A stretch of DNA of 64,000 nucleotides, taken from contig CAZLEV010000002.1 in assembly GCA_964558645.1 (NCBI GenBank), positions 64,001-128,000 on the forward strand, given 5' to 3'. Shown piece after piece: positions 1 to 64,000 of this stretch (within the stretch, counting starts at the first letter, position 1; every line of letters starts with the position of its first letter). The notes beneath the pieces are model-generated. The model saw nothing but the letters and a program-made list of their open reading frames with translations, was not told the origin of the DNA and did no database searches. The translations under genes were made by a program, and so were the position numbers. Source of the stretch: an uncultured archaeon. GTDB lineage: Archaea > Asgardarchaeota > Thorarchaeia > Thorarchaeales > Thorarchaeaceae.

Positions 1-3000
1 TGATGTATTCAACAATAGTTCCCGACGGCACCTCATAGCCTGCATCACGAAGCTGGATTGCAGCGCGGACATGCTGTGGTGTCGTCTTACCATATTGTGC
101 TATCTCCTTGGTCATCTGAACCCGGAAGGCCAGGTCTTCTGGGCTATACGGTTCAGTCTTCCCTTCAAGCCTATCAAGAACAACATTGACAATCTCACGA
201 ATCTCGTCTTTTGCTGCTTTGAATCCCTCTCTGTTGTCAACACGGCTCAAAACATCGAGCATCTCTCTGAAGGCGTCTTGCACAAAGTCGGGAGTGTTAC
301 GTTTCTTTCCACTGAGACCCTTGACCTCAACATAACCCGAGTCGTAGACCCCGATGTAGTTCTTCTTTCGATCGGAGAGTGCAACATACTTGTAGGTCTT
401 CTCTACCTCGAGATCTATACCCAGTTCATCTTGAGACCATTTGACAAGCTCAGCTTGTTGTTCAGAGGTCGGATTGTCCAGAAACACGGAGTCGGTGTCG
501 CCATAGAGGACCCGAACGCCCATGGACTCTGCTTTCTCTTTCGTCCTGATAATTGCGTGTCGTCCATAAGCTGTGACGCTCTCGGCAGCGGGCATACAGA
601 ACAGCTCGAAATGCTGAGCTCCTGTGACCCCGTAGCTGTTGTGCACTACAATTCCATTGGTTGACACAAAGAGTCCATTTCCTGTTTCAAGGTCGTAAGT
701 CTGCTCAGGGTCAGCTCTCCTCTCTATCGAGCGGATTCTCACGGTACGAGTGCCGTTGAAGTCAATCAATCCTCGCCCCGTTCGCTGGTACTTCAGCCCC
801 TTCGTTTCGACAACACGATAGATAGATTCATCGCGATGCACGGATGCATGTCTTCCCAATGCTCCGAGGAGATACAGAATATCATGAGCCAGTTGCTTGC
901 TAGAAGTGGTATATCGCCTATTACCACGGACATTGATGTTCCCATCACCCTTGAAGAACGATTCAAGGACAACTCGCGCTCTTCTTTCATCAAGCAGTCG
1001 AAGGGGAATGGATTTGCTCTTTGAGTAACTGCCACAAAGGTGCTCCATGATTGCTGCGAGTGTCTTCGAGTGAATGACATGGTCTTTCTTCGAATAGACG
1101 GCAAAGGGTAGGTCCATCCGTTGCAAGAGTGACCCAATCTCATTGAAGTAGACTGGATTGACTTCCTGATACTGTGAAATGGATACCCGATTGACACCTA
1201 CATGCCCTTCCGATAAATACCATCCCATAAATGCGAAGAAGTCCTCATCAAGCTCGATTCTGATATTCTCCCATTGGCCTGCTTCACGCCATCTTCCACT
1301 TCTCTCGATCAGTTTGATGTAGAAAGGCAATGTGTCTGTTTCATTTCGTCTGATTAATTCTCTCGCCTCATCGGAGAGGTCACACCACCGAGCACGATAC
1401 CATTTGCTTGCCTTTGAGTATCTGAATTCCTTGTTTATTAGAGATATCAGAGGGTTGTCATTTCTTTGGGATCTCCTATACGAGAACTTGGTGTAGTCAC
1501 TTCTCTTTACCCCGACATGTATTGATTCCTGAGGTATAAGGTCTGGGACAAATAGCGTTTCGGGAGGATGTGCTGTTAGCGGCAATCGTTCTGCCATGAG
1601 AATATCATCATTTACTCGAAGATCTTCGGCAGCGACATATTCGATTGAAAGGGGTTTCTTCGAGATAACCTTTCGGTGCTTTCGCTTGTGCTTAGGAAGA
1701 AGCCTTGGAAAGACATGATTATCTGTACATCGAATAGTCCGCCCGTCCCTTAGACATATATCCAGAAGTCTCGCACTTCCACTCTTCCGAAAGCCGACAA
1801 TAGGAACAAATATCGGTTTTCCAAAGGGCGATGACCCCCAATTGTTATCAATGCTGAGAATCTCAAGGTCGCTCCATTCATGTTCCAAGCTGCCAATGGC
1901 CCTTCTAGATATCAGACCATGAGAATCCCGAACTATAACCGCTTCATCGAAGGGAAGACAGGCGTTGACGAAGACCTTTAGTGCTTTCTCCACAACTGAG
2001 TACCAGTCCCGTGTTCTCTCATCCAAGGAGCCATCTTTGCTCTTCCTCTTGAACCAGCGCACCCTGGTATCTCTGAAGAAACCTATTGTCTCGCTGATCA
2101 TCCCTGTGCGTTTCTTGCAGGTCCAGTGATCGGTTTCAGGCACACGATTGTCGGTTGCATTCCGGCAGCTCTCGTGGGGGCAGTCAACGGTCTCATAGCT
2201 TATGTTGTGCCGCTTCATGATGGTGGGATACAGGCTTGCAAAGTCCAGAACTGTGGCATTGAAATGAACACCAGCAACTGGTTCAATCACGATGGCACCC
2301 TTGAAGCTCTTGTCTTTGATCATCGCCTCAGTATGAGCCTCAGACGGTTTCATCGACTCGATGTCGTCACGCTTGGGAATGAGTGCCTTTCGTGACCGAT
2401 GCTCCTGTCTGAACAGGGACTGAATCCATGAAGATATACCCTGTCGGGTCACATCCTCCATAGAGAGTCGCGAGATACGCATGAGCAGGACAATGAGACG
2501 AAAGAGCAGGTTGTTCTTGAAAGTTGTAATTCGGAGTGTGATATTGGCATCGAGCCAGCAGTAGTGTGCTAGTTCGTAATATGGTAAGTCGGAGATCTCA
2601 GTATTCAGCTCAAGCTTGCCAATTCCTAGGATTCCCTGGGCGATGGATTCCAAGTTATTTCGTTCATATGCCCCCGAGAGAGCATAGATTCGCACAGAGG
2701 GATTCTTCAGAAATCGGTAAAGGTCAACGTGAATACCTCTCTTGAGAAGTGCAACCTCACGACCCAAGTATATTGGACACTGTGTCTGAACATCTATGCC
2801 AATCTTCTTGGCACGATGATAGAGATAGTTCAGGTCGAATGCATCTCCAACAAAGGTGAGAACGATGGGATACTGGTCAACTAGTTTAAAGACCTCAAGA
2901 ATCATCTCTCTCTCATCTGTATAGAAGACGAGTTCCAGTTCCTCAGGATAACCAGATGTCTTCTCGCCCATCTCCTGACCTTTCCGCTCAAGAACAAAGC

Positions 3001-3964
3001 ACTTGTTGAAGCCCTCATTGTCTGATAGCCCAACTGCAGTGACAGGATACGGAGCCGTAGACGCGTCAGGAATGCGATTCTTCACGGGCGTATATACCTC
3101 GATGTCCAAGGCAAGCCGTTTCACATCCGGAACCTCTGTGAAGAACATAGGCGCATAAGTAGAGATTATTCGGTCTAGCCCTTCATCTGGATCGAGGGTT
3201 TCTTTGAACTCGTCAAGCGTTTCTTTGTCCAGCTTTGGAGGGCATGGAACAAGGTGTCCATCCTCAACCTTGTACATCAGTCCGGCTACAATCTCTCGGT
3301 CGTAGGTGTACGTGTTGCGATATCTTATGTTGGCCTCCCAAGCGTGACTCACTTCCTCATAAGGATTGGAAGGATCACCAGTTGATACTCTCTCGGTGAG
3401 CAACTCCCTGATTGATCCTTGGCGACCACCGATGCTTAGAGGGTCTTCTGCAAGAATCTTGGTCATAGTAACTTCTTTGTCTCTAAGCAAGTCCCGAAGC
3501 TCGACCTCTTCAGTTTGAGAGAAGCCGGGGTGTCTTCCTGCTTTCTGCTGGGCAACTTGCGGCGGAAAATCTGTCAGGCAGTAGGGTTTGTGACCAGTGT
3601 CATCGAACCAGAAGAACAACTCCTTCGTTTCGGGACGATAGAGCCGCGCAATGGCCTTCGCCTTCTGTCCATCATAGTCTATTGATAGTAAGAAAGAGGG
3701 GGGAAGATTCTGTGGCACATCACGTTCACCAATGACATACTCCCCCACAGACTCTTCTTCATCGACAATACCTTCTTCTTCGAGGCTGTCTTCTCGGTCG
3801 ACTATTGTTGCACGAGATTTTGCGGATCGCCCCGTTGCAGAGGTGGTTTCAGACTGAGCAGGACTGTGTTTTTCTGCGCGAGTTGTAGGGCTTGCCCTAT
3901 CTTGACTCTCAGGTTCTGAAGAGCTCATGTAGTCTTCAAGAGAAGGCTGATTGTCTTTGGTCAT
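1..3964 (-). CDS. polB: Family B DNA polymerase (PolB1-type), intein-containing, 3' end outside window
   Basis: Manual translation from ATG at 3964 (MTKDNQPSLEDY...); absent from the ORF track, presumably because there is no stop in the window. ExoI ALDIEV, ExoII FVGDAFDLNYL, motif A VLDFASLYPT, motif B KVFVNA|SYG, motif C YGDTDS, then KKNYIG and VKG. Confidence 0.96.
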   Translation of the reverse strand, partial: MTKDNQPSLEDYMSSSEPESQDRASPTTRAEKHSPAQSETTSATGRSAKSRATIVDREDSLEEEGIVDEEESVGEYVIGERDVPQNLPPSFLLSIDYDGQKAKAIARLYRPETKELFFWFDDTGHKPYCLTDFPPQVAQQKAGRHPGFSQTEEVELRDLLRDKEVTMTKILAEDPLSIGGRQGSIRELLTERVSTGDPSNPYEEVSHAWEANIRYRNTYTYDREIVAGLMYKVEDGHLVPCPPKLDKETLDEFKETLDPDEGLDRIISTYAPMFFTEVPDVKRLALDIEVYTPVKNRIPDASTAPYPVTAVGLSDNEGFNKCFVLERKGQEMGEKTSGYPEELELVFYTDEREMILEVFKLVDQYPIVLTFVGDAFDLNYLYHRAKKIGIDVQTQCPIYLGREVALLKRGIHVDLYRFLKNPSVRIYALSGAYERNNLESIAQGILGIGKLELNTEISDLPYYELAHYCWLDANITLRITTFKNNLLFRLIVLLMRISRLSMEDVTRQGISSWIQSLFRQEHRSRKALIPKRDDIESMKPSEAHTEAMIKDKSFKGAIVIEPVAGVHFNATVLDFASLYPTIMKRHNISYETVDCPHESCRNATDNRVPETDHWTCKKRTGMISETIGFFRDTRVRWFKRKSKDGSLDERTRDWYSVVEKALKVFVNACLPFDEAVIVRDSHGLISRRAIGSLEHEWSDLEILSIDNNWGSSPFGKPIFVPIVGFRKSGSARLLDICLRDGRTIRCTDNHVFPRLLPKHKRKHRKVISKKPLSIEYVAAEDLRVNDDILMAERLPLTAHPPETLFVPDLIPQESIHVGVKRSDYTKFSYRRSQRNDNPLISLINKEFRYSKASKWYRARWCDLSDEARELIRRNETDTLPFYIKLIERSGRWREAGQWENIRIELDEDFFAFMGWYLSEGHVGVNRVSISQYQEVNPVYFNEIGSLLQRMDLPFAVYSKKDHVIHSKTLAAIMEHLCGSYSKSKSIPLRLLDERRARVVLESFFKGDGNINVRGNRRYTTSSKQLAHDILYLLGALGRHASVHRDESIYRVVETKGLKYQRTGRGLIDFNGTRTVRIRSIERRADPEQTYDLETGNGLFVSTNGIVVHNSYGVTGAQHFELFCMPAAESVTAYGRHAIIRTKEKAESMGVRVLYGDTDSVFLDNPTSEQQAELVKWSQDELGIDLEVEKTYKYVALSDRKKNYIGVYDSGYVEVKGLSGKKRNTPDFVQDAFREMLDVLSRVDNREGFKAAKDEIREIVNVVLDRLEGKTEPYSPEDLAFRVQMTKEIAQYGKTTPQHVRAAIQLRDAGYEVPSGTIVEYI
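638..1960 (-). mobile_element. Intein (441 aa) with LAGLIDADG homing endonuclease in PolB motif B
   Basis: In-frame insert starting CLPFDEAVIV and ending TYDLETGNGLFVSTNGIVVHN, followed by Ser(+1). Block B CTDNHVF; LAGLIDADG-like helices FMGWYLSEG and LESFFKGDG. Confidence 0.95.
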
Positions 3965-4057
3965 TCGAAATGAGACCCCACTGTGTTTCGTGGAGGAGGT
4001 AGCCTTGATAAGCACTTCCTATACTGAGAGAGAAGAAAGGAATGAGGCAGTGGTCAT

Positions 4058-4492
4058 ATGGTCAAAGCAACTATTACAGATTCTGCAAGGACAATAGTCG
4101 CACGCCTTATGCCGGGAGAGGACATCCTCGAATCCATTGAGGCATTGGCAGATGAACATGATATTAGAAGCGGACAGATAAGCTTGATAGGGGCCATCAA
4201 ACAAGCAACACTAGGCTATTTTGACAGGCACGCTTGTGAGTATCGGAATTTTTCAATCGATGAAGACCTAGAGGTTGTTTCTTGTGTTGGAAACATCTCG
4301 CGATTAAGAAGCGGCGAGGTGGCAGTACACGCACATATGGTGGTGGCAGACGAGCAAGGCAAGTGTTATGGAGGGCACCTCATGAATGGGTGTGTGGTTT
4401 CAGTCACGATCGAAGTTGTCATCATTGAACTAGAGGCTGACATCTATCGAAACAAGGACAAGGCGACAGGGCTCAATCTTCTGGATATCTGA
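4058..4492 (+). CDS. PPC/DUF296 domain protein
   Basis: RLMPGEDILESI, IGAIKQATLGYFD, EVVSCVGNIS, HAH, GGHL motifs. Confidence 0.9.
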   Translation: MVKATITDSARTIVARLMPGEDILESIEALADEHDIRSGQISLIGAIKQATLGYFDRHACEYRNFSIDEDLEVVSCVGNISRLRSGEVAVHAHMVVADEQGKCYGGHLMNGCVVSVTIEVVIIELEADIYRNKDKATGLNLLDI

Positions 4493-4515
4493 GAACTATG
4501 TCAAGTGCTGGGCAT

Positions 4516-4944
4516 CTAGGCCGTATTGAGCTCTGACGCAATCTTATCAAGGCGATCACGATCTGCCATCTCGCTTCTGTAGCCATCAGGGAAACGGAAG
4601 CCAAAGTCATCGCCGTGATTACGGGGAATTACGTGGAAGTGCAGATGGGGTATCTCCTGACCAGCGCCTTTTCCATTTGCGGCAGAAGTCAGAATCCCAT
4701 CTGGCTCTATTACGGTATTCACCTTGCGTGTCAAATCAACCAGTCTTCTGGCCAGGTGGGCCGCCACATCTTCATCGACATCGAGAAGATTTTGGTAATG
4801 CTCCTTGGGTATCAACAGACAGTGTCCCTCTCTAACGGGAAACACATCCATGAAAGCCATGCAGATTTCATCCTCGAATATCTTGGAGGAGGGAATCTCT
4901 CCTCTAACTATCTTGCAGAATATGCAGTCTTCAGAGTTGTTCAT
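4516..4944 (-). CDS. HIT family nucleotide hydrolase
   Basis: DCIFCKIV N-terminus, GHCLLIPKEH, GAGQEIPHLHFHVIPR histidine triad. Confidence 0.95.
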   Translation of the reverse strand: MNNSEDCIFCKIVRGEIPSSKIFEDEICMAFMDVFPVREGHCLLIPKEHYQNLLDVDEDVAAHLARRLVDLTRKVNTVIEPDGILTSAANGKGAGQEIPHLHFHVIPRNHGDDFGFRFPDGYRSEMADRDRLDKIASELNTA

Positions 4945-5026
4945 AGGCTCTTGGATATCATGGGCTCAACATAAAGACTGCGCCTCGATAATATCTGCGG
5001 AAGTCTCATTAATCATTTGACACACC

Positions 5027-6223
5027 ATGAATCGACGATTGCCATCAGGTGGGCCTTCAGTGAGCCGAAGAAAGCAAGTATTTTTCGACCAAACGCAGAA
5101 CGAAAGAGGAAAAATCGATTCAACTTACTCTGAGTTGGCACAACTCCTGGAGGACAACGACTATGATGTGGAAGCCTATACTGAGTTCATGATTCTCAAG
5201 AACAAGATAGAGAATGCTGACGCTATAGTCTTTGGCTGTCCCAACAGCTCGAAACTACGGGCGAACGAGATTGGTGCTCTCAAGGCATATGTCGAGGGTG
5301 GAGGGGGTCTCATGCTACTGGCCCTCTCTGGCGGAGATAAGGGACTCATGAACAACATGAGTAGACTCTCAGAGGATTTTGGAATCACGTTCGAGAATAC
5401 AGCAGTCAAAGATGAACGGATGAATGCAGGCTTACCCACAATGCCAATCATTGCCGATTTTGAGGGGCACCCCATTACCGAGGGAGTTGACAGTCTGTTG
5501 CTGCCTTCGGCCTGCACATTGAAAACATCAGGGAAGGCCAAAGCCGTGGGAATCACATCGGCCACCGCAGATCCCCCAGCTCAACCTGTGATTGCAGTCG
5601 CAGAGAAGGGAAAGGGCAGGGTAGTCTGCGTAGGCAGCTACGAGGTGTTCAGACGAGGAGGGGGCATGAAGGGCGACGGAAACAGAACATTCGCGCTTAA
5701 TGCATTCAGATGGCTCTGTGGAGATGAACGACTGATGAAGGAGAAAGAGAAGAGATCTGTTTCCACCGAGAGAAGAGAGGAGTCAGAGACTGCTGAGGTC
5801 GTTCGAGGAGAGCTAGAGAAGACCATGAGGAGGCTGGTCAATGCAGTCTTCGACCTCCAGAAAGACATCAAGGGGCTCGAAAGGAAGATAGATAGCACGG
5901 ACACCAACATCGCGCGTCTTCGGGAGCAATTCCAGAGCTTCGCAGAGAAGACACAAGATCAGCTCGGTCTCATCATTCCTGCGAAGCAATTCAAGACAGA
6001 AGAGGAGAACATAGTAGCTGATCTAAAGGGAGATATATCGGCCCTTGAGAAAGAAGTCAAGTCGGTGACTCAGCTCCGAGATCACGTCGCTCAGAGACAT
6101 GAATCGGGAGCCATATCCAGAGAGACCTACGAGGAACAATCCAAGAAGCTTGAGGAACGTCTGAAGAGGCTTGGGAAGAGACTCGACGAAAAGAAGGACG
6201 AACTCCAAGCACTAACGACCTAA
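5027..6223 (+). CDS. GIFT/DUF4350-like (GldG/IFT52-type) domain protein with C-terminal coiled coil
   Basis: VFFDQTQNE...EIGALKAYVEGGGGLMLL...FGITF...HPITEGV...GKGRVVCVGS...N..FALNAFRWL pattern; heptad-rich last ~150 aa; no signal peptide. Confidence 0.7.
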   Translation: MNRRLPSGGPSVSRRKQVFFDQTQNERGKIDSTYSELAQLLEDNDYDVEAYTEFMILKNKIENADAIVFGCPNSSKLRANEIGALKAYVEGGGGLMLLALSGGDKGLMNNMSRLSEDFGITFENTAVKDERMNAGLPTMPIIADFEGHPITEGVDSLLLPSACTLKTSGKAKAVGITSATADPPAQPVIAVAEKGKGRVVCVGSYEVFRRGGGMKGDGNRTFALNAFRWLCGDERLMKEKEKRSVSTERREESETAEVVRGELEKTMRRLVNAVFDLQKDIKGLERKIDSTDTNIARLREQFQSFAEKTQDQLGLIIPAKQFKTEEENIVADLKGDISALEKEVKSVTQLRDHVAQRHESGAISRETYEEQSKKLEERLKRLGKRLDEKKDELQALTT

Positions 6224-6229
6224 GGCTGA

Positions 6230-7687
6230 CTACCTTTCAAGCCGTCTGCGCACCAACATGATTCGCTGTGAGAGCACACCTCGTAATCTGGAAATGAAGC
6301 TTCCAATTACGGCTCTATACAGAAGATAGAGCAAGAGTGTAAATACCAGATAGATGATGTAGATGTTGCGGTCAGCAAGGACAATCAAGAAACTCCAGCC
6401 AATTGGCAAGATCATCATACTGGGCGATATTGAAACAGGTCCCGTTCTCGCTGAGCACATTCGTGATGATGCCATTATACTGATGAATGGGATTATTGCC
6501 ACAGTGTAGTACTTGTAGATACCTCTGGGAGACCAGATATGTAACCATAGAACCAGCAAGAGGGTCAGATAGAATATGGTCCGCCAGTATTCTCGTAGGG
6601 CTCTGTCGTCCTTCTCTTTCAATAGCATCAAAGCGAGAAGGGGAATCACACCAGCCACAAGACCTACCGAGTAGTAAGATACCAGATTGATGCCCTGGAT
6701 GAACCACGGAGGAAATCCCAGGGCTATGAAGGGAACGGCCAGAGTGATCGGACTGTTACTTGCAGGCACGGTTGTGAGGTCTTGGAGGAGAGTGGCTCCA
6801 GCACGCTGGAAGATGTACTCAAAGTAGTTGCCGATATCCGGAAGATAAGGAAGAGAGACTGCTCCGACAAAGGCGATCACCACAAGCACTGTCTTCCCAA
6901 ATCCCACAAGATCCAGTTCGTCGCCTGGAGGCCGCCCATCATGCGCCTCATCCTGTAGGGGTGATTCTTCTGGAGCACGTTTTAGGAGATAGGCGATCAG
7001 AGGAAGTCCGAAGAAGAAAGCAGTCTGCTTCAAGAGTGCTGCGGTCACAATTGACAAGACCCCCGGAATCCGTTTCTTTCGCATCAGCAGGAAGAACCCG
7101 AGCAGGGAGAAGAAGACAAAGGGAGCAGGGTTCAGCCACTCGAATGTGACATAGTAAAGTGTGAGCGGGTTCAACAAGTAGGTGGCAACTGATATGACTG
7201 CCACCTGGCGATTAGAAGATAGATACTCAGCAATGCCGTATATAGGAAACGCTGTCAGGAAGCCAAAGACTGTGATGACCAGCCCAATACCGCAGGGTTG
7301 AATCGGAAACAACCTTCCGAACGCACAGAGGTAGACATAGAGCGGGGGAAAGAAGTAGGGCGTATGATATTCTGTGCCATCTATAATCGGGTGGTTGAAA
7401 GCGTCCGTATAGGGAAGATGACCATTGAGGAACTGATCGGCCCAACTAACGTAGTAGTAGTCATAGTCCGCCCATCCCTCAAGATTGTACGTGATTGTAT
7501 AACCGAAGATAGGAAACTCTCCGGCCCCATTCCAAACAGCCCGATAGGGGCGGATGCCTCCGAAGGTAGAGCATGCATTGTCGAAGACAATCCACCAGAC
7601 TATAGCTCCCACGACGAGTACAAAGAGAAGTAGCCAGTACTCCCGTAGTCGTTCTCTTGCTTTCTGAACCGGCTCCATTCTTCCCAT
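6230..7687 (-). CDS. GT-C fold membrane glycosyltransferase (GT87/PIG-M-like)
   Basis: Multi-TM; acidic first loop LEGWADYDYYY, PYFFPPLY, LLNPL, LKQTA. Confidence 0.7.
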   Translation of the reverse strand: MGRMEPVQKARERLREYWLLLFVLVVGAIVWWIVFDNACSTFGGIRPYRAVWNGAGEFPIFGYTITYNLEGWADYDYYYVSWADQFLNGHLPYTDAFNHPIIDGTEYHTPYFFPPLYVYLCAFGRLFPIQPCGIGLVITVFGFLTAFPIYGIAEYLSSNRQVAVISVATYLLNPLTLYYVTFEWLNPAPFVFFSLLGFFLLMRKKRIPGVLSIVTAALLKQTAFFFGLPLIAYLLKRAPEESPLQDEAHDGRPPGDELDLVGFGKTVLVVIAFVGAVSLPYLPDIGNYFEYIFQRAGATLLQDLTTVPASNSPITLAVPFIALGFPPWFIQGINLVSYYSVGLVAGVIPLLALMLLKEKDDRALREYWRTIFYLTLLLVLWLHIWSPRGIYKYYTVAIIPFISIMASSRMCSARTGPVSISPSMMILPIGWSFLIVLADRNIYIIYLVFTLLLYLLYRAVIGSFISRLRGVLSQRIMLVRRRLER

Positions 7688-7697
7688 CTACCTTTCT

Positions 7698-9332
7698 CTA
7701 GACAGCCACCTCTTTCGAGGAATTCTGTGGGGTCCTGCTATTTGCTGCCGAGAAATCGTGATATGACCATTTCATAAAACCCCGCCATCTACTCCGCAAG
7801 ACCCGAAATCTGTGTTGAGTATGATTGCTGATGATATTGGACAAATAACGGACTGGCACTGTCATGATCTTCCAAAATCGACCGACCTGTTCTGACAACA
7901 CGAACCCCACCAATATGATAAAAACGGCAAATAGATACACAGTCCGACTCGGAAGAAGAATTGCAGCACTCAGCAAAAAGGGCAATACCAGCATTGAGAG
8001 AGATGGGCCCATTCTCGAGCTGTCACTCTCTATCATCCGTCGCGATGAGAATATCGAAAAGAAGGGTGCAAAGAGGGTGAAGTAGTACTTGTATACACCG
8101 CGAGGACCAGTTAGATTCACCCAGAGCATCAGTAGCATGGCAAAATACAGCAGCCGTCTTAAGAATCGTCTTTCTTCACCATGCCTCTTGGGTTCCATAA
8201 GCATGACACCGGCAAAGACGACTGTGCCAATTACTAGCAGGAACTTGGTGTACACAAGCATATCCATGATTTGGGCGATTTCCGGCAATCCAGCAACAAC
8301 CGGGAGGACCTGCAGACGCATCGGACTGGTGTAACCAGGAATTTCAGTGAAAGAATCGAGGGGATAGCCTCCAGCAGCCAAGCTCATGAAGAGTAACGTG
8401 TGTTCCTGTGCCAACAAGAACGGAAACATCACGGCGAGAACAAATGAGAGAACCATGAGTGTACTCACTGCAAATCCTTGGAGGTCCACATAGCTCGCAG
8501 CCCTTCGAAGGCCATTGACCACCAGGTCACCAATTGTAGGACTCTCCGTGCCTGTGTCAGAGGAGGTTTCAGATACAACAGGTCTTGCTCTGAGAAGCAG
8601 ATAGATCACTAGAGGAATTCCCAAGAACCATGCGGTCTGCTTGAACAATGCGGCTATTACAATCGAGAGTGTTCCAAGGTGCCGTTTGCCACGTACCAAG
8701 AAGTAGAAGCCACTCATGAAGAAGAAGATGAAGGGTGCAGGATTGAACCAAGAGAATACTACATGATACAGAATCATCGGATTAAGCAAGTAAGTCAGAG
8801 CTGCAATCTCGCCGACGTGCCGATTGCCAGAGAACTCTCTCGCTAGACCATATACCGGAAACACTGTTAGGAATCCAAGAGATACGATAAGATAGGCGAT
8901 CCCGAGGTCTCCAAGGGGAAGAGCTGTTCCCAAGCCGTACAGATAAGCCGTGAGAGGTGGGAAGATGTACAGACCATTTCTATTGAGAATGCCGTCACGA
9001 AGAAGGTGGCCGAATTCATCACAGTACGGCATCACGCCCTTCAGCATGTTGTGGCCCCAATGAACGTAAAAGAATGAGTAATCACTGTAACCCTCGAGTT
9101 GATACTGCACAGTATAGCCAAAGAGCTCATACACTCCGTCGCCCCTCCATACAGCCCTCGTATTCCAGTTGTTCGTACTGAAGTAGTCAACTACTGCAGC
9201 ATCAAACACCATGGACCAGACGAAGGCTGAGATGATCAGTACAACTGCAAGTATCCAGTACTCAAGGATGAAGCGAAGTAATCGCTTGCCGACGCGACGA
9301 GAGTCCATAGGGTGGCAGGAGGTGAAGGTCAC
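7698..9332 (-). CDS. GT-C fold membrane glycosyltransferase, paralog of 6230-7687
   Basis: LEGYSDYSFFY, YIFPPL, YLLNPM, WFNPAPF, FKQTA and PRGVYKYY are shared with the neighbour. Confidence 0.7.
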   Translation of the reverse strand: MTFTSCHPMDSRRVGKRLLRFILEYWILAVVLIISAFVWSMVFDAAVVDYFSTNNWNTRAVWRGDGVYELFGYTVQYQLEGYSDYSFFYVHWGHNMLKGVMPYCDEFGHLLRDGILNRNGLYIFPPLTAYLYGLGTALPLGDLGIAYLIVSLGFLTVFPVYGLAREFSGNRHVGEIAALTYLLNPMILYHVVFSWFNPAPFIFFFMSGFYFLVRGKRHLGTLSIVIAALFKQTAWFLGIPLVIYLLLRARPVVSETSSDTGTESPTIGDLVVNGLRRAASYVDLQGFAVSTLMVLSFVLAVMFPFLLAQEHTLLFMSLAAGGYPLDSFTEIPGYTSPMRLQVLPVVAGLPEIAQIMDMLVYTKFLLVIGTVVFAGVMLMEPKRHGEERRFLRRLLYFAMLLMLWVNLTGPRGVYKYYFTLFAPFFSIFSSRRMIESDSSRMGPSLSMLVLPFLLSAAILLPSRTVYLFAVFIILVGFVLSEQVGRFWKIMTVPVRYLSNIISNHTQHRFRVLRSRWRGFMKWSYHDFSAANSRTPQNSSKEVAV

Positions 9333-9361
9333 TCATATACTTGTCTTCAAGTCCAGAAGAC

Positions 9362-11449
9362 TCACTCAGGGCTCACCAGCAGAGTAGCAGTACTGGAAGT
9401 GCCGCTCTTGGCAACATCAACCACTGGGACTCCCTCCCATCCCTGCACGTCAGTATGTGTGATCAGAAATATCTGTTCGAAACTCTGGTCATTCACAAGG
9501 GTCTTGACAACGGATAGTCTTCGATTCCGATCCAAGCCGCCGAGAGGTTCGTCTAGAAGGACAGAACGTACTCGTGGAGCTGTCATGGGTGTGTCCTTCA
9601 GCGGGCGGATACCACTCATGGTACGACTGATACCCAAGCGAAGCCCCAGACTTATGGCGGTCCTGTCACCGAAACTGAGCTGAGAGGTCTTCTTGGTGGC
9701 ATTGTCACGTTCATCACGAATCAGGAGCTGCAGGCCAGCACCGGAACGGCCTTTTGCAGGTGTCGGCTCAAGATCCACTGAGGAATACTGGTTGTTCGTG
9801 AAGGCTCGGACATATTGATTGGTGGCAGTGCGGATGATACCAATGAGGCGCTTCTGGAAGACCCAGTCCGAAACAAATCCTCTGACCAGTTTTCGTCGAA
9901 CATACTTGGCATGTTCCTCCAGCATCTGATAGGACTCTATCTGAGCGCCAAGTTCTCTCATTCTGGTGACTTCTTGTTCCAGATTAGCAATCTCTTCTGT
10001 GTCTTTCTGCAGGCTATCTTGAATCAGATTCTGTTCCCGCTCAAGAGAATCAATCTTTGTTCTCAGGACTGCTACCTTCCGCTTCAAGTCAGAGAGATCA
10101 TCGGCATCAAAGGACCCTATCAGTGAGTCCAGATCTTCGACCTCTAACTCGCTTATCGTTTCATTCAGCTTCATCTCTTGTTCTTCGAGCTTGGACTTGG
10201 TGGACCCGACCTGCTCCTTTCTGTCAGTAATCCGTTCGATGGTGTCCAGTGTTCGAATGACCTTTGCCAATCGGTCATCAGACTTCTTCAAGCGCTTCTG
10301 TTTCTCTTCCCTCTGGATCTTCAGACGCTCGATATCAGTCGTTCCGGTGGCGATTCGGGTCTTGTAATCATCCAGCAGCCTGTCACGCTCTTGCGAAGTG
10401 AGAGGTTTAGAGCATGTGGGACATACGGAGTCTTCACCAGAGGCTGAGGGACGCTTCAAGAGAGCAATCTTCTCCTTAAGATCTGCAATCATTCCTTGGA
10501 TACTACCAATCTTCTGGTTGATAGCAGACATATCAGACTCAAGGCTGTCTCTCAAGTCCTTTAGACGGTCTCGCTCCAACTCCAAGTACTCGATTCGTCC
10601 TTCGATTTCATCCTCATCGGTACTGGATAGGCCAGTCCCATCGAACTCCCGTTCCATCTCCCTGAGGGCACGATCATAGTCACGTCTGTGTTGCTCTACA
10701 GTCTTCGACAGGGTCTCTATATCAGAGAGAATCTCTTCGTCTGGAGCCCTCTCAACCAGCTTCTCAAGCTCTTCCATAGATTCCGCAGTCTCCTTCATCC
10801 TCTGCTTGTGCTCTTCAAGCCTCTCCTTGAGAGCCTCTATCTTCTCAAGAACCCGATCGGGTTTCTGATAGTCATCTTGCAGACTACGAATCCGTGCTGA
10901 GAGGTCATTTTCGAAGTAGTCAAGATGCTTAGACATCTGATCGAGAAGCTCGATATTGTACACCTTGACAAGAAGCTCTCTCAAATCAGATGCGGATGCA
11001 GTTGCAATCTTTGCGACCTCCCCTTGCCTGACAAGGAGTGTGTTCAGTGCCTGATTCAGCTGTAAGTTGAGAATGTCTTCCAGCCTTCTTTCAACCGATG
11101 TGGCCTTGTCCGCAATCCTCTTCCATACATCCTTCTTCCCCACATAGAGTACAGCAGATGTGCCCTGTGCGGGGTCATATGAACGGTCAATCTTGTACCG
11201 TATTCCATCGACTTCGAAGACAATCACAGCATTGCAGAATGAAGATGCGAAACTGATGAGTTCTTCATTTGTAGGGTCAACTGCATTTGGCCCCCAGAGA
11301 CCCCAGAGTATTCCCTCAAAGAGAGACGATTTGCCTGTAGAATTCGGCCCCCGAACGAGAATCAGACCGTCTGGTAGGTCTCCCTCCGACGGGAGCTCCA
11401 AGTCACGGAATGGTTTGAAGTTCTTCAGGGATACTCGCAGAATCTTCAG
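9362..11449 (-). CDS. rad50: DNA double-strand break repair ATPase Rad50
   Basis: Walker A GPNSTGKSS, Q-loop VRQGEV, coiled coils, Zn-hook CPTC, signature LSFGD, Walker B LLDEP, ITH. Start extended to CTG at 11449 to include the conserved KILRVSLKNFKPF. Confidence 0.93.
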   Translation of the reverse strand: MKILRVSLKNFKPFRDLELPSEGDLPDGLILVRGPNSTGKSSLFEGILWGLWGPNAVDPTNEELISFASSFCNAVIVFEVDGIRYKIDRSYDPAQGTSAVLYVGKKDVWKRIADKATSVERRLEDILNLQLNQALNTLLVRQGEVAKIATASASDLRELLVKVYNIELLDQMSKHLDYFENDLSARIRSLQDDYQKPDRVLEKIEALKERLEEHKQRMKETAESMEELEKLVERAPDEEILSDIETLSKTVEQHRRDYDRALREMEREFDGTGLSSTDEDEIEGRIEYLELERDRLKDLRDSLESDMSAINQKIGSIQGMIADLKEKIALLKRPSASGEDSVCPTCSKPLTSQERDRLLDDYKTRIATGTTDIERLKIQREEKQKRLKKSDDRLAKVIRTLDTIERITDRKEQVGSTKSKLEEQEMKLNETISELEVEDLDSLIGSFDADDLSDLKRKVAVLRTKIDSLEREQNLIQDSLQKDTEEIANLEQEVTRMRELGAQIESYQMLEEHAKYVRRKLVRGFVSDWVFQKRLIGIIRTATNQYVRAFTNNQYSSVDLEPTPAKGRSGAGLQLLIRDERDNATKKTSQLSFGDRTAISLGLRLGISRTMSGIRPLKDTPMTAPRVRSVLLDEPLGGLDRNRRLSVVKTLVNDQSFEQIFLITHTDVQGWEGVPVVDVAKSGTSSTATLLVSPE

Positions 11450-12759
11450 TCGGAGCCCTCCTTCGAGAGTGTATCAATCGTGAAACTACCCTCATCCCGT
11501 CCCACTGCAAACTCAAGTGCCCTCACAGCCACCTTTGTCAGAATGTCAGAGTCATACTCCTCGCCAATCTTCAAAGTGTCCAAATAGGACTGAAAGTCTT
11601 TCTGGGGGTCCTCGATGAGATACTCGGACTCAATCTCGGGATAGGCCGCAGAATCATGAGTGATGTCTCTCTGCTTAATCGACCATACGAGCTGAGAGAT
11701 ATTGTAGTTGGAGTCGGGAGATAAGACATCAACCCTCATTCCTTCCATGGCCACTGTTAGGTCAAGTCCGCTGAATCGTGGCGAGTCCCCACTGAAGACA
11801 AGCCTCACTCTTGCAGCAGTACTCGGGTTCCAGTCCGCCCGCAGACTCTCCGCTGCGAAGAAATCCTGTATCTTTGCCACCACGCTCTGAACCGTATCGT
11901 CAACCTCAATCTCTATTTCCTTGTTCAGCACCGGTCGGGCATATTCAAGAGTGTGCTTGGTGACCTCGGGCATCTTTCCGTTCTCAAGATTGACCTCTAG
12001 GAAGCCCTTTTCATGACGGACCTCATCAAATCGCCATCGCTCTGGCGACCCAGCATACCACGCCTTATCTGAATGCTTGTGTAGATGATGATCATGGCCC
12101 AGGGCGATATAGTCGTAGTTCATACTGAATATCGCACCAAATAGGCTCTCATCTAGCTCCATTCCGTGAGCCACCGCCACAGAGGGTCGTTTGCTGTCAG
12201 GCTTCTGATAGGTTGTAATCCAATCATTGAAATCGGCGACCAGATTTGCTGACTCAAGAACAGATTGCTCTATGAACGGGAAACAGAATACATCGAGTTT
12301 CTCATACGAGAACTTCAACGGTTTCCCTGCAGAGAGAGCTTGCTTGAGGTCTACTTGGGTGGCTACATTCAACTTCTCAACCGATATGTTCAGAGAGTCC
12401 AAGAGAGAGACATCCAAGGTACGATAGAGCCCGTGGTTTCCCTCAATAATCAGCACCGGAATGCCCGTCGTCTCTATGAATCCCTTCAACACTGAGAGAG
12501 CGGTCTCTTGGGCAACCACAGGGGGCTGAGAGGGATTGCCCTCCCAAGGAGAGTCATAGAGGTCTCCAGAGTGAACCACCAAGTCTACAGGTGGATCAAG
12601 AGCTGCAATCCTATCGAAGACCTCCTGAAACCGCTGATAGAAGTCGTCTTCCAAGAGGCGAACTCTCATCTCCACGGCCCACAGGTTCTGCTTGATACCC
12701 TCCCTGGGTCTTGCCCCAAGATGCGTATCCGATAGATGTGCGATTCTAGCAGACATCAT
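11446..12759 (-). CDS. mre11: DNA double-strand break repair nuclease Mre11
   Basis: HLSDTHLG, HSGDLYD, GNH, AHG, ALGHDH, YAGSPER motifs; directly upstream of rad50. Confidence 0.93.
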   Translation of the reverse strand: MMSARIAHLSDTHLGARPREGIKQNLWAVEMRVRLLEDDFYQRFQEVFDRIAALDPPVDLVVHSGDLYDSPWEGNPSQPPVVAQETALSVLKGFIETTGIPVLIIEGNHGLYRTLDVSLLDSLNISVEKLNVATQVDLKQALSAGKPLKFSYEKLDVFCFPFIEQSVLESANLVADFNDWITTYQKPDSKRPSVAVAHGMELDESLFGAIFSMNYDYIALGHDHHLHKHSDKAWYAGSPERWRFDEVRHEKGFLEVNLENGKMPEVTKHTLEYARPVLNKEIEIEVDDTVQSVVAKIQDFFAAESLRADWNPSTAARVRLVFSGDSPRFSGLDLTVAMEGMRVDVLSPDSNYNISQLVWSIKQRDITHDSAAYPEIESEYLIEDPQKDFQSYLDTLKIGEEYDSDILTKVAVRALEFAVGRDEGSFTIDTLSKEGSD

Positions 12760-12767
12760 TCATCATC

Positions 12768-14537
12768 TCACAGAACGTGTTTCTCAGCAGCTGTACTGGA
12801 CATCTTCCCCTTGTAACGTGGATTGTCCTCTCCAAACAAATCATCAAATAGTGGAATCTTAACTGGGAGGGGTAGCTCCCGATACGACGCCGTTATGAGA
12901 GCCTCTCCCCGAGACATGACCCTGAACTCGTTCTGAAATCCTGAGATATTGACACTGGCATTCTCGATGCATGACTTGATCTCCCGTTCATTGCCCAGTC
13001 GGAGATTAATCTCTGTATTCATCTGACTCAGTATGACATTGTCCAAGACGCTTACCTGCTGGCTAATGACGAGGAGCCCGATGTTGAACTTACGTCCCTG
13101 TCGTGATATGTCCTTGAAGACTGACTGTCCGCGCATGAGTTGAGGATTCAGTATCGAGGGGGCCTCTTCGACAGTGACCAATAGCACAGGAAGACTTCGT
13201 GGATCCTTGACCGAGGCAGAGTCGCTGGTACCACCAAAGCCGTAGAATGCTCGTGCACGCTCTCGAACTCTCTTGAAGAAGGAGCCAGGCAGTCTCATTC
13301 CGGCCTGGGCATCGAAATCGCCCAGATTGCCGCTGCTCTTCAGAGCCTTCCGCAGGTCTGACAGCGTTCGCGTAACAACAGTGGTAAGTAAGAATTGCTC
13401 CATGTCGCTCATCAGACTCGTGTTGACCACAAGGATTCTACCAGTCTCCATCGACTCGTAGATGTCACCCAATACAGAACTCCCGCCACGTATGAAGATA
13501 GGGGAACGATCAACGAAACGAAGACGTCGCTGGACAGCACGAAGAGTGCCCTTTGGCGTGCCATCAGGATCGTCGTCCATATCGAGGATCTCTGCAATCC
13601 AGTCATCCCTAGCTCGCGAGTATATCATATCGATGAATGCATACATCTGCCCTGTGAAGTCCATGATGGAGTAGAGGTCCTGCGGCTTGACCTCCTCCCA
13701 CAAGATGCGCAGTTCCTTCCCGTAGCGCCTTACTTCACGAGGAGCCGCCTGAAGATGTGTGGTCAGGTAGTAGAAATCACCCAGTACTTCCTGGCGTGTC
13801 TTTGCATCCATGGATTCCACAATGTCTTGGATGCCATATTTGTCGACGCCCTGAGCGAACTCGTCATGAGGATCGATACAGAATGCTGAGATGTTGAATC
13901 TTCCAGCCGACTCTCCCGATAGTCTATCCAGATTGTTGTCTATGATAGACTTGATCAGAACCATCATCAAGTTGCTCTTACCCGACCCGGTCGCGCCGAA
14001 GATGCCCACGTGCATGGGGAGGAATTCAGCGGGAATGTGCACAGGAACATCTAGAGTTTCTTCTCCGACCTGCAAGTCACCAACAAAGACCTCGCCACCT
14101 GTTTGGCTGGTCAGCATGTCACGAACCGTTTCATCGGAGGTTCCGCGCACTGGCCTATAGACCTCTGCAAGGTGATCGGGAAGGCGTCTGGGAGGCCTGA
14201 AGACCCAATCCCCTCCATCGCCTCGTTCGGCATAACCCAACATCTTACCGTCAATTGAGAGGAGCTTATTCCTATCAATGCCCGACAGATACGAGTCACC
14301 CTCGACCATCAAGGTACTGGCAACACGACCAATATCATCAACCTGCCGCAGGTAGTTCTGAAGTCCCAATACTCTGAAGAAGAAGACCCGTTCATGGCCC
14401 TCGCGCTCGGAGTATATCATGAAGATCTCTCCTACGCTGATGTCCTGATTACGACCCATAAGGCCGAGCATGTTCTGGTCGCCAACACCAACGCGCCCGT
14501 AGAGCTTCCCGAGTTTATCTTTGTCTAATGTCATCAT
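12768..14537 (-). CDS. herA: HerA bipolar helicase/ATPase
   Basis: HVGIFGATGSGKSN, IDPHDEF, VEEAP, RQGRKFNIGLLVISQ; operon context. Confidence 0.92.
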   Translation of the reverse strand: MMTLDKDKLGKLYGRVGVGDQNMLGLMGRNQDISVGEIFMIYSEREGHERVFFFRVLGLQNYLRQVDDIGRVASTLMVEGDSYLSGIDRNKLLSIDGKMLGYAERGDGGDWVFRPPRRLPDHLAEVYRPVRGTSDETVRDMLTSQTGGEVFVGDLQVGEETLDVPVHIPAEFLPMHVGIFGATGSGKSNLMMVLIKSIIDNNLDRLSGESAGRFNISAFCIDPHDEFAQGVDKYGIQDIVESMDAKTRQEVLGDFYYLTTHLQAAPREVRRYGKELRILWEEVKPQDLYSIMDFTGQMYAFIDMIYSRARDDWIAEILDMDDDPDGTPKGTLRAVQRRLRFVDRSPIFIRGGSSVLGDIYESMETGRILVVNTSLMSDMEQFLLTTVVTRTLSDLRKALKSSGNLGDFDAQAGMRLPGSFFKRVRERARAFYGFGGTSDSASVKDPRSLPVLLVTVEEAPSILNPQLMRGQSVFKDISRQGRKFNIGLLVISQQVSVLDNVILSQMNTEINLRLGNEREIKSCIENASVNISGFQNEFRVMSRGEALITASYRELPLPVKIPLFDDLFGEDNPRYKGKMSSTAAEKHVL

Positions 14538-14546
14538 GAATCACAC

Positions 14547-15839
14547 TCACAGATTGAAATCGGTTCGTGGAGGTTCCATTCTCCGTTCGTCCATGCCCAT
14601 CTCCTGCCTCACATCCCAGCATATCTCCCGAGCCAAGCGGACATCCTGATAGCTCAGCTTGCACTGCTCGTGAGCGACAGCGAGGGGAACAGGATATCCA
14701 TACCATCTAGCATCTCTTGACATGAACTCTATCTCTCTGAACAATGCCTTCTCGTTCTCTCGAGTGGCTATGGGGTCATTCTCAACAAATATGTTTTCTA
14801 ACCACCAAATCCTGTCGAAATCTATCCGCGAGGGGCGGTTGTCGCGAGAGAAGCTGAAGAGATAAGGAACAGCTAGCATCGGGGGTATGTACGTCCGCGA
14901 CTGTGTGATGTGAAGGCCGCCCCCTGGATCGTCATTGCCTGGAAGATGACAGAACCACTTGCTACTTCCACCAAATACATCCTCGGCCATCTGAGCAATC
15001 CTGTGCGCAAAGGGTATCGTGTGAGTCTTGCTCAATGCGCAGAGAATCACTCCTTCTTTTCGCGCCCGTGTACACATCTCTCTGAGCAGAAACCCGCTTG
15101 GCATCGAGGGGTAGTTTCTGATGTGATGCATGAACACAGACATTGCCCCGTCAAGCAACAGATACTTGGGGTGCAACGGACTGTCGAGAATCTTCCGAGC
15201 AGCTGCATATTCGGAAACGGTTCGCAGTTGGTCATGAACGGTGCTGTTGGTCAGATTGACCCTAGATATCAGGCTCTGAATGCTCTCCAGTCGAGAAAGG
15301 TACTTGGCATACTTGGAGTTCTTGAGGTCGCTCCAGGAATCGATCTCACCACGAGTGAAGTCGCGAAAGAAGGGCAGGACAAGCTTGACGGGGTCGGAGA
15401 CCGAAGAGATGTATTCGATGTATTCAGCCATCTTTGCCCGTGCATCGTCCTTGACCCCAGTATACCAGAAGGTTTCAAGATGCGGCTGGCTGCTGCCTAG
15501 ACATTCTTCTATCTCACCCCCGTCAAGAGGGGTGAAGAGATCACCAGATTTGGTGCTAGTATTGAGGATGACACAGGCTGTGCTGAACAGATGTACCCTC
15601 ACATCGTCAAGTAGAGCAAGGCCGTCACTTCCGGATCCGTCCACAGCTCCAACAAGGAAATCCTTGTCGAAGACAACGTCTTGGGGAAAGGGCTCTACAG
15701 TATCTAACAACTGCTCCTTAATACGCGCCTCGTCTTTCGCGAATTCCTTCTCATCCCGGATGTCTTGCTGTTGCTGGATGTCCATGAAGGTCGCCTTAAG
15801 CGAGTCCCTGAACTTCTTTGTTAGGATTCGTTCGAGCAT
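14547..15839 (-). CDS. nurA: NurA 5'-3' nuclease
   Basis: GAVDGS, LLLDG, LSKT, GYPVPLAVAHEQCKL; first gene of nurA-herA-mre11-rad50. Confidence 0.9.
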   Translation of the reverse strand: MLERILTKKFRDSLKATFMDIQQQQDIRDEKEFAKDEARIKEQLLDTVEPFPQDVVFDKDFLVGAVDGSGSDGLALLDDVRVHLFSTACVILNTSTKSGDLFTPLDGGEIEECLGSSQPHLETFWYTGVKDDARAKMAEYIEYISSVSDPVKLVLPFFRDFTRGEIDSWSDLKNSKYAKYLSRLESIQSLISRVNLTNSTVHDQLRTVSEYAAARKILDSPLHPKYLLLDGAMSVFMHHIRNYPSMPSGFLLREMCTRARKEGVILCALSKTHTIPFAHRIAQMAEDVFGGSSKWFCHLPGNDDPGGGLHITQSRTYIPPMLAVPYLFSFSRDNRPSRIDFDRIWWLENIFVENDPIATRENEKALFREIEFMSRDARWYGYPVPLAVAHEQCKLSYQDVRLAREICWDVRQEMGMDERRMEPPRTDFNL

Positions 15840-16075
15840 GGTACCCCTCGTCCTTGTTCACTACATCAGCAGCTGGCTGGTGGTCATGTTTATGTCATCG
15901 ACTGATTCATAAAAACATAGCACTCGGCAACGACGAGTCCTCCACCAGAGTGCGTACGTATCTCCAAGAAGCCAGCCGGTGCCCAATTTCCTTTTAAGTA
16001 AGGAGAAGCATCAGGTACTCAGCCGCATGTGCTCAGGCTACTTGTGAATCGGTACTCTAGGATGGATGTGATTCA

Positions 16076-16771
16076 GTGCTCAGGATTACCTATCTAGGAA
16101 AAACATCATTCAGATTGGAATCAGAGGAGATGTCAGTCCTGCTCAATCCGGGAATATGGCAGGGAGAGGCCGTTACACCCGTTGACACCGAGGCTAAGGT
16201 CATCATCGCGACTAATGAGGCCATAGATGCATTGGGAAATGCAACTGAAGTGGCAACAAACTCTAAGGCATGGATACTGGGCAACGAGTCCACAATCGAA
16301 GTAGTGAAGGAGCAGGGTGGAAAACCGTGGCTGCTTCATGTCCTCGAGGCAGAGGAGCCCTACGAGATTCCCGGTCTGAGAGTGATAGCTTACTCTCTGA
16401 AGAGAGACCATCCTCAAACAGGAGAACCCATGGAGAACCTCGGCCTCTATCTCGAGATAGGCAAGATGAGAGTGGCCTATCTTGGGGACTCGAAGGTTAG
16501 AGGGCCGTTTGGGCAGTTTGAAGTTGACATTATCATTGTGCCAATCAGTGGAGATGGTGTCTTTGCAATCAAGGATGCAGTGGGACTCTGTATCGATGCC
16601 AAACCAAAGCTGGGAATACCCATGAGATGGGTTTCAGATGACCAACCACAGAAGTTTGCGAAATACCTTGACCAATTCGCAAAAGGGGTTACAGCCCTTG
16701 TGATGGAGGACAACCAGACTATCGAAACACACTGGGCTGCAGGGAATGAATTCAGATACGAAGTAAGCTAA
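16076..16771 (+). CDS. MBL-fold (UPF0173-like) protein with degenerate metal site
   Basis: RITYLGKTSFRLE, YLGDS, DIIIVPISG, KPKLGIPM match the fold, but HxHxDH appears as TNEAIDA. Confidence 0.75.
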   Translation: MLRITYLGKTSFRLESEEMSVLLNPGIWQGEAVTPVDTEAKVIIATNEAIDALGNATEVATNSKAWILGNESTIEVVKEQGGKPWLLHVLEAEEPYEIPGLRVIAYSLKRDHPQTGEPMENLGLYLEIGKMRVAYLGDSKVRGPFGQFEVDIIIVPISGDGVFAIKDAVGLCIDAKPKLGIPMRWVSDDQPQKFAKYLDQFAKGVTALVMEDNQTIETHWAAGNEFRYEVS

Positions 16772-16831
16772 TATCCTTGCGTTGCCTACTCGTAGCCAAG
16801 AGCCTAGAGAAGCCAAGTTGGTGAGGACACG

Positions 16832-18613
16832 TTGAATAGTCATAAGACAATCGTAATCGACCTCGAAGAGAACGAGAAGTGCCAGATAGGCCAGTTCAAT
16901 GAACTGGAAAAGGCGGAGGTATCTTCAGTCCTCAGTGTCAAGAACGTCTCGGAGAAAAACAGAATCTGGAACGTAAGGGTACACCTTGCGGATTCAAGGG
17001 GCGGAACAGACATTGATGATGAAAATCTTGTTGCCGGAGAGATCGATGCCGGAGCTGAATGGGAATACAACTATGCTGTCGACATAGATGCACCACTGTT
17101 AGTGGTGAATGAGGTCTTCAATACATGTTCGGAAGTGCACACGGAAGACCCACACTGGGCGTATGCGTTCGGTAAGAAGAATCCTGTTGAGATTGTTCTT
17201 ACAGTGAAGAACAACAGCAGTGGAGTCATCGATAACATAATCGTGAACAAGACAATTCCGAAGGAATTGAGTCAGGTTACGGTTCAAGTCTCAGAGAAGG
17301 GGAGTGCGGAGTACGACGAGGGAACCAAACAGGTCTTCTGGAAAGATGTGAAGGTCGATCCAGGTGAAAAGGCCAGGCTCTCGATTACTGCCATCGGAGA
17401 AGTAGAAGACTCTGAGATGAAGAATGCTGGAGAGCTTGTTGTTAGCTATCGCGCTGAAGGGCAACAGAAATCATCCCTCAATCCAGATTTGACCGGTCTG
17501 ACTGAGTTTCTGACTGGAATAGAAACAGCAGAGACCGAACCGAATTGTTGGAAGGTCACTCTGGAATGCTCCAACGAGAGCGATCTCATGGTTCGTCTAG
17601 AAAAGGCACAGATATTTCTCCACCCCGAGGAGGGAGGAGAGAAGCAACTCATGGTGGACGACAAACCCGCATTAGAAATGGAGCCGGGCCTGGAATGGAC
17701 AACTTCCTTCGAGGTTGAGAGCAAGTCGCCTCCAAAATGCACCCAAGAAGTCACCTATACTCCGATGCGAGTCATAGAGAAACGAGTGCTTGGCAGAATG
17801 GTGAAAGAGCCACAGCAGATTCCTGTCTATGAGGTTGATTATTCGAAGACCTTTGACCCGCCGGAGGTGAGCAGTTTCGATAAGACACCCATTGAAGTCA
17901 ACATTGACGTCAAGAATACGGGTTCTGCGCCTATCAATGAGATAGTCATCGAGGATCATCTACCTAACGATGTCATGCCTCCGAAGAAAGAACATGTCAC
18001 GATCTGGATTGGTGGTGACGAGTATAACGGTCCATTTGATCTCGTCATGGAACCCGATGATCAAGACCCTGAGACACCTCACAAACTGACCTTCACAATA
18101 GGAGGGCTCAAAGAGATTGTTGGGGAGCTTGAACCAGGAAAGAGTCTGAAGATCAACTACGCGGTAATGGCATGGAAGAGCCGTCCCGAGAAGGATTACC
18201 CAAGTCCGATTCGAGTTGCAGCCAACATACATCCTCCAGGGCTTGTGACAGAGATCAGCAGTGAAGAGGGCAAACACAAGATCGGAGTTGTATACAAGAA
18301 GAGGCGTATATCAACCAAGAAAGCCATAAACAAGGGGGCTGGCGCTGGCGAGTATTCGGTGCTTCTTGTTGTAGAGAATCGAGGTGAAGTGACCGTCGAG
18401 AATGTGAAAGTCACGGACTGGATTCCTTCAGGGTTCGAATTTGTTTCGGTGGAGCCTCCTGAAGAGGAACCCGCTCTGGCCCAAGTTGAGGACGGCACCA
18501 ATATCACTTGGCTCTGGACAAGAATGAATCCGGGAGATAAGAAGAAACTACGGGTCCATGTCAGAGGTGAGGGAGAATACGAGCGACGTGAGCCCAAAGT
18601 CATCTCCGACTAG
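16832..18613 (+). CDS. Protein with ~5 tandem Ig-like (DUF11-like) beta-sandwich repeats
   Basis: Repeated V.L.VxN....I.NV.V.D.IP motif (e.g. VLLVVENRGEVTVENVKVTDWIPSGF, VNIDVKNTGSAPINEIVIEDHLP); no signal peptide or TM. Confidence 0.7.
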   Translation: MNSHKTIVIDLEENEKCQIGQFNELEKAEVSSVLSVKNVSEKNRIWNVRVHLADSRGGTDIDDENLVAGEIDAGAEWEYNYAVDIDAPLLVVNEVFNTCSEVHTEDPHWAYAFGKKNPVEIVLTVKNNSSGVIDNIIVNKTIPKELSQVTVQVSEKGSAEYDEGTKQVFWKDVKVDPGEKARLSITAIGEVEDSEMKNAGELVVSYRAEGQQKSSLNPDLTGLTEFLTGIETAETEPNCWKVTLECSNESDLMVRLEKAQIFLHPEEGGEKQLMVDDKPALEMEPGLEWTTSFEVESKSPPKCTQEVTYTPMRVIEKRVLGRMVKEPQQIPVYEVDYSKTFDPPEVSSFDKTPIEVNIDVKNTGSAPINEIVIEDHLPNDVMPPKKEHVTIWIGGDEYNGPFDLVMEPDDQDPETPHKLTFTIGGLKEIVGELEPGKSLKINYAVMAWKSRPEKDYPSPIRVAANIHPPGLVTEISSEEGKHKIGVVYKKRRISTKKAINKGAGAGEYSVLLVVENRGEVTVENVKVTDWIPSGFEFVSVEPPEEEPALAQVEDGTNITWLWTRMNPGDKKKLRVHVRGEGEYERREPKVISD

Positions 18614-18648
18614 CAGACTGCTCAATCAATTTGGCTCAGGTTGGTGAT

Positions 18649-18664
18649 GGGGACTTTTGTCCCC
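18649..18664. terminator. Possible terminator hairpin between convergent genes
   Basis: GGGGAC-TTTT-GTCCCC between stops at 18613 and 18682. Confidence 0.35.
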
Positions 18665-18681
18665 CACCTTCCATCAAAGAA

Positions 18682-19026
18682 CTAAGATACTTCCTTTTCG
18701 AGCTCTTGGAGCTCCTTTCTTGTGGCTTCCAGCTCCGCATCTATATCTTCCAGCGGGATATAGTCCTCGTCCTCTTCCATCGGATGCGTATCCAGCGTGT
18801 AGAGGACGTTGAATCCAGCAAGCGTGGCATGAAGCGCATTGGCAATCTCGATAATTGCCGTGGTGAGGTCCTTCTCACTCATGTCCTCCTCAGAATGCTC
18901 GTAGACAAAATCGTAGGCACCGCGAATGGGTGTGAATCCGAGCTCCAGTAGTTTCTGGATGATAAGAGAGGGCGATGCACCTTCACTATTGAACCATACA
19001 CTGACTCGTGTAACATAACCAGACAT
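18682..19026 (-). CDS. Hypothetical protein
   Basis: 114 aa ORF with protein-like composition and an SD-like GGAGG upstream; same strand as raSEA. Confidence 0.7.
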   Translation of the reverse strand: MSGYVTRVSVWFNSEGASPSLIIQKLLELGFTPIRGAYDFVYEHSEEDMSEKDLTTAIIEIANALHATLAGFNVLYTLDTHPMEEDEDYIPLEDIDAELEATRKELQELEKEVS

Positions 19027-19078
19027 CTAATTAGAGACCTCCACTGTGTTGAACAGATGCACCGCACATGCAAATCCT

Positions 19079-20200
19079 TTAAGCATTTCCTAGAGGACCT
19101 CGTCCGATGTCCTCGTGCACAAACATCGACGGTCCCTCATGAAGAAGGGTATGCTCCCAGATACGCTTGCAGTCACATTCTACCTCAAGGAGCCTCTGGG
19201 TATCCTGGGTCAAGGAGTATTCCCGGACTGCCTTGACGATGGTCGAATCACATTTCCCGCAGTTGTGGGTACCACGCGACTTGCCCCCAGCCACAGGATC
19301 ACAGAGAATTCTCATGCTGACAGGATGTGACTCTCGAGACCGGCGAAGTATCTCAATCAAGGTCCAGAGCCAGGGCGGGCGATAATCACCTCTCCGCCAG
19401 AGCTGCTCGACCAGCGTGAAGCGCTGGATGTTCACAGGGTTGACCGACACAGTGGTGACCTTCATATCTGCTGCATCTGATATCGTTCTGACTGCATCCT
19501 CCAGAGCAGCTCGCTCGGTCATGAAGGGGGGCTTGACCAGAACATATGCTCGGGTTCCCACTCCGAATTCCAGTGCCCTCTCTACCGCGGATTTGAAATC
19601 TTCCGTGCTGAAGCCCTTGTTGATGCATATCTGTCTCACGAGGTCATTGCTGCTCTCGAGACCCATCCCAATCTCAACATGCTTGTTTTCAAGTGTCTGA
19701 GCGATGAATTGAAGGGCACTGTCAGTAACAAACTCAGGTCGCGACTCAAGGACCACTTCTTTGACACGGTCATCACTGCCTAAATGCTCAACTATTGCTC
19801 GACGGGCGTCTAGTGGTACCTCGCTTTCGTCAAGAAAACTGCCACTTGTGTATATTTTCACGGAGAGCGGTTCTGTTTCTCCTGCTAATGCGTCCATGCC
19901 CTTTTCGAATTGTGACAACAGATGATCTGAGGACACCGCCCTATTCGTGCCGTCAAGAAGGTAGCTACACATGGTACACCCCCCAGCCTCACTCAGGGCA
20001 TATGAACAACCATGTGTCGAGAGAACCAGAGAGAGAGCAGTTCCGGTCGCCTGCCCGATCGGTGCGGAGGCCACCCATTTTGCAGCAGGCCTTGTAGGGT
20101 CACGTCTTCTTCTGCGAGATATCGAGGATTTCCTGGCCCGTATATTGGCCTCCCGAATCAGTTGTCCAATGTCTGCTAGTGCTTTTGACATCATCATCAC
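19079..20200 (-). CDS. raSEA: Archaeosine biosynthesis radical SAM protein RaSEA
   Basis: GCSYALSEAGGCTMCSY, KIYTSGSFLD, ESRPEF, YVLVKPPF, YRPPWLWT, RGTHNCGKCD; adjacent to arcS. Confidence 0.9.
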   Translation of the reverse strand: MMMMSKALADIGQLIREANIRARKSSISRRRRRDPTRPAAKWVASAPIGQATGTALSLVLSTHGCSYALSEAGGCTMCSYLLDGTNRAVSSDHLLSQFEKGMDALAGETEPLSVKIYTSGSFLDESEVPLDARRAIVEHLGSDDRVKEVVLESRPEFVTDSALQFIAQTLENKHVEIGMGLESSNDLVRQICINKGFSTEDFKSAVERALEFGVGTRAYVLVKPPFMTERAALEDAVRTISDAADMKVTTVSVNPVNIQRFTLVEQLWRRGDYRPPWLWTLIEILRRSRESHPVSMRILCDPVAGGKSRGTHNCGKCDSTIVKAVREYSLTQDTQRLLEVECDCKRIWEHTLLHEGPSMFVHEDIGRGPLGNA

Positions 20201-22131
20201 TCCAGAGTATGCCGCAAGGATATGGCTCTTCCATTATCAAAGGCACACATCTCGCGACCAGACATCTCACTCTTTCCCACGCCCACTACCTCGTCATCGA
20301 CGTTTATTACGACGACCTCATCACCCGGCCGAATGGACGAATCGGCATCGGATATGCCCACCGCAAACAGAGAACCGCCCCGGATGCGTTTTCCGTCGAA
20401 TTTGACCCAATACCGACCAGTCTCCTTCAGAATGGCTCCTCCCTCCAAGGTCAAGGATAGAAGGCCATTCTGTCCGACAAAGGAACACAACTGCGAGCCC
20501 TCCAGTTCGCAGATCACCAGATGAAAGAGCTTCCCGCGGAGGTCAGCACCTTCAGGTATCAATAATCGGCCTGTTCCTCTGCCGAACTGAAAATCGGCTG
20601 TGGCTCGAAGGGCTTCCTCGCGTTTCACAGGAGGGGCCGCCTCCAGTGGGATGACACCGCGCATATCAGTGAGTGTTGCTTCCAATGAAGACAGAGCATC
20701 GCGCCGTGTTGCAGAGTCATCAGAGTCGGTGTATATTATCGGCTGCTGAACTCTGTCCTCAGCCTCTGCAACTACCTGACGGTATCCACCGGAGACGTGA
20801 GCTACCACCACAGCTTCGTCAGAGAATTTCGATAGGTGATTAACCAGAGCATCTGCTGCAAGCCTCAACTCCTCCGAGTCCCAGTCACCGGTCACGGGAA
20901 TATCGTAGTTCGCCACAGGGAATATCCTTTCGAGCTCACGAGGAATGACACCTAGTGGTGAGGTGAGTATCGTCTCTGCAACCTCACGGCGTGCACCACC
21001 AATTGCCGAAGAAATCGTGCGGTCAAAGAGATGATGCGAACGCGACTCAGAATAGGGCTTTCTGGCTGAACAGGGCAGGAGGAGGACAAGTTTCTTCCTC
21101 GTCGGAGGTGTGTAACGGTCAGCGAGGCGTTCTCGGAAGCGACGTACTGCAGGTGCGTTGTAACTCTCGGGACCGATCAAGGGCAGGACTTGGTCTCCTG
21201 CGGTAGGTGTGAACTCCTCGATGAAATCATACAGATCCGCATCAACCCTGCGTAGTGCGGATGCAAGAGAGGGGCTTCTATGCGTCATGCCCTCAACAAG
21301 TGCCCTCAAAAGCCCTGTGTCCATCCCATGGCGAGCCTCTGAGAGTACTCCCTTGTAGCTCTCAAGATTGTGCCCTGTGATGATGTCATAACGCACCGAT
21401 TCGGTCAGTTCGGTCAGATTCTTACCTTTGCACGAACTGCAGGCACAATACCTCGGAGCGATATGTTTCTCTTTCACGCTCTCTATTCCATCTCTCCATA
21501 GTCGGGTATCAATAGCAGCTGCACGCTGGGAGAATGCGGTGTCCAGAACATCAAAACCAAGATAGTAGAGCAGAGGGATGTGTGCCGGTTCAATTCTCCC
21601 CAAGGCTAGGCAGGTCCAGTTTAGAGGCAGAATCCTTCGAAGACAGACGGCCCTCATATCGTGTGGTCCAAACGTTCCGTCGAGAGTAAACGATGCAGCA
21701 CGTACACCCAAGCTCTCAAAGGCCGAGAGTGACTCAGATAGAACCTTCGAGGATACCCGGTTTGGAATGCGAGCAATCGCTCGCACAGGATCCAGCTCAA
21801 GCTTATTGTCCCTTAGTATCTCCAGTTGCCTATTGAGAATATGCTGTCCGATAGCCTCGTCCAATGTCGAAGAGCCTGGCAGAGATGGGAGGAGATAGAG
21901 ATCGGTTTCAGAGATGCCAATTGCCTTTGTGAATATCCCCTCAGAGAGCGAGTAGATACAGCAATCCCGTGATTCTCGGCCCCAAATATCGAGAAACCTG
22001 TAACGTCCGGCTGTATCGGTTTCTTCGTCCAGCCGCAGGAGAGCAGGAAGAGGAATCTTCGCTCCGTTCAGTTCGATGTGCCCGATTCTTGCCGGACCGT
22101 AGTGCCCCCGTTCAATCATCAACATCTTCAA
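20197..22131 (-). CDS. arcS: Archaeosine synthase alpha subunit ArcS
   Basis: TGT-like N-terminus (GPARIG, CACSSC, HN), LLLPCSARKPYSESRSH, TSPLGVIPRELE, YDIPVTGDW, C-terminal PUA domain. Confidence 0.9.
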   Translation of the reverse strand: MKMLMIERGHYGPARIGHIELNGAKIPLPALLRLDEETDTAGRYRFLDIWGRESRDCCIYSLSEGIFTKAIGISETDLYLLPSLPGSSTLDEAIGQHILNRQLEILRDNKLELDPVRAIARIPNRVSSKVLSESLSAFESLGVRAASFTLDGTFGPHDMRAVCLRRILPLNWTCLALGRIEPAHIPLLYYLGFDVLDTAFSQRAAAIDTRLWRDGIESVKEKHIAPRYCACSSCKGKNLTELTESVRYDIITGHNLESYKGVLSEARHGMDTGLLRALVEGMTHRSPSLASALRRVDADLYDFIEEFTPTAGDQVLPLIGPESYNAPAVRRFRERLADRYTPPTRKKLVLLLPCSARKPYSESRSHHLFDRTISSAIGGARREVAETILTSPLGVIPRELERIFPVANYDIPVTGDWDSEELRLAADALVNHLSKFSDEAVVVAHVSGGYRQVVAEAEDRVQQPIIYTDSDDSATRRDALSSLEATLTDMRGVIPLEAAPPVKREEALRATADFQFGRGTGRLLIPEGADLRGKLFHLVICELEGSQLCSFVGQNGLLSLTLEGGAILKETGRYWVKFDGKRIRGGSLFAVGISDADSSIRPGDEVVVINVDDEVVGVGKSEMSGREMCAFDNGRAISLRHTLE

Positions 22132-22143
22132 TCACCTCAATAT

Positions 22144-24819
22144 CTAGACCAGTGGCTCATACCTTCTGTAGGCCTTCGTATCAACACTCGTCTCTGTTCC
22201 AGTCAGTACTTGCCGCACAGCATCAAGAGCCCCGTATCGAAAGAGCGGCTTGTTGTTGTTGCCGCACTGATATGAATAAGTACAGAGAGGACAACCGTCC
22301 ACGGTCTTACAATCACACTTCGCCAATATGGTTTCGGTACGTTCAAAGGCCTCCCGGAGTCGTCCATAAAGAAGCTTGGAAGCACCATTACCCCCCGGGC
22401 TACCATCATAGACGAAGATGATCCCCGAGTCGCCCATAGAAACACCGCCAATCTCCCGCGTGCTGCCCCCAGTGAGCATATCGCTGGATTCAATCAACAC
22501 ATGTTCAAATGCGTGAAATGCTCCGCCATATAGCTCCGGTGGACCCATCCGATCGCCCGCTAGATGACTGAGTGAACCTTCTAGGTAGTCATTGACAGAT
22601 TTCACAGGCTCAGGAGACTTGAAGGCGAAGCCGCGAGTCAGATAGCTATACTCAAGGGGAAAATCAAGCTGGGACCGTGAGACTACTCTACCACTTCGGG
22701 TCTCTCTTGTCACATAACCGTCAACCGTCTGGGTCATCTCAAGCGTACAGTATATCACTCCAAGCCCGAGGAGGTCCTGTTCCTCATGAACCTCGACGAT
22801 ACGTGGCATCGTACTATACAGGGGACGTGTGTGGATGGACCTGTCCCTGTAAGGAACAACAACGGCACGCCCCAATCCCTTTGTGTAGTCGAACTCGATC
22901 GACTTGTAGTTCTTGCCCCCGTGCAGATAGATTGCGCCCGGGTGTAGCTCTTGGGCTGCCATCGGCATGTTTCGTTCGCCCAGCGTCTTCTTTCCGGACT
23001 TGATCTGAACGGTGTCACCTATCCCGCGAATTGAGTAGCCCCGCCACTCGCGCTGAGCTCTCTGAGGGTCAATCACAGTGACGGCTCCATCCTCCGATAC
23101 TTCAACAATATCCTCGTCTTCTAAGCGAGAGAGAATCCCGCGCTGACGAGGAAAGGTATCAGCTGACAACTTACCACTCATCGCTGCAGCAATCAGCTGG
23201 TAGTATCCCACAACTTCGTTATCCGGCTCCATATATGCCGCATCGATATCCGTGAAGTACTTCTCGGGTTTGTGTCTGTAAAAGGATGAGATTGGGTCGT
23301 TCTCTCTGAGTGCAAGAACAGCAACACTCTCTTGGCCCTGCCTGCCTGCACGTCCAATCCTCTGAGTCAGGCGAGTTATGGATACAATCATGCTCACAAC
23401 GCTATCAAGGTCTCCGATGTCGATACCGAGCTCAAGAGTGGGTGTGGATACAATCACCGACAGGGCTCCTGAACGAAACTGTTCCTCGACTTCATTCCTG
23501 TATTTCTTTGGAAGGCCTGCTCTGTGGACCTTCGATCTCATCCCCTGCTCGCTGATGAGCATGTTGAGTACTTCTGCCTCTGAATGAGTGTTACCGAAAA
23601 CAAGAGTCTTGAAACCGCCTCTCTGGAGCATTCCAACAATATCAACTATCATGCTGTACTTGCTTCGCTCACCAGGATAGTACATCATGAAGTGGATTGG
23701 ACCCCGCTTAGCCCTGTCTGATTCAATCAGTCTGACATCTGAGTCGAAGACCTGTTCAGCAAATTCCTTGGGGTTTGAAACCGTAGCAGATGCTCCAATC
23801 TTCTGAAACTCACCAGACTCCAGAGCAAGACGTCTAAGAATGTAGTAGACATTAGAGCCCATGGAACCCGTATAGAGGTGAATCTCATCCAAGACAACAT
23901 ATTGTACTGTGCGAAGAATCGGTATCAGCCGAGAGCGATTCCATCCCAGATGGTAGTGCAGAACATCCGGATTCGTCAGGAGGATATCAGGAGGCCGGGC
24001 GTAGATCTTACGTCTCGCATTCTGCCCGACATCTCCGTCGAAGATACCCACTGTGAGAGTGGACTCCTCGCACATCCTCTGGATCTTCTCGTATTGGTCT
24101 CTTGCTAGAGCCTTTGTTGGATATACCAATAGCGCCCGGACGCCAGGGTTTCCAAAAGACTCCCGAGCACCGAGCAACAGTTGCCTGATGATTGGAAGTA
24201 TGAAGGCTTCCGTCTTCCCCTGGGCAGTTGGAGCTGCGATGACTACATTCTCACCATGCTGGATGGCGTGGTAGGCCTCAGTCTGAAACCTGTACATCCG
24301 CTCTATACCCTTTGATAGTAGATGTTCTTTGAGTCGTGTTGGAATCTTGAGTTCCTCGAGACTCTCTCCATATTCTGCTTCGCTCGTGGGAAAATGCTTG
24401 TATGCGACCAGATAGTCCCTGCCGGCGGAGAGGAGTGTCCGGATCTGTTCGGGAAGGTCGTTGAGCCCAATGCCCTCTTCAGATACAAGCTCTCGAATCT
24501 TGTCCACGGACTGCACCTTGGAGGATGAAATTCTACCCCGTCTCTTTCTGGGTGCTTGAGAGGTGGAGCTCTCGGTTTTCACAGTCTGGCCACCAGACTG
24601 AGGTGTTCCTATGGACCCACTCTGGATCGCCTTGGTATACGCATCATAGGCATCAAAGAGGTCGTTTCTTCTACCGTCTAGAGAGATCTCTGCATTGCAC
24701 GATGGACAGAGAACTGTCCATATACCACCACTCTTGAATATATCAAGTTTTGAGCCACATTTGGCACAATGCAGTACTGGCACATCAATCGAGCAAAGGT
24801 CTTCTGAGGTTCTTATCAA
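22144..24819 (-). CDS. DEAD/DEAH helicase with DUF1998 (Hrq1/YprA/SftH-like)
   Basis: APTAQGKT, YPTKALARDQ, DEIH, SAT, TPTLELGIDIG, QRIGRAGR, C-terminal CDC...GCPLC..C Zn site; extra N-terminal CxxC/CxxC ribbon. Confidence 0.92.
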   Translation of the reverse strand: MIRTSEDLCSIDVPVLHCAKCGSKLDIFKSGGIWTVLCPSCNAEISLDGRRNDLFDAYDAYTKAIQSGSIGTPQSGGQTVKTESSTSQAPRKRRGRISSSKVQSVDKIRELVSEEGIGLNDLPEQIRTLLSAGRDYLVAYKHFPTSEAEYGESLEELKIPTRLKEHLLSKGIERMYRFQTEAYHAIQHGENVVIAAPTAQGKTEAFILPIIRQLLLGARESFGNPGVRALLVYPTKALARDQYEKIQRMCEESTLTVGIFDGDVGQNARRKIYARPPDILLTNPDVLHYHLGWNRSRLIPILRTVQYVVLDEIHLYTGSMGSNVYYILRRLALESGEFQKIGASATVSNPKEFAEQVFDSDVRLIESDRAKRGPIHFMMYYPGERSKYSMIVDIVGMLQRGGFKTLVFGNTHSEAEVLNMLISEQGMRSKVHRAGLPKKYRNEVEEQFRSGALSVIVSTPTLELGIDIGDLDSVVSMIVSITRLTQRIGRAGRQGQESVAVLALRENDPISSFYRHKPEKYFTDIDAAYMEPDNEVVGYYQLIAAAMSGKLSADTFPRQRGILSRLEDEDIVEVSEDGAVTVIDPQRAQREWRGYSIRGIGDTVQIKSGKKTLGERNMPMAAQELHPGAIYLHGGKNYKSIEFDYTKGLGRAVVVPYRDRSIHTRPLYSTMPRIVEVHEEQDLLGLGVIYCTLEMTQTVDGYVTRETRSGRVVSRSQLDFPLEYSYLTRGFAFKSPEPVKSVNDYLEGSLSHLAGDRMGPPELYGGAFHAFEHVLIESSDMLTGGSTREIGGVSMGDSGIIFVYDGSPGGNGASKLLYGRLREAFERTETILAKCDCKTVDGCPLCTYSYQCGNNNKPLFRYGALDAVRQVLTGTETSVDTKAYRRYEPLV

Positions 24820-24937
24820 GGTTTACAAGTGACTTGCACTCGAGTAGGACCATCCTAAAGAGGATGATACATCACAATACTTTTAACGGGTGTGCAGGAA
24901 ATCTACACAACCGACCGTATGAATCGGGAGATGATGA

Positions 24938-25303
24938 TTGATGGTAGAAGAAATCGATGCAAAAGAACTGGAGAAAGTAATCGCTGAGAACAAGGTGGTC
25001 TTTGTGGACTGTCATGCAGTCTGGTGCCACCCCTGCAAGATGCTTACCCCGATCATGGAAGAACTTCATGAGAAGTACTCTGAGAAGGGCTTCAAGGTAG
25101 TCAAGTTAGATGTTGATCAGAACCGACAGTTTAGCGCCGAGAACAGAATAACAGGCGTGCCAAGTGTTCTGGTCTATACTGATGGGCAGAGAGTCGTCTT
25201 CGACGATGGAAGCGGAAAGAAGACAGACAAGCTTGTAGGAGTCATGCCACAAGAAGTCTATGGCGAGCTTGTTGAGAACCTGCTTGCTCAATCTACGGCA
25301 TAA
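24938..25303 (+). CDS. Thioredoxin
   Basis: WCHPC active site, KLDVD, GVP cis-Pro motif. Confidence 0.9.
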   Translation: MMVEEIDAKELEKVIAENKVVFVDCHAVWCHPCKMLTPIMEELHEKYSEKGFKVVKLDVDQNRQFSAENRITGVPSVLVYTDGQRVVFDDGSGKKTDKLVGVMPQEVYGELVENLLAQSTA

Positions 25304-25324
25304 TCGAACAATCGTATCGTACTG

Positions 25325-25347
25325 GGAGGGGCACTCTCCCCTCCTTT
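25325..25347 (+). terminator. Possible terminator hairpin
   Basis: GGAGGGG-CACTCT-CCCCTCC followed by TTT and a pyrimidine-rich run after the first thioredoxin. Confidence 0.35.
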
Positions 25348-25392
25348 CATCTCTATTTCTTCATTCTGCTGACACACTAGTTACATTCATAG

Positions 25393-25791
25393 GTGCCTAC
25401 CATACTGGCGCCAGTGAGCGTGAATGACTTGGTGAAGGACGCTGTGCCCGTTGATGTTCAGAGAATTGCGGATTCTAAGGAATTGGTCATTGTAGATTGT
25501 TGGGCTCCTTGGTGCGGACCGTGTCGAACATTAGGACCAATACTGGAAGAGCTGGAATCGAAGTACTCGGACCAAGATGATATTGCCTTTCTGAAGATCG
25601 ATGTTCAAGAGCACAGAGATTTTGCCGCCAGCAATCGTATCTCTGCAATTCCCTGTGTGCTGGTATATCACAATGGAAACAGGGTGAAGTTTCATGTTCC
25701 GGGGCCAAAAGGAGCGAAGATAGAGACCGATCGCGTCATTGGCCTGAGGGCGCCAGAAGATTATGAGTTCGTCATCAAGCAATTCCTCTAG
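25393..25791 (+). CDS. trxA: Thioredoxin
   Basis: WAPWCGPC, KIDV, AIP. Confidence 0.9.
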   Translation: MPTILAPVSVNDLVKDAVPVDVQRIADSKELVIVDCWAPWCGPCRTLGPILEELESKYSDQDDIAFLKIDVQEHRDFAASNRISAIPCVLVYHNGNRVKFHVPGPKGAKIETDRVIGLRAPEDYEFVIKQFL

Positions 25792-25806
25792 CTCTGGCTA
25801 TACTAT

Positions 25807-26391
25807 ATGATGTTTTATATCGCAGTAGACAGTGGTGTAGACAATAGACTTGTGGAGACACAGATAATGCCCGTACTACCTTTTGGCGATAAGAACCCAA
25901 GTATTCACTCGACAGCATTCGTAAGTCCACAGGCCACTGTTGTCGGAGATGTGGAGATAGGAGCTAGGGCCAGCATCTGGCCGGGAGCTGTCATCAGAGG
26001 CGACTATGCTTCGGTGAGAATAGGAGAAGAGACCTGTGTTCAGGATAGTGTTGTCATCCATGCGCATGAGGAGGATAACCCGGCCATCATTGGAGGCAAG
26101 ACGGTGATTGGTAGCGCTTCAGTGCTTCATGGCGTCTATGTGGGAGATGCTGCCAATATCGGAGAGGGCTGCGTTGTGTTCGATGGTGCCACACTGGGAG
26201 AGGGAGTACTACTTACACCGGGAAGCATCGTGCCCGCCAACGTTGTCATCCCGCCCAGAAGTCTCAACAGTGGTGCCCCAGCAGCTCAGGTAAGGGAACT
26301 CTCTCGTGAAGAAGTGGAGAAGCAGACCTATAGAGCGGAAATCATCGCTCAGGTATTCCAGAAACTCAGGAACTGGCAGCTGATTGTATAG
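25807..26391 (+). CDS. Gamma-carbonic anhydrase family (hexapeptide repeat) protein
   Basis: VGDVEIG..ASIWPGAVIRGD, VQDSVVIH, GAPA; start possibly MPVLPF (~25868). Confidence 0.88.
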   Translation: MMFYIAVDSGVDNRLVETQIMPVLPFGDKNPSIHSTAFVSPQATVVGDVEIGARASIWPGAVIRGDYASVRIGEETCVQDSVVIHAHEEDNPAIIGGKTVIGSASVLHGVYVGDAANIGEGCVVFDGATLGEGVLLTPGSIVPANVVIPPRSLNSGAPAAQVRELSREEVEKQTYRAEIIAQVFQKLRNWQLIV

Positions 26392-26392
26392 G

Positions 26393-27529
26393 TCACATCG
26401 TTTCACGAGATAGATTGGTCATGTTCTCTGGCCCGTTTTCTGTGATCAGATACATATCAGATATCTTCACAGCACCCTCGTCAGAGTCAGCACACATGGG
26501 AGTCAGCGTCAGGACCATTCTTTCCCTGAGAGTGCCTTCAGATTCTGGCATGAGAAACGGAGGTTCAATCAGGTCGAGGCCGATGGAGTTTCCGTAAGGC
26601 TTGTACAGATTCCACGACAATCCGCATTTCTGGAACTCGTCACGGATTGCCATGCCCACTTCTCGCACTGGCGTTCCCGAAACAAGAATATCCTCGAATC
26701 GTGTTGTCAGGCTCAAGATGCCATTGAATGCCGCAGACTGTTCTTCAGAGGGGGATCCTGCATGGACGGTGCGTGCAATCTCTGCGAAGTAACCTAGATG
26801 ACTCACGGTGATATCAATGATCACAAGGTCGTCCTCCTCGATCCGCTGGGCACCGGGTTGAGCAAAGGGATATCTCGCATGTGAGCCCGTGAGTACAGCA
26901 GCTCTGATGCCTCTCAGCTGACCTCCAGCGCCACGCATCGCTGCTTCAATCTCAAGCGAGGCCTCGCTCTCAGTCTTCCCGGCGGTCACAAGCTCAAGAG
27001 CGGTTCTGATCCCAATCTCAGCCACACTGATTGCACGGCGGATAGTGTCTATCTCAGAGGGGTCCTTCACCTGTCTGAGCCTGTATAGAGCCGAAGAGTA
27101 GTCCTTGAACCCAGCACCGGGAAGAGAGCTCTTCAGTAGCTCGAATTCGTCTATGGTGAGCCAGTCGTGTTGAAGGCCGATTATCGACTTGTGTACTCCA
27201 GAGTCGCGTATGGTTTGGACGATACGCTTCCAGAACTGAGGGGTGTATGTTGAATACCAGCGCTCTGTGGTTTCATCCTGAAACGTGAGTACTCTCCCCA
27301 TCACCGACTCCTCGACTAGAAGCTCCTTCTGTAACTCAGAAACAATGAGCCGGGGGTTCTCGTTCTTCACGATGAGGCAGCCCATCGGAAGGTGGTCATG
27401 TGGGCTCTCGTAGCCGGTCATATACTGCACGTCAGACCGCCGCGTCGCTATGATGGCTTCCACTCCTTCGTGATCCATTGACCGATGGACCCGTTCGAGT
27501 CGCTGTGGCGTGAACTGCATTTCATACAT
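26393..27529 (-). CDS. Xaa-Pro peptidase (M24) family protein, metal ligands largely lost
   Basis: Creatinase-N domain (DVQYMTGY), LRQVKDPSEI, IIDIT, EIARTV, ITENGPENMT. Confidence 0.85.
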   Translation of the reverse strand: MYEMQFTPQRLERVHRSMDHEGVEAIIATRRSDVQYMTGYESPHDHLPMGCLIVKNENPRLIVSELQKELLVEESVMGRVLTFQDETTERWYSTYTPQFWKRIVQTIRDSGVHKSIIGLQHDWLTIDEFELLKSSLPGAGFKDYSSALYRLRQVKDPSEIDTIRRAISVAEIGIRTALELVTAGKTESEASLEIEAAMRGAGGQLRGIRAAVLTGSHARYPFAQPGAQRIEEDDLVIIDITVSHLGYFAEIARTVHAGSPSEEQSAAFNGILSLTTRFEDILVSGTPVREVGMAIRDEFQKCGLSWNLYKPYGNSIGLDLIEPPFLMPESEGTLRERMVLTLTPMCADSDEGAVKISDMYLITENGPENMTNLSRETM

Positions 27530-27641
27530 TCCTCAGGCACTTGCACATCTAGGATGTGTAATCCATCGCAACTGACCGTTCGACATTGTCAGGCATTTAA
27601 GCTTCTCGCATGCGTCATGGAAAAAGTGCTCTCGGAGAAGA

Positions 27642-27664
27642 TGGCGGGACCGCCCCGATTTGAA
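27642..27664 (-). repeat. att-like copy 1 of tRNA-Arg(GCG) 3' end (distal island boundary)
   Basis: tggcgggaccgccccgatttgaa vs tRNA tggcgggaccgccccgattcgaa. Confidence 0.9.
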
Positions 27665-27712
27665 AAGAATCGCAGGACCATATATCGGCGAGATTGGGGA
27701 GATGTTGAGTAT

Positions 27713-28306
27713 TCAACCTTCTCGCTCATGTCGAAGTTCCTTCGGTTAGGGTATCTCGACAAGGTCTCTTATCGATCATTCGAGCTCGTCTGACAACTCA
27801 GACTGGGGTATCAAGTAATACCATTTGATGGGTTCCCCACTGCCAGAGCCGTAGAAGGTTGAAACCTTACCCTCGATTCTTGACACATACTCCTCTTCAA
27901 ACCCGAGGTTCTCTAGCTCCGATAGAAGGTCGGCCTCGGTCATGCAACCCAGACCCTCTTCGGTTTCCTGCCCTCTCAGTAGTCTGATGACTGCCTTCTT
28001 TCTGTCTGGCAGATTGCGAAGGCTCTCAGATTCCTTCTCGGTCAGCAAGCGGAGAGACCATGTTTCTTCGTCGATAGGCTCGCCATCCTCGTTCCGTGGG
28101 CTATCGATCGTCTTCTCGACCAGCCACTGGTCTAGCGCATATTCGATTGCATGAGAGGCCAACTCCGAATCATCGATCGATAGGTCGTCGCGTATGCGCT
28201 TCTCTAGTTCCTGCCTTGTCCAGTCGACAGGTGCACCACGGCTCCCAGCATCTCGTAGTATGTCCAGTAGGACGGCGACTGCTTTGTCTGTCATCACACT
28301 CATCAA
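27713..28306 (-). pseudogene. Decayed paralog of double-wHTH-like core protein (ORF 27776-28306 plus interrupted tail)
   Basis: Homologous to 48640-49230 (AI.YALD.WL..KTID, L..EESE.L..LP, QETE..LG, W..LIP..EL). Beyond the TGA at 27776 the frame reads *SIRDLVEIP*PKELRHEREG*, matching the intact end KELRREREG*. Confidence 0.75.
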
Positions 28307-28575
28307 TTACTCCGCCCAATTCGATTTCAACTCCCTGCTTCGGAGGAGGAGGGACTGAGAATTAGATGTGGTTTGACCAGCCACCTTTTCTGTTTTTGCT
28401 CGCGAAACTCTTCTTGCAGAAACAAGCCATTCATCCAATTCACTTATTGCTTCAGGACTCTGCTTCGACTGGGGTAGTCCGTGAAGCCTGCTTAGATTAT
28501 TCGAGTCCAGAAGACAGGTCTGAATTATCGTAACATTGAAGACTGGCCGGTCACCTGTTCACATGGTGAGTAGGT

Positions 28576-29235
28576 GTGATGGTAATTGAGAGGTTGGTTG
28601 TGCACAGACTGCTTCAGGCAGTACCGCCCAGAGAGGCGCCAACCATAGAATTCCCATCCGAATGGATTCTCCTCACCGCATTTGTTTCTCTGTTGTGTAT
28701 CGCCTTCATCGTGCAAAAAGTGATCTCTCAACAAAGAGAAAGAGAGGGTCAAGGAATCCCAACCACGTTTGCGAAATACCTCGACGTCACCTCAGTGTTT
28801 CTGATAATGACCCTCTTGGGCACGCTGGCCCCGTATGGAATATCTTACCGAGGTTATACAGATTACTCGACCACGGAGTTCTTCTTCAGTCTGCAGCTAG
28901 TTTCTTTCCTCTGGTTTCTCTGGTTTGGAACAGATTCTTGGGGGTTCTACCTGCTTTCTTTGCCGAACCTTGCATGGTCACTAACCTTGCTGACATTCTA
29001 CCTCATCTACGTGTATGAGGTGATTGAGTATTGTCAGGGCCAAACAGGCTGGATGAGAGTGGTCTTGACATGGCTAGTCAGTCAACTGCCCGTTCTGATT
29101 ATGCTCATCCCTAACTATCTGGCAGGATTGTTCCTCAGGGAGCTCTTCTATGAGGGGCCCACGTTCATCACCATTGTAGTGGGGCTGATCATAATGAGAA
29201 TCGCAAACCCAAAACCATCAAGAGAGCCTTGGTGA
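28576..29235 (+). CDS. Hypothetical multi-pass membrane protein
   Basis: ~6 hydrophobic segments. Confidence 0.75.
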   Translation: MMVIERLVVHRLLQAVPPREAPTIEFPSEWILLTAFVSLLCIAFIVQKVISQQREREGQGIPTTFAKYLDVTSVFLIMTLLGTLAPYGISYRGYTDYSTTEFFFSLQLVSFLWFLWFGTDSWGFYLLSLPNLAWSLTLLTFYLIYVYEVIEYCQGQTGWMRVVLTWLVSQLPVLIMLIPNYLAGLFLRELFYEGPTFITIVVGLIIMRIANPKPSREPW

Positions 29236-29385
29236 CTAGAACTGAGATCTGCGGATTTCTTCATTTGTGTGGGATGGGTGGCGGACTTATCGGGTCCTCA
29301 GTTGAATCACCCTTCCTGCCATTTTTCATTGCAGATCGGTGCAAGTCTTGGGCATCCTACGCTTCAAGGTGCGGCGAGGTATAGA

Positions 29386-29409
29386 TGGCGGGACCGCCCC
29401 GATTTGAAC
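29386..29409 (-). repeat. att-like copy 2 of tRNA-Arg 3' end
   Basis: tggcgggaccgccccgatttgaac, identical to copy 1 over 23 nt. Confidence 0.9.
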
Positions 29410-29486
29410 TATTATGATATACCTCGACTAGGTTTTTATAGCACCGAACGTTCTTCCACACCTTGTGGAATGGAGGCTGAAGACGA

Positions 29487-31514
29487 TTGGCACTCGTTTC
29501 TGTTGCACCGACGGAGAAGACAGAAAACCTCGTATACCTGCTATTTCCCACCGCGGTTGCTCTATATCTAGCAACCACGTGGACATCTCATGTTGCAGCA
29601 TGGCCTCTATTGATTGGAATTGTTGCACCCCTAGGTGGCATCGTCCTCTATGAAATTCCAATTGATCTATGGGTCGCCAAGGAGTTCTACCGGAAACGAA
29701 TCAGAAAGGGAGAATGGTCAAGCACTAACGGAGCGGAGCCGAAGGTGCTTCTTAGGCTCAGGAAGGACATGGCAAAGGCATATCTGATACTAAGAGCATA
29801 TGAAAACACTGTCACATTTCCCGGATTACCATCGAATGTTGATGACGTGCACATACGCGATACCGATGTCCAGCTTCAGGATACTGTTTCTAGCCACTAC
29901 GTCCACCGCAGGCTCTGGGAAGTTCGTGCCACCATCTGGATATTGGTTTCTACACCCTTTCTGATTTTCACGCTTGGTCCACTTGCATTGAGAGTCAATG
30001 TGGTTCCCTCCAGCTTAGTCATGGTTGGAACTCCCGCATCTGCTGCATTTCTAGCAGTGTTAATCCTTGTCTTCGACTGGAACCGGAAGAAGAACAAGTT
30101 CCGCAATGATCTAAGGTACATAGTATTCGGCCTGTTCTTGCTCTATATCTCATTCTGTATAGTCTTTTTTCCTCCCAGCTGGAACCAGACAAACCTGATT
30201 CTGACTTCTCTTACCGCTACAACCATAGTCGCCATTCTATATGCGAATATACGACGGAACCACCACCTCGTAAGACACATAGAGCTTCTCATCACCTACT
30301 ACTACTGGCAAAGGCACATAGCAATATGGTCGGGAGCAAAAGTAGAGGAAGCGGACGCTCATAGGAGTGCGATTCGCAGGGAACTTGACAACCTGCAGAC
30401 TCTACTCAACCGCAATGACACATCCGTGTTCGCTTCTCGATGGAGGGATATGCATCAAAGCATGATTCGCCGGTTTGAGGATGAATTCCCGGAGTATCTG
30501 AGAAAACACGCATTCCAGAAATGGATGAGAGTTCTCCATCTTCATGGTAATGGGGAGAATGCATCAGACGAGAGAAACCAACTGGGTTGGATGCTCTTCT
30601 ATATGTGGCATACCGAGATGAGTCCCTGCGATAAGGATGAAACTGCCCAGAAAATCATGCTACATCTCATGACCGAGTTCTATGAGAATGGCGAATTGAG
30701 AGATCTTGATGCCTCAGGAGTGTTAGAGCTCTTGCCAGATGAGAGTCTCGCTCCAGATGAGAAACGGAAGGCTAACCCATCAGATCTATTGCCTGCAATC
30801 GGAATTGCGTTTGCTGGAAAGCCCATTCCGAACGCCTCGGAACTCGCCAGAACCATGGTCAACGATTTCGGTCGATGCAGTGATATTGGGTTTGATAGGA
30901 CTCAAGTTGCCAGCTTCCTAGTACGATACGCAACTATGGTATTCCAAGCAGACCCCGCCAAGAGGAAGTACATCTTCACCAATACAGAATGTAGTCGTTT
31001 CAGAGAGATCTTTGACAAGGCGCAGGACCATCCGAATAGACTCTACTTGCTCATAGATTTCGTCGAAAGCAGTGACTCCGAGCAGAAGACCACACTACTT
31101 CGGGAATCAATGGCTGCACTTGCGGAGTCGAGTCCGAGAATATGGATGCAATTCCTTGCTTTGCGAGAGGGGGGGAATCTTACTCAAAGACTGAAAGAAG
31201 AGTTGGTCAAAGCTCACTTCTCACGGGAATCTTACCTGTTTGGTAAAGCCGAGGATTCCGAGGAGAGATTCAAGCTCGTTGCAAGAATGATGGCAGTGTT
31301 CCTTGATTGGGGTTTGGTGGGAAGATGTAACGAGATAGAACGGCTGATACTTCAAAAGCTCGCCAGCCTTCACTCAGAAGCACAAGGAATTCTCAGGGAA
31401 AAATGGGGACGTAAAGATAGGCAACGAGAGAGAGAAAGGCTCGTGGCTGAGCTCAGAGAGTTGGCAGGGGAGAAGTATGTTCATCTTTTTAGATCAGAGT
31501 CTGGAGAAGCGTGA
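29487..31514 (+). CDS. Hypothetical protein, N-terminal TM bundle plus helical C-terminal domain
   Basis: 675 aa ORF; sole long gene between repeat copies 2 and 3. Confidence 0.8.
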   Translation: MALVSVAPTEKTENLVYLLFPTAVALYLATTWTSHVAAWPLLIGIVAPLGGIVLYEIPIDLWVAKEFYRKRIRKGEWSSTNGAEPKVLLRLRKDMAKAYLILRAYENTVTFPGLPSNVDDVHIRDTDVQLQDTVSSHYVHRRLWEVRATIWILVSTPFLIFTLGPLALRVNVVPSSLVMVGTPASAAFLAVLILVFDWNRKKNKFRNDLRYIVFGLFLLYISFCIVFFPPSWNQTNLILTSLTATTIVAILYANIRRNHHLVRHIELLITYYYWQRHIAIWSGAKVEEADAHRSAIRRELDNLQTLLNRNDTSVFASRWRDMHQSMIRRFEDEFPEYLRKHAFQKWMRVLHLHGNGENASDERNQLGWMLFYMWHTEMSPCDKDETAQKIMLHLMTEFYENGELRDLDASGVLELLPDESLAPDEKRKANPSDLLPAIGIAFAGKPIPNASELARTMVNDFGRCSDIGFDRTQVASFLVRYATMVFQADPAKRKYIFTNTECSRFREIFDKAQDHPNRLYLLIDFVESSDSEQKTTLLRESMAALAESSPRIWMQFLALREGGNLTQRLKEELVKAHFSRESYLFGKAEDSEERFKLVARMMAVFLDWGLVGRCNEIERLILQKLASLHSEAQGILREKWGRKDRQRERERLVAELRELAGEKYVHLFRSESGEA

Positions 31515-31831
31515 TGACTAGTGGTGTCAATAGGCTTCGGGTTCTCCAAAGGTTGATTTGACTCCAGGGTCTTTCCGCTTTGCACCGCTTTCAATCAAAC
31601 AGTCGGAAGATTGGCAGTGTATTGTCGGCTTCAAGTTTCGAAGGAGTCTTTCGCGTTTCTCTGTGCGAAGTCTTGTGGCTTCAGCCTTCATCTACTATGT
31701 AGCTCCGGCCCCGAGGTTGAGAGTAGAGAGCAGAGAGGCGGTTGAACCAGAAGAAAGCTGAAAACTGAAGTGGCCTAATTTGTGTGTGATTCGGCCGTTT
31801 CTTGGCCAAACCAATATTATAGCAAGGTAGA

Positions 31832-31855
31832 CGGCGGGACCGGCCGGATTTGGAC
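31832..31855 (-). repeat. att-like copy 3 (degenerate)
   Basis: cggcgggaccggccggatttggac; 4 mismatches to copy 2 over 24 nt; preceded by 'aga' like copies 1 and 2. Confidence 0.75.
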
Positions 31856-32013
31856 GTCCAGAGAACAATTCAGTATGCATCTGCAGACTGTAAAACGCGA
31901 CCACTATGGCACATGCACCCTAACATAAACGCTGGAAGCATCTAGGGAAGATTCAAGAGGTAGGTATTCTTCTTACAATACTCGTAGTCGATATCCATTC
32001 TGGGGAATTTCAA

Positions 32014-32997
32014 TTGTCATTCGAAGAAAATGTGATGCATTTTGATGAAGATGGTTCAATCAGAGAGAAAGTAGATGAAGGCCTAGAAGTGCTAGAGGAA
32101 TTCAGACAAAGATTCCCATTCCATCGCGATTCTCAGGCAATCGAGAACCTGACTGGCGAAGATGTCTATGATCCACGAGTCAGCAAGGACTATTTCTTCT
32201 ACTGGCTCGAATACAAGCTAAAACCCCTAGGTAGGATGGCAGTGGGGTCTACACTTGGATATCGTAGTGCCCGTGACCATATCGAAGTGTTCAAGGAACT
32301 CCTCAAGAGTGCTGTCACGCCAAATTTGGGGCTTGCTGAGAAGGTGGATTTGGAGTGGGAAGAGCTAAGAGGTTTCGGAAACGAGAAGATAATCGCAAAG
32401 AAGATCATATCGGTGTACGACGGTGATGTTCTACCCGTCTGGAAGACATCTCACCTGAAGCATTTCTATGATGCCTTGGTGGGACGTGGCACACTTCCAC
32501 GAGACTTTGATAGGCGATCACTGGGACAGAAATACGAAGTATTGATGGATGGTCTTAGAGGAGTGAAGAGGGGCTCTGACGTGACGTCGGGCTGGCATAG
32601 TGCATATTTCGTCAAGTTCCTTTACGCGTTCTACTATGAACAGGAAATCACTGTGGAACAGCCTCCTGTTTCAATCGAGGCTGTGAGAAATATCGGTCTC
32701 AACAACTACCCCCTGACAGAGATGGATGTTGTCTTCATGTTCTCCAAGCTCCACGAAGAACTCGGCTTCCCCTATATTGTAAAGATGCAGACGGAATATC
32801 CAGACATTCAAGCTCTAGATGAACACAACGATATGATTCGTATAGAGGCGGAATACCGAGCCAGTCATTTCATTCAACATGGGCACCAACCTGAAGGTTG
32901 TGATGTGGTTGTCTGTTGGGAGAGCGATATTGGTGACGATTGGCCAGATCACTGGCCACAAATCATCTCATTACGTGAATATCTCAGTGAGAAATAG
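32014..32997 (+). CDS. Putative restriction-type nuclease (McrB-N-like domain plus PD-(D/E)XK-like domain)
   Basis: C-terminal YPDIQA...RIEAEYRASHFIQHGH..GCDVVVCWE; N-terminal YFFYWLEYKLKPLGRMAVGS. Confidence 0.65.
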   Translation: MSFEENVMHFDEDGSIREKVDEGLEVLEEFRQRFPFHRDSQAIENLTGEDVYDPRVSKDYFFYWLEYKLKPLGRMAVGSTLGYRSARDHIEVFKELLKSAVTPNLGLAEKVDLEWEELRGFGNEKIIAKKIISVYDGDVLPVWKTSHLKHFYDALVGRGTLPRDFDRRSLGQKYEVLMDGLRGVKRGSDVTSGWHSAYFVKFLYAFYYEQEITVEQPPVSIEAVRNIGLNNYPLTEMDVVFMFSKLHEELGFPYIVKMQTEYPDIQALDEHNDMIRIEAEYRASHFIQHGHQPEGCDVVVCWESDIGDDWPDHWPQIISLREYLSEK

Positions 32998-33029
32998 GTT
33001 TGAATGAACTCGGCGGGAGGTAAGGCAGA

Positions 33030-34535
33030 ATGGGTGAGGAATTCTTCACTTGGCTCGACAACCAAGTAGCATCAGAACTATCGCGTCAAGAGAAGAAGGG
33101 CATATTAGAGCTTCTCCAGAGAATATACATGGGAAGCCACATACGCGAGGAGGGAGTTAGGCAGGATGAGGATTTCATCAGTCAGAATGAATCGCATCTT
33201 GAAATCCTTTCCTCTTCGGAACTTGTCAAGAGCCGCAAGTGGTATGGGAACAGAGTGGTGGCCCCTACAAACAGAGGTATAGGCTTTGCTAAGACCATCA
33301 TCCAAGAGAATCTTCAGAGGAACTCTGGGGTAATCAAATCATTGATTTCCTCAATCAATGAATCATTGCTTGGGTTCATAGTCAATCACTTGCTGTCGAG
33401 AACGCTTTCACTCGAAGTGTCGGAGGCAGATATTGGGGAGTACTACTGGGATTGGCAAGAAATCATCTTTCTGGACAAGCGGGCCAAGCGAGCGAAAAAT
33501 GAACTCCTTGAAGGTCTAAAAAGTTTGGGACTTTCTGTTTCCGTGCACTACTATGTTTCAACTCGCGGAAAGGAATTGCGTGAACTCAATTACGTCATTG
33601 CACCGGAGATTCGGAGATACCTGCAAGATGAAGTCTGTTTTCCGGAGATATCTTGGCAGATTATCGCAAATCTGAGAGTTGCAGCGGCCCTCTGCAACGG
33701 GTATACATCTGATGAAGAATATGATGTCTTCTTCTCTTTCGATGATGAACCCGAGATACCAGAAAAATACCAACTCGCGGCAGCAAGCAAAGCGTTGATG
33801 GCCTTGCGTGAAAAGAGCGGTTTGAAATATCACACCATCGATAATGAAGGCTTTGAGATTCGTGCGGTAAATCAAGAGTCTGTACATCGGATAGCCAAAG
33901 GAATCGTCACTGAGTGCGTCGACGAGTTGCTATCGCCGGAAGACTCCAAAGAACAGAATCAACTAACAGATGCACAAGAGCATCTCGAGGCTGGAGAGAT
34001 ACCAAGGTTAATCAAAGAGCTTGTCGAAAAGAAAATGCAGTTGTTTCGGGCCTGTGCTCGAGTCCATCAGAAGAGCCTCTTTCGATCCACCCCCTCGACA
34101 GAGCAGATAGTTGTTAGGCTTCAATTATTGCCTCATAATGAAGAGGGTCTGTCTGTCTTCGTTAACCTGCTTCATCATTTCTTGATTGAAGCATCAGATA
34201 TGGTACTGCAATTCAATCAATCCGAAGAAAGAGAGCACAAGCTAATCTACAACTGGCTAGGTTTCAGCATTGGTTCAGAGCGCCGCGAAAAATACAACCA
34301 AGCAGGTATGTTCTTCCGGGAATTAAACAATCTCAGGAACTACTTCAGCCACCTAGAACACCCTGAAACTGTTTCTGTTGCCTGCGACATTCTTGAACAA
34401 TGGACTAGAAACGCATTCCCATATACACGGGAAGAGATTCTTTCTGCAAAGGTCAGAATTCTAAGCCTCGCAAAGAGTGCATTAAGCTCTCTGGAGCATC
34501 TGATACAACAAGACTACCGTGCCGACGTGAAGTGA
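33030..34535 (+). CDS. Hypothetical protein with C-terminal HEPN-like RxxxxH motif
   Basis: ELNNLRNYFSH in a helical C-terminus; 501 aa. Confidence 0.6.
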   Translation: MGEEFFTWLDNQVASELSRQEKKGILELLQRIYMGSHIREEGVRQDEDFISQNESHLEILSSSELVKSRKWYGNRVVAPTNRGIGFAKTIIQENLQRNSGVIKSLISSINESLLGFIVNHLLSRTLSLEVSEADIGEYYWDWQEIIFLDKRAKRAKNELLEGLKSLGLSVSVHYYVSTRGKELRELNYVIAPEIRRYLQDEVCFPEISWQIIANLRVAAALCNGYTSDEEYDVFFSFDDEPEIPEKYQLAAASKALMALREKSGLKYHTIDNEGFEIRAVNQESVHRIAKGIVTECVDELLSPEDSKEQNQLTDAQEHLEAGEIPRLIKELVEKKMQLFRACARVHQKSLFRSTPSTEQIVVRLQLLPHNEEGLSVFVNLLHHFLIEASDMVLQFNQSEEREHKLIYNWLGFSIGSERREKYNQAGMFFRELNNLRNYFSHLEHPETVSVACDILEQWTRNAFPYTREEILSAKVRILSLAKSALSSLEHLIQQDYRADVK

Positions 34536-35204
34536 AAGAAAAGGGGGAATCCAACAATGTCCATGGCATCGTAGAGAACGGGAAGTGAGGTGGAGGAAGA
34601 AGCGGCGGGGCTCCCCACATTCACCCCTCCCCCATTCGCGCCGAAGCTCCTTCTGCAGAGAGATCTTGTCGAGCTCTTCCATTGTCTGCTTGAAGTCCTC
34701 GGTCAGCTCGAACTCGGGAATCAGGCGGATCCATTTCACGAGTTTGCCTTCTTCAGCCTTGAAGACATCAGAAACACGAATATCCGCAATCGGGACATAC
34801 TGAGTTTCGAATCCTTTGTCTTGCAGTCTTTTCAAGAGCTCCTCGGCCCTCATCATCCCCAACCTCCGTTCGGTCTCCTGACGCCTAAGGATTCTTATGA
34901 TTTGCTTCTTGATGTCAGGCAACTGCTTCAATTCCTCAGACTCTTCTTCACTGAGTGCACGCAAGAACCAGCGTAACTCCCCAACCTCTACGCCCCTACT
35001 GTCACGGCAATAATCGATTGTCTTGTCGATGAGCCAGTTGTCTAGGGCGTATTGGATGGCCTGATTTGCCAGACTTGGCTTGTTCAGGTCACCCTGAGAT
35101 TCAATCCTGTCTTTGAGAGCTTCTTCCAGGTCCTCAAGAGGTAACCCTCGCTGGCCGCACGTGTCCAGCAAATCCATTAGAATTGCGACAGCTCCATCTA
35201 TCAT
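34482..35204 (-). CDS. Paralog 2 of double-wHTH-like core protein, C-terminal frameshift/readthrough
   Basis: Similar to 48640-49230 up to KELRRE. Two extra G in a G-run put the ancestral TGA (34621-34623) out of frame. Confidence 0.8.
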   Translation of the reverse strand: MIDGAVAILMDLLDTCGQRGLPLEDLEEALKDRIESQGDLNKPSLANQAIQYALDNWLIDKTIDYCRDSRGVEVGELRWFLRALSEEESEELKQLPDIKKQIIRILRRQETERRLGMMRAEELLKRLQDKGFETQYVPIADIRVSDVFKAEEGKLVKWIRLIPEFELTEDFKQTMEELDKISLQKELRREWGRGECGEPRRFFLHLTSRSLRCHGHCWIPPFLSLHVGTVVLLYQMLQRA

Positions 35205-35463
35205 CTTGTTCTCTCTCAGGTTTCTCCATATGCAATTTCAACTCATTGCCAAGTTCCTCCGACTGCGACTTCAGACAAGCCGCGGACACGATACCGATGA
35301 ATAGAGTCGAGAACACCACGAAGAGGACTAGGCCCCCGATGTTCGCGGAGGCCTCCGGGTATAGGTCAAGGGGGAGCATCGACGCGGTGGTCAGGACCAG
35401 CACGACGCGGAGCACAGCAATGAACCTGAAGAGGGCGACCTTCAGGCCACCATTCTCGGTCAT
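35134..35463 (-). CDS. Small two-TM hypothetical protein, possibly remnant
   Basis: Two hydrophobic segments; GAGGTG upstream; tail overlaps the next gene. Confidence 0.45.
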   Translation of the reverse strand: MTENGGLKVALFRFIAVLRVVLVLTTASMLPLDLYPEASANIGGLVLFVVFSTLFIGIVSAACLKSQSEELGNELKLHMEKPEREQDDRWSCRNSNGFAGHVRPARVTS

Positions 35464-35775
35464 GATTCACACACCTCTCATCGTACAATACGGTGTATCG
35501 GTATTGCTTGAATGTTCGGACAGAGAAAGCAGAGAGCGGATAGAGGTATTGGATGCCTTTAGCAGTGTAATTAGAGTTGCTTTATTTAAAAGAGGTAATT
35601 GACCCTTTGTTACCATTTTGGAGCAATATGGCGTGCTATTATTGGCGGCTACTGTATACTAGTGCACGGATTTCGCAATCTAGCTCCTCATTCTCAGGGG
35701 GCATCTCTATTGTCTTTAGTTGATGTTACCTCCAAAACGCCCTTCATCGAAACATCGATTGGGTTTGATAATCAG

Positions 35776-38613
35776 TTAGACGGATGGCGAAGGTGGCCAC
35801 CAGCGAGGGGCGTGCGTTTCAAAGGCCTCTGGTTGGACAATGCCACATCTCGCAAGAACACTCACGAATTCTCTTGAGTCAAGAAGCCCTGAGAGAGCCC
35901 AGACATATAGTAGAGCGAAAGTCGAAGCATCAAGGAGTGTCACACCTCTATCCTTTGCCACAGAATGAAGATTTCTATCGAAAGTAAGCCAACCTACAGT
36001 AATTCTGTGTGTTGACCGCCCTTGACATTTCTGGAGCGGGGAGAGCGCATCGGAATGACTTTCGATTGGCGTTCCGTCAGTCCTAGTCTTTGCTTCAAAA
36101 CAAAGCCTTACCTTACCTCCTGAGGAAACAAGGTATGCTTCCGGCCGAGGTATGTTGGCACCTGCGCCCCGATCACGTACCTGCTGCGATTCAAGCCCAG
36201 GCCAGAACTGCCCAAGCCCGGTAATTGCACTCCGGACTCCTTCTTCAAAAGCATCGGGCCCGTGTAGAAGCTTCTCTACGTTATCTGTGAATTTGCCCAT
36301 GTACTTCGCCAATAATCGGACGTACTCCGCTCTTCGTCTGGTCAAATCCTCGACTGACCAAAGGGCTCGAGCCTTGCAGTCATAGAACTCTCGCGAGCTC
36401 AGCCCAGTATCTCGAGGTGAAAAGTCCTCATAAGGATACTCTAGGAGATCTCTTACTGTCGATATATCCATCCTTCGAAGACTTTGAACAATCTTTCTTC
36501 CATTAACATCGCGCCGAAAGAGACGTATCAGGTCTGCGCTAGCGTGGTCCGACCCGATTTCTAGACTGTCACGAAGTCTCCTGAGGTGTGAAATCAAATG
36601 CCCACAACTGCCGACCTTCTCCGGACCGCATTTGTCAGCTATCGTCAAGTACTGCTGTAGCACTTCCACCGCACTAGGAACTAGCCGCTCAATGACTTCC
36701 TCGGGAGAATGGAACTGTCCTAGCTTGTCGCCTATATCCTTCAGTGACTCTTCCGAAATTGATGAGTCTAAGAGTGATGCACAGAAATACGCTTGTTGAC
36801 GGCGACGTGTTACTTGCACGGTCATTTCACGACCAGAGCTGTCCATATTGGCGATATATCGGCTATACTGCGATTCGTTCGATACTTCATGGCCGAAGAA
36901 GGAGCTGTCGAATCGGCTAGTCAAGCATAGATAGAAGAGGGCAGCCATCCGGTCAAACGCCTTTCCTCTGAAGACCTCCGACGACTCACCTAGGTTTCTA
37001 ATCAGAAGACAGGCATCGCTCGGTATCGCACCACTAGTGATGACCGCCCGCCCCAGGTCTGTACACTCATAGCGGGTTTCCGATTCGTTTCCATCTGAGG
37101 AGATGAACCCATATCTTGTGAGCGCATCAAGAGAATTCTTCAGAGTCAGTTCCGTTCTTCGGTCCATATCAGGGGGAGCAAAACTTCTGGAAAGAGTTAC
37201 CTCGAGTTGCGAGAGAGATCGCATCCCCTGCCAGATCCATGACAGGAGTGCTAACTGAGTTTCCGAAGCGTCGCGGAGAAGATAGGATTCGAGCCGTGGC
37301 TCTGTGTCCAGGATGTATTCGTCCAAAGAGGATTCCATATCCATGGTCGATTCTGTCAGAATCACGCTTTCGCCCTCTTCTTGGAGTCCAGATCGACCGG
37401 CACGTCCAGCCATATTCTTGTACTTGACTGATGATATTGAAGATTGGGCAACTCTGGTATCGTAGAAGTACACACGCGATGCAGGAAGATTGACCCCAAC
37501 GCCCAAGGTGGTTGTCGACACCAATACTATCAGTCGCCGTTGCCTGAACTCAGATTCAATCAAGGATCGGAGGGTCTTTCCAAGACCCGCATGGTGATAT
37601 GCAACTCCAGTTGAGAAGAGCTTGTGGAAGGTGCGGATAGTATTCTCTGATGAGTAGCGAATCTCGTCAAGCAGTTTATGTGAACGAATGATGTCTTCTT
37701 CGGGGAGTTCAATATCTTCAGACGCAATCCTGCCAGCTAGGTGTTTCGAGATGATCTGGGCAAGCCTTCGAGCATCCTTTCGCGTTGGTACAAAGATGAT
37801 AACCTGAGCGCGAATGTCAGTATCACTTTCCAAGTAGTCTAGCACCATGTACACGAGAACTGCATCCTTGTCCAAATCCGACTCGTACTCAAGCTCTTCA
37901 TGAGAGACCAGACTTCCATTCTCATAGAAGTCGATAGTGTGCGTGTCGGGGTCGAGAACTCCTTCACGAAGCGGCGTTGGCCTCCAATGAGACAAGACAG
38001 AGTGCTTTTCGCATTCAAGCCACTGCTCTATCTGGTCAGTGTTTGAAACCACGGAGCAGAGGGCCAGGATCGGAGGACGCTGTGGATTAGCAAGAAGCTG
38101 GGTAATGGCCGCCTCCTGACGAGCTCCTCGCCTGTGTTCTTCGATGAAGTGCAGTTCATCCACGACAACAAGATCTACACTCAGGACTCTCTCCAAACTT
38201 GTCCTCAGCATCAGCTGGAACAGCTCATATGTGAGGACCAGTACGTTGCTCTCCACCAACGGATCTCCATCTATCGCCTCGTCACCTGTCCATATGTTAA
38301 CCTGTCTGCCGAAAGATGTATTCTCGAGAAAGGAGAAGCGCTCCCCGATCTCTCTAGCCATAGCCTTGTACGGCACCAGATATAGAATCAGTCCGTGTAT
38401 ATTCTGGTACAGCTTCTTCATTATCGCTAGTTCAGCTACGAATGTCTTGCCGCTGCCGTGCGGTGCACTCACCAAGAAACTGTCCCACTCGAAATCCAAG
38501 AGACCCTTCTCTATTGCCTCAGCCTGCGCAGGCCAAATCTCATTAAGAGATCTCTCCTTTAGTATTTTCAAGTAACTACTAGGGAAGTACTTACTAAGTT
38601 CTGAAACGTTCAT
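35776..38613 (-). CDS. Ski2/Hel308-like SF2 helicase fused to C-terminal PD-(D/E)XK-like nuclease domain
   Basis: APHGSGKT, VPYKAMARE, DELH, YHHAGL, TTTLGVGVNLPA, MAGRAGR, TDLGR; C-terminal RPEAYL...LCFEAKT. Start placed at ATG 38613 (ORF track gives 38733). Confidence 0.85.
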   Translation of the reverse strand: MNVSELSKYFPSSYLKILKERSLNEIWPAQAEAIEKGLLDFEWDSFLVSAPHGSGKTFVAELAIMKKLYQNIHGLILYLVPYKAMAREIGERFSFLENTSFGRQVNIWTGDEAIDGDPLVESNVLVLTYELFQLMLRTSLERVLSVDLVVVDELHFIEEHRRGARQEAAITQLLANPQRPPILALCSVVSNTDQIEQWLECEKHSVLSHWRPTPLREGVLDPDTHTIDFYENGSLVSHEELEYESDLDKDAVLVYMVLDYLESDTDIRAQVIIFVPTRKDARRLAQIISKHLAGRIASEDIELPEEDIIRSHKLLDEIRYSSENTIRTFHKLFSTGVAYHHAGLGKTLRSLIESEFRQRRLIVLVSTTTLGVGVNLPASRVYFYDTRVAQSSISSVKYKNMAGRAGRSGLQEEGESVILTESTMDMESSLDEYILDTEPRLESYLLRDASETQLALLSWIWQGMRSLSQLEVTLSRSFAPPDMDRRTELTLKNSLDALTRYGFISSDGNESETRYECTDLGRAVITSGAIPSDACLLIRNLGESSEVFRGKAFDRMAALFYLCLTSRFDSSFFGHEVSNESQYSRYIANMDSSGREMTVQVTRRRQQAYFCASLLDSSISEESLKDIGDKLGQFHSPEEVIERLVPSAVEVLQQYLTIADKCGPEKVGSCGHLISHLRRLRDSLEIGSDHASADLIRLFRRDVNGRKIVQSLRRMDISTVRDLLEYPYEDFSPRDTGLSSREFYDCKARALWSVEDLTRRRAEYVRLLAKYMGKFTDNVEKLLHGPDAFEEGVRSAITGLGQFWPGLESQQVRDRGAGANIPRPEAYLVSSGGKVRLCFEAKTRTDGTPIESHSDALSPLQKCQGRSTHRITVGWLTFDRNLHSVAKDRGVTLLDASTFALLYVWALSGLLDSREFVSVLARCGIVQPEAFETHAPRWWPPSPSV

Positions 38614-38732
38614 CCCAAACACCACCGATATGGGGCTATGCTCTTCCCGGATTTCAGTCTTTGCTCGCGAGTACCTCGAAGTGACTAAATGAGCTGAATC
38701 GGCCGTTGTCCTGATGTTAGCACAAGAAATCA

Positions 38733-38755
38733 ATGCGGGACCTCCCCGATTTGAA
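38733..38755 (-). repeat. att-like copy 4
   Basis: atgcgggacctccccgatttgaa; 20/23 identical to copy 1. Confidence 0.8.
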
Positions 38756-38905
38756 AACCTTCGCCGCCTTTCTTGTTCCGTGCGTAAGAAGAGGCAATCC
38801 CACTAGATTAACCAAAAGAGATCATCATTGCGGCAAACCAGATGGCAGGCCTAAGTCGGCCTTGAAGCTCGATGCAATGAATTTGACAGTGTGCCATGCC
38901 AGATC

Positions 38906-40360
38906 CTATTTCCATGCACGCAATCCTTTGAGGTTTTCTAGGGCTAGGTTCTTTATATCATCAGCGAGTCCTCCACGCGATTTGACTCTGTCGTAGAAGT
39001 TCCTCTTGACCTCGTCTGATATCTTTGCGTCACGAACTGCGAGAATGAATTCCCTTGTTGTTCTATTCAGAGGGTTGGGGTTCTCGGCCAGTTTCTCGTA
39101 CGCCTCATTGGATAGACTATTCCCATCATACTCGCAGGCAAAGGAATAGAACTTCTCACCTAGGGCCGAAGAGGCAGGATAGTACTGCTTCGCGGCTGCG
39201 TTGATCCATCTGACCTTCTCTTCTTCGTCAAGACTGTCAAATGCAGTTCTTAGTAATCCCGCAATGTTAGACCGGTTCTTGTAAGTGCGATTGTCCCCAA
39301 CCGGCTGAGAGAATACAGCTTCGGGCTTGAAGAAGTTGTCCGGTGTGGGAATGAGAGTCAAATTCAGCTCGTCAAATTGACCCGTCATCTCGAACACAGC
39401 CATCAGATTCTCAAACCATCTCTTAAGGCGTTCACAGTTTTCCCCATTGGCCTTCTTGATGGTACACTCAGCAAAGGCACCTTGCCAAGCTGCGAGTAGT
39501 ACATGAGAGGTAGGGGAAACCCGTGACATGGCTTCTCTCATCTCATAGAGAAACCAATCGTACGTGTTGGAAAAGCGGCTCCATTGTCCTGCAGAGGCTA
39601 TCCGTTCTAAATCGCTTGCGGCATCTTTCAGCCGTTCGATGATATTCATTCGTGTTTCCTCCCCGATAGGCGACTCGGTGGGGTGCCAATTTTGCAGTGC
39701 GTCTTTAGCGTAGTCAACAAACGCTATCCGCTCTAGGCGTTGTGTGATTTCTCTTGCAGTTCCTCGCAAAGCTGTGTCGACAATGATCAGAGGCCCAATT
39801 AAAACTGCAAGGGCTAGTATGAGCCAACTGAGGCCTAACAAGTATTCCCACAGAGCAATACTCCAGAGAATGAACAGGATGCCGACACCTGCTCGGCGCT
39901 TGAGTTTCCAGAGCATTTTCTGAACGACCAACGAGTCCATTGCACCCTCGACTATATTGAGTGTGCTTTCAGAAGTAGCAGTCCATGTTGGTTTGTACCA
40001 GTTTGTGACAACCTGGTCTATTGTGGCTACCAGACATTGGAGATCACTGTTGCACTCACGACTGTCCTTCCAGAAGAGTAATGCATCTCGCTTTGAACCG
40101 TACTTGGCCACTCCTTCGATCCACTTGTCAGCTGCCTTGTCAACATTGCTGATGAACAACAGAGCTGTGATGAGTCCAGTGCCTCCACCCAGGATAAGCA
40201 AGGTACTCAACGTGGCAGTTAGGACATCGTCGATCCCCGTTTCAAATAGAGTTGGGAGTAAATCCAGCAACAACGGTGTCAGTAATGCTGTCAAAGAGAA
40301 ACCGATGGCAGTATAAAATCCAATGTGGTCCTCGGATGATAGCATCTGGTTCAGTGACAA
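38906..40360 (-). CDS. Hypothetical 4TM protein with helical C-terminal domain
   Basis: Two TM hairpins then a soluble helical region; remote similarity to 29487-31514. Confidence 0.8.
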   Translation of the reverse strand: MSLNQMLSSEDHIGFYTAIGFSLTALLTPLLLDLLPTLFETGIDDVLTATLSTLLILGGGTGLITALLFISNVDKAADKWIEGVAKYGSKRDALLFWKDSRECNSDLQCLVATIDQVVTNWYKPTWTATSESTLNIVEGAMDSLVVQKMLWKLKRRAGVGILFILWSIALWEYLLGLSWLILALAVLIGPLIIVDTALRGTAREITQRLERIAFVDYAKDALQNWHPTESPIGEETRMNIIERLKDAASDLERIASAGQWSRFSNTYDWFLYEMREAMSRVSPTSHVLLAAWQGAFAECTIKKANGENCERLKRWFENLMAVFEMTGQFDELNLTLIPTPDNFFKPEAVFSQPVGDNRTYKNRSNIAGLLRTAFDSLDEEEKVRWINAAAKQYYPASSALGEKFYSFACEYDGNSLSNEAYEKLAENPNPLNRTTREFILAVRDAKISDEVKRNFYDRVKSRGGLADDIKNLALENLKGLRAWK

Positions 40361-40499
40361 TTTCGCATTCCCCGTGGTCCATTGTCCACGTTTCTGTTCA
40401 CGTCTTTAGGGGAGTTAAGCCAATTATGGTTTTCCATCGGAAGAAGGAACGTCTATGGTGCTTCTTCTCGATTCCTATGGAGGGGTAGTTTCACTCACA

Positions 40500-41036
40500 T
40501 TAGTCTATATGAAGCTCTTCATATCTTCTCATCAGATACCCCAATATCTTGTCGAGGATGACACTGCTTTCCGAGAGAAGGTCCATCTGATCGGTATCCT
40601 TGTAGCCTTTCTCACCATGGACCAAGTTGCATCGGACTTTATACAGCCACATCAAAAGGGTTCTGATAGCCTCTCTTGATTCATCTGAACTGATTGCCTC
40701 CTTAAGCTTCTTTGTGATTGGCAGTCCAGAAGGAGGTCTAGGCCAATACTCCTCTCGATAAATAGGAAGCATATTCAAGTATCGATCTAGACAAGGCCGT
40801 AGCAAGGAAATCAGTTCATCTGGGTCTTCTACCAGATCAATGGTAGCAATTGCTCGTGTAGAATCCCCGCTCGATAGATCAGCTCCTGGATATTTCGTCT
40901 TCTTGTATAGATTGTATAGGATATTGTAGGCTATAAAGACCGAAATGTACCTATTGAAGGCATCGACCTCTTGCTTGGCCTTATGTTGCCATTCCCTTAC
41001 TTTTCCAAGAAACATCTCTCGTTTTTTGTTCTCCAT
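40500..41036 (-). CDS. Apea-like HEPN domain protein
   Basis: DAFNRYISVFIAYNILY and LYKVRCNLVHGEK (RxxxxH). Start placed at MENKK 41036 (ORF track gives 41150). Confidence 0.75.
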   Translation of the reverse strand: MENKKREMFLGKVREWQHKAKQEVDAFNRYISVFIAYNILYNLYKKTKYPGADLSSGDSTRAIATIDLVEDPDELISLLRPCLDRYLNMLPIYREEYWPRPPSGLPITKKLKEAISSDESREAIRTLLMWLYKVRCNLVHGEKGYKDTDQMDLLSESSVILDKILGYLMRRYEELHID

Positions 41037-41256
41037 CTGAAATCCACTCCCCTGATATTGCCCACTTGGCGGACGTTGATACATCGTAACAGTATCCCGA
41101 CTTATAAAAGTGCCTTGCTGGCAATCATTGATTATCACATAATACGGCACCTACCCAATTCCCACCATGATAAAACTCAATGCCCGTGAAGCATCCGAAA
41201 CTAGGACCTACACAAACTATCTCAGGATTTTATTGAGAGTGGAGAAGTGAGTAGAT

Positions 41257-41279
41257 TAGCCGGTTCGACCGGATTCAAA
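41257..41279 (-). repeat. Possible highly degenerate att-like copy 5
   Basis: tagccggttcgaccggattcaaa; 15/23 to copy 1; intergenic, between divergent cargo genes. Confidence 0.35.
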
Positions 41280-41385
41280 GCCAGAGAGGCAAGGGAAATT
41301 GCCGATTGTGACTTCAAGCAGCAGGGAGAAGACTATCCGCGATAGAATAATACGTTCCCGTGTTATCTACTCATAGGCATTTCAA

Positions 41386-42225
41386 TTGAGGCTAACCACT
41401 AGACAGAGAAAGATGATTGAGAATCTTGAAAGAGGGGCAATAGTATGCCGAACTGGATTGCTCTCTAATCCCCTAGTTGGAAAACAGTCGAATTCTCTCG
41501 CGGATTCCATTATCTGTTTCGTTCACAACTATGCCCATGAACGACAGGGCGCCGCCCAAGGATACCGAACACTAGCGGCCCTCTCCGTTGAGAGGGAGAT
41601 TCCGCGGTCGTCCAGATACATCAAACCGTCGGATGTGAGAAGAGTTTGGGAAGTCTACAAGGAACTGGCTGGGAAGTACTTCCCCGATCTCTCACTCAAC
41701 CCCACGAACAATCCTATCAATGAAGACAAGGGTGTCCTGAGTGTTCTGTGTGAAGACAAGACTCCAAACCTTTACGGTCGTGTTACGAATCTTCTGACCC
41801 GCGGCGAAGCGAAAGCAGCGCATGATTTCATTAAACAGATTCGAGGTGTGGGAAACAAGATTGCCGCATTCTATCTTAGAGATATCGTATGCATTGAGAA
41901 AATCCCTGAAGATGAATTAGACACCATACACCTCATACAGCCTGTTGACACGTGGGTCCGACAAGCATATTCCGTGGTTATGGGAAAGAATCTGCCCCAA
42001 GACCAGATTGAAGCGATGAAGGATGTTGCAGATTTGTGCAAAGCAGCACAGTGTTCCCACGTAGAGTTCAATCAGGGAGCATGGGCCTGCGGTAGTCTGC
42101 TCGGCAAGGACATCTACCACCTACGGAGAATAGCAGAAGGATTTGATGACCGGATTCGAGAAAGCTTTGAAGAGGTAAAAAATCTCGCGAAAGGCATGGC
42201 AAAATACTTCGATACAGAGACCTAG
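41386..42225 (+). CDS. HhH-GPD superfamily DNA glycosylase-like protein
   Basis: HhH IKQIRGVGNKIAAFYLRD and catalytic-type QPVDTWVRQ. Confidence 0.7.
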   Translation: MRLTTRQRKMIENLERGAIVCRTGLLSNPLVGKQSNSLADSIICFVHNYAHERQGAAQGYRTLAALSVEREIPRSSRYIKPSDVRRVWEVYKELAGKYFPDLSLNPTNNPINEDKGVLSVLCEDKTPNLYGRVTNLLTRGEAKAAHDFIKQIRGVGNKIAAFYLRDIVCIEKIPEDELDTIHLIQPVDTWVRQAYSVVMGKNLPQDQIEAMKDVADLCKAAQCSHVEFNQGAWACGSLLGKDIYHLRRIAEGFDDRIRESFEEVKNLAKGMAKYFDTET

Positions 42226-42407
42226 AAATCCCGTCTACGTCGGTATTGACACGCCTAATCAGAAACCCGTTTGATATGGTGTCCACATCCGGTTATCTGT
42301 CCATCGGCATAGTCCTCATCCGGAGCGTAGCTCCAACCTCCATGAGGAACAGACATATCTGTCAAAGTCTACATCTGTGATTAACCGAGAGTTGGGGGTT
42401 CATCTGA

Positions 42408-43499
42408 ATGATCTCTACCCTTTTCTATAGGCCAGAGAGAAGAATCGAGGATATGCTAACCCATTGGTTTCTTGCCTTTCTTGACCGATTAGCTGAACAT
42501 CAATCCCCTGCTTGTAGGGATTTGTTCGAAGAACTGGGGTTCAAGCTCGGAGATAATTGGAAGAAGGATTTCAGAGTTGAAAGCCAAGTCAATATTGGAG
42601 AGGGGCGAAGAATCGATGGACTGATCACTGGTCAGAAATATGTTATCGGGTTTGAAAACAAGATAGATGACAAGCACAAAATGAGCCAGATTCGAGAGTA
42701 CTACAAACTACTCCATGAGAAACATGAGCAAGATTGTGCACTCCTGCTGACGTTCGACTGGAATACTCAAACAAGAAATGAGGTAGAAAAACTGATTCGA
42801 GCGGGAGAGGTCCCCGAAAAGGATGTGAGACTTGCGACTTGGCAAGACGTCCACCAAATTCTCATAGATATTGCAGAGAAAAGCCGCGGCACCGGGTTTG
42901 CCTCATTCCTGTGCCGTGAAATGGCCCGGGTATTGGAGAAAATGAAGATGAAATCATACACTGGAATCAACAAAGAACAGATAAAATCCTATTTTGATGT
43001 AAAGCAGAATCTTTCGGTGCTAGACCAACTAATTAGAGAATCGGTGAAGGCTAAGTTTGACTGGTTATTGGAAGGGAGCGGTTCGGATGGTAGTCTTACA
43101 AGAAAGAGAATCACATTTCCTTTCAGAAAGGGCGAGAAGAGCACGTTTCTTTTCTTTAGGTTGGGTGAGGACTCCCTTCACATTGGCGTTCGATGCCCTA
43201 GGCGGAGTACAGATCTCGAACGACTCAAGGAGAGATTGGATTATCGGTCCCTTCTGAACATACTAGAGAAGTCGAAGGAGTATGAGGTGTATGGTTTCGC
43301 GCCCGCATTGGACAAATCACATGGATATGAGGAGATTAGGCAGTTGGATGGCAAACCGAAACTGCATGATCGGCTCCAAGTTTCGAAAGAAGTGCGCCTC
43401 GAAGAAATGAGTAGAAAAGATTTCAAGGACCACATAAAAGACGAGATAGACTCATTGGAAGGTCTAGTCGTTTTTCTCCATCAAACACTCGTAGAATAG
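42408..43499 (+). CDS. PD-(D/E)XK nuclease family protein
   Basis: EDMLT..FLAFL, RIDGLI...IGFENKID...SQIREY, LATWQDV. Confidence 0.8.
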   Translation: MISTLFYRPERRIEDMLTHWFLAFLDRLAEHQSPACRDLFEELGFKLGDNWKKDFRVESQVNIGEGRRIDGLITGQKYVIGFENKIDDKHKMSQIREYYKLLHEKHEQDCALLLTFDWNTQTRNEVEKLIRAGEVPEKDVRLATWQDVHQILIDIAEKSRGTGFASFLCREMARVLEKMKMKSYTGINKEQIKSYFDVKQNLSVLDQLIRESVKAKFDWLLEGSGSDGSLTRKRITFPFRKGEKSTFLFFRLGEDSLHIGVRCPRRSTDLERLKERLDYRSLLNILEKSKEYEVYGFAPALDKSHGYEEIRQLDGKPKLHDRLQVSKEVRLEEMSRKDFKDHIKDEIDSLEGLVVFLHQTLVE

Positions 43500-44314
43500 A
43501 CAAACTAGGTCCAGACAGTCTAATGGTGAGCATACAGCTCAATCGTGAGCTGCACACCCTCCAGCCCCACTAAGTGCGACTGAATACCTCGAGAACAGTT
43601 CGCAGAATACTCTGCTCACCGTCGAGCCAATCGGCAATCCATCGGAGCGCCATCGCCGAATCTGTTTCCGAAGTCCAAATCCTGAAGCGAGCCTTGGCTT
43701 TGCCCAGGCCCAAGCGGCGCAGATGACTGCGTACTCCATAATTGACAACAATATTTCTAGAACGAATGCTGGAGTTATGTTAACTACAACCACTGTTCAT
43801 TTCTCGAGCCGCGTGCATGGTCAACAGAGGACTTGTAGCCGCTGCATCATCCCATCCATCATGGTAAGGATTCATTCGTAGAGCCACGATAAAAGAGCTA
43901 CTTGTACGTACTCTTCTACCAGGAGGTCTGGGACATCCATGTCCCAATGAAAAGGACTGGGCTAGCAACCTTTGCTCTGTTCTAGCTCGGGAGAAGAAGC
44001 AACACCGAAAATCTCCTTGATAGAGTTGTTGGAAAACGTGGAGCGCAACTGTATTTGTCAACTATGTTTTCGTTTCCGTGGAATAGTCGATTGTGTGACT
44101 AGGAAAGAAGCGTCCAAGATAGGTCCTGCTTCTATTCATTGACTCTAGAGGAGTTTCTATGCGAAAAGGATTTGAATGATGGCATAGACTAGCCGGTGAG
44201 ATTCCACCGAAGTAGTGAGGGATAGACTATTGACGGCAAGAGGCCAAAAAGCTGCTAAGAGAGATTCTAGAGGATTCCGACGATGAGTCGGTATCAACAA
44301 GTAGTCTTCTCAGA

Positions 44315-45283
44315 ATGGCCTTGAGAGCAGCCGAGCTGCTTGACCCAGAAAGCGATGAGCATGTTTGGATAGCGCTGGAACTCCAAGGCTATCCTCAAGG
44401 AGGTCTACTGAAAGAAGAAGACACTGTTCCGCCGAAATATCGAACCCCACTGTACAGGTGGGCCGATCTCTTGGCAAGTGGTCCAGAACCAAGAATAACC
44501 TACAGCCCGCCCGATTCAGACCTTCTAGAAAGGATACACCGGGCAAATGATGTCAGATCCATCACATTCTTAGTAAGTGAACCAATCGAGGTTCTTGAAG
44601 AGGCAAATACTCCTGTTTTTCGTTCGGATTCCATTGTTCAAGATGATGGTTTCAATAAGACAATCGTAACTTGGGTTGCGACCATGCCCGTGTATCGCAT
44701 GCAGAGTATCGTCAAGGCAGTCAGGTCACGAGTCCACGCTTTCGCACTCACAAAGCTCGTTTCTATCGAGTTCGGAGAAGCGACAAAGCATTTGCTTGAG
44801 GGAAGCAGAGTGTATGTTGCAGAGAAAATGGAAATCCTCAGCCCAGATTTGCTAAGGGAATTGCTTGAAACATTGGAGAAACAAGAGAGTGGAAGAACTG
44901 ACATCAACTCCAGAATAGTGGTTCAGAACTGCCTGACTTTCGTTCAGAGGATAACAGATATACTACTACGCGACAGCATGATTCCCGAGAGTGAATCAAG
45001 ACCCTCAACCGGCCAAACCCGAAACAAACTAAGCCTAATTCTTGCTTGGGCCAAAAAGAATAGTACCAAAAAGCTTGATGAAGAAAGAGAGTTGGTGAAA
45101 AGGACCTTCAATCACTTCTTCTTCTACTCGAAATCTCTTCAGAAAACAATCGATAAACAACGCCACAAGGATCCGATTCTCGTTAGCAAGGATGAAGTGG
45201 ACAGAATCCTCGTCTACCTCCTGACTTGGCTTGCCGACCTACTCAGAATATTAGACCACGCAAACTATGAATGGGAATCCTAG
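44315..45283 (+). CDS. AbiTii-domain protein
   Basis: (LLREILED..VSTSSLLR)MALRAAELL....HVWIALELQGYP....VPPKYR resembles the AbiTii N-terminal domain. Confidence 0.7.
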   Translation: MALRAAELLDPESDEHVWIALELQGYPQGGLLKEEDTVPPKYRTPLYRWADLLASGPEPRITYSPPDSDLLERIHRANDVRSITFLVSEPIEVLEEANTPVFRSDSIVQDDGFNKTIVTWVATMPVYRMQSIVKAVRSRVHAFALTKLVSIEFGEATKHLLEGSRVYVAEKMEILSPDLLRELLETLEKQESGRTDINSRIVVQNCLTFVQRITDILLRDSMIPESESRPSTGQTRNKLSLILAWAKKNSTKKLDEERELVKRTFNHFFFYSKSLQKTIDKQRHKDPILVSKDEVDRILVYLLTWLADLLRILDHANYEWES

Positions 45284-45542
45284 TAGACCTGCAACTGCTA
45301 AGTGAGATGCATGGCAACCAAATCTCTCAATCACGAAGCATACTCTGAAGAGGTATTCACCCGGGCTTTCTCATCGTCCGTTTGTAGTGCACAATCGACT
45401 CATAGACGCATTTCCCGCTCTATCACCCTGTTTGGGGTCTATGTTCCCTTACATTCCCCATCTGGATTCAGACCCGAAGTCGACAGGATGTCGTGAAACC
45501 AAGTTGAGTCCTTTCTTCCGCTTGATCTACACTCCAAAAGAA

Positions 45543-47015
45543 TCACATGTAGAATCTATAGCTTGTTCTTGGCTCTGTTCGAGTTTCCGATTCGGACAAA
45601 AGACCACCAACTGTTCTTGAGAAGCTCAGAGTTATTGGCTCCTTGAGGCAATAGGCGGCCGAGTTCCAGTTCATCTTTGTTAGTCCGAGGATATCTTCGC
45701 ATAGTGCTTGGTTAGGAGAATCTCCGACGTGCTGCAGTAGAGACAAAGGGCGAGGTGTAGAAGGGCCCCAATACTGTCCCATAAACGGCACATATCCCTT
45801 CGTGTAGAGATGTAATCGATTATCGGTCGTAACCGAGTAGGTTCCTCGAATCGGTGGATGATCACCTGCCCTTAGCAGGCGAAAGCCGGATCCTCCAACT
45901 GCAACTAGATCGGATTGCTCAACACTATCTAGAGCAGATAGAACTCCATCGGATTCCTCCTCGCTGAACTTGGAGCTCTTGTGAATGACTACCTTGTGAG
46001 GAGGATGTCCCTCCTGCCGCCTATATGTGTCCAAGACCTGTTCAAGAAGCCTCTTGGCACTCCCCCTCTTCAGGTGTGGTTGGCGATCAGACTCCTCCTT
46101 TCTTGCCTTGCCGCCCTTTAGCACTAAGCCCTCACCACGGTGAGAGAATACCTGAGCAACACTGGTCTTGAGATCTAGATTCGTCTTTGACTCATAGAAA
46201 GAGATGCCGACAAAACACGTTCCGATGGAGGCATTGGCCAGCCGCCACGGATGACCACCAGCCTTGTAACAAAACGCAACAGCCAGATTCCAAGCAACTG
46301 TACACATATCCTGAACATTTGTTCCTAGGAGCGTCGACGGTCTGATAACCTGAGTCGGAATGCCCAATTGCATTCCCTTGGACTTGATCACTCTCCACAT
46401 GGAGCTGAAATGAATCTCTTCAGCCTCCTCTGTCATTACCTCCTCAAGTGCTTCATACTCATCATGAGGGTCAGTCCTGACTTTCCGGCGTTTCTTGGCA
46501 ATTGGCCGGCCGAACCTATCCCAATATTTCGTACATTCTTCTTCGAACTCGGGAGGTAATGCGACGACTACAATCTGAGGTTTCGGCTCCCTTTCAGAGA
46601 AATTCTGCAATTTCTGCTCCAGACAGCCATATGCGAATCTTACTTTCCCGTCGAAGTCCTTCTTTTCACTCAGCTGCTTCAATTCCTTGGCCGTGATTAT
46701 CTGGCAATCGGTCGTACTACATTCGATAGAAAAACCAAGCGGCGAATCCATCGATAGACCCGGGAAGTCTGGCATGAAGCCTTTTGACGGAGGAGACCAA
46801 ATAGGACGCGCAAGTCGTCCTATCAGATTGAGTAGCAAGTCACTTGTTCTCTTGGAGCCAATGACCCCTAGAGAAATGCGCATGGGTATTTCGGTGCCAC
46901 GGGGTAGAATAGGACCAAACAAGCTCAGGCCCGTTCTCTGGTCGATACACCGGTTTCCTCCGCCAAAGAGAAGCTCAACATCGGGAACAATCCCGACTTC
47001 GCTAATTCCAGACAT
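45543..47015 (-). CDS. ago: Short prokaryotic Argonaute (MID-PIWI, catalytically inactive)
   Basis: GLSLFGP, LGVIG, PDFPG, IPTQVI, AWNLAVAFCYKAGGHPWRL, CFVGISFY, VVIHKSS, LTKMNWNS, PITL, C-terminal YRFYM. No N/PAZ domain; no DEDX tetrad. Start placed at ATG 47015. Confidence 0.93.
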   Translation of the reverse strand: MSGISEVGIVPDVELLFGGGNRCIDQRTGLSLFGPILPRGTEIPMRISLGVIGSKRTSDLLLNLIGRLARPIWSPPSKGFMPDFPGLSMDSPLGFSIECSTTDCQIITAKELKQLSEKKDFDGKVRFAYGCLEQKLQNFSEREPKPQIVVVALPPEFEEECTKYWDRFGRPIAKKRRKVRTDPHDEYEALEEVMTEEAEEIHFSSMWRVIKSKGMQLGIPTQVIRPSTLLGTNVQDMCTVAWNLAVAFCYKAGGHPWRLANASIGTCFVGISFYESKTNLDLKTSVAQVFSHRGEGLVLKGGKARKEESDRQPHLKRGSAKRLLEQVLDTYRRQEGHPPHKVVIHKSSKFSEEESDGVLSALDSVEQSDLVAVGGSGFRLLRAGDHPPIRGTYSVTTDNRLHLYTKGYVPFMGQYWGPSTPRPLSLLQHVGDSPNQALCEDILGLTKMNWNSAAYCLKEPITLSFSRTVGGLLSESETRTEPRTSYRFYM

Positions 47016-48540
47016 CGTCTTCTTCCTCCCCGCAACCAAATTCCTGTTCCGTGATTTGATGGTCGTCTACGTCAAAGCTGTATTCTTCGAGCGTTGGCTG
47101 CCTTGCATGATATAGATTACAGACCGGACGTCTGATACGCTCCGAAAGGCGTTTCTGAAAATCTTCAGGAATGCCGAAGCCGACTTGGCAGTCTACAGGA
47201 CTAGCATCGATTTGAATTGGAGGGCCCCCTGTGGCTATTTCCAGAGTGGGTTTTCCCCCTGAAACCAGATTCATCCAAAACATGAGGTCGAATAGAAGGC
47301 GTCTGTTACCGTGTCGAGCCCAAGCTCCGGATGACAACTTCGTCATCAGTCTTGCCTTTACACGATTCTGTCCATCTGTCGTGAAGTAGAATCCGGGCTG
47401 CAGCATTAGGTAGTACTCGTCACCCATCTGCATAAACCGCAGCGAAATCCCCTGATGTTTCCAGAAGGATTTCTTCTCCTTCGTAAGCACCCGTGTTATT
47501 CGTCGCGTTCCAGGCTTCCACTCACAATAGCACTCAAGTCCGTCATCAGACGGAAAGAAGAACATCGGTCGCCCCGACCTACTTCGTTTCCACATTCCAA
47601 GGGACTTAAGATGAGAGTATGCTGATTCATTCAGTAAGTGAGTGAGCCATCTCTTCTTCTCAGAAGTGTCGAAGACCTCGGTAATTGGTTTGAGCCAGAC
47701 CGTATTGTCCGATTTCGCCTCGGCCAATGGGTTTTCAGTTTTGTTCAAATCAGAGAAGGTTAGTATTCTTCGTTCCCGCAAAATGAAAGGGTCAGGTCGC
47801 TCACCTATATCCTCCAGCAAGTCCCTGGCCCATCTGTAGTCAGTTCTGGCAGCATAGATAGACGTGGGAAATTCTAGCACACCATAGAGGTTTGTTACAA
47901 GTGTTTCTTGAAGGGAGGGTATTTCGCCCATTCCAGATAGTGCATCTGCAATCTGCTTTGCCGGAAGAACCAAGCGGGAAAGGGTACTCTGGACAAGCCT
48001 ATTGTCTGACTGAATGAACCGGTCTATTGTCAGAATATCCCCGCAATACACTTCGGATCTTGAAATGAATGACTTCAGGACATCAATATCCAGACCGGAG
48101 AGAGCTTCTGCAGCGGCCTTGTCTTCGCTCCTTGTATTCTTCTGAAGCACTTCTACCGCTCTTCCAAGCAAACCAAGTGCCTCATCCCAGTCGTAGTTCT
48201 CGAATACCTTCTCAAGGAGTTCGTGGTTTGAGAAGGACCGAGCGAAGTATATGAAGCGGAATCGATCTTCAGGCAGGAGCTTGGAGAACTTGAACAGTTG
48301 ACGTCCGAATGGAAGGAGGAAAGTTTCTGAGAAGGGTGAAACTCGCGTATTCTTGCATTCGACTAGGACCTTAGTGTCCTGTCTATCTAGGAAGATGATA
48401 TCTTCGTATGACCCTTCTATCGGGGATTCTACTATCTTAAGAAGCCCTTTCTGTTCCAAGAAACGAGAAACAGCATGGCGGTATTGTTCACCACTGTAAT
48501 GTTGCGCTTCCCGTCCCTTTCCCAGAGTGTAGAAGCCCAA
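47002..48540 (-). CDS. PD-(D/E)XK nuclease-APAZ effector partner of short pAgo
   Basis: N-terminal EDIIFLD...VLVECKN. C-terminal APAZ-like ETLVTNL, ILTFSDL, LTHLLN, WKHQGISLRF, YLMLQPGFYFTTDG, N..LLFDLMFW. Overlaps the ago start. Confidence 0.85.
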   Translation of the reverse strand: MGFYTLGKGREAQHYSGEQYRHAVSRFLEQKGLLKIVESPIEGSYEDIIFLDRQDTKVLVECKNTRVSPFSETFLLPFGRQLFKFSKLLPEDRFRFIYFARSFSNHELLEKVFENYDWDEALGLLGRAVEVLQKNTRSEDKAAAEALSGLDIDVLKSFISRSEVYCGDILTIDRFIQSDNRLVQSTLSRLVLPAKQIADALSGMGEIPSLQETLVTNLYGVLEFPTSIYAARTDYRWARDLLEDIGERPDPFILRERRILTFSDLNKTENPLAEAKSDNTVWLKPITEVFDTSEKKRWLTHLLNESAYSHLKSLGMWKRSRSGRPMFFFPSDDGLECYCEWKPGTRRITRVLTKEKKSFWKHQGISLRFMQMGDEYYLMLQPGFYFTTDGQNRVKARLMTKLSSGAWARHGNRRLLFDLMFWMNLVSGGKPTLEIATGGPPIQIDASPVDCQVGFGIPEDFQKRLSERIRRPVCNLYHARQPTLEEYSFDVDDHQITEQEFGCGEEEDDVWN

Positions 48541-48639
48541 TTCGTTACAACCCTCCGAGAGGAACAGATGGGGCCATGACTATATGAAGGTATGCCAAAG
48601 AGAGGCAGTTTCTAGAACATGCGCAACGTTCAATGCCCA

Positions 48640-57707: not shown

Positions 57708-58169
57708 TTGGTCGAATTGGATGAGGAGGGTACTGTGTCTCAAGATGAGATTGAGTCCGCCCTACGGGGAAAGACTCTGAGAGTGTACTGGTGGCTGCTG
57801 AGTCATCCGGATCCTCATAGCGGTCGCGAGGTCCAACGAGCACTTGGACTCTCAAGTCCCAGTCTGGCAATCTATCATATCGACAAGCTCAAGGAAATCG
57901 GCCTCGTGCGAACTGATAGGGATGGAATGCATCACGTATCGCGGGAGGTGAGTGCTGGCCTCCTGAAGTTCTTTGCCAATCTCGGCCGTTTCGTCTTCCC
58001 TCGCTATCTCTTCTACGCTCTCTTCTACACATCCTGTCTGTTGCTGATGCCCGTCCTCTTTCCCATCTACTTCAGCCCGGTCCTCATCATCTGCTATGTT
58101 GTATTGGGCTTCGGGGCCGTTTCCTCCTGGTACGAAACCGTCAGGACCTGGAGATACCAACCCTTCTAG
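57708..58169 (+). CDS. Membrane-anchored winged-helix transcription regulator
   Basis: LRGKTLRVYWWLL...GREVQRALGLSSPSLAIYHIDKLKEIGLV, then two TM helices. Confidence 0.8.
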   Translation: MVELDEEGTVSQDEIESALRGKTLRVYWWLLSHPDPHSGREVQRALGLSSPSLAIYHIDKLKEIGLVRTDRDGMHHVSREVSAGLLKFFANLGRFVFPRYLFYALFYTSCLLLMPVLFPIYFSPVLIICYVVLGFGAVSSWYETVRTWRYQPF

Positions 58170-58230
58170 TTCTTGTACAAGGCCTTACTAAACATAGGAT
58201 TATGAACATGATTGAGATTCTACCTGACTA

Positions 58231-59403
58231 GTGGTGAAGATGAAACGCAGGGGTTCTGGAGGTCTTGTTGTTGTCGTCATACTGGTCCTCATCTCAGCGA
58301 TATCAACATCGCAGGCTCAGGTAGAAATAGATGGGTTCTACTTCCGGATGAGCACCTATACGCCGGTGAATCAGACAGTTTTCGCATCACTGGTGGCGGA
58401 GGAGAGAGATTTGGCTGTGTATCCAGCAACGTATCAGATAGAGGAAATCCCGGTGTTCAAGATAATCGGGGACTACTCGAAGGATATTGAGGTTTCCGAG
58501 GAGGAGGCTGTGAACACATCAATGGAGTTTATGTCGCGATATCTTCCAGAGAACCTCACAGTAGGACTACGAGTTGCACTCCCCTATGAGGATTACTGGC
58601 CCGGCGCTCCACAACTCATTCTGGACTCTTGGCCCCGCTGGGGACTAACATTGCTTTCTGATTATCTTGAGGCATGGGTCTTCGTCAATGCCATTACGGG
58701 AACTGTTGTTGGTGCTCATCTCCACATTGGCAATTCAGTATTGGAATCTGCAGGGTTCTATCGAGATTCCCCACTGAGCAAGACTGAAGCAGAGCTGATT
58801 GTCAAGGATTTTCTCCTCCTGCAGAACTACACTCTTCCGCCCGATGCCTTCTATTCTGAGATTCCATGGGATATGCCAACAGGAAACAAGAGCTATACAT
58901 TTACTTACGGGATTGCCCTTTGCCAGTTCGTTCAGGGGGTACGCATTCCATGGGGAGAGATCTATGTCGGAGTCCAGTCAGACAGCGGGCTGGTAAGATC
59001 ATTCACCTACAAATGGATTGACATCCAGTCGATTTCACTGCAAGGGATAATCACTGAAGACGAGGCACGAAGTAGAGTCTTGGAAAGCCTTCCAGACCCT
59101 TCCATGGGAAACATCGTCGATTCGATACTTGAGCTGAGGACAAGTACAGTCAATTCCAGCGAAACCGCTTTCGAGATGACATTGGCATACGAGTTGACCC
59201 TTGTCACGACGTGGGGGACGAGATACGTGGTCGATGCCAATACAGGGGTCATCCTCAAGGCCGTTCCACTCTTGGGTGGAGGCCAAGATGTTCTGTTCTA
59301 TTCTCCCTATGCTAGAATCGTCTATCTGTTTGGGGGCTGTCTTGTCATTGCTCTGGCTGGAAATTGCATCGCCCGTCGTCGACTTCTTGTTAGGGAAGCG
59401 TGA
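58231..59403 (+). CDS. Secreted, C-terminally anchored protein with PepSY-like repeats
   Basis: Signal peptide (MKRR + hydrophobic + AQ), VFVNAITGTVV and YVVDANTGVIL motifs, C-terminal TM + RRR. Confidence 0.7.
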   Translation: MVKMKRRGSGGLVVVVILVLISAISTSQAQVEIDGFYFRMSTYTPVNQTVFASLVAEERDLAVYPATYQIEEIPVFKIIGDYSKDIEVSEEEAVNTSMEFMSRYLPENLTVGLRVALPYEDYWPGAPQLILDSWPRWGLTLLSDYLEAWVFVNAITGTVVGAHLHIGNSVLESAGFYRDSPLSKTEAELIVKDFLLLQNYTLPPDAFYSEIPWDMPTGNKSYTFTYGIALCQFVQGVRIPWGEIYVGVQSDSGLVRSFTYKWIDIQSISLQGIITEDEARSRVLESLPDPSMGNIVDSILELRTSTVNSSETAFEMTLAYELTLVTTWGTRYVVDANTGVILKAVPLLGGGQDVLFYSPYARIVYLFGGCLVIALAGNCIARRRLLVREA

Positions 59404-59437
59404 CAGAATCAGAAGCCTTCCAGACAGCAGAACGAGA

Positions 59438-59546
59438 TGGCGGGACCGTCAGGACTCGAACCTGAGACATCCAGCTCCGGAGGCTGGCGCCTTATGCGCA
59501 CCCCACCGGGGCGAACCCCGGCGGGCCCATACTAGACTACGGTCCC
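59438..59546 (-). tRNA. tRNA-Arg(CCG) with 31 nt D-loop intron, encoded CCA
   Basis: GGGACCG/CGGTCCC, CCAGC-CTCCGGA-GCTGG, TCAGG-TTCGAGT-CCTGA; intron GCCCGCCGGGG-TTCG-CCCCGGTGGGGTGCGC forms a BHB; TTTAAA box 25-30 nt upstream. Confidence 0.94.
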
Positions 59547-59611
59547 TACAGACCGGCTTCTCAGAAGTTCTTTAAAGATTTGCTCCCGACCGTCCCGACC
59601 CGACCACCACG

Positions 59612-60130
59612 CTACTCGGTGATGTACTCCTCGTTGATAAGCCACCAGGCCCCGCGCTTGCCCTGCACGATTCCGCGCTCGTAGGCCAGTATCGGCACGC
59701 CGATGACCCGCATGGCATTCTCGTTGAGCTTGTCGATGCGGTCCAGTATGGTGCGTCGTTTGTCCTCAGTACCCAGCAGTGCCTCGGAGAGTTCGGGGGT
59801 TGTGGCGCCGCCTTCTCGCATTATGTGAGCCATGATGTCACGTTCCAAGTCATCACGACAGATCTCTCGTTCTAGGGTCTCGTTCATCTTGCCATGGTAC
59901 AGGTCGGTCTCCTGCACGGACTCCAGATGCTCAACTCGGGCACGGAGCTCGGCCACCTCCTCGGAGAGCTCCAACACCACGGGAGGTATCTCCTGGTCCA
60001 GCCGCCAGAGGATGGCCTCGCGGATCCAGTGCTGTCTTCCTCGACTTCCGGCAACCTTGTCGATTCTCTCGAGCAAGTCCTCATCAAGGCGAATCCGAAT
60101 GCTTGTCTTGTCATCTTCACCGGGTGACAT
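59612..60130 (-). CDS. Ribbon-helix-helix plus winged-helix regulator
   Basis: TSIRIRLDEDLLERIDKV..RQHWIREAILWRL, a coiled coil, then wHTH (GATTPELSE...GAWWL). Start placed at 60130 (ORF track gives 60199). Confidence 0.75.
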   Translation of the reverse strand: MSPGEDDKTSIRIRLDEDLLERIDKVAGSRGRQHWIREAILWRLDQEIPPVVLELSEEVAELRARVEHLESVQETDLYHGKMNETLEREICRDDLERDIMAHIMREGGATTPELSEALLGTEDKRRTILDRIDKLNENAMRVIGVPILAYERGIVQGKRGAWWLINEEYITE

Positions 60131-60252
60131 GTCGCACCAATCTCCTGCACATCCATCTGGGGATGAACTAGACCCTGACATGGCAAAAAGGGTTGTCATG
60201 AAGAAATCCCGACACAGTTATAAAAGAACTTTCAAACCCTCACGCCGAAGCG

Positions 60253-60501
60253 ATGGGGTTAGCACACATGACCACCGAAAGAACTCTCGAACGAGAACTG
60301 GCACGCTTGCGGAAACGACAGAATCCCACGGTTGTTGATCTCAGACAGATGCGGAAGCTTCGCGCCGCTCATACCAAGTACTGGAAGAGAAAGAAGAGAG
60401 CAGTGAACCGAGGCGAAGAAGCAGTAGAAGTACCGAAGTCAGAGCCAAAGAAAGAGAAGAAGAAGGAGAAAGAGCCCGAACTCGAGGTTCTTGATGAGTG
60501 A
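60253..60501 (+). CDS. Small basic hypothetical protein
   Basis: K/R/E-rich 82 aa ORF with a TTATAAAA box upstream. Confidence 0.55.
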   Translation: MGLAHMTTERTLERELARLRKRQNPTVVDLRQMRKLRAAHTKYWKRKKRAVNRGEEAVEVPKSEPKKEKKKEKEPELEVLDE

Positions 60502-60637
60502 CTTCAACCGGCTAGTGGTCATCAACACCGAAGGCCAGAAGGGCCAAGGCATGGTATTTCGTGACAAGAGCAAGACTTAGGTAAGAGTCCGTGTCCGGTT
60601 ACACCGCCCTTTGTACTGACCGGGTCAGAAGAGAAGA

Positions 60638-61483
60638 TTGGTGTTCGGAATGACGACTCTGAAAGATATTGTAAACCACCTGAACCTGATTGCACCAGAG
60701 AGTTACACGTTTCGCGGTCTGGTGAATAGAGTTGAGATAGGCCCACAGACAGAGAAAGAACAAGACAACACAACAGTGAACCGTGTGTTGGTGGTCACAT
60801 ATCCCTCTGCCCGCGCTGTGACAAAGGCAACTCAAGAGAAAGCAAACCTCATGATATCGCACCATCCAATACTATCCCATCCAACCGACAGACTGGAGGG
60901 CAACAATCTCCTTAGAATCAGGCTACTCACTAAGAACTACATCTCCACATTCGTACTTCAGTCGCCCTGGGTAGCAGCGAGAAACGGTCTCACAGATGCC
61001 TTTGTCGGTGCGCTGGGGCTTGAAACTGAGAAAGACTTCGAGATTCCCGGTGACGTGTCGCCGCTGGTCCCCATCGGCCGAATATGCAGACCACCCAGTG
61101 TTATGAATCACTCAGGGTTCGTGAACTTCTGTGCAAGAAAGATGGAGAGCGAACAGGTTGTGTTCACGGGAGGTCTAGATCAGGATGTTGATAGAATACT
61201 CATCATTGCCGGGTCATCTGTTGATCGGAATGAGGTGAAAGAGGCAAAGAGACTGAACATCTCCACACTGGTCACAGGGGAGTTGACGCCTGAGGTGCGA
61301 TGGTTTGCAAAAGAACAAGATGTCAACACTCTTGAGCTAGGCAGTATCGTAACCGAGGAACCAGGGATGAGACAGCTGAAGGGATACTTGAGTCTGGAGT
61401 TTCCGGACCTGAAGATTGGGTTCTTCGCCTCGGAACCTATCGAAAGGGTCCTGAGACCGTATAGCAAGGATGTGGCCAAGTAG
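60638..61483 (+). CDS. Nif3-like (DUF34) protein
   Basis: IVNHLNLIAP, ANLMISHHP, PIGRI, LVTGE, TEEPGM. Confidence 0.85.
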   Translation: MVFGMTTLKDIVNHLNLIAPESYTFRGLVNRVEIGPQTEKEQDNTTVNRVLVVTYPSARAVTKATQEKANLMISHHPILSHPTDRLEGNNLLRIRLLTKNYISTFVLQSPWVAARNGLTDAFVGALGLETEKDFEIPGDVSPLVPIGRICRPPSVMNHSGFVNFCARKMESEQVVFTGGLDQDVDRILIIAGSSVDRNEVKEAKRLNISTLVTGELTPEVRWFAKEQDVNTLELGSIVTEEPGMRQLKGYLSLEFPDLKIGFFASEPIERVLRPYSKDVAK

Positions 61484-62371
61484 TCATTTCTTCGGCATCC
61501 GGATCAGGACTATGTTCTTGTTCGTGGAAACACCAACATGGTCTGCCACAGTCTCGCACTTTGTGCGCATGATATGGATGATAGGCACAGAGAGATCGAG
61601 TTCGGTGATTGATTCGTAGTTCCCCATGCCTTTTGCAACAATCAGATCTGTCGAGTAGAGCGCATCCTTGAATTCCTCAGAGTTCCGTTCGAGGTTCACG
61701 CCGATTGCAGCTGCACCTGTATCACGTACCTCATCTGCATATTGATCGAGGCCAACGGCTCTTGCATCCTCCATCGTTGCATCATTGAGAATAGGACCTC
61801 CCTTGACATAAGCGATGACGCGGGTGCCAAGATTCCTCATCTCTGAGATGAGTATCATGTCAAGGACTATCTCGCCAGCATTGTCCATCAAGTAGAGGGC
61901 TTCTGTGGCTTCTCTGCACAGCTTCCGGAATTCGTCCACCTGATCCACAGCTAGGTCCTGTTCTACATTGTCCAAGATATGTCTCAGCTCATCGAGACTG
62001 AACTCCCGTCCGGATACGTCGAATTCTATCGCGTTTGCTGCTGCAGCTATCAACGCGGCCCGTCGAAAACGTGCCTCCAACGAATTCTCCTCATCAAGTA
62101 GTCTCTGCAGATCGGGGAGAATGGTGAGCGCCATCTCATTTGACATGACCTTAAGATCAGCATAGGGATCCTTGCCCGTCATCCTCTGAACAAGCAGATC
62201 GCGGTCTGTGCCGATATGGCTGGGTACAGAGTCTTCATTCAAGTGTTCCCCGAGAAACTCAGTCATGGCCGCAATCACTCTCATCTGGAGTTCTGGATCA
62301 TCGGTGGCCAGCTTGACCTGCTTCACAGCTCGTTCCAAGAGGCAATGTGCGCACTGCAGAGATACCTTCAA
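61484..62371 (-). CDS. Damage-control phosphatase ARMT1/DUF89 family
   Basis: CAHCL, DPYADLK..SN, DNAGE, PILNDAT, AKGMGNYESI, TKC. Start placed at TTG 62371 (ORF track gives 62416). Confidence 0.92.
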   Translation of the reverse strand: MKVSLQCAHCLLERAVKQVKLATDDPELQMRVIAAMTEFLGEHLNEDSVPSHIGTDRDLLVQRMTGKDPYADLKVMSNEMALTILPDLQRLLDEENSLEARFRRAALIAAAANAIEFDVSGREFSLDELRHILDNVEQDLAVDQVDEFRKLCREATEALYLMDNAGEIVLDMILISEMRNLGTRVIAYVKGGPILNDATMEDARAVGLDQYADEVRDTGAAAIGVNLERNSEEFKDALYSTDLIVAKGMGNYESITELDLSVPIIHIMRTKCETVADHVGVSTNKNIVLIRMPKK

Positions 62372-62425
62372 CTCAATCGCCACTCGGTCGATGAACTGGC
62401 CCGTGAAAAATAGCACGGAAGAGGA

Positions 62426-63696
<1,271 letters not shown>

Positions 63697-63818
63697 TACA
63701 ATACATTCTCCTTACTCAAATGTCATATCTTCCGTCAATGTCACTGCATGTCGGTGAATACGCATTCGCCTATGGGATGGATGCTTCCCGGCATAGAAAA
63801 ACTTAGCTCAGTTGTACA

Positions 63819-64000
63819 CTACTGAGGAGAGGGTTGGACTTCAGAATTGGCCTCTAAATCAACGAGTTGCTCCAGCTGAGCAATGAGAGGGAGAGAGCTT
63901 GTCTGCCTCTTCTCGCCCCATAGTTCGTCAACAAGAAGGTCTCGAATCGCTATGCGAATCACTTCGCTTCGATTGGGGTACATGCCTTTCTTGATTAGTT
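63819..64000 (-). CDS. Ribbon-helix-helix regulator (CopG/CdrS-like), 5' end outside window
   Basis: Manual translation: LIKKGMYPNRSEVIRIAIRDLLVDELW...SPQ*. Confidence 0.8.
   Translation of the reverse strand, partial: LIKKGMYPNRSEVIRIAIRDLLVDELWGEKRQTSSLPLIAQLEQLVDLEANSEVQPSPQ

Follow-up and report, generated by a model that had tools for sequence, protein, structure and literature searches.

Mechanistic work on short prokaryotic Argonaute (pAgo) systems that employ nuclease effectors has been confined to two types, DREN (SPARDA) and HNH (SPARHA). SPARDA systems (Nba, Xau, Eae, Tmu) are encoded by two-gene operons, in which a protein carrying a PD-(D/E)XK nuclease at the N-terminus of an APAZ domain is paired with a catalytically dead MID-PIWI pAgo, and the SPARHA system of Acidithiobacillus caldus (9om4) likewise places a nuclease effector, here of the HNH type, on an APAZ domain. 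Further PD-(D/E)XK-APAZ fusions have been described, such as the SMEK/Mrr-like proteins of the Kordia type, and "REase" is already listed among the APAZ-fused nucleases enumerated in PMC10810196. PADLOC additionally holds a profile named Aga_REase_Archaea (PDLC02417); the class it represents, catalogued there and in one survey, comes mostly from uncultured archaea, and the literature we searched contained no bench data or other experimental study of this effector class, nor anything relevant to the origin of the PADLOC label.

Here we analyze a two-gene locus within a 64,000-nt stretch of DNA (hereafter the window; positions 64,001-128,000 of contig CAZLEV010000002.1, assembly GCA_964558645.1) from an Asgard archaeon in marine sediment, a host assignment already put forward as probable in a first-pass annotation of the sequence and supported by a housekeeping gene whose nearest named relatives are from Thorarchaeota and Promethearchaeota. 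The first gene (47002-48540, minus strand; TTG start at 48540, TAG stop at 47002-47004) encodes a 512-aa partner protein composed of a nuclease domain, a linker, an APAZ domain and an acidic tail. It is followed by the short pAgo gene (45543-47015, minus strand), which, read from the start used in the database copy (the ATG at 47015), encodes 490 aa, or 498 aa if translation begins at an in-frame TTG at 47039 (ORF 45543-47039). Counted from the ATG, the pAgo gene overlaps its partner by 14 nt (47002-47015, minus strand) that include the partner's stop codon, which confirms the overlapping operon of the first reading and suggests that translation of the two genes is coupled. Upstream of the operon, a 99-nt intergenic region (48541-48639, minus strand) contains a TATA-like element, TTCATATA, at 48581-48588 and a GGAGG at 48552-48556, 11 nt before the partner's TTG start, which we read from the sequence as a putative promoter and ribosome-binding site of the operon's own; the public runs listed for the locus include no RNA datasets. 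The partner-then-pAgo order, overlapping or adjacent, recurs at 11/11 loci from the same phylum and on 3/3 metagenomic contigs of the window's sub-branch.

The pAgo matches the PADLOC pAgo_I profile over positions 5-455 of 455 (1.4e-130) and can be aligned from one terminus to the other with solved short pAgos 471-507 aa in length, so we assign it a MID and a PIWI domain, with neither N nor PAZ. Among solved proteins, the SPARDA Argonautes 9qbp, 9qbl and 9jsb are nearest to it (5e-62 to 3e-58), with the SPARHA Argonaute 9om4_B also near (1.4e-57). At the two Asp motifs we find G278-I279-S280 and H353-K354-S355, as had been read in the first-pass annotation, and both triplets are invariant in the clade to which the protein belongs. 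A phmmer alignment (pAgo residues 330-459 to 521-644) additionally maps TtAgo D546 to approximately residue 354-355; judged by motif position and alignment offset, the PIWI catalytic DEDX tetrad thus appears to be absent. The residues R216, K219, Q230 and K259 lie, again by motif position, where those of the 5'-end pocket are expected.

The APAZ domain of the partner (residues ~210-449; 47194-47913, minus strand), also recognized in the first-pass annotation, is confirmed by profile, sequence and fold. PADLOC's APAZ-bearing profiles match residues 207-464 (2.5e-30), and the HNH-APAZ chain of SPARHA, 9om4_A, is the closest solved APAZ in sequence (1.5e-15) as well as in fold (TM 0.73), with Foldseek matches of the partner's AF2 model (pLDDT 84.7) to the APAZ regions of the SPARHA and SPARDA proteins ranging from TM 0.73 to 0.78. 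For both the pAgo and the APAZ domain, the matches lie well outside what chance would produce. A helical linker, modeled with low confidence, precedes the domain (residues ~179-209; 47914-48006, minus strand). After the APAZ domain comes a disordered tail (residues 450-512; 47005-47193, minus strand; pLDDT <50) that is markedly acidic (16 D/E vs. 6 K/R), a feature shared with SPARDA. Since the negatively charged C-tail of DREN-APAZ is reported to be auto-inhibitory (bioRxiv 10.1101/2025.04.08.647717), the partner's tail could, by analogy, act as a possible auto-inhibitory plug.

At its N-terminus the partner carries a PD-(D/E)XK nuclease domain (residues 1-178; 48007-48540, minus strand), supported by an AF2 domain model (pLDDT 89), by conservation and by fold matches. 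The modeled core runs alpha1(10-30), beta1(34-38), beta2(48-51), beta3(57-67), alpha2(72-86) and beta4(95-103), after which a three-helix insertion at residues 106-160 leads into beta5(162-166). The E46-D47 and E61-C62-K63 motifs noted in the first reading are both present, and the candidate catalytic residues E11, D47, E61 and K63 fall at the start of helix 10-30, directly ahead of strand 48-51 and, for the last two, inside strand 57-67. The superfamily is defined by just such an alpha-beta-beta-beta-alpha-beta core, which bears E on alpha1, D on beta2 and (D/E)xK on beta3. Among 87 partner relatives, collected through the N-domain alone, D47 and K63 never vary, and conservation of E11 and E61 is 90% or higher.

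Fold searches with this domain returned mostly restriction-endonuclease-fold matches, led by two with high rmsd to our predicted model, namely LmuA (9hr5_A; Z 11.0, 178 residues, rmsd 5.5) and HerA-DUF4297 (9c1m_G; Z 11.0, 176 residues, rmsd 11.3), with Avs3 (Z 8.8) and Cap4 (Z 8.1) also matched by the model. These Cap4/DUF4297-type nucleases align over 143-180 residues, spanning both the core and the helical extension, at Z 8.1-11.0, compared with Z 5-7 for generic PD-(D/E)XK folds, and the modeled domain, extension included, appears to resemble them most in fold. LmuA, HerA-DUF4297, CBASS Cap4 and the Avs3 N-terminal nuclease are all defense DNases switched on by assembly, but their sensors are SAVED, an SMC-like protein, HerA or a STAND ATPase, whereas here the sensor would be APAZ plus pAgo. 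They also differ from the N-domain at the sequence level, as the Pfam Cap4-nuclease/DUF4297 family gives no match in 87/87 members. More broadly, Pfam and NCBIfam scans assign no family to the partner, the pAgo or any of the 87 partner relatives, so that we base the classification on PADLOC profiles, PDB sequences and folds. The family scan likewise found no HNH match in the partner, which differs from SPARHA in carrying a PD-(D/E)XK effector.

All of the 87 relatives match Aga_REase_Archaea (best 3.6e-124), which means that this effector class is already catalogued. The window's partner matches the same profile at 9e-19, with residues 38-411 aligned to profile positions 11-350 and hence across both domains, though its APAZ domain scores higher on the generic REase-APAZ profile PDLC02415 (the 2.5e-30 given above); by these profile scores it is a weak, divergent member of the class, on a separate branch. 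That branch is small and divergent, consisting of about seven clusters, all metagenomic. The distinct effector subtype with a helical extension proposed in the first-pass annotation is thus indeed distinct, but not new to PADLOC or to PMC10810196. An exhaustive profile search found the N-domain in 127 clusters, and since full-length members almost always measure 450-540 aa, with the domain at residue 1, it exists only as an APAZ fusion.

From the gene architecture, the domain identities, the conservation of catalytic residues, the kinship with the Argonautes of SPARDA and SPARHA and the accessory or mobile context described below, all of which are observed directly, we consider it likely that the locus encodes a two-gene short-Argonaute abortive-infection system, in which guide-dependent sensing would unleash a non-specific DNase. 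The catalytically dead MID-PIWI pAgo would form a heterodimer with its partner through the latter's APAZ domain, and this heterodimer would load a small guide and scan for complementary DNA; the guide would probably be a 5'-phosphorylated RNA that originates from transcripts of the invader. At rest, the acidic C-tail and the domain arrangement would hold the PD-(D/E)XK nuclease inactive; pairing of guide and target would then alter the conformation and set off a higher-order assembly in which nuclease domains are joined, and the assembled domains would cut DNA indiscriminately, so that the infected cell is killed or arrested. For complex formation, guide type, collateral activity and oligomerization, this scheme is inferred from the mechanisms of characterized relatives (10.1101/2023.06.08.544223, PMC10810196, PMC12205087, PMC12738770, 10.1101/2025.04.08.647717). 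Guide-triggered collateral DNase activity would be an expectation shared with SPARDA, and it is in this expected function alone that the "SPARDA-like" half of the label given in the first-pass annotation ("SPARDA-like or Mrr-like") holds. The likeness of the nuclease domain to oligomerization-activated defense DNases (LmuA, HerA-DUF4297, Avs3, Cap4) argues for the abortive model.

The alternative that survives best is a guided, target-specific DNA cutter, in which the APAZ-fused nuclease replaces the lost PIWI site and cuts the target or nearby DNA with neither collateral damage nor cell death. A single PD-(D/E)XK domain tethered to its sensor could in principle act in cis, and the Kordia SMEK-type nuclease-APAZ protein, for which target rather than collateral cleavage is reported in the passage of PMC10810196 that cites it, counts against a collateral DNase. 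Kordia-type proteins share with the window's system the PD-(D/E)XK-APAZ fusion and membership of one broad pAgo clade (termed S2B in the literature), but their nuclease is a different one: SMEK (NCBIfam) and Mrr_cat (Pfam) each match 0/87 partner-family members at E <= 0.01, and the N-domain matches AspBHI, to which SMEK has been likened structurally in print, no more than middlingly well (Z 5.5). The Mrr-like half of the earlier label is accordingly not borne out by sequence. Collateral action following the assembly of filaments is the rule in both nuclease short pAgos studied in depth, SPARDA and SPARHA. The DNases that match the nuclease domain best in structure are non-specific and activated by assembly, and in the model the long linker holds the nuclease away from the guide-target cleft. 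Taking these points together, we regard a target-specific cutter as unlikely.

Occurrence of the system is sporadic, with 11/399 genomes of the phylum and 0/85 of the host's own family carrying it, and a search of species-representative genomes with a 4-row alignment found no relatives. An identical sequence, with both ORFs intact, is present in a second marine-sediment study. Within the window, the operon lies in a tRNA-Leu island (27642-56681) with housekeeping genes on both flanks. The island ends in a tRNA-Leu(CAG) gene (56592-56681, minus strand) whose 3'-terminal 19 nt form the repeat unit, with exact direct repeats at 27642-27660 and 29386-29404 and the third copy at 56592. Inside the island is a variable cargo block of 13.4 kb (35208-48639), which holds the pAgo operon together with other defense-like genes and is flanked on each side by one of a pair of small paralogs (34482-35204 and 48640-49230). 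By blastn of the corresponding region against the window, this block is missing from G384, a genome of the same genus; aragorn found no tRNA in the G384 region, though that region does contain the 19-nt tRNA end. A contig of an independent metagenome spans the junction at 48640. The direct repeats of tRNA-Leu and the absence of the block from the same-genus genome together support the earlier reading of the operon as cargo of a mobile element.

Neighbors of the operon include a HamB-like helicase, an AbiTii-like protein, a PDDEXK_4/PDC-S26 protein and a HerA-like ATPase, and the neighborhood looks like a defense island. It could be argued that the system serves the element rather than the host, either by excluding competing plasmids and viruses or by stabilizing the island as an addiction-like module, for which its position in a tRNA-bounded island, on a variable cargo block and beside other defense-like genes could be cited. 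Mechanistically, such a role is no different from the abortive-infection system that we favor, defense genes are often carried on mobile islands, and Pfam recognized no integrase or replication gene among the scanned ORFs of the island, several large ORFs of which belong to no family. We consider an element-serving role very unlikely.

Phylogenetic analysis places the window's proteins apart from SPARDA. In the free pAgo tree, the window's pAgo belongs to a clade of 8 (support 100) outside the DREN-linked clade, whose 37 rows comprise 33 DREN-labeled and 4 unlabeled ones, and in the APAZ tree the partner's APAZ domain likewise falls outside the DREN-associated clades. The comparison of N-domain profiles that the first-pass annotation had suggested was negative: DUF4365 (Pfam) matches 0/87 partner-family members at E <= 0.01, compared with 33/71 partners of neighboring pAgos in an identical scan, and hhalign of the N-domain profile against an alignment of the 33 DREN domains gives a probability of 0.4%. 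DREN chains are absent among the best 50 rows of the N-domain fold searches. A bona fide SPARDA whose DREN-APAZ partner has merely diverged is thus hardly tenable, for although the pAgo has its best solved sequence matches among SPARDA Argonautes and both effectors are PD-(D/E)XK nucleases on an APAZ N-terminus, the missing DUF4365, the negligible hhalign probability and the position of pAgo and APAZ outside DREN-associated clades all stand against it, as does the APAZ sequence, which resembles SPARHA's HNH-APAZ (1.5e-15) more closely than it does DREN-APAZ (1e-6 to 1e-3). The window's system differs from SPARDA, then, in a nuclease of another family, in the placement of its pAgo and APAZ, and in its archaeal host. 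Because the pAgo lies outside the DREN-associated clade, mechanistic details of SPARDA may not transfer to the abortive-infection system proposed here.

Both free trees, which were built without named reference sequences of clades S1A, S1B, S2A and S2B, place the window's branch among TIR- and Schlafen-linked lineages, apart from the main partner family. An AU test for keeping the branch together with the main family gave p = 0.0505, for a group that was named after the tree had been viewed, and for both reasons we do not claim shuffling of nuclease domains between pAgo lineages. A broader reading, possible but on the whole doubtful, is that Cap4/LmuA-like nuclease-APAZ systems form a mechanistically separate, largely archaeal class of short pAgos, in which Argonaute sensing would lead to LmuA-like tetramerization rather than to a DREN-type filament, and that in the window's branch such a nuclease domain has moved onto the APAZ-pAgo of another lineage.

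Collectively, these findings extend a known defense paradigm rather than introduce a new one, and the gain is incremental. With its catalytic residues intact, its Asgard origin and its identical occurrence in two sediment studies, the window's copy is a reasonable candidate for reconstitution, which could reveal whether an Argonaute controls a Cap4/LmuA-type nuclease via filaments, as is the case for DREN and HNH, and could potentially provide a further programmable collateral nuclease. If true, a separate class with a moved nuclease domain would provide direct evidence that effectors are exchanged as modules between Argonaute systems in Asgard archaea.

The short Argonaute system is encoded on the minus strand by two overlapping long ORFs, as the first-pass annotation had read it, one for the nuclease-APAZ partner (47002-48540, 512 aa) and one for the Argonaute (45543-47039, 498 aa). 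The protein-collection copy of the Argonaute is 490 aa long and begins at the ATG at 47015, giving a 14-nt overlap with the final codons and the TAG stop of the partner. Direct reading gives the partner a TTG start codon with GGAGG 11 nt ahead of it and a 99-nt upstream gap containing a TATA-like TTCATATA, a putative promoter and ribosome-binding site of the operon itself. For the Argonaute, a Pfam search returned no family at E <= 1; the PADLOC pAgo_I profile matched over the entire length (1.4e-130), and both length and end-to-end alignment are those of a MID-PIWI-only protein. Among solved structures, its sequence lies closest to the SPARDA Argonautes 9qbp_B, 9qbl_B and 9jsb_A (4.9e-62 to 3.4e-58), followed by the SPARHA Argonaute 9om4_B (1.4e-57) and the SPARTA Argonautes (about 1e-44), with long Argonautes matching weakly. 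The PIWI Asp-motif positions read G278-I279-S280 and H353-K354-S355, the GIS and HKS already noted there, and are invariant among the closest relatives; D546 of TtAgo falls at about residue 354-355 (phmmer alignment, 330-459 to 521-644 of TtAgo). Residues R216, K219, Q230 and K259, invariant or nearly so, lie at what we take to be the expected MID 5'-end pocket positions of the published R/Y-K-Q-K pattern.

An AF2 model of the partner, built from 87 relatives (pLDDT 84.7), divides it into four regions. An N-terminal domain spans residues 1-178 and is joined by an ill-defined helical linker to a beta-rich domain (about 210-449); the C-terminal stretch (450-512) is disordered and carries 16 acidic residues to 6 basic ones. 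The beta-rich domain is an APAZ, in agreement with the initial reading, since it matches PADLOC APAZ-bearing profiles (2.5e-30, residues 207-464), the SPARHA HNH-APAZ chain (1.5e-15) and DREN-APAZ chains (1e-6 to 1e-3), and Foldseek aligns it with the APAZ regions of SPARHA, SPARDA and SPARTA at TM-scores of 0.73-0.78. In SPARDA, the negatively charged C-terminal tail of DREN-APAZ fills the guide/target groove at rest (10.1101/2025.04.08.647717); the acidic tail here resembles it and may, by analogy, likewise occupy the groove.

We then characterized the N-terminal domain using a profile built from residues 1-210 of the window protein and its two closest relatives, searched exhaustively against 1.84 billion representative proteins. 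This search found 127 clusters, and nearly all full-length matches are 450-540 aa long and begin at residue 1, so that at this sensitivity the domain occurs solely as an APAZ fusion. Across 87 full-length members and 72 N-domains, D47 and K63 never vary, and conservation reaches 90% or more at E11, S39 and E61, with E11 unchanged in all 72 N-domains. In the domain model (pLDDT 89) the core is of canonical PD-(D/E)XK type, with the conserved residues on its first helix, ahead of strand 2 and within strand 3, and a three-helix insertion leads back to a fifth strand, which bears out the annotated PD-(D/E)XK nuclease with a helical extension.

The more specific expectation of a SPARDA-like or Mrr-like nuclease did not hold at the level of sequence family. 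None of the 87 members matches the DUF4365/DREN, Mrr_cat or Cap4-nuclease family (Pfam, E <= 0.01) or the NCBIfam SMEK model, and hhalign against 33 DREN domains of neighbouring systems gives a probability of 0.4%. By these comparisons, the domain is distinct in sequence from every studied pAgo-linked nuclease. The predicted model of the domain instead finds its best structural matches, at high rmsd, among Cap4/DUF4297-type nucleases, despite the lack of Pfam Cap4-nuclease matches: Lamassu LmuA 9hr5_A (Z 11.0, 178 residues), HerA-DUF4297 9c1m_G (Z 11.0), LmuA 9nxx_B (Z 10.9), Avs3 (Z 8.8) and Cap4 (Z 8.1), with matches covering the helical extension, compared with Z 5-7 for generic restriction folds (AspBHI, Z 5.5). 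All 87 members match PADLOC PDLC02417 'Aga_REase_Archaea' (best 3.6e-124), the window partner weakly (9e-19, residues 38-411), so the suggestion of a distinct subtype stands as to a divergent branch but not as to an uncatalogued class.

To place the system among short Argonautes, we scanned species-representative genomes with the pAgo alignment, which returned 80 loci (32-40% identity), 76 of them with an upstream partner ORF. The window N-domain profile matches not one of the 76; their N-domains include DUF4365 (33), TIR (23), Schlafen AlbA_2 (13) and an unassigned domain (2). The window N-domain occurs in 11 of 399 other genomes of the phylum, in each case with the short pAgo directly after the partner, and is absent from all 85 genomes of the window's own family. 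In a 100-row tree, the window pAgo and seven metagenomic proteins (45-55% identity) form a clade (support 100) whose sister is TIR-linked Thermoplasmatota pAgos (support 96), and lie outside the DREN-linked clade; the ten pAgos of the same phylum that go with this nuclease class group apart in a clade of their own (support 100). The APAZ tree gives the same placement with weaker support. About seven clusters at 50% identity make up the window's branch (E < 1e-30 in the N-domain profile search), with a downstream, overlapping Piwi gene in each of three metagenomic members. Effector-domain exchange between pAgo lineages is suggested but not established, because forcing the window branch and the same-phylum group together gave p = 0.0505 (AU test), and the grouping was defined after the tree was seen.

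The scans also revealed other architectures. The 13 mostly archaeal Schlafen AlbA_2-APAZ loci (L021, L023, L025, L027, L029, L032, L035, L036, L038, L041, L042, L043 and L047), from hosts including Nitrososphaerota, Methanoperedens, Thermoplasmata, Woesearchaeota and Nanoarchaeota, are split forms that may be related to the SLFN-pAgo fusions of a 2026 preprint (10.64898/2026.05.29.728809). The genome pAgos most similar to the window's, from Bathyarchaeota (L003, 40%) and Nitrososphaerales (L004, 38%), have APAZ partners (L003:2673-3953 and L004:2616-3968) with a 168-aa N-domain that groups with no other domain in the set; a per-sequence Pfam result, available for the L003 partner alone, gave no family. 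A Hadarchaeota locus (L006:2906-5410) carries a single 834-aa ORF, an apparent fusion of partner region and short pAgo, and in same-phylum genome G056 (L104) the pAgo is intact and the partner gene lies in two ORFs (301-984 and 1321-1806), through frameshift, decay or assembly error.

The nearest named relatives of an archaeosine synthase-like housekeeping gene in the window belong to Candidatus Thorarchaeota and Promethearchaeota (about 50% identity), supporting the proposed Asgard host. Separately, the genome's 16S rRNA match (L002, G000:C10:124412-126689) spans 2278 nt against a 1478-position model, which suggests that the gene contains at least one insertion or intron. The 19-nt 3' end of a minus-strand tRNA-Leu(CAG) (56592-56681) recurs as direct repeats at 27642-27660 and 29386-29404, and the three copies delimit 1.7-kb and 27-kb segments of non-core DNA with housekeeping genes outside, a signature of one or two elements integrated at the tRNA; no integrase was recognised among the island ORFs scanned with Pfam. 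A same-genus genome (G384; flanking peptidase 95% identical) retains the flanks, the tRNA end, a HerA-like set of three genes and the two small paralogous genes, and lacks window 35208-48639 (13.4 kb), consistent with the operon having been called cargo of an element. In the window the paralogues (34482-35204 and 48640-49230, about 72% nucleotide identity) bracket this block. Given that just some 260 nt separate them in G384, the block has the look of an insertion or exchange hotspot. Contigs from a second study of marine sediment carry the locus with 0 differences, and one of them bridges the 48640 junction. Beside the pAgo operon, the block holds a PDDEXK_4/PDC-S26-like and a weak AbiTii-like protein (42408-43499 and 44315-45283), as well as a 985-aa HamB-like DEAD-box helicase (PADLOC HamB, 3.6e-45) preceded by a 484-aa ORF without family (35776-40360); no HamA was recognisable, and the two may be a variant Hachiman-like pair. 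The co-oriented set next to the tRNA (48640-56190; 87% nucleotide identity in G384) encodes proteins of 196 and 1161 aa, both without family, and 1180 aa, the last with a HerA/DUF87 ATPase domain.

'REase' is listed among APAZ-fused nucleases (PMC10810196), and clade S2B has 'additional uncharacterized effectors' (PMC12738770); our literature search found no experimental study of the Aga_REase_Archaea nuclease-APAZ class. The window system is a divergent member of this catalogued class, new as a member. By homology to SPARDA and SPARHA (10.1101/2023.06.08.544223, PMC10810196, PMC12205087, PMC12738770), partner and pAgo would form a heterodimer that recognizes target DNA in a guide-dependent manner, and assembly would activate the nuclease, a model that the effector's predicted likeness to assembly-activated DNases would fit. 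Its most likely function is thus guide-dependent sensing that would lead, through indiscriminate DNA cleavage, to abortive infection.
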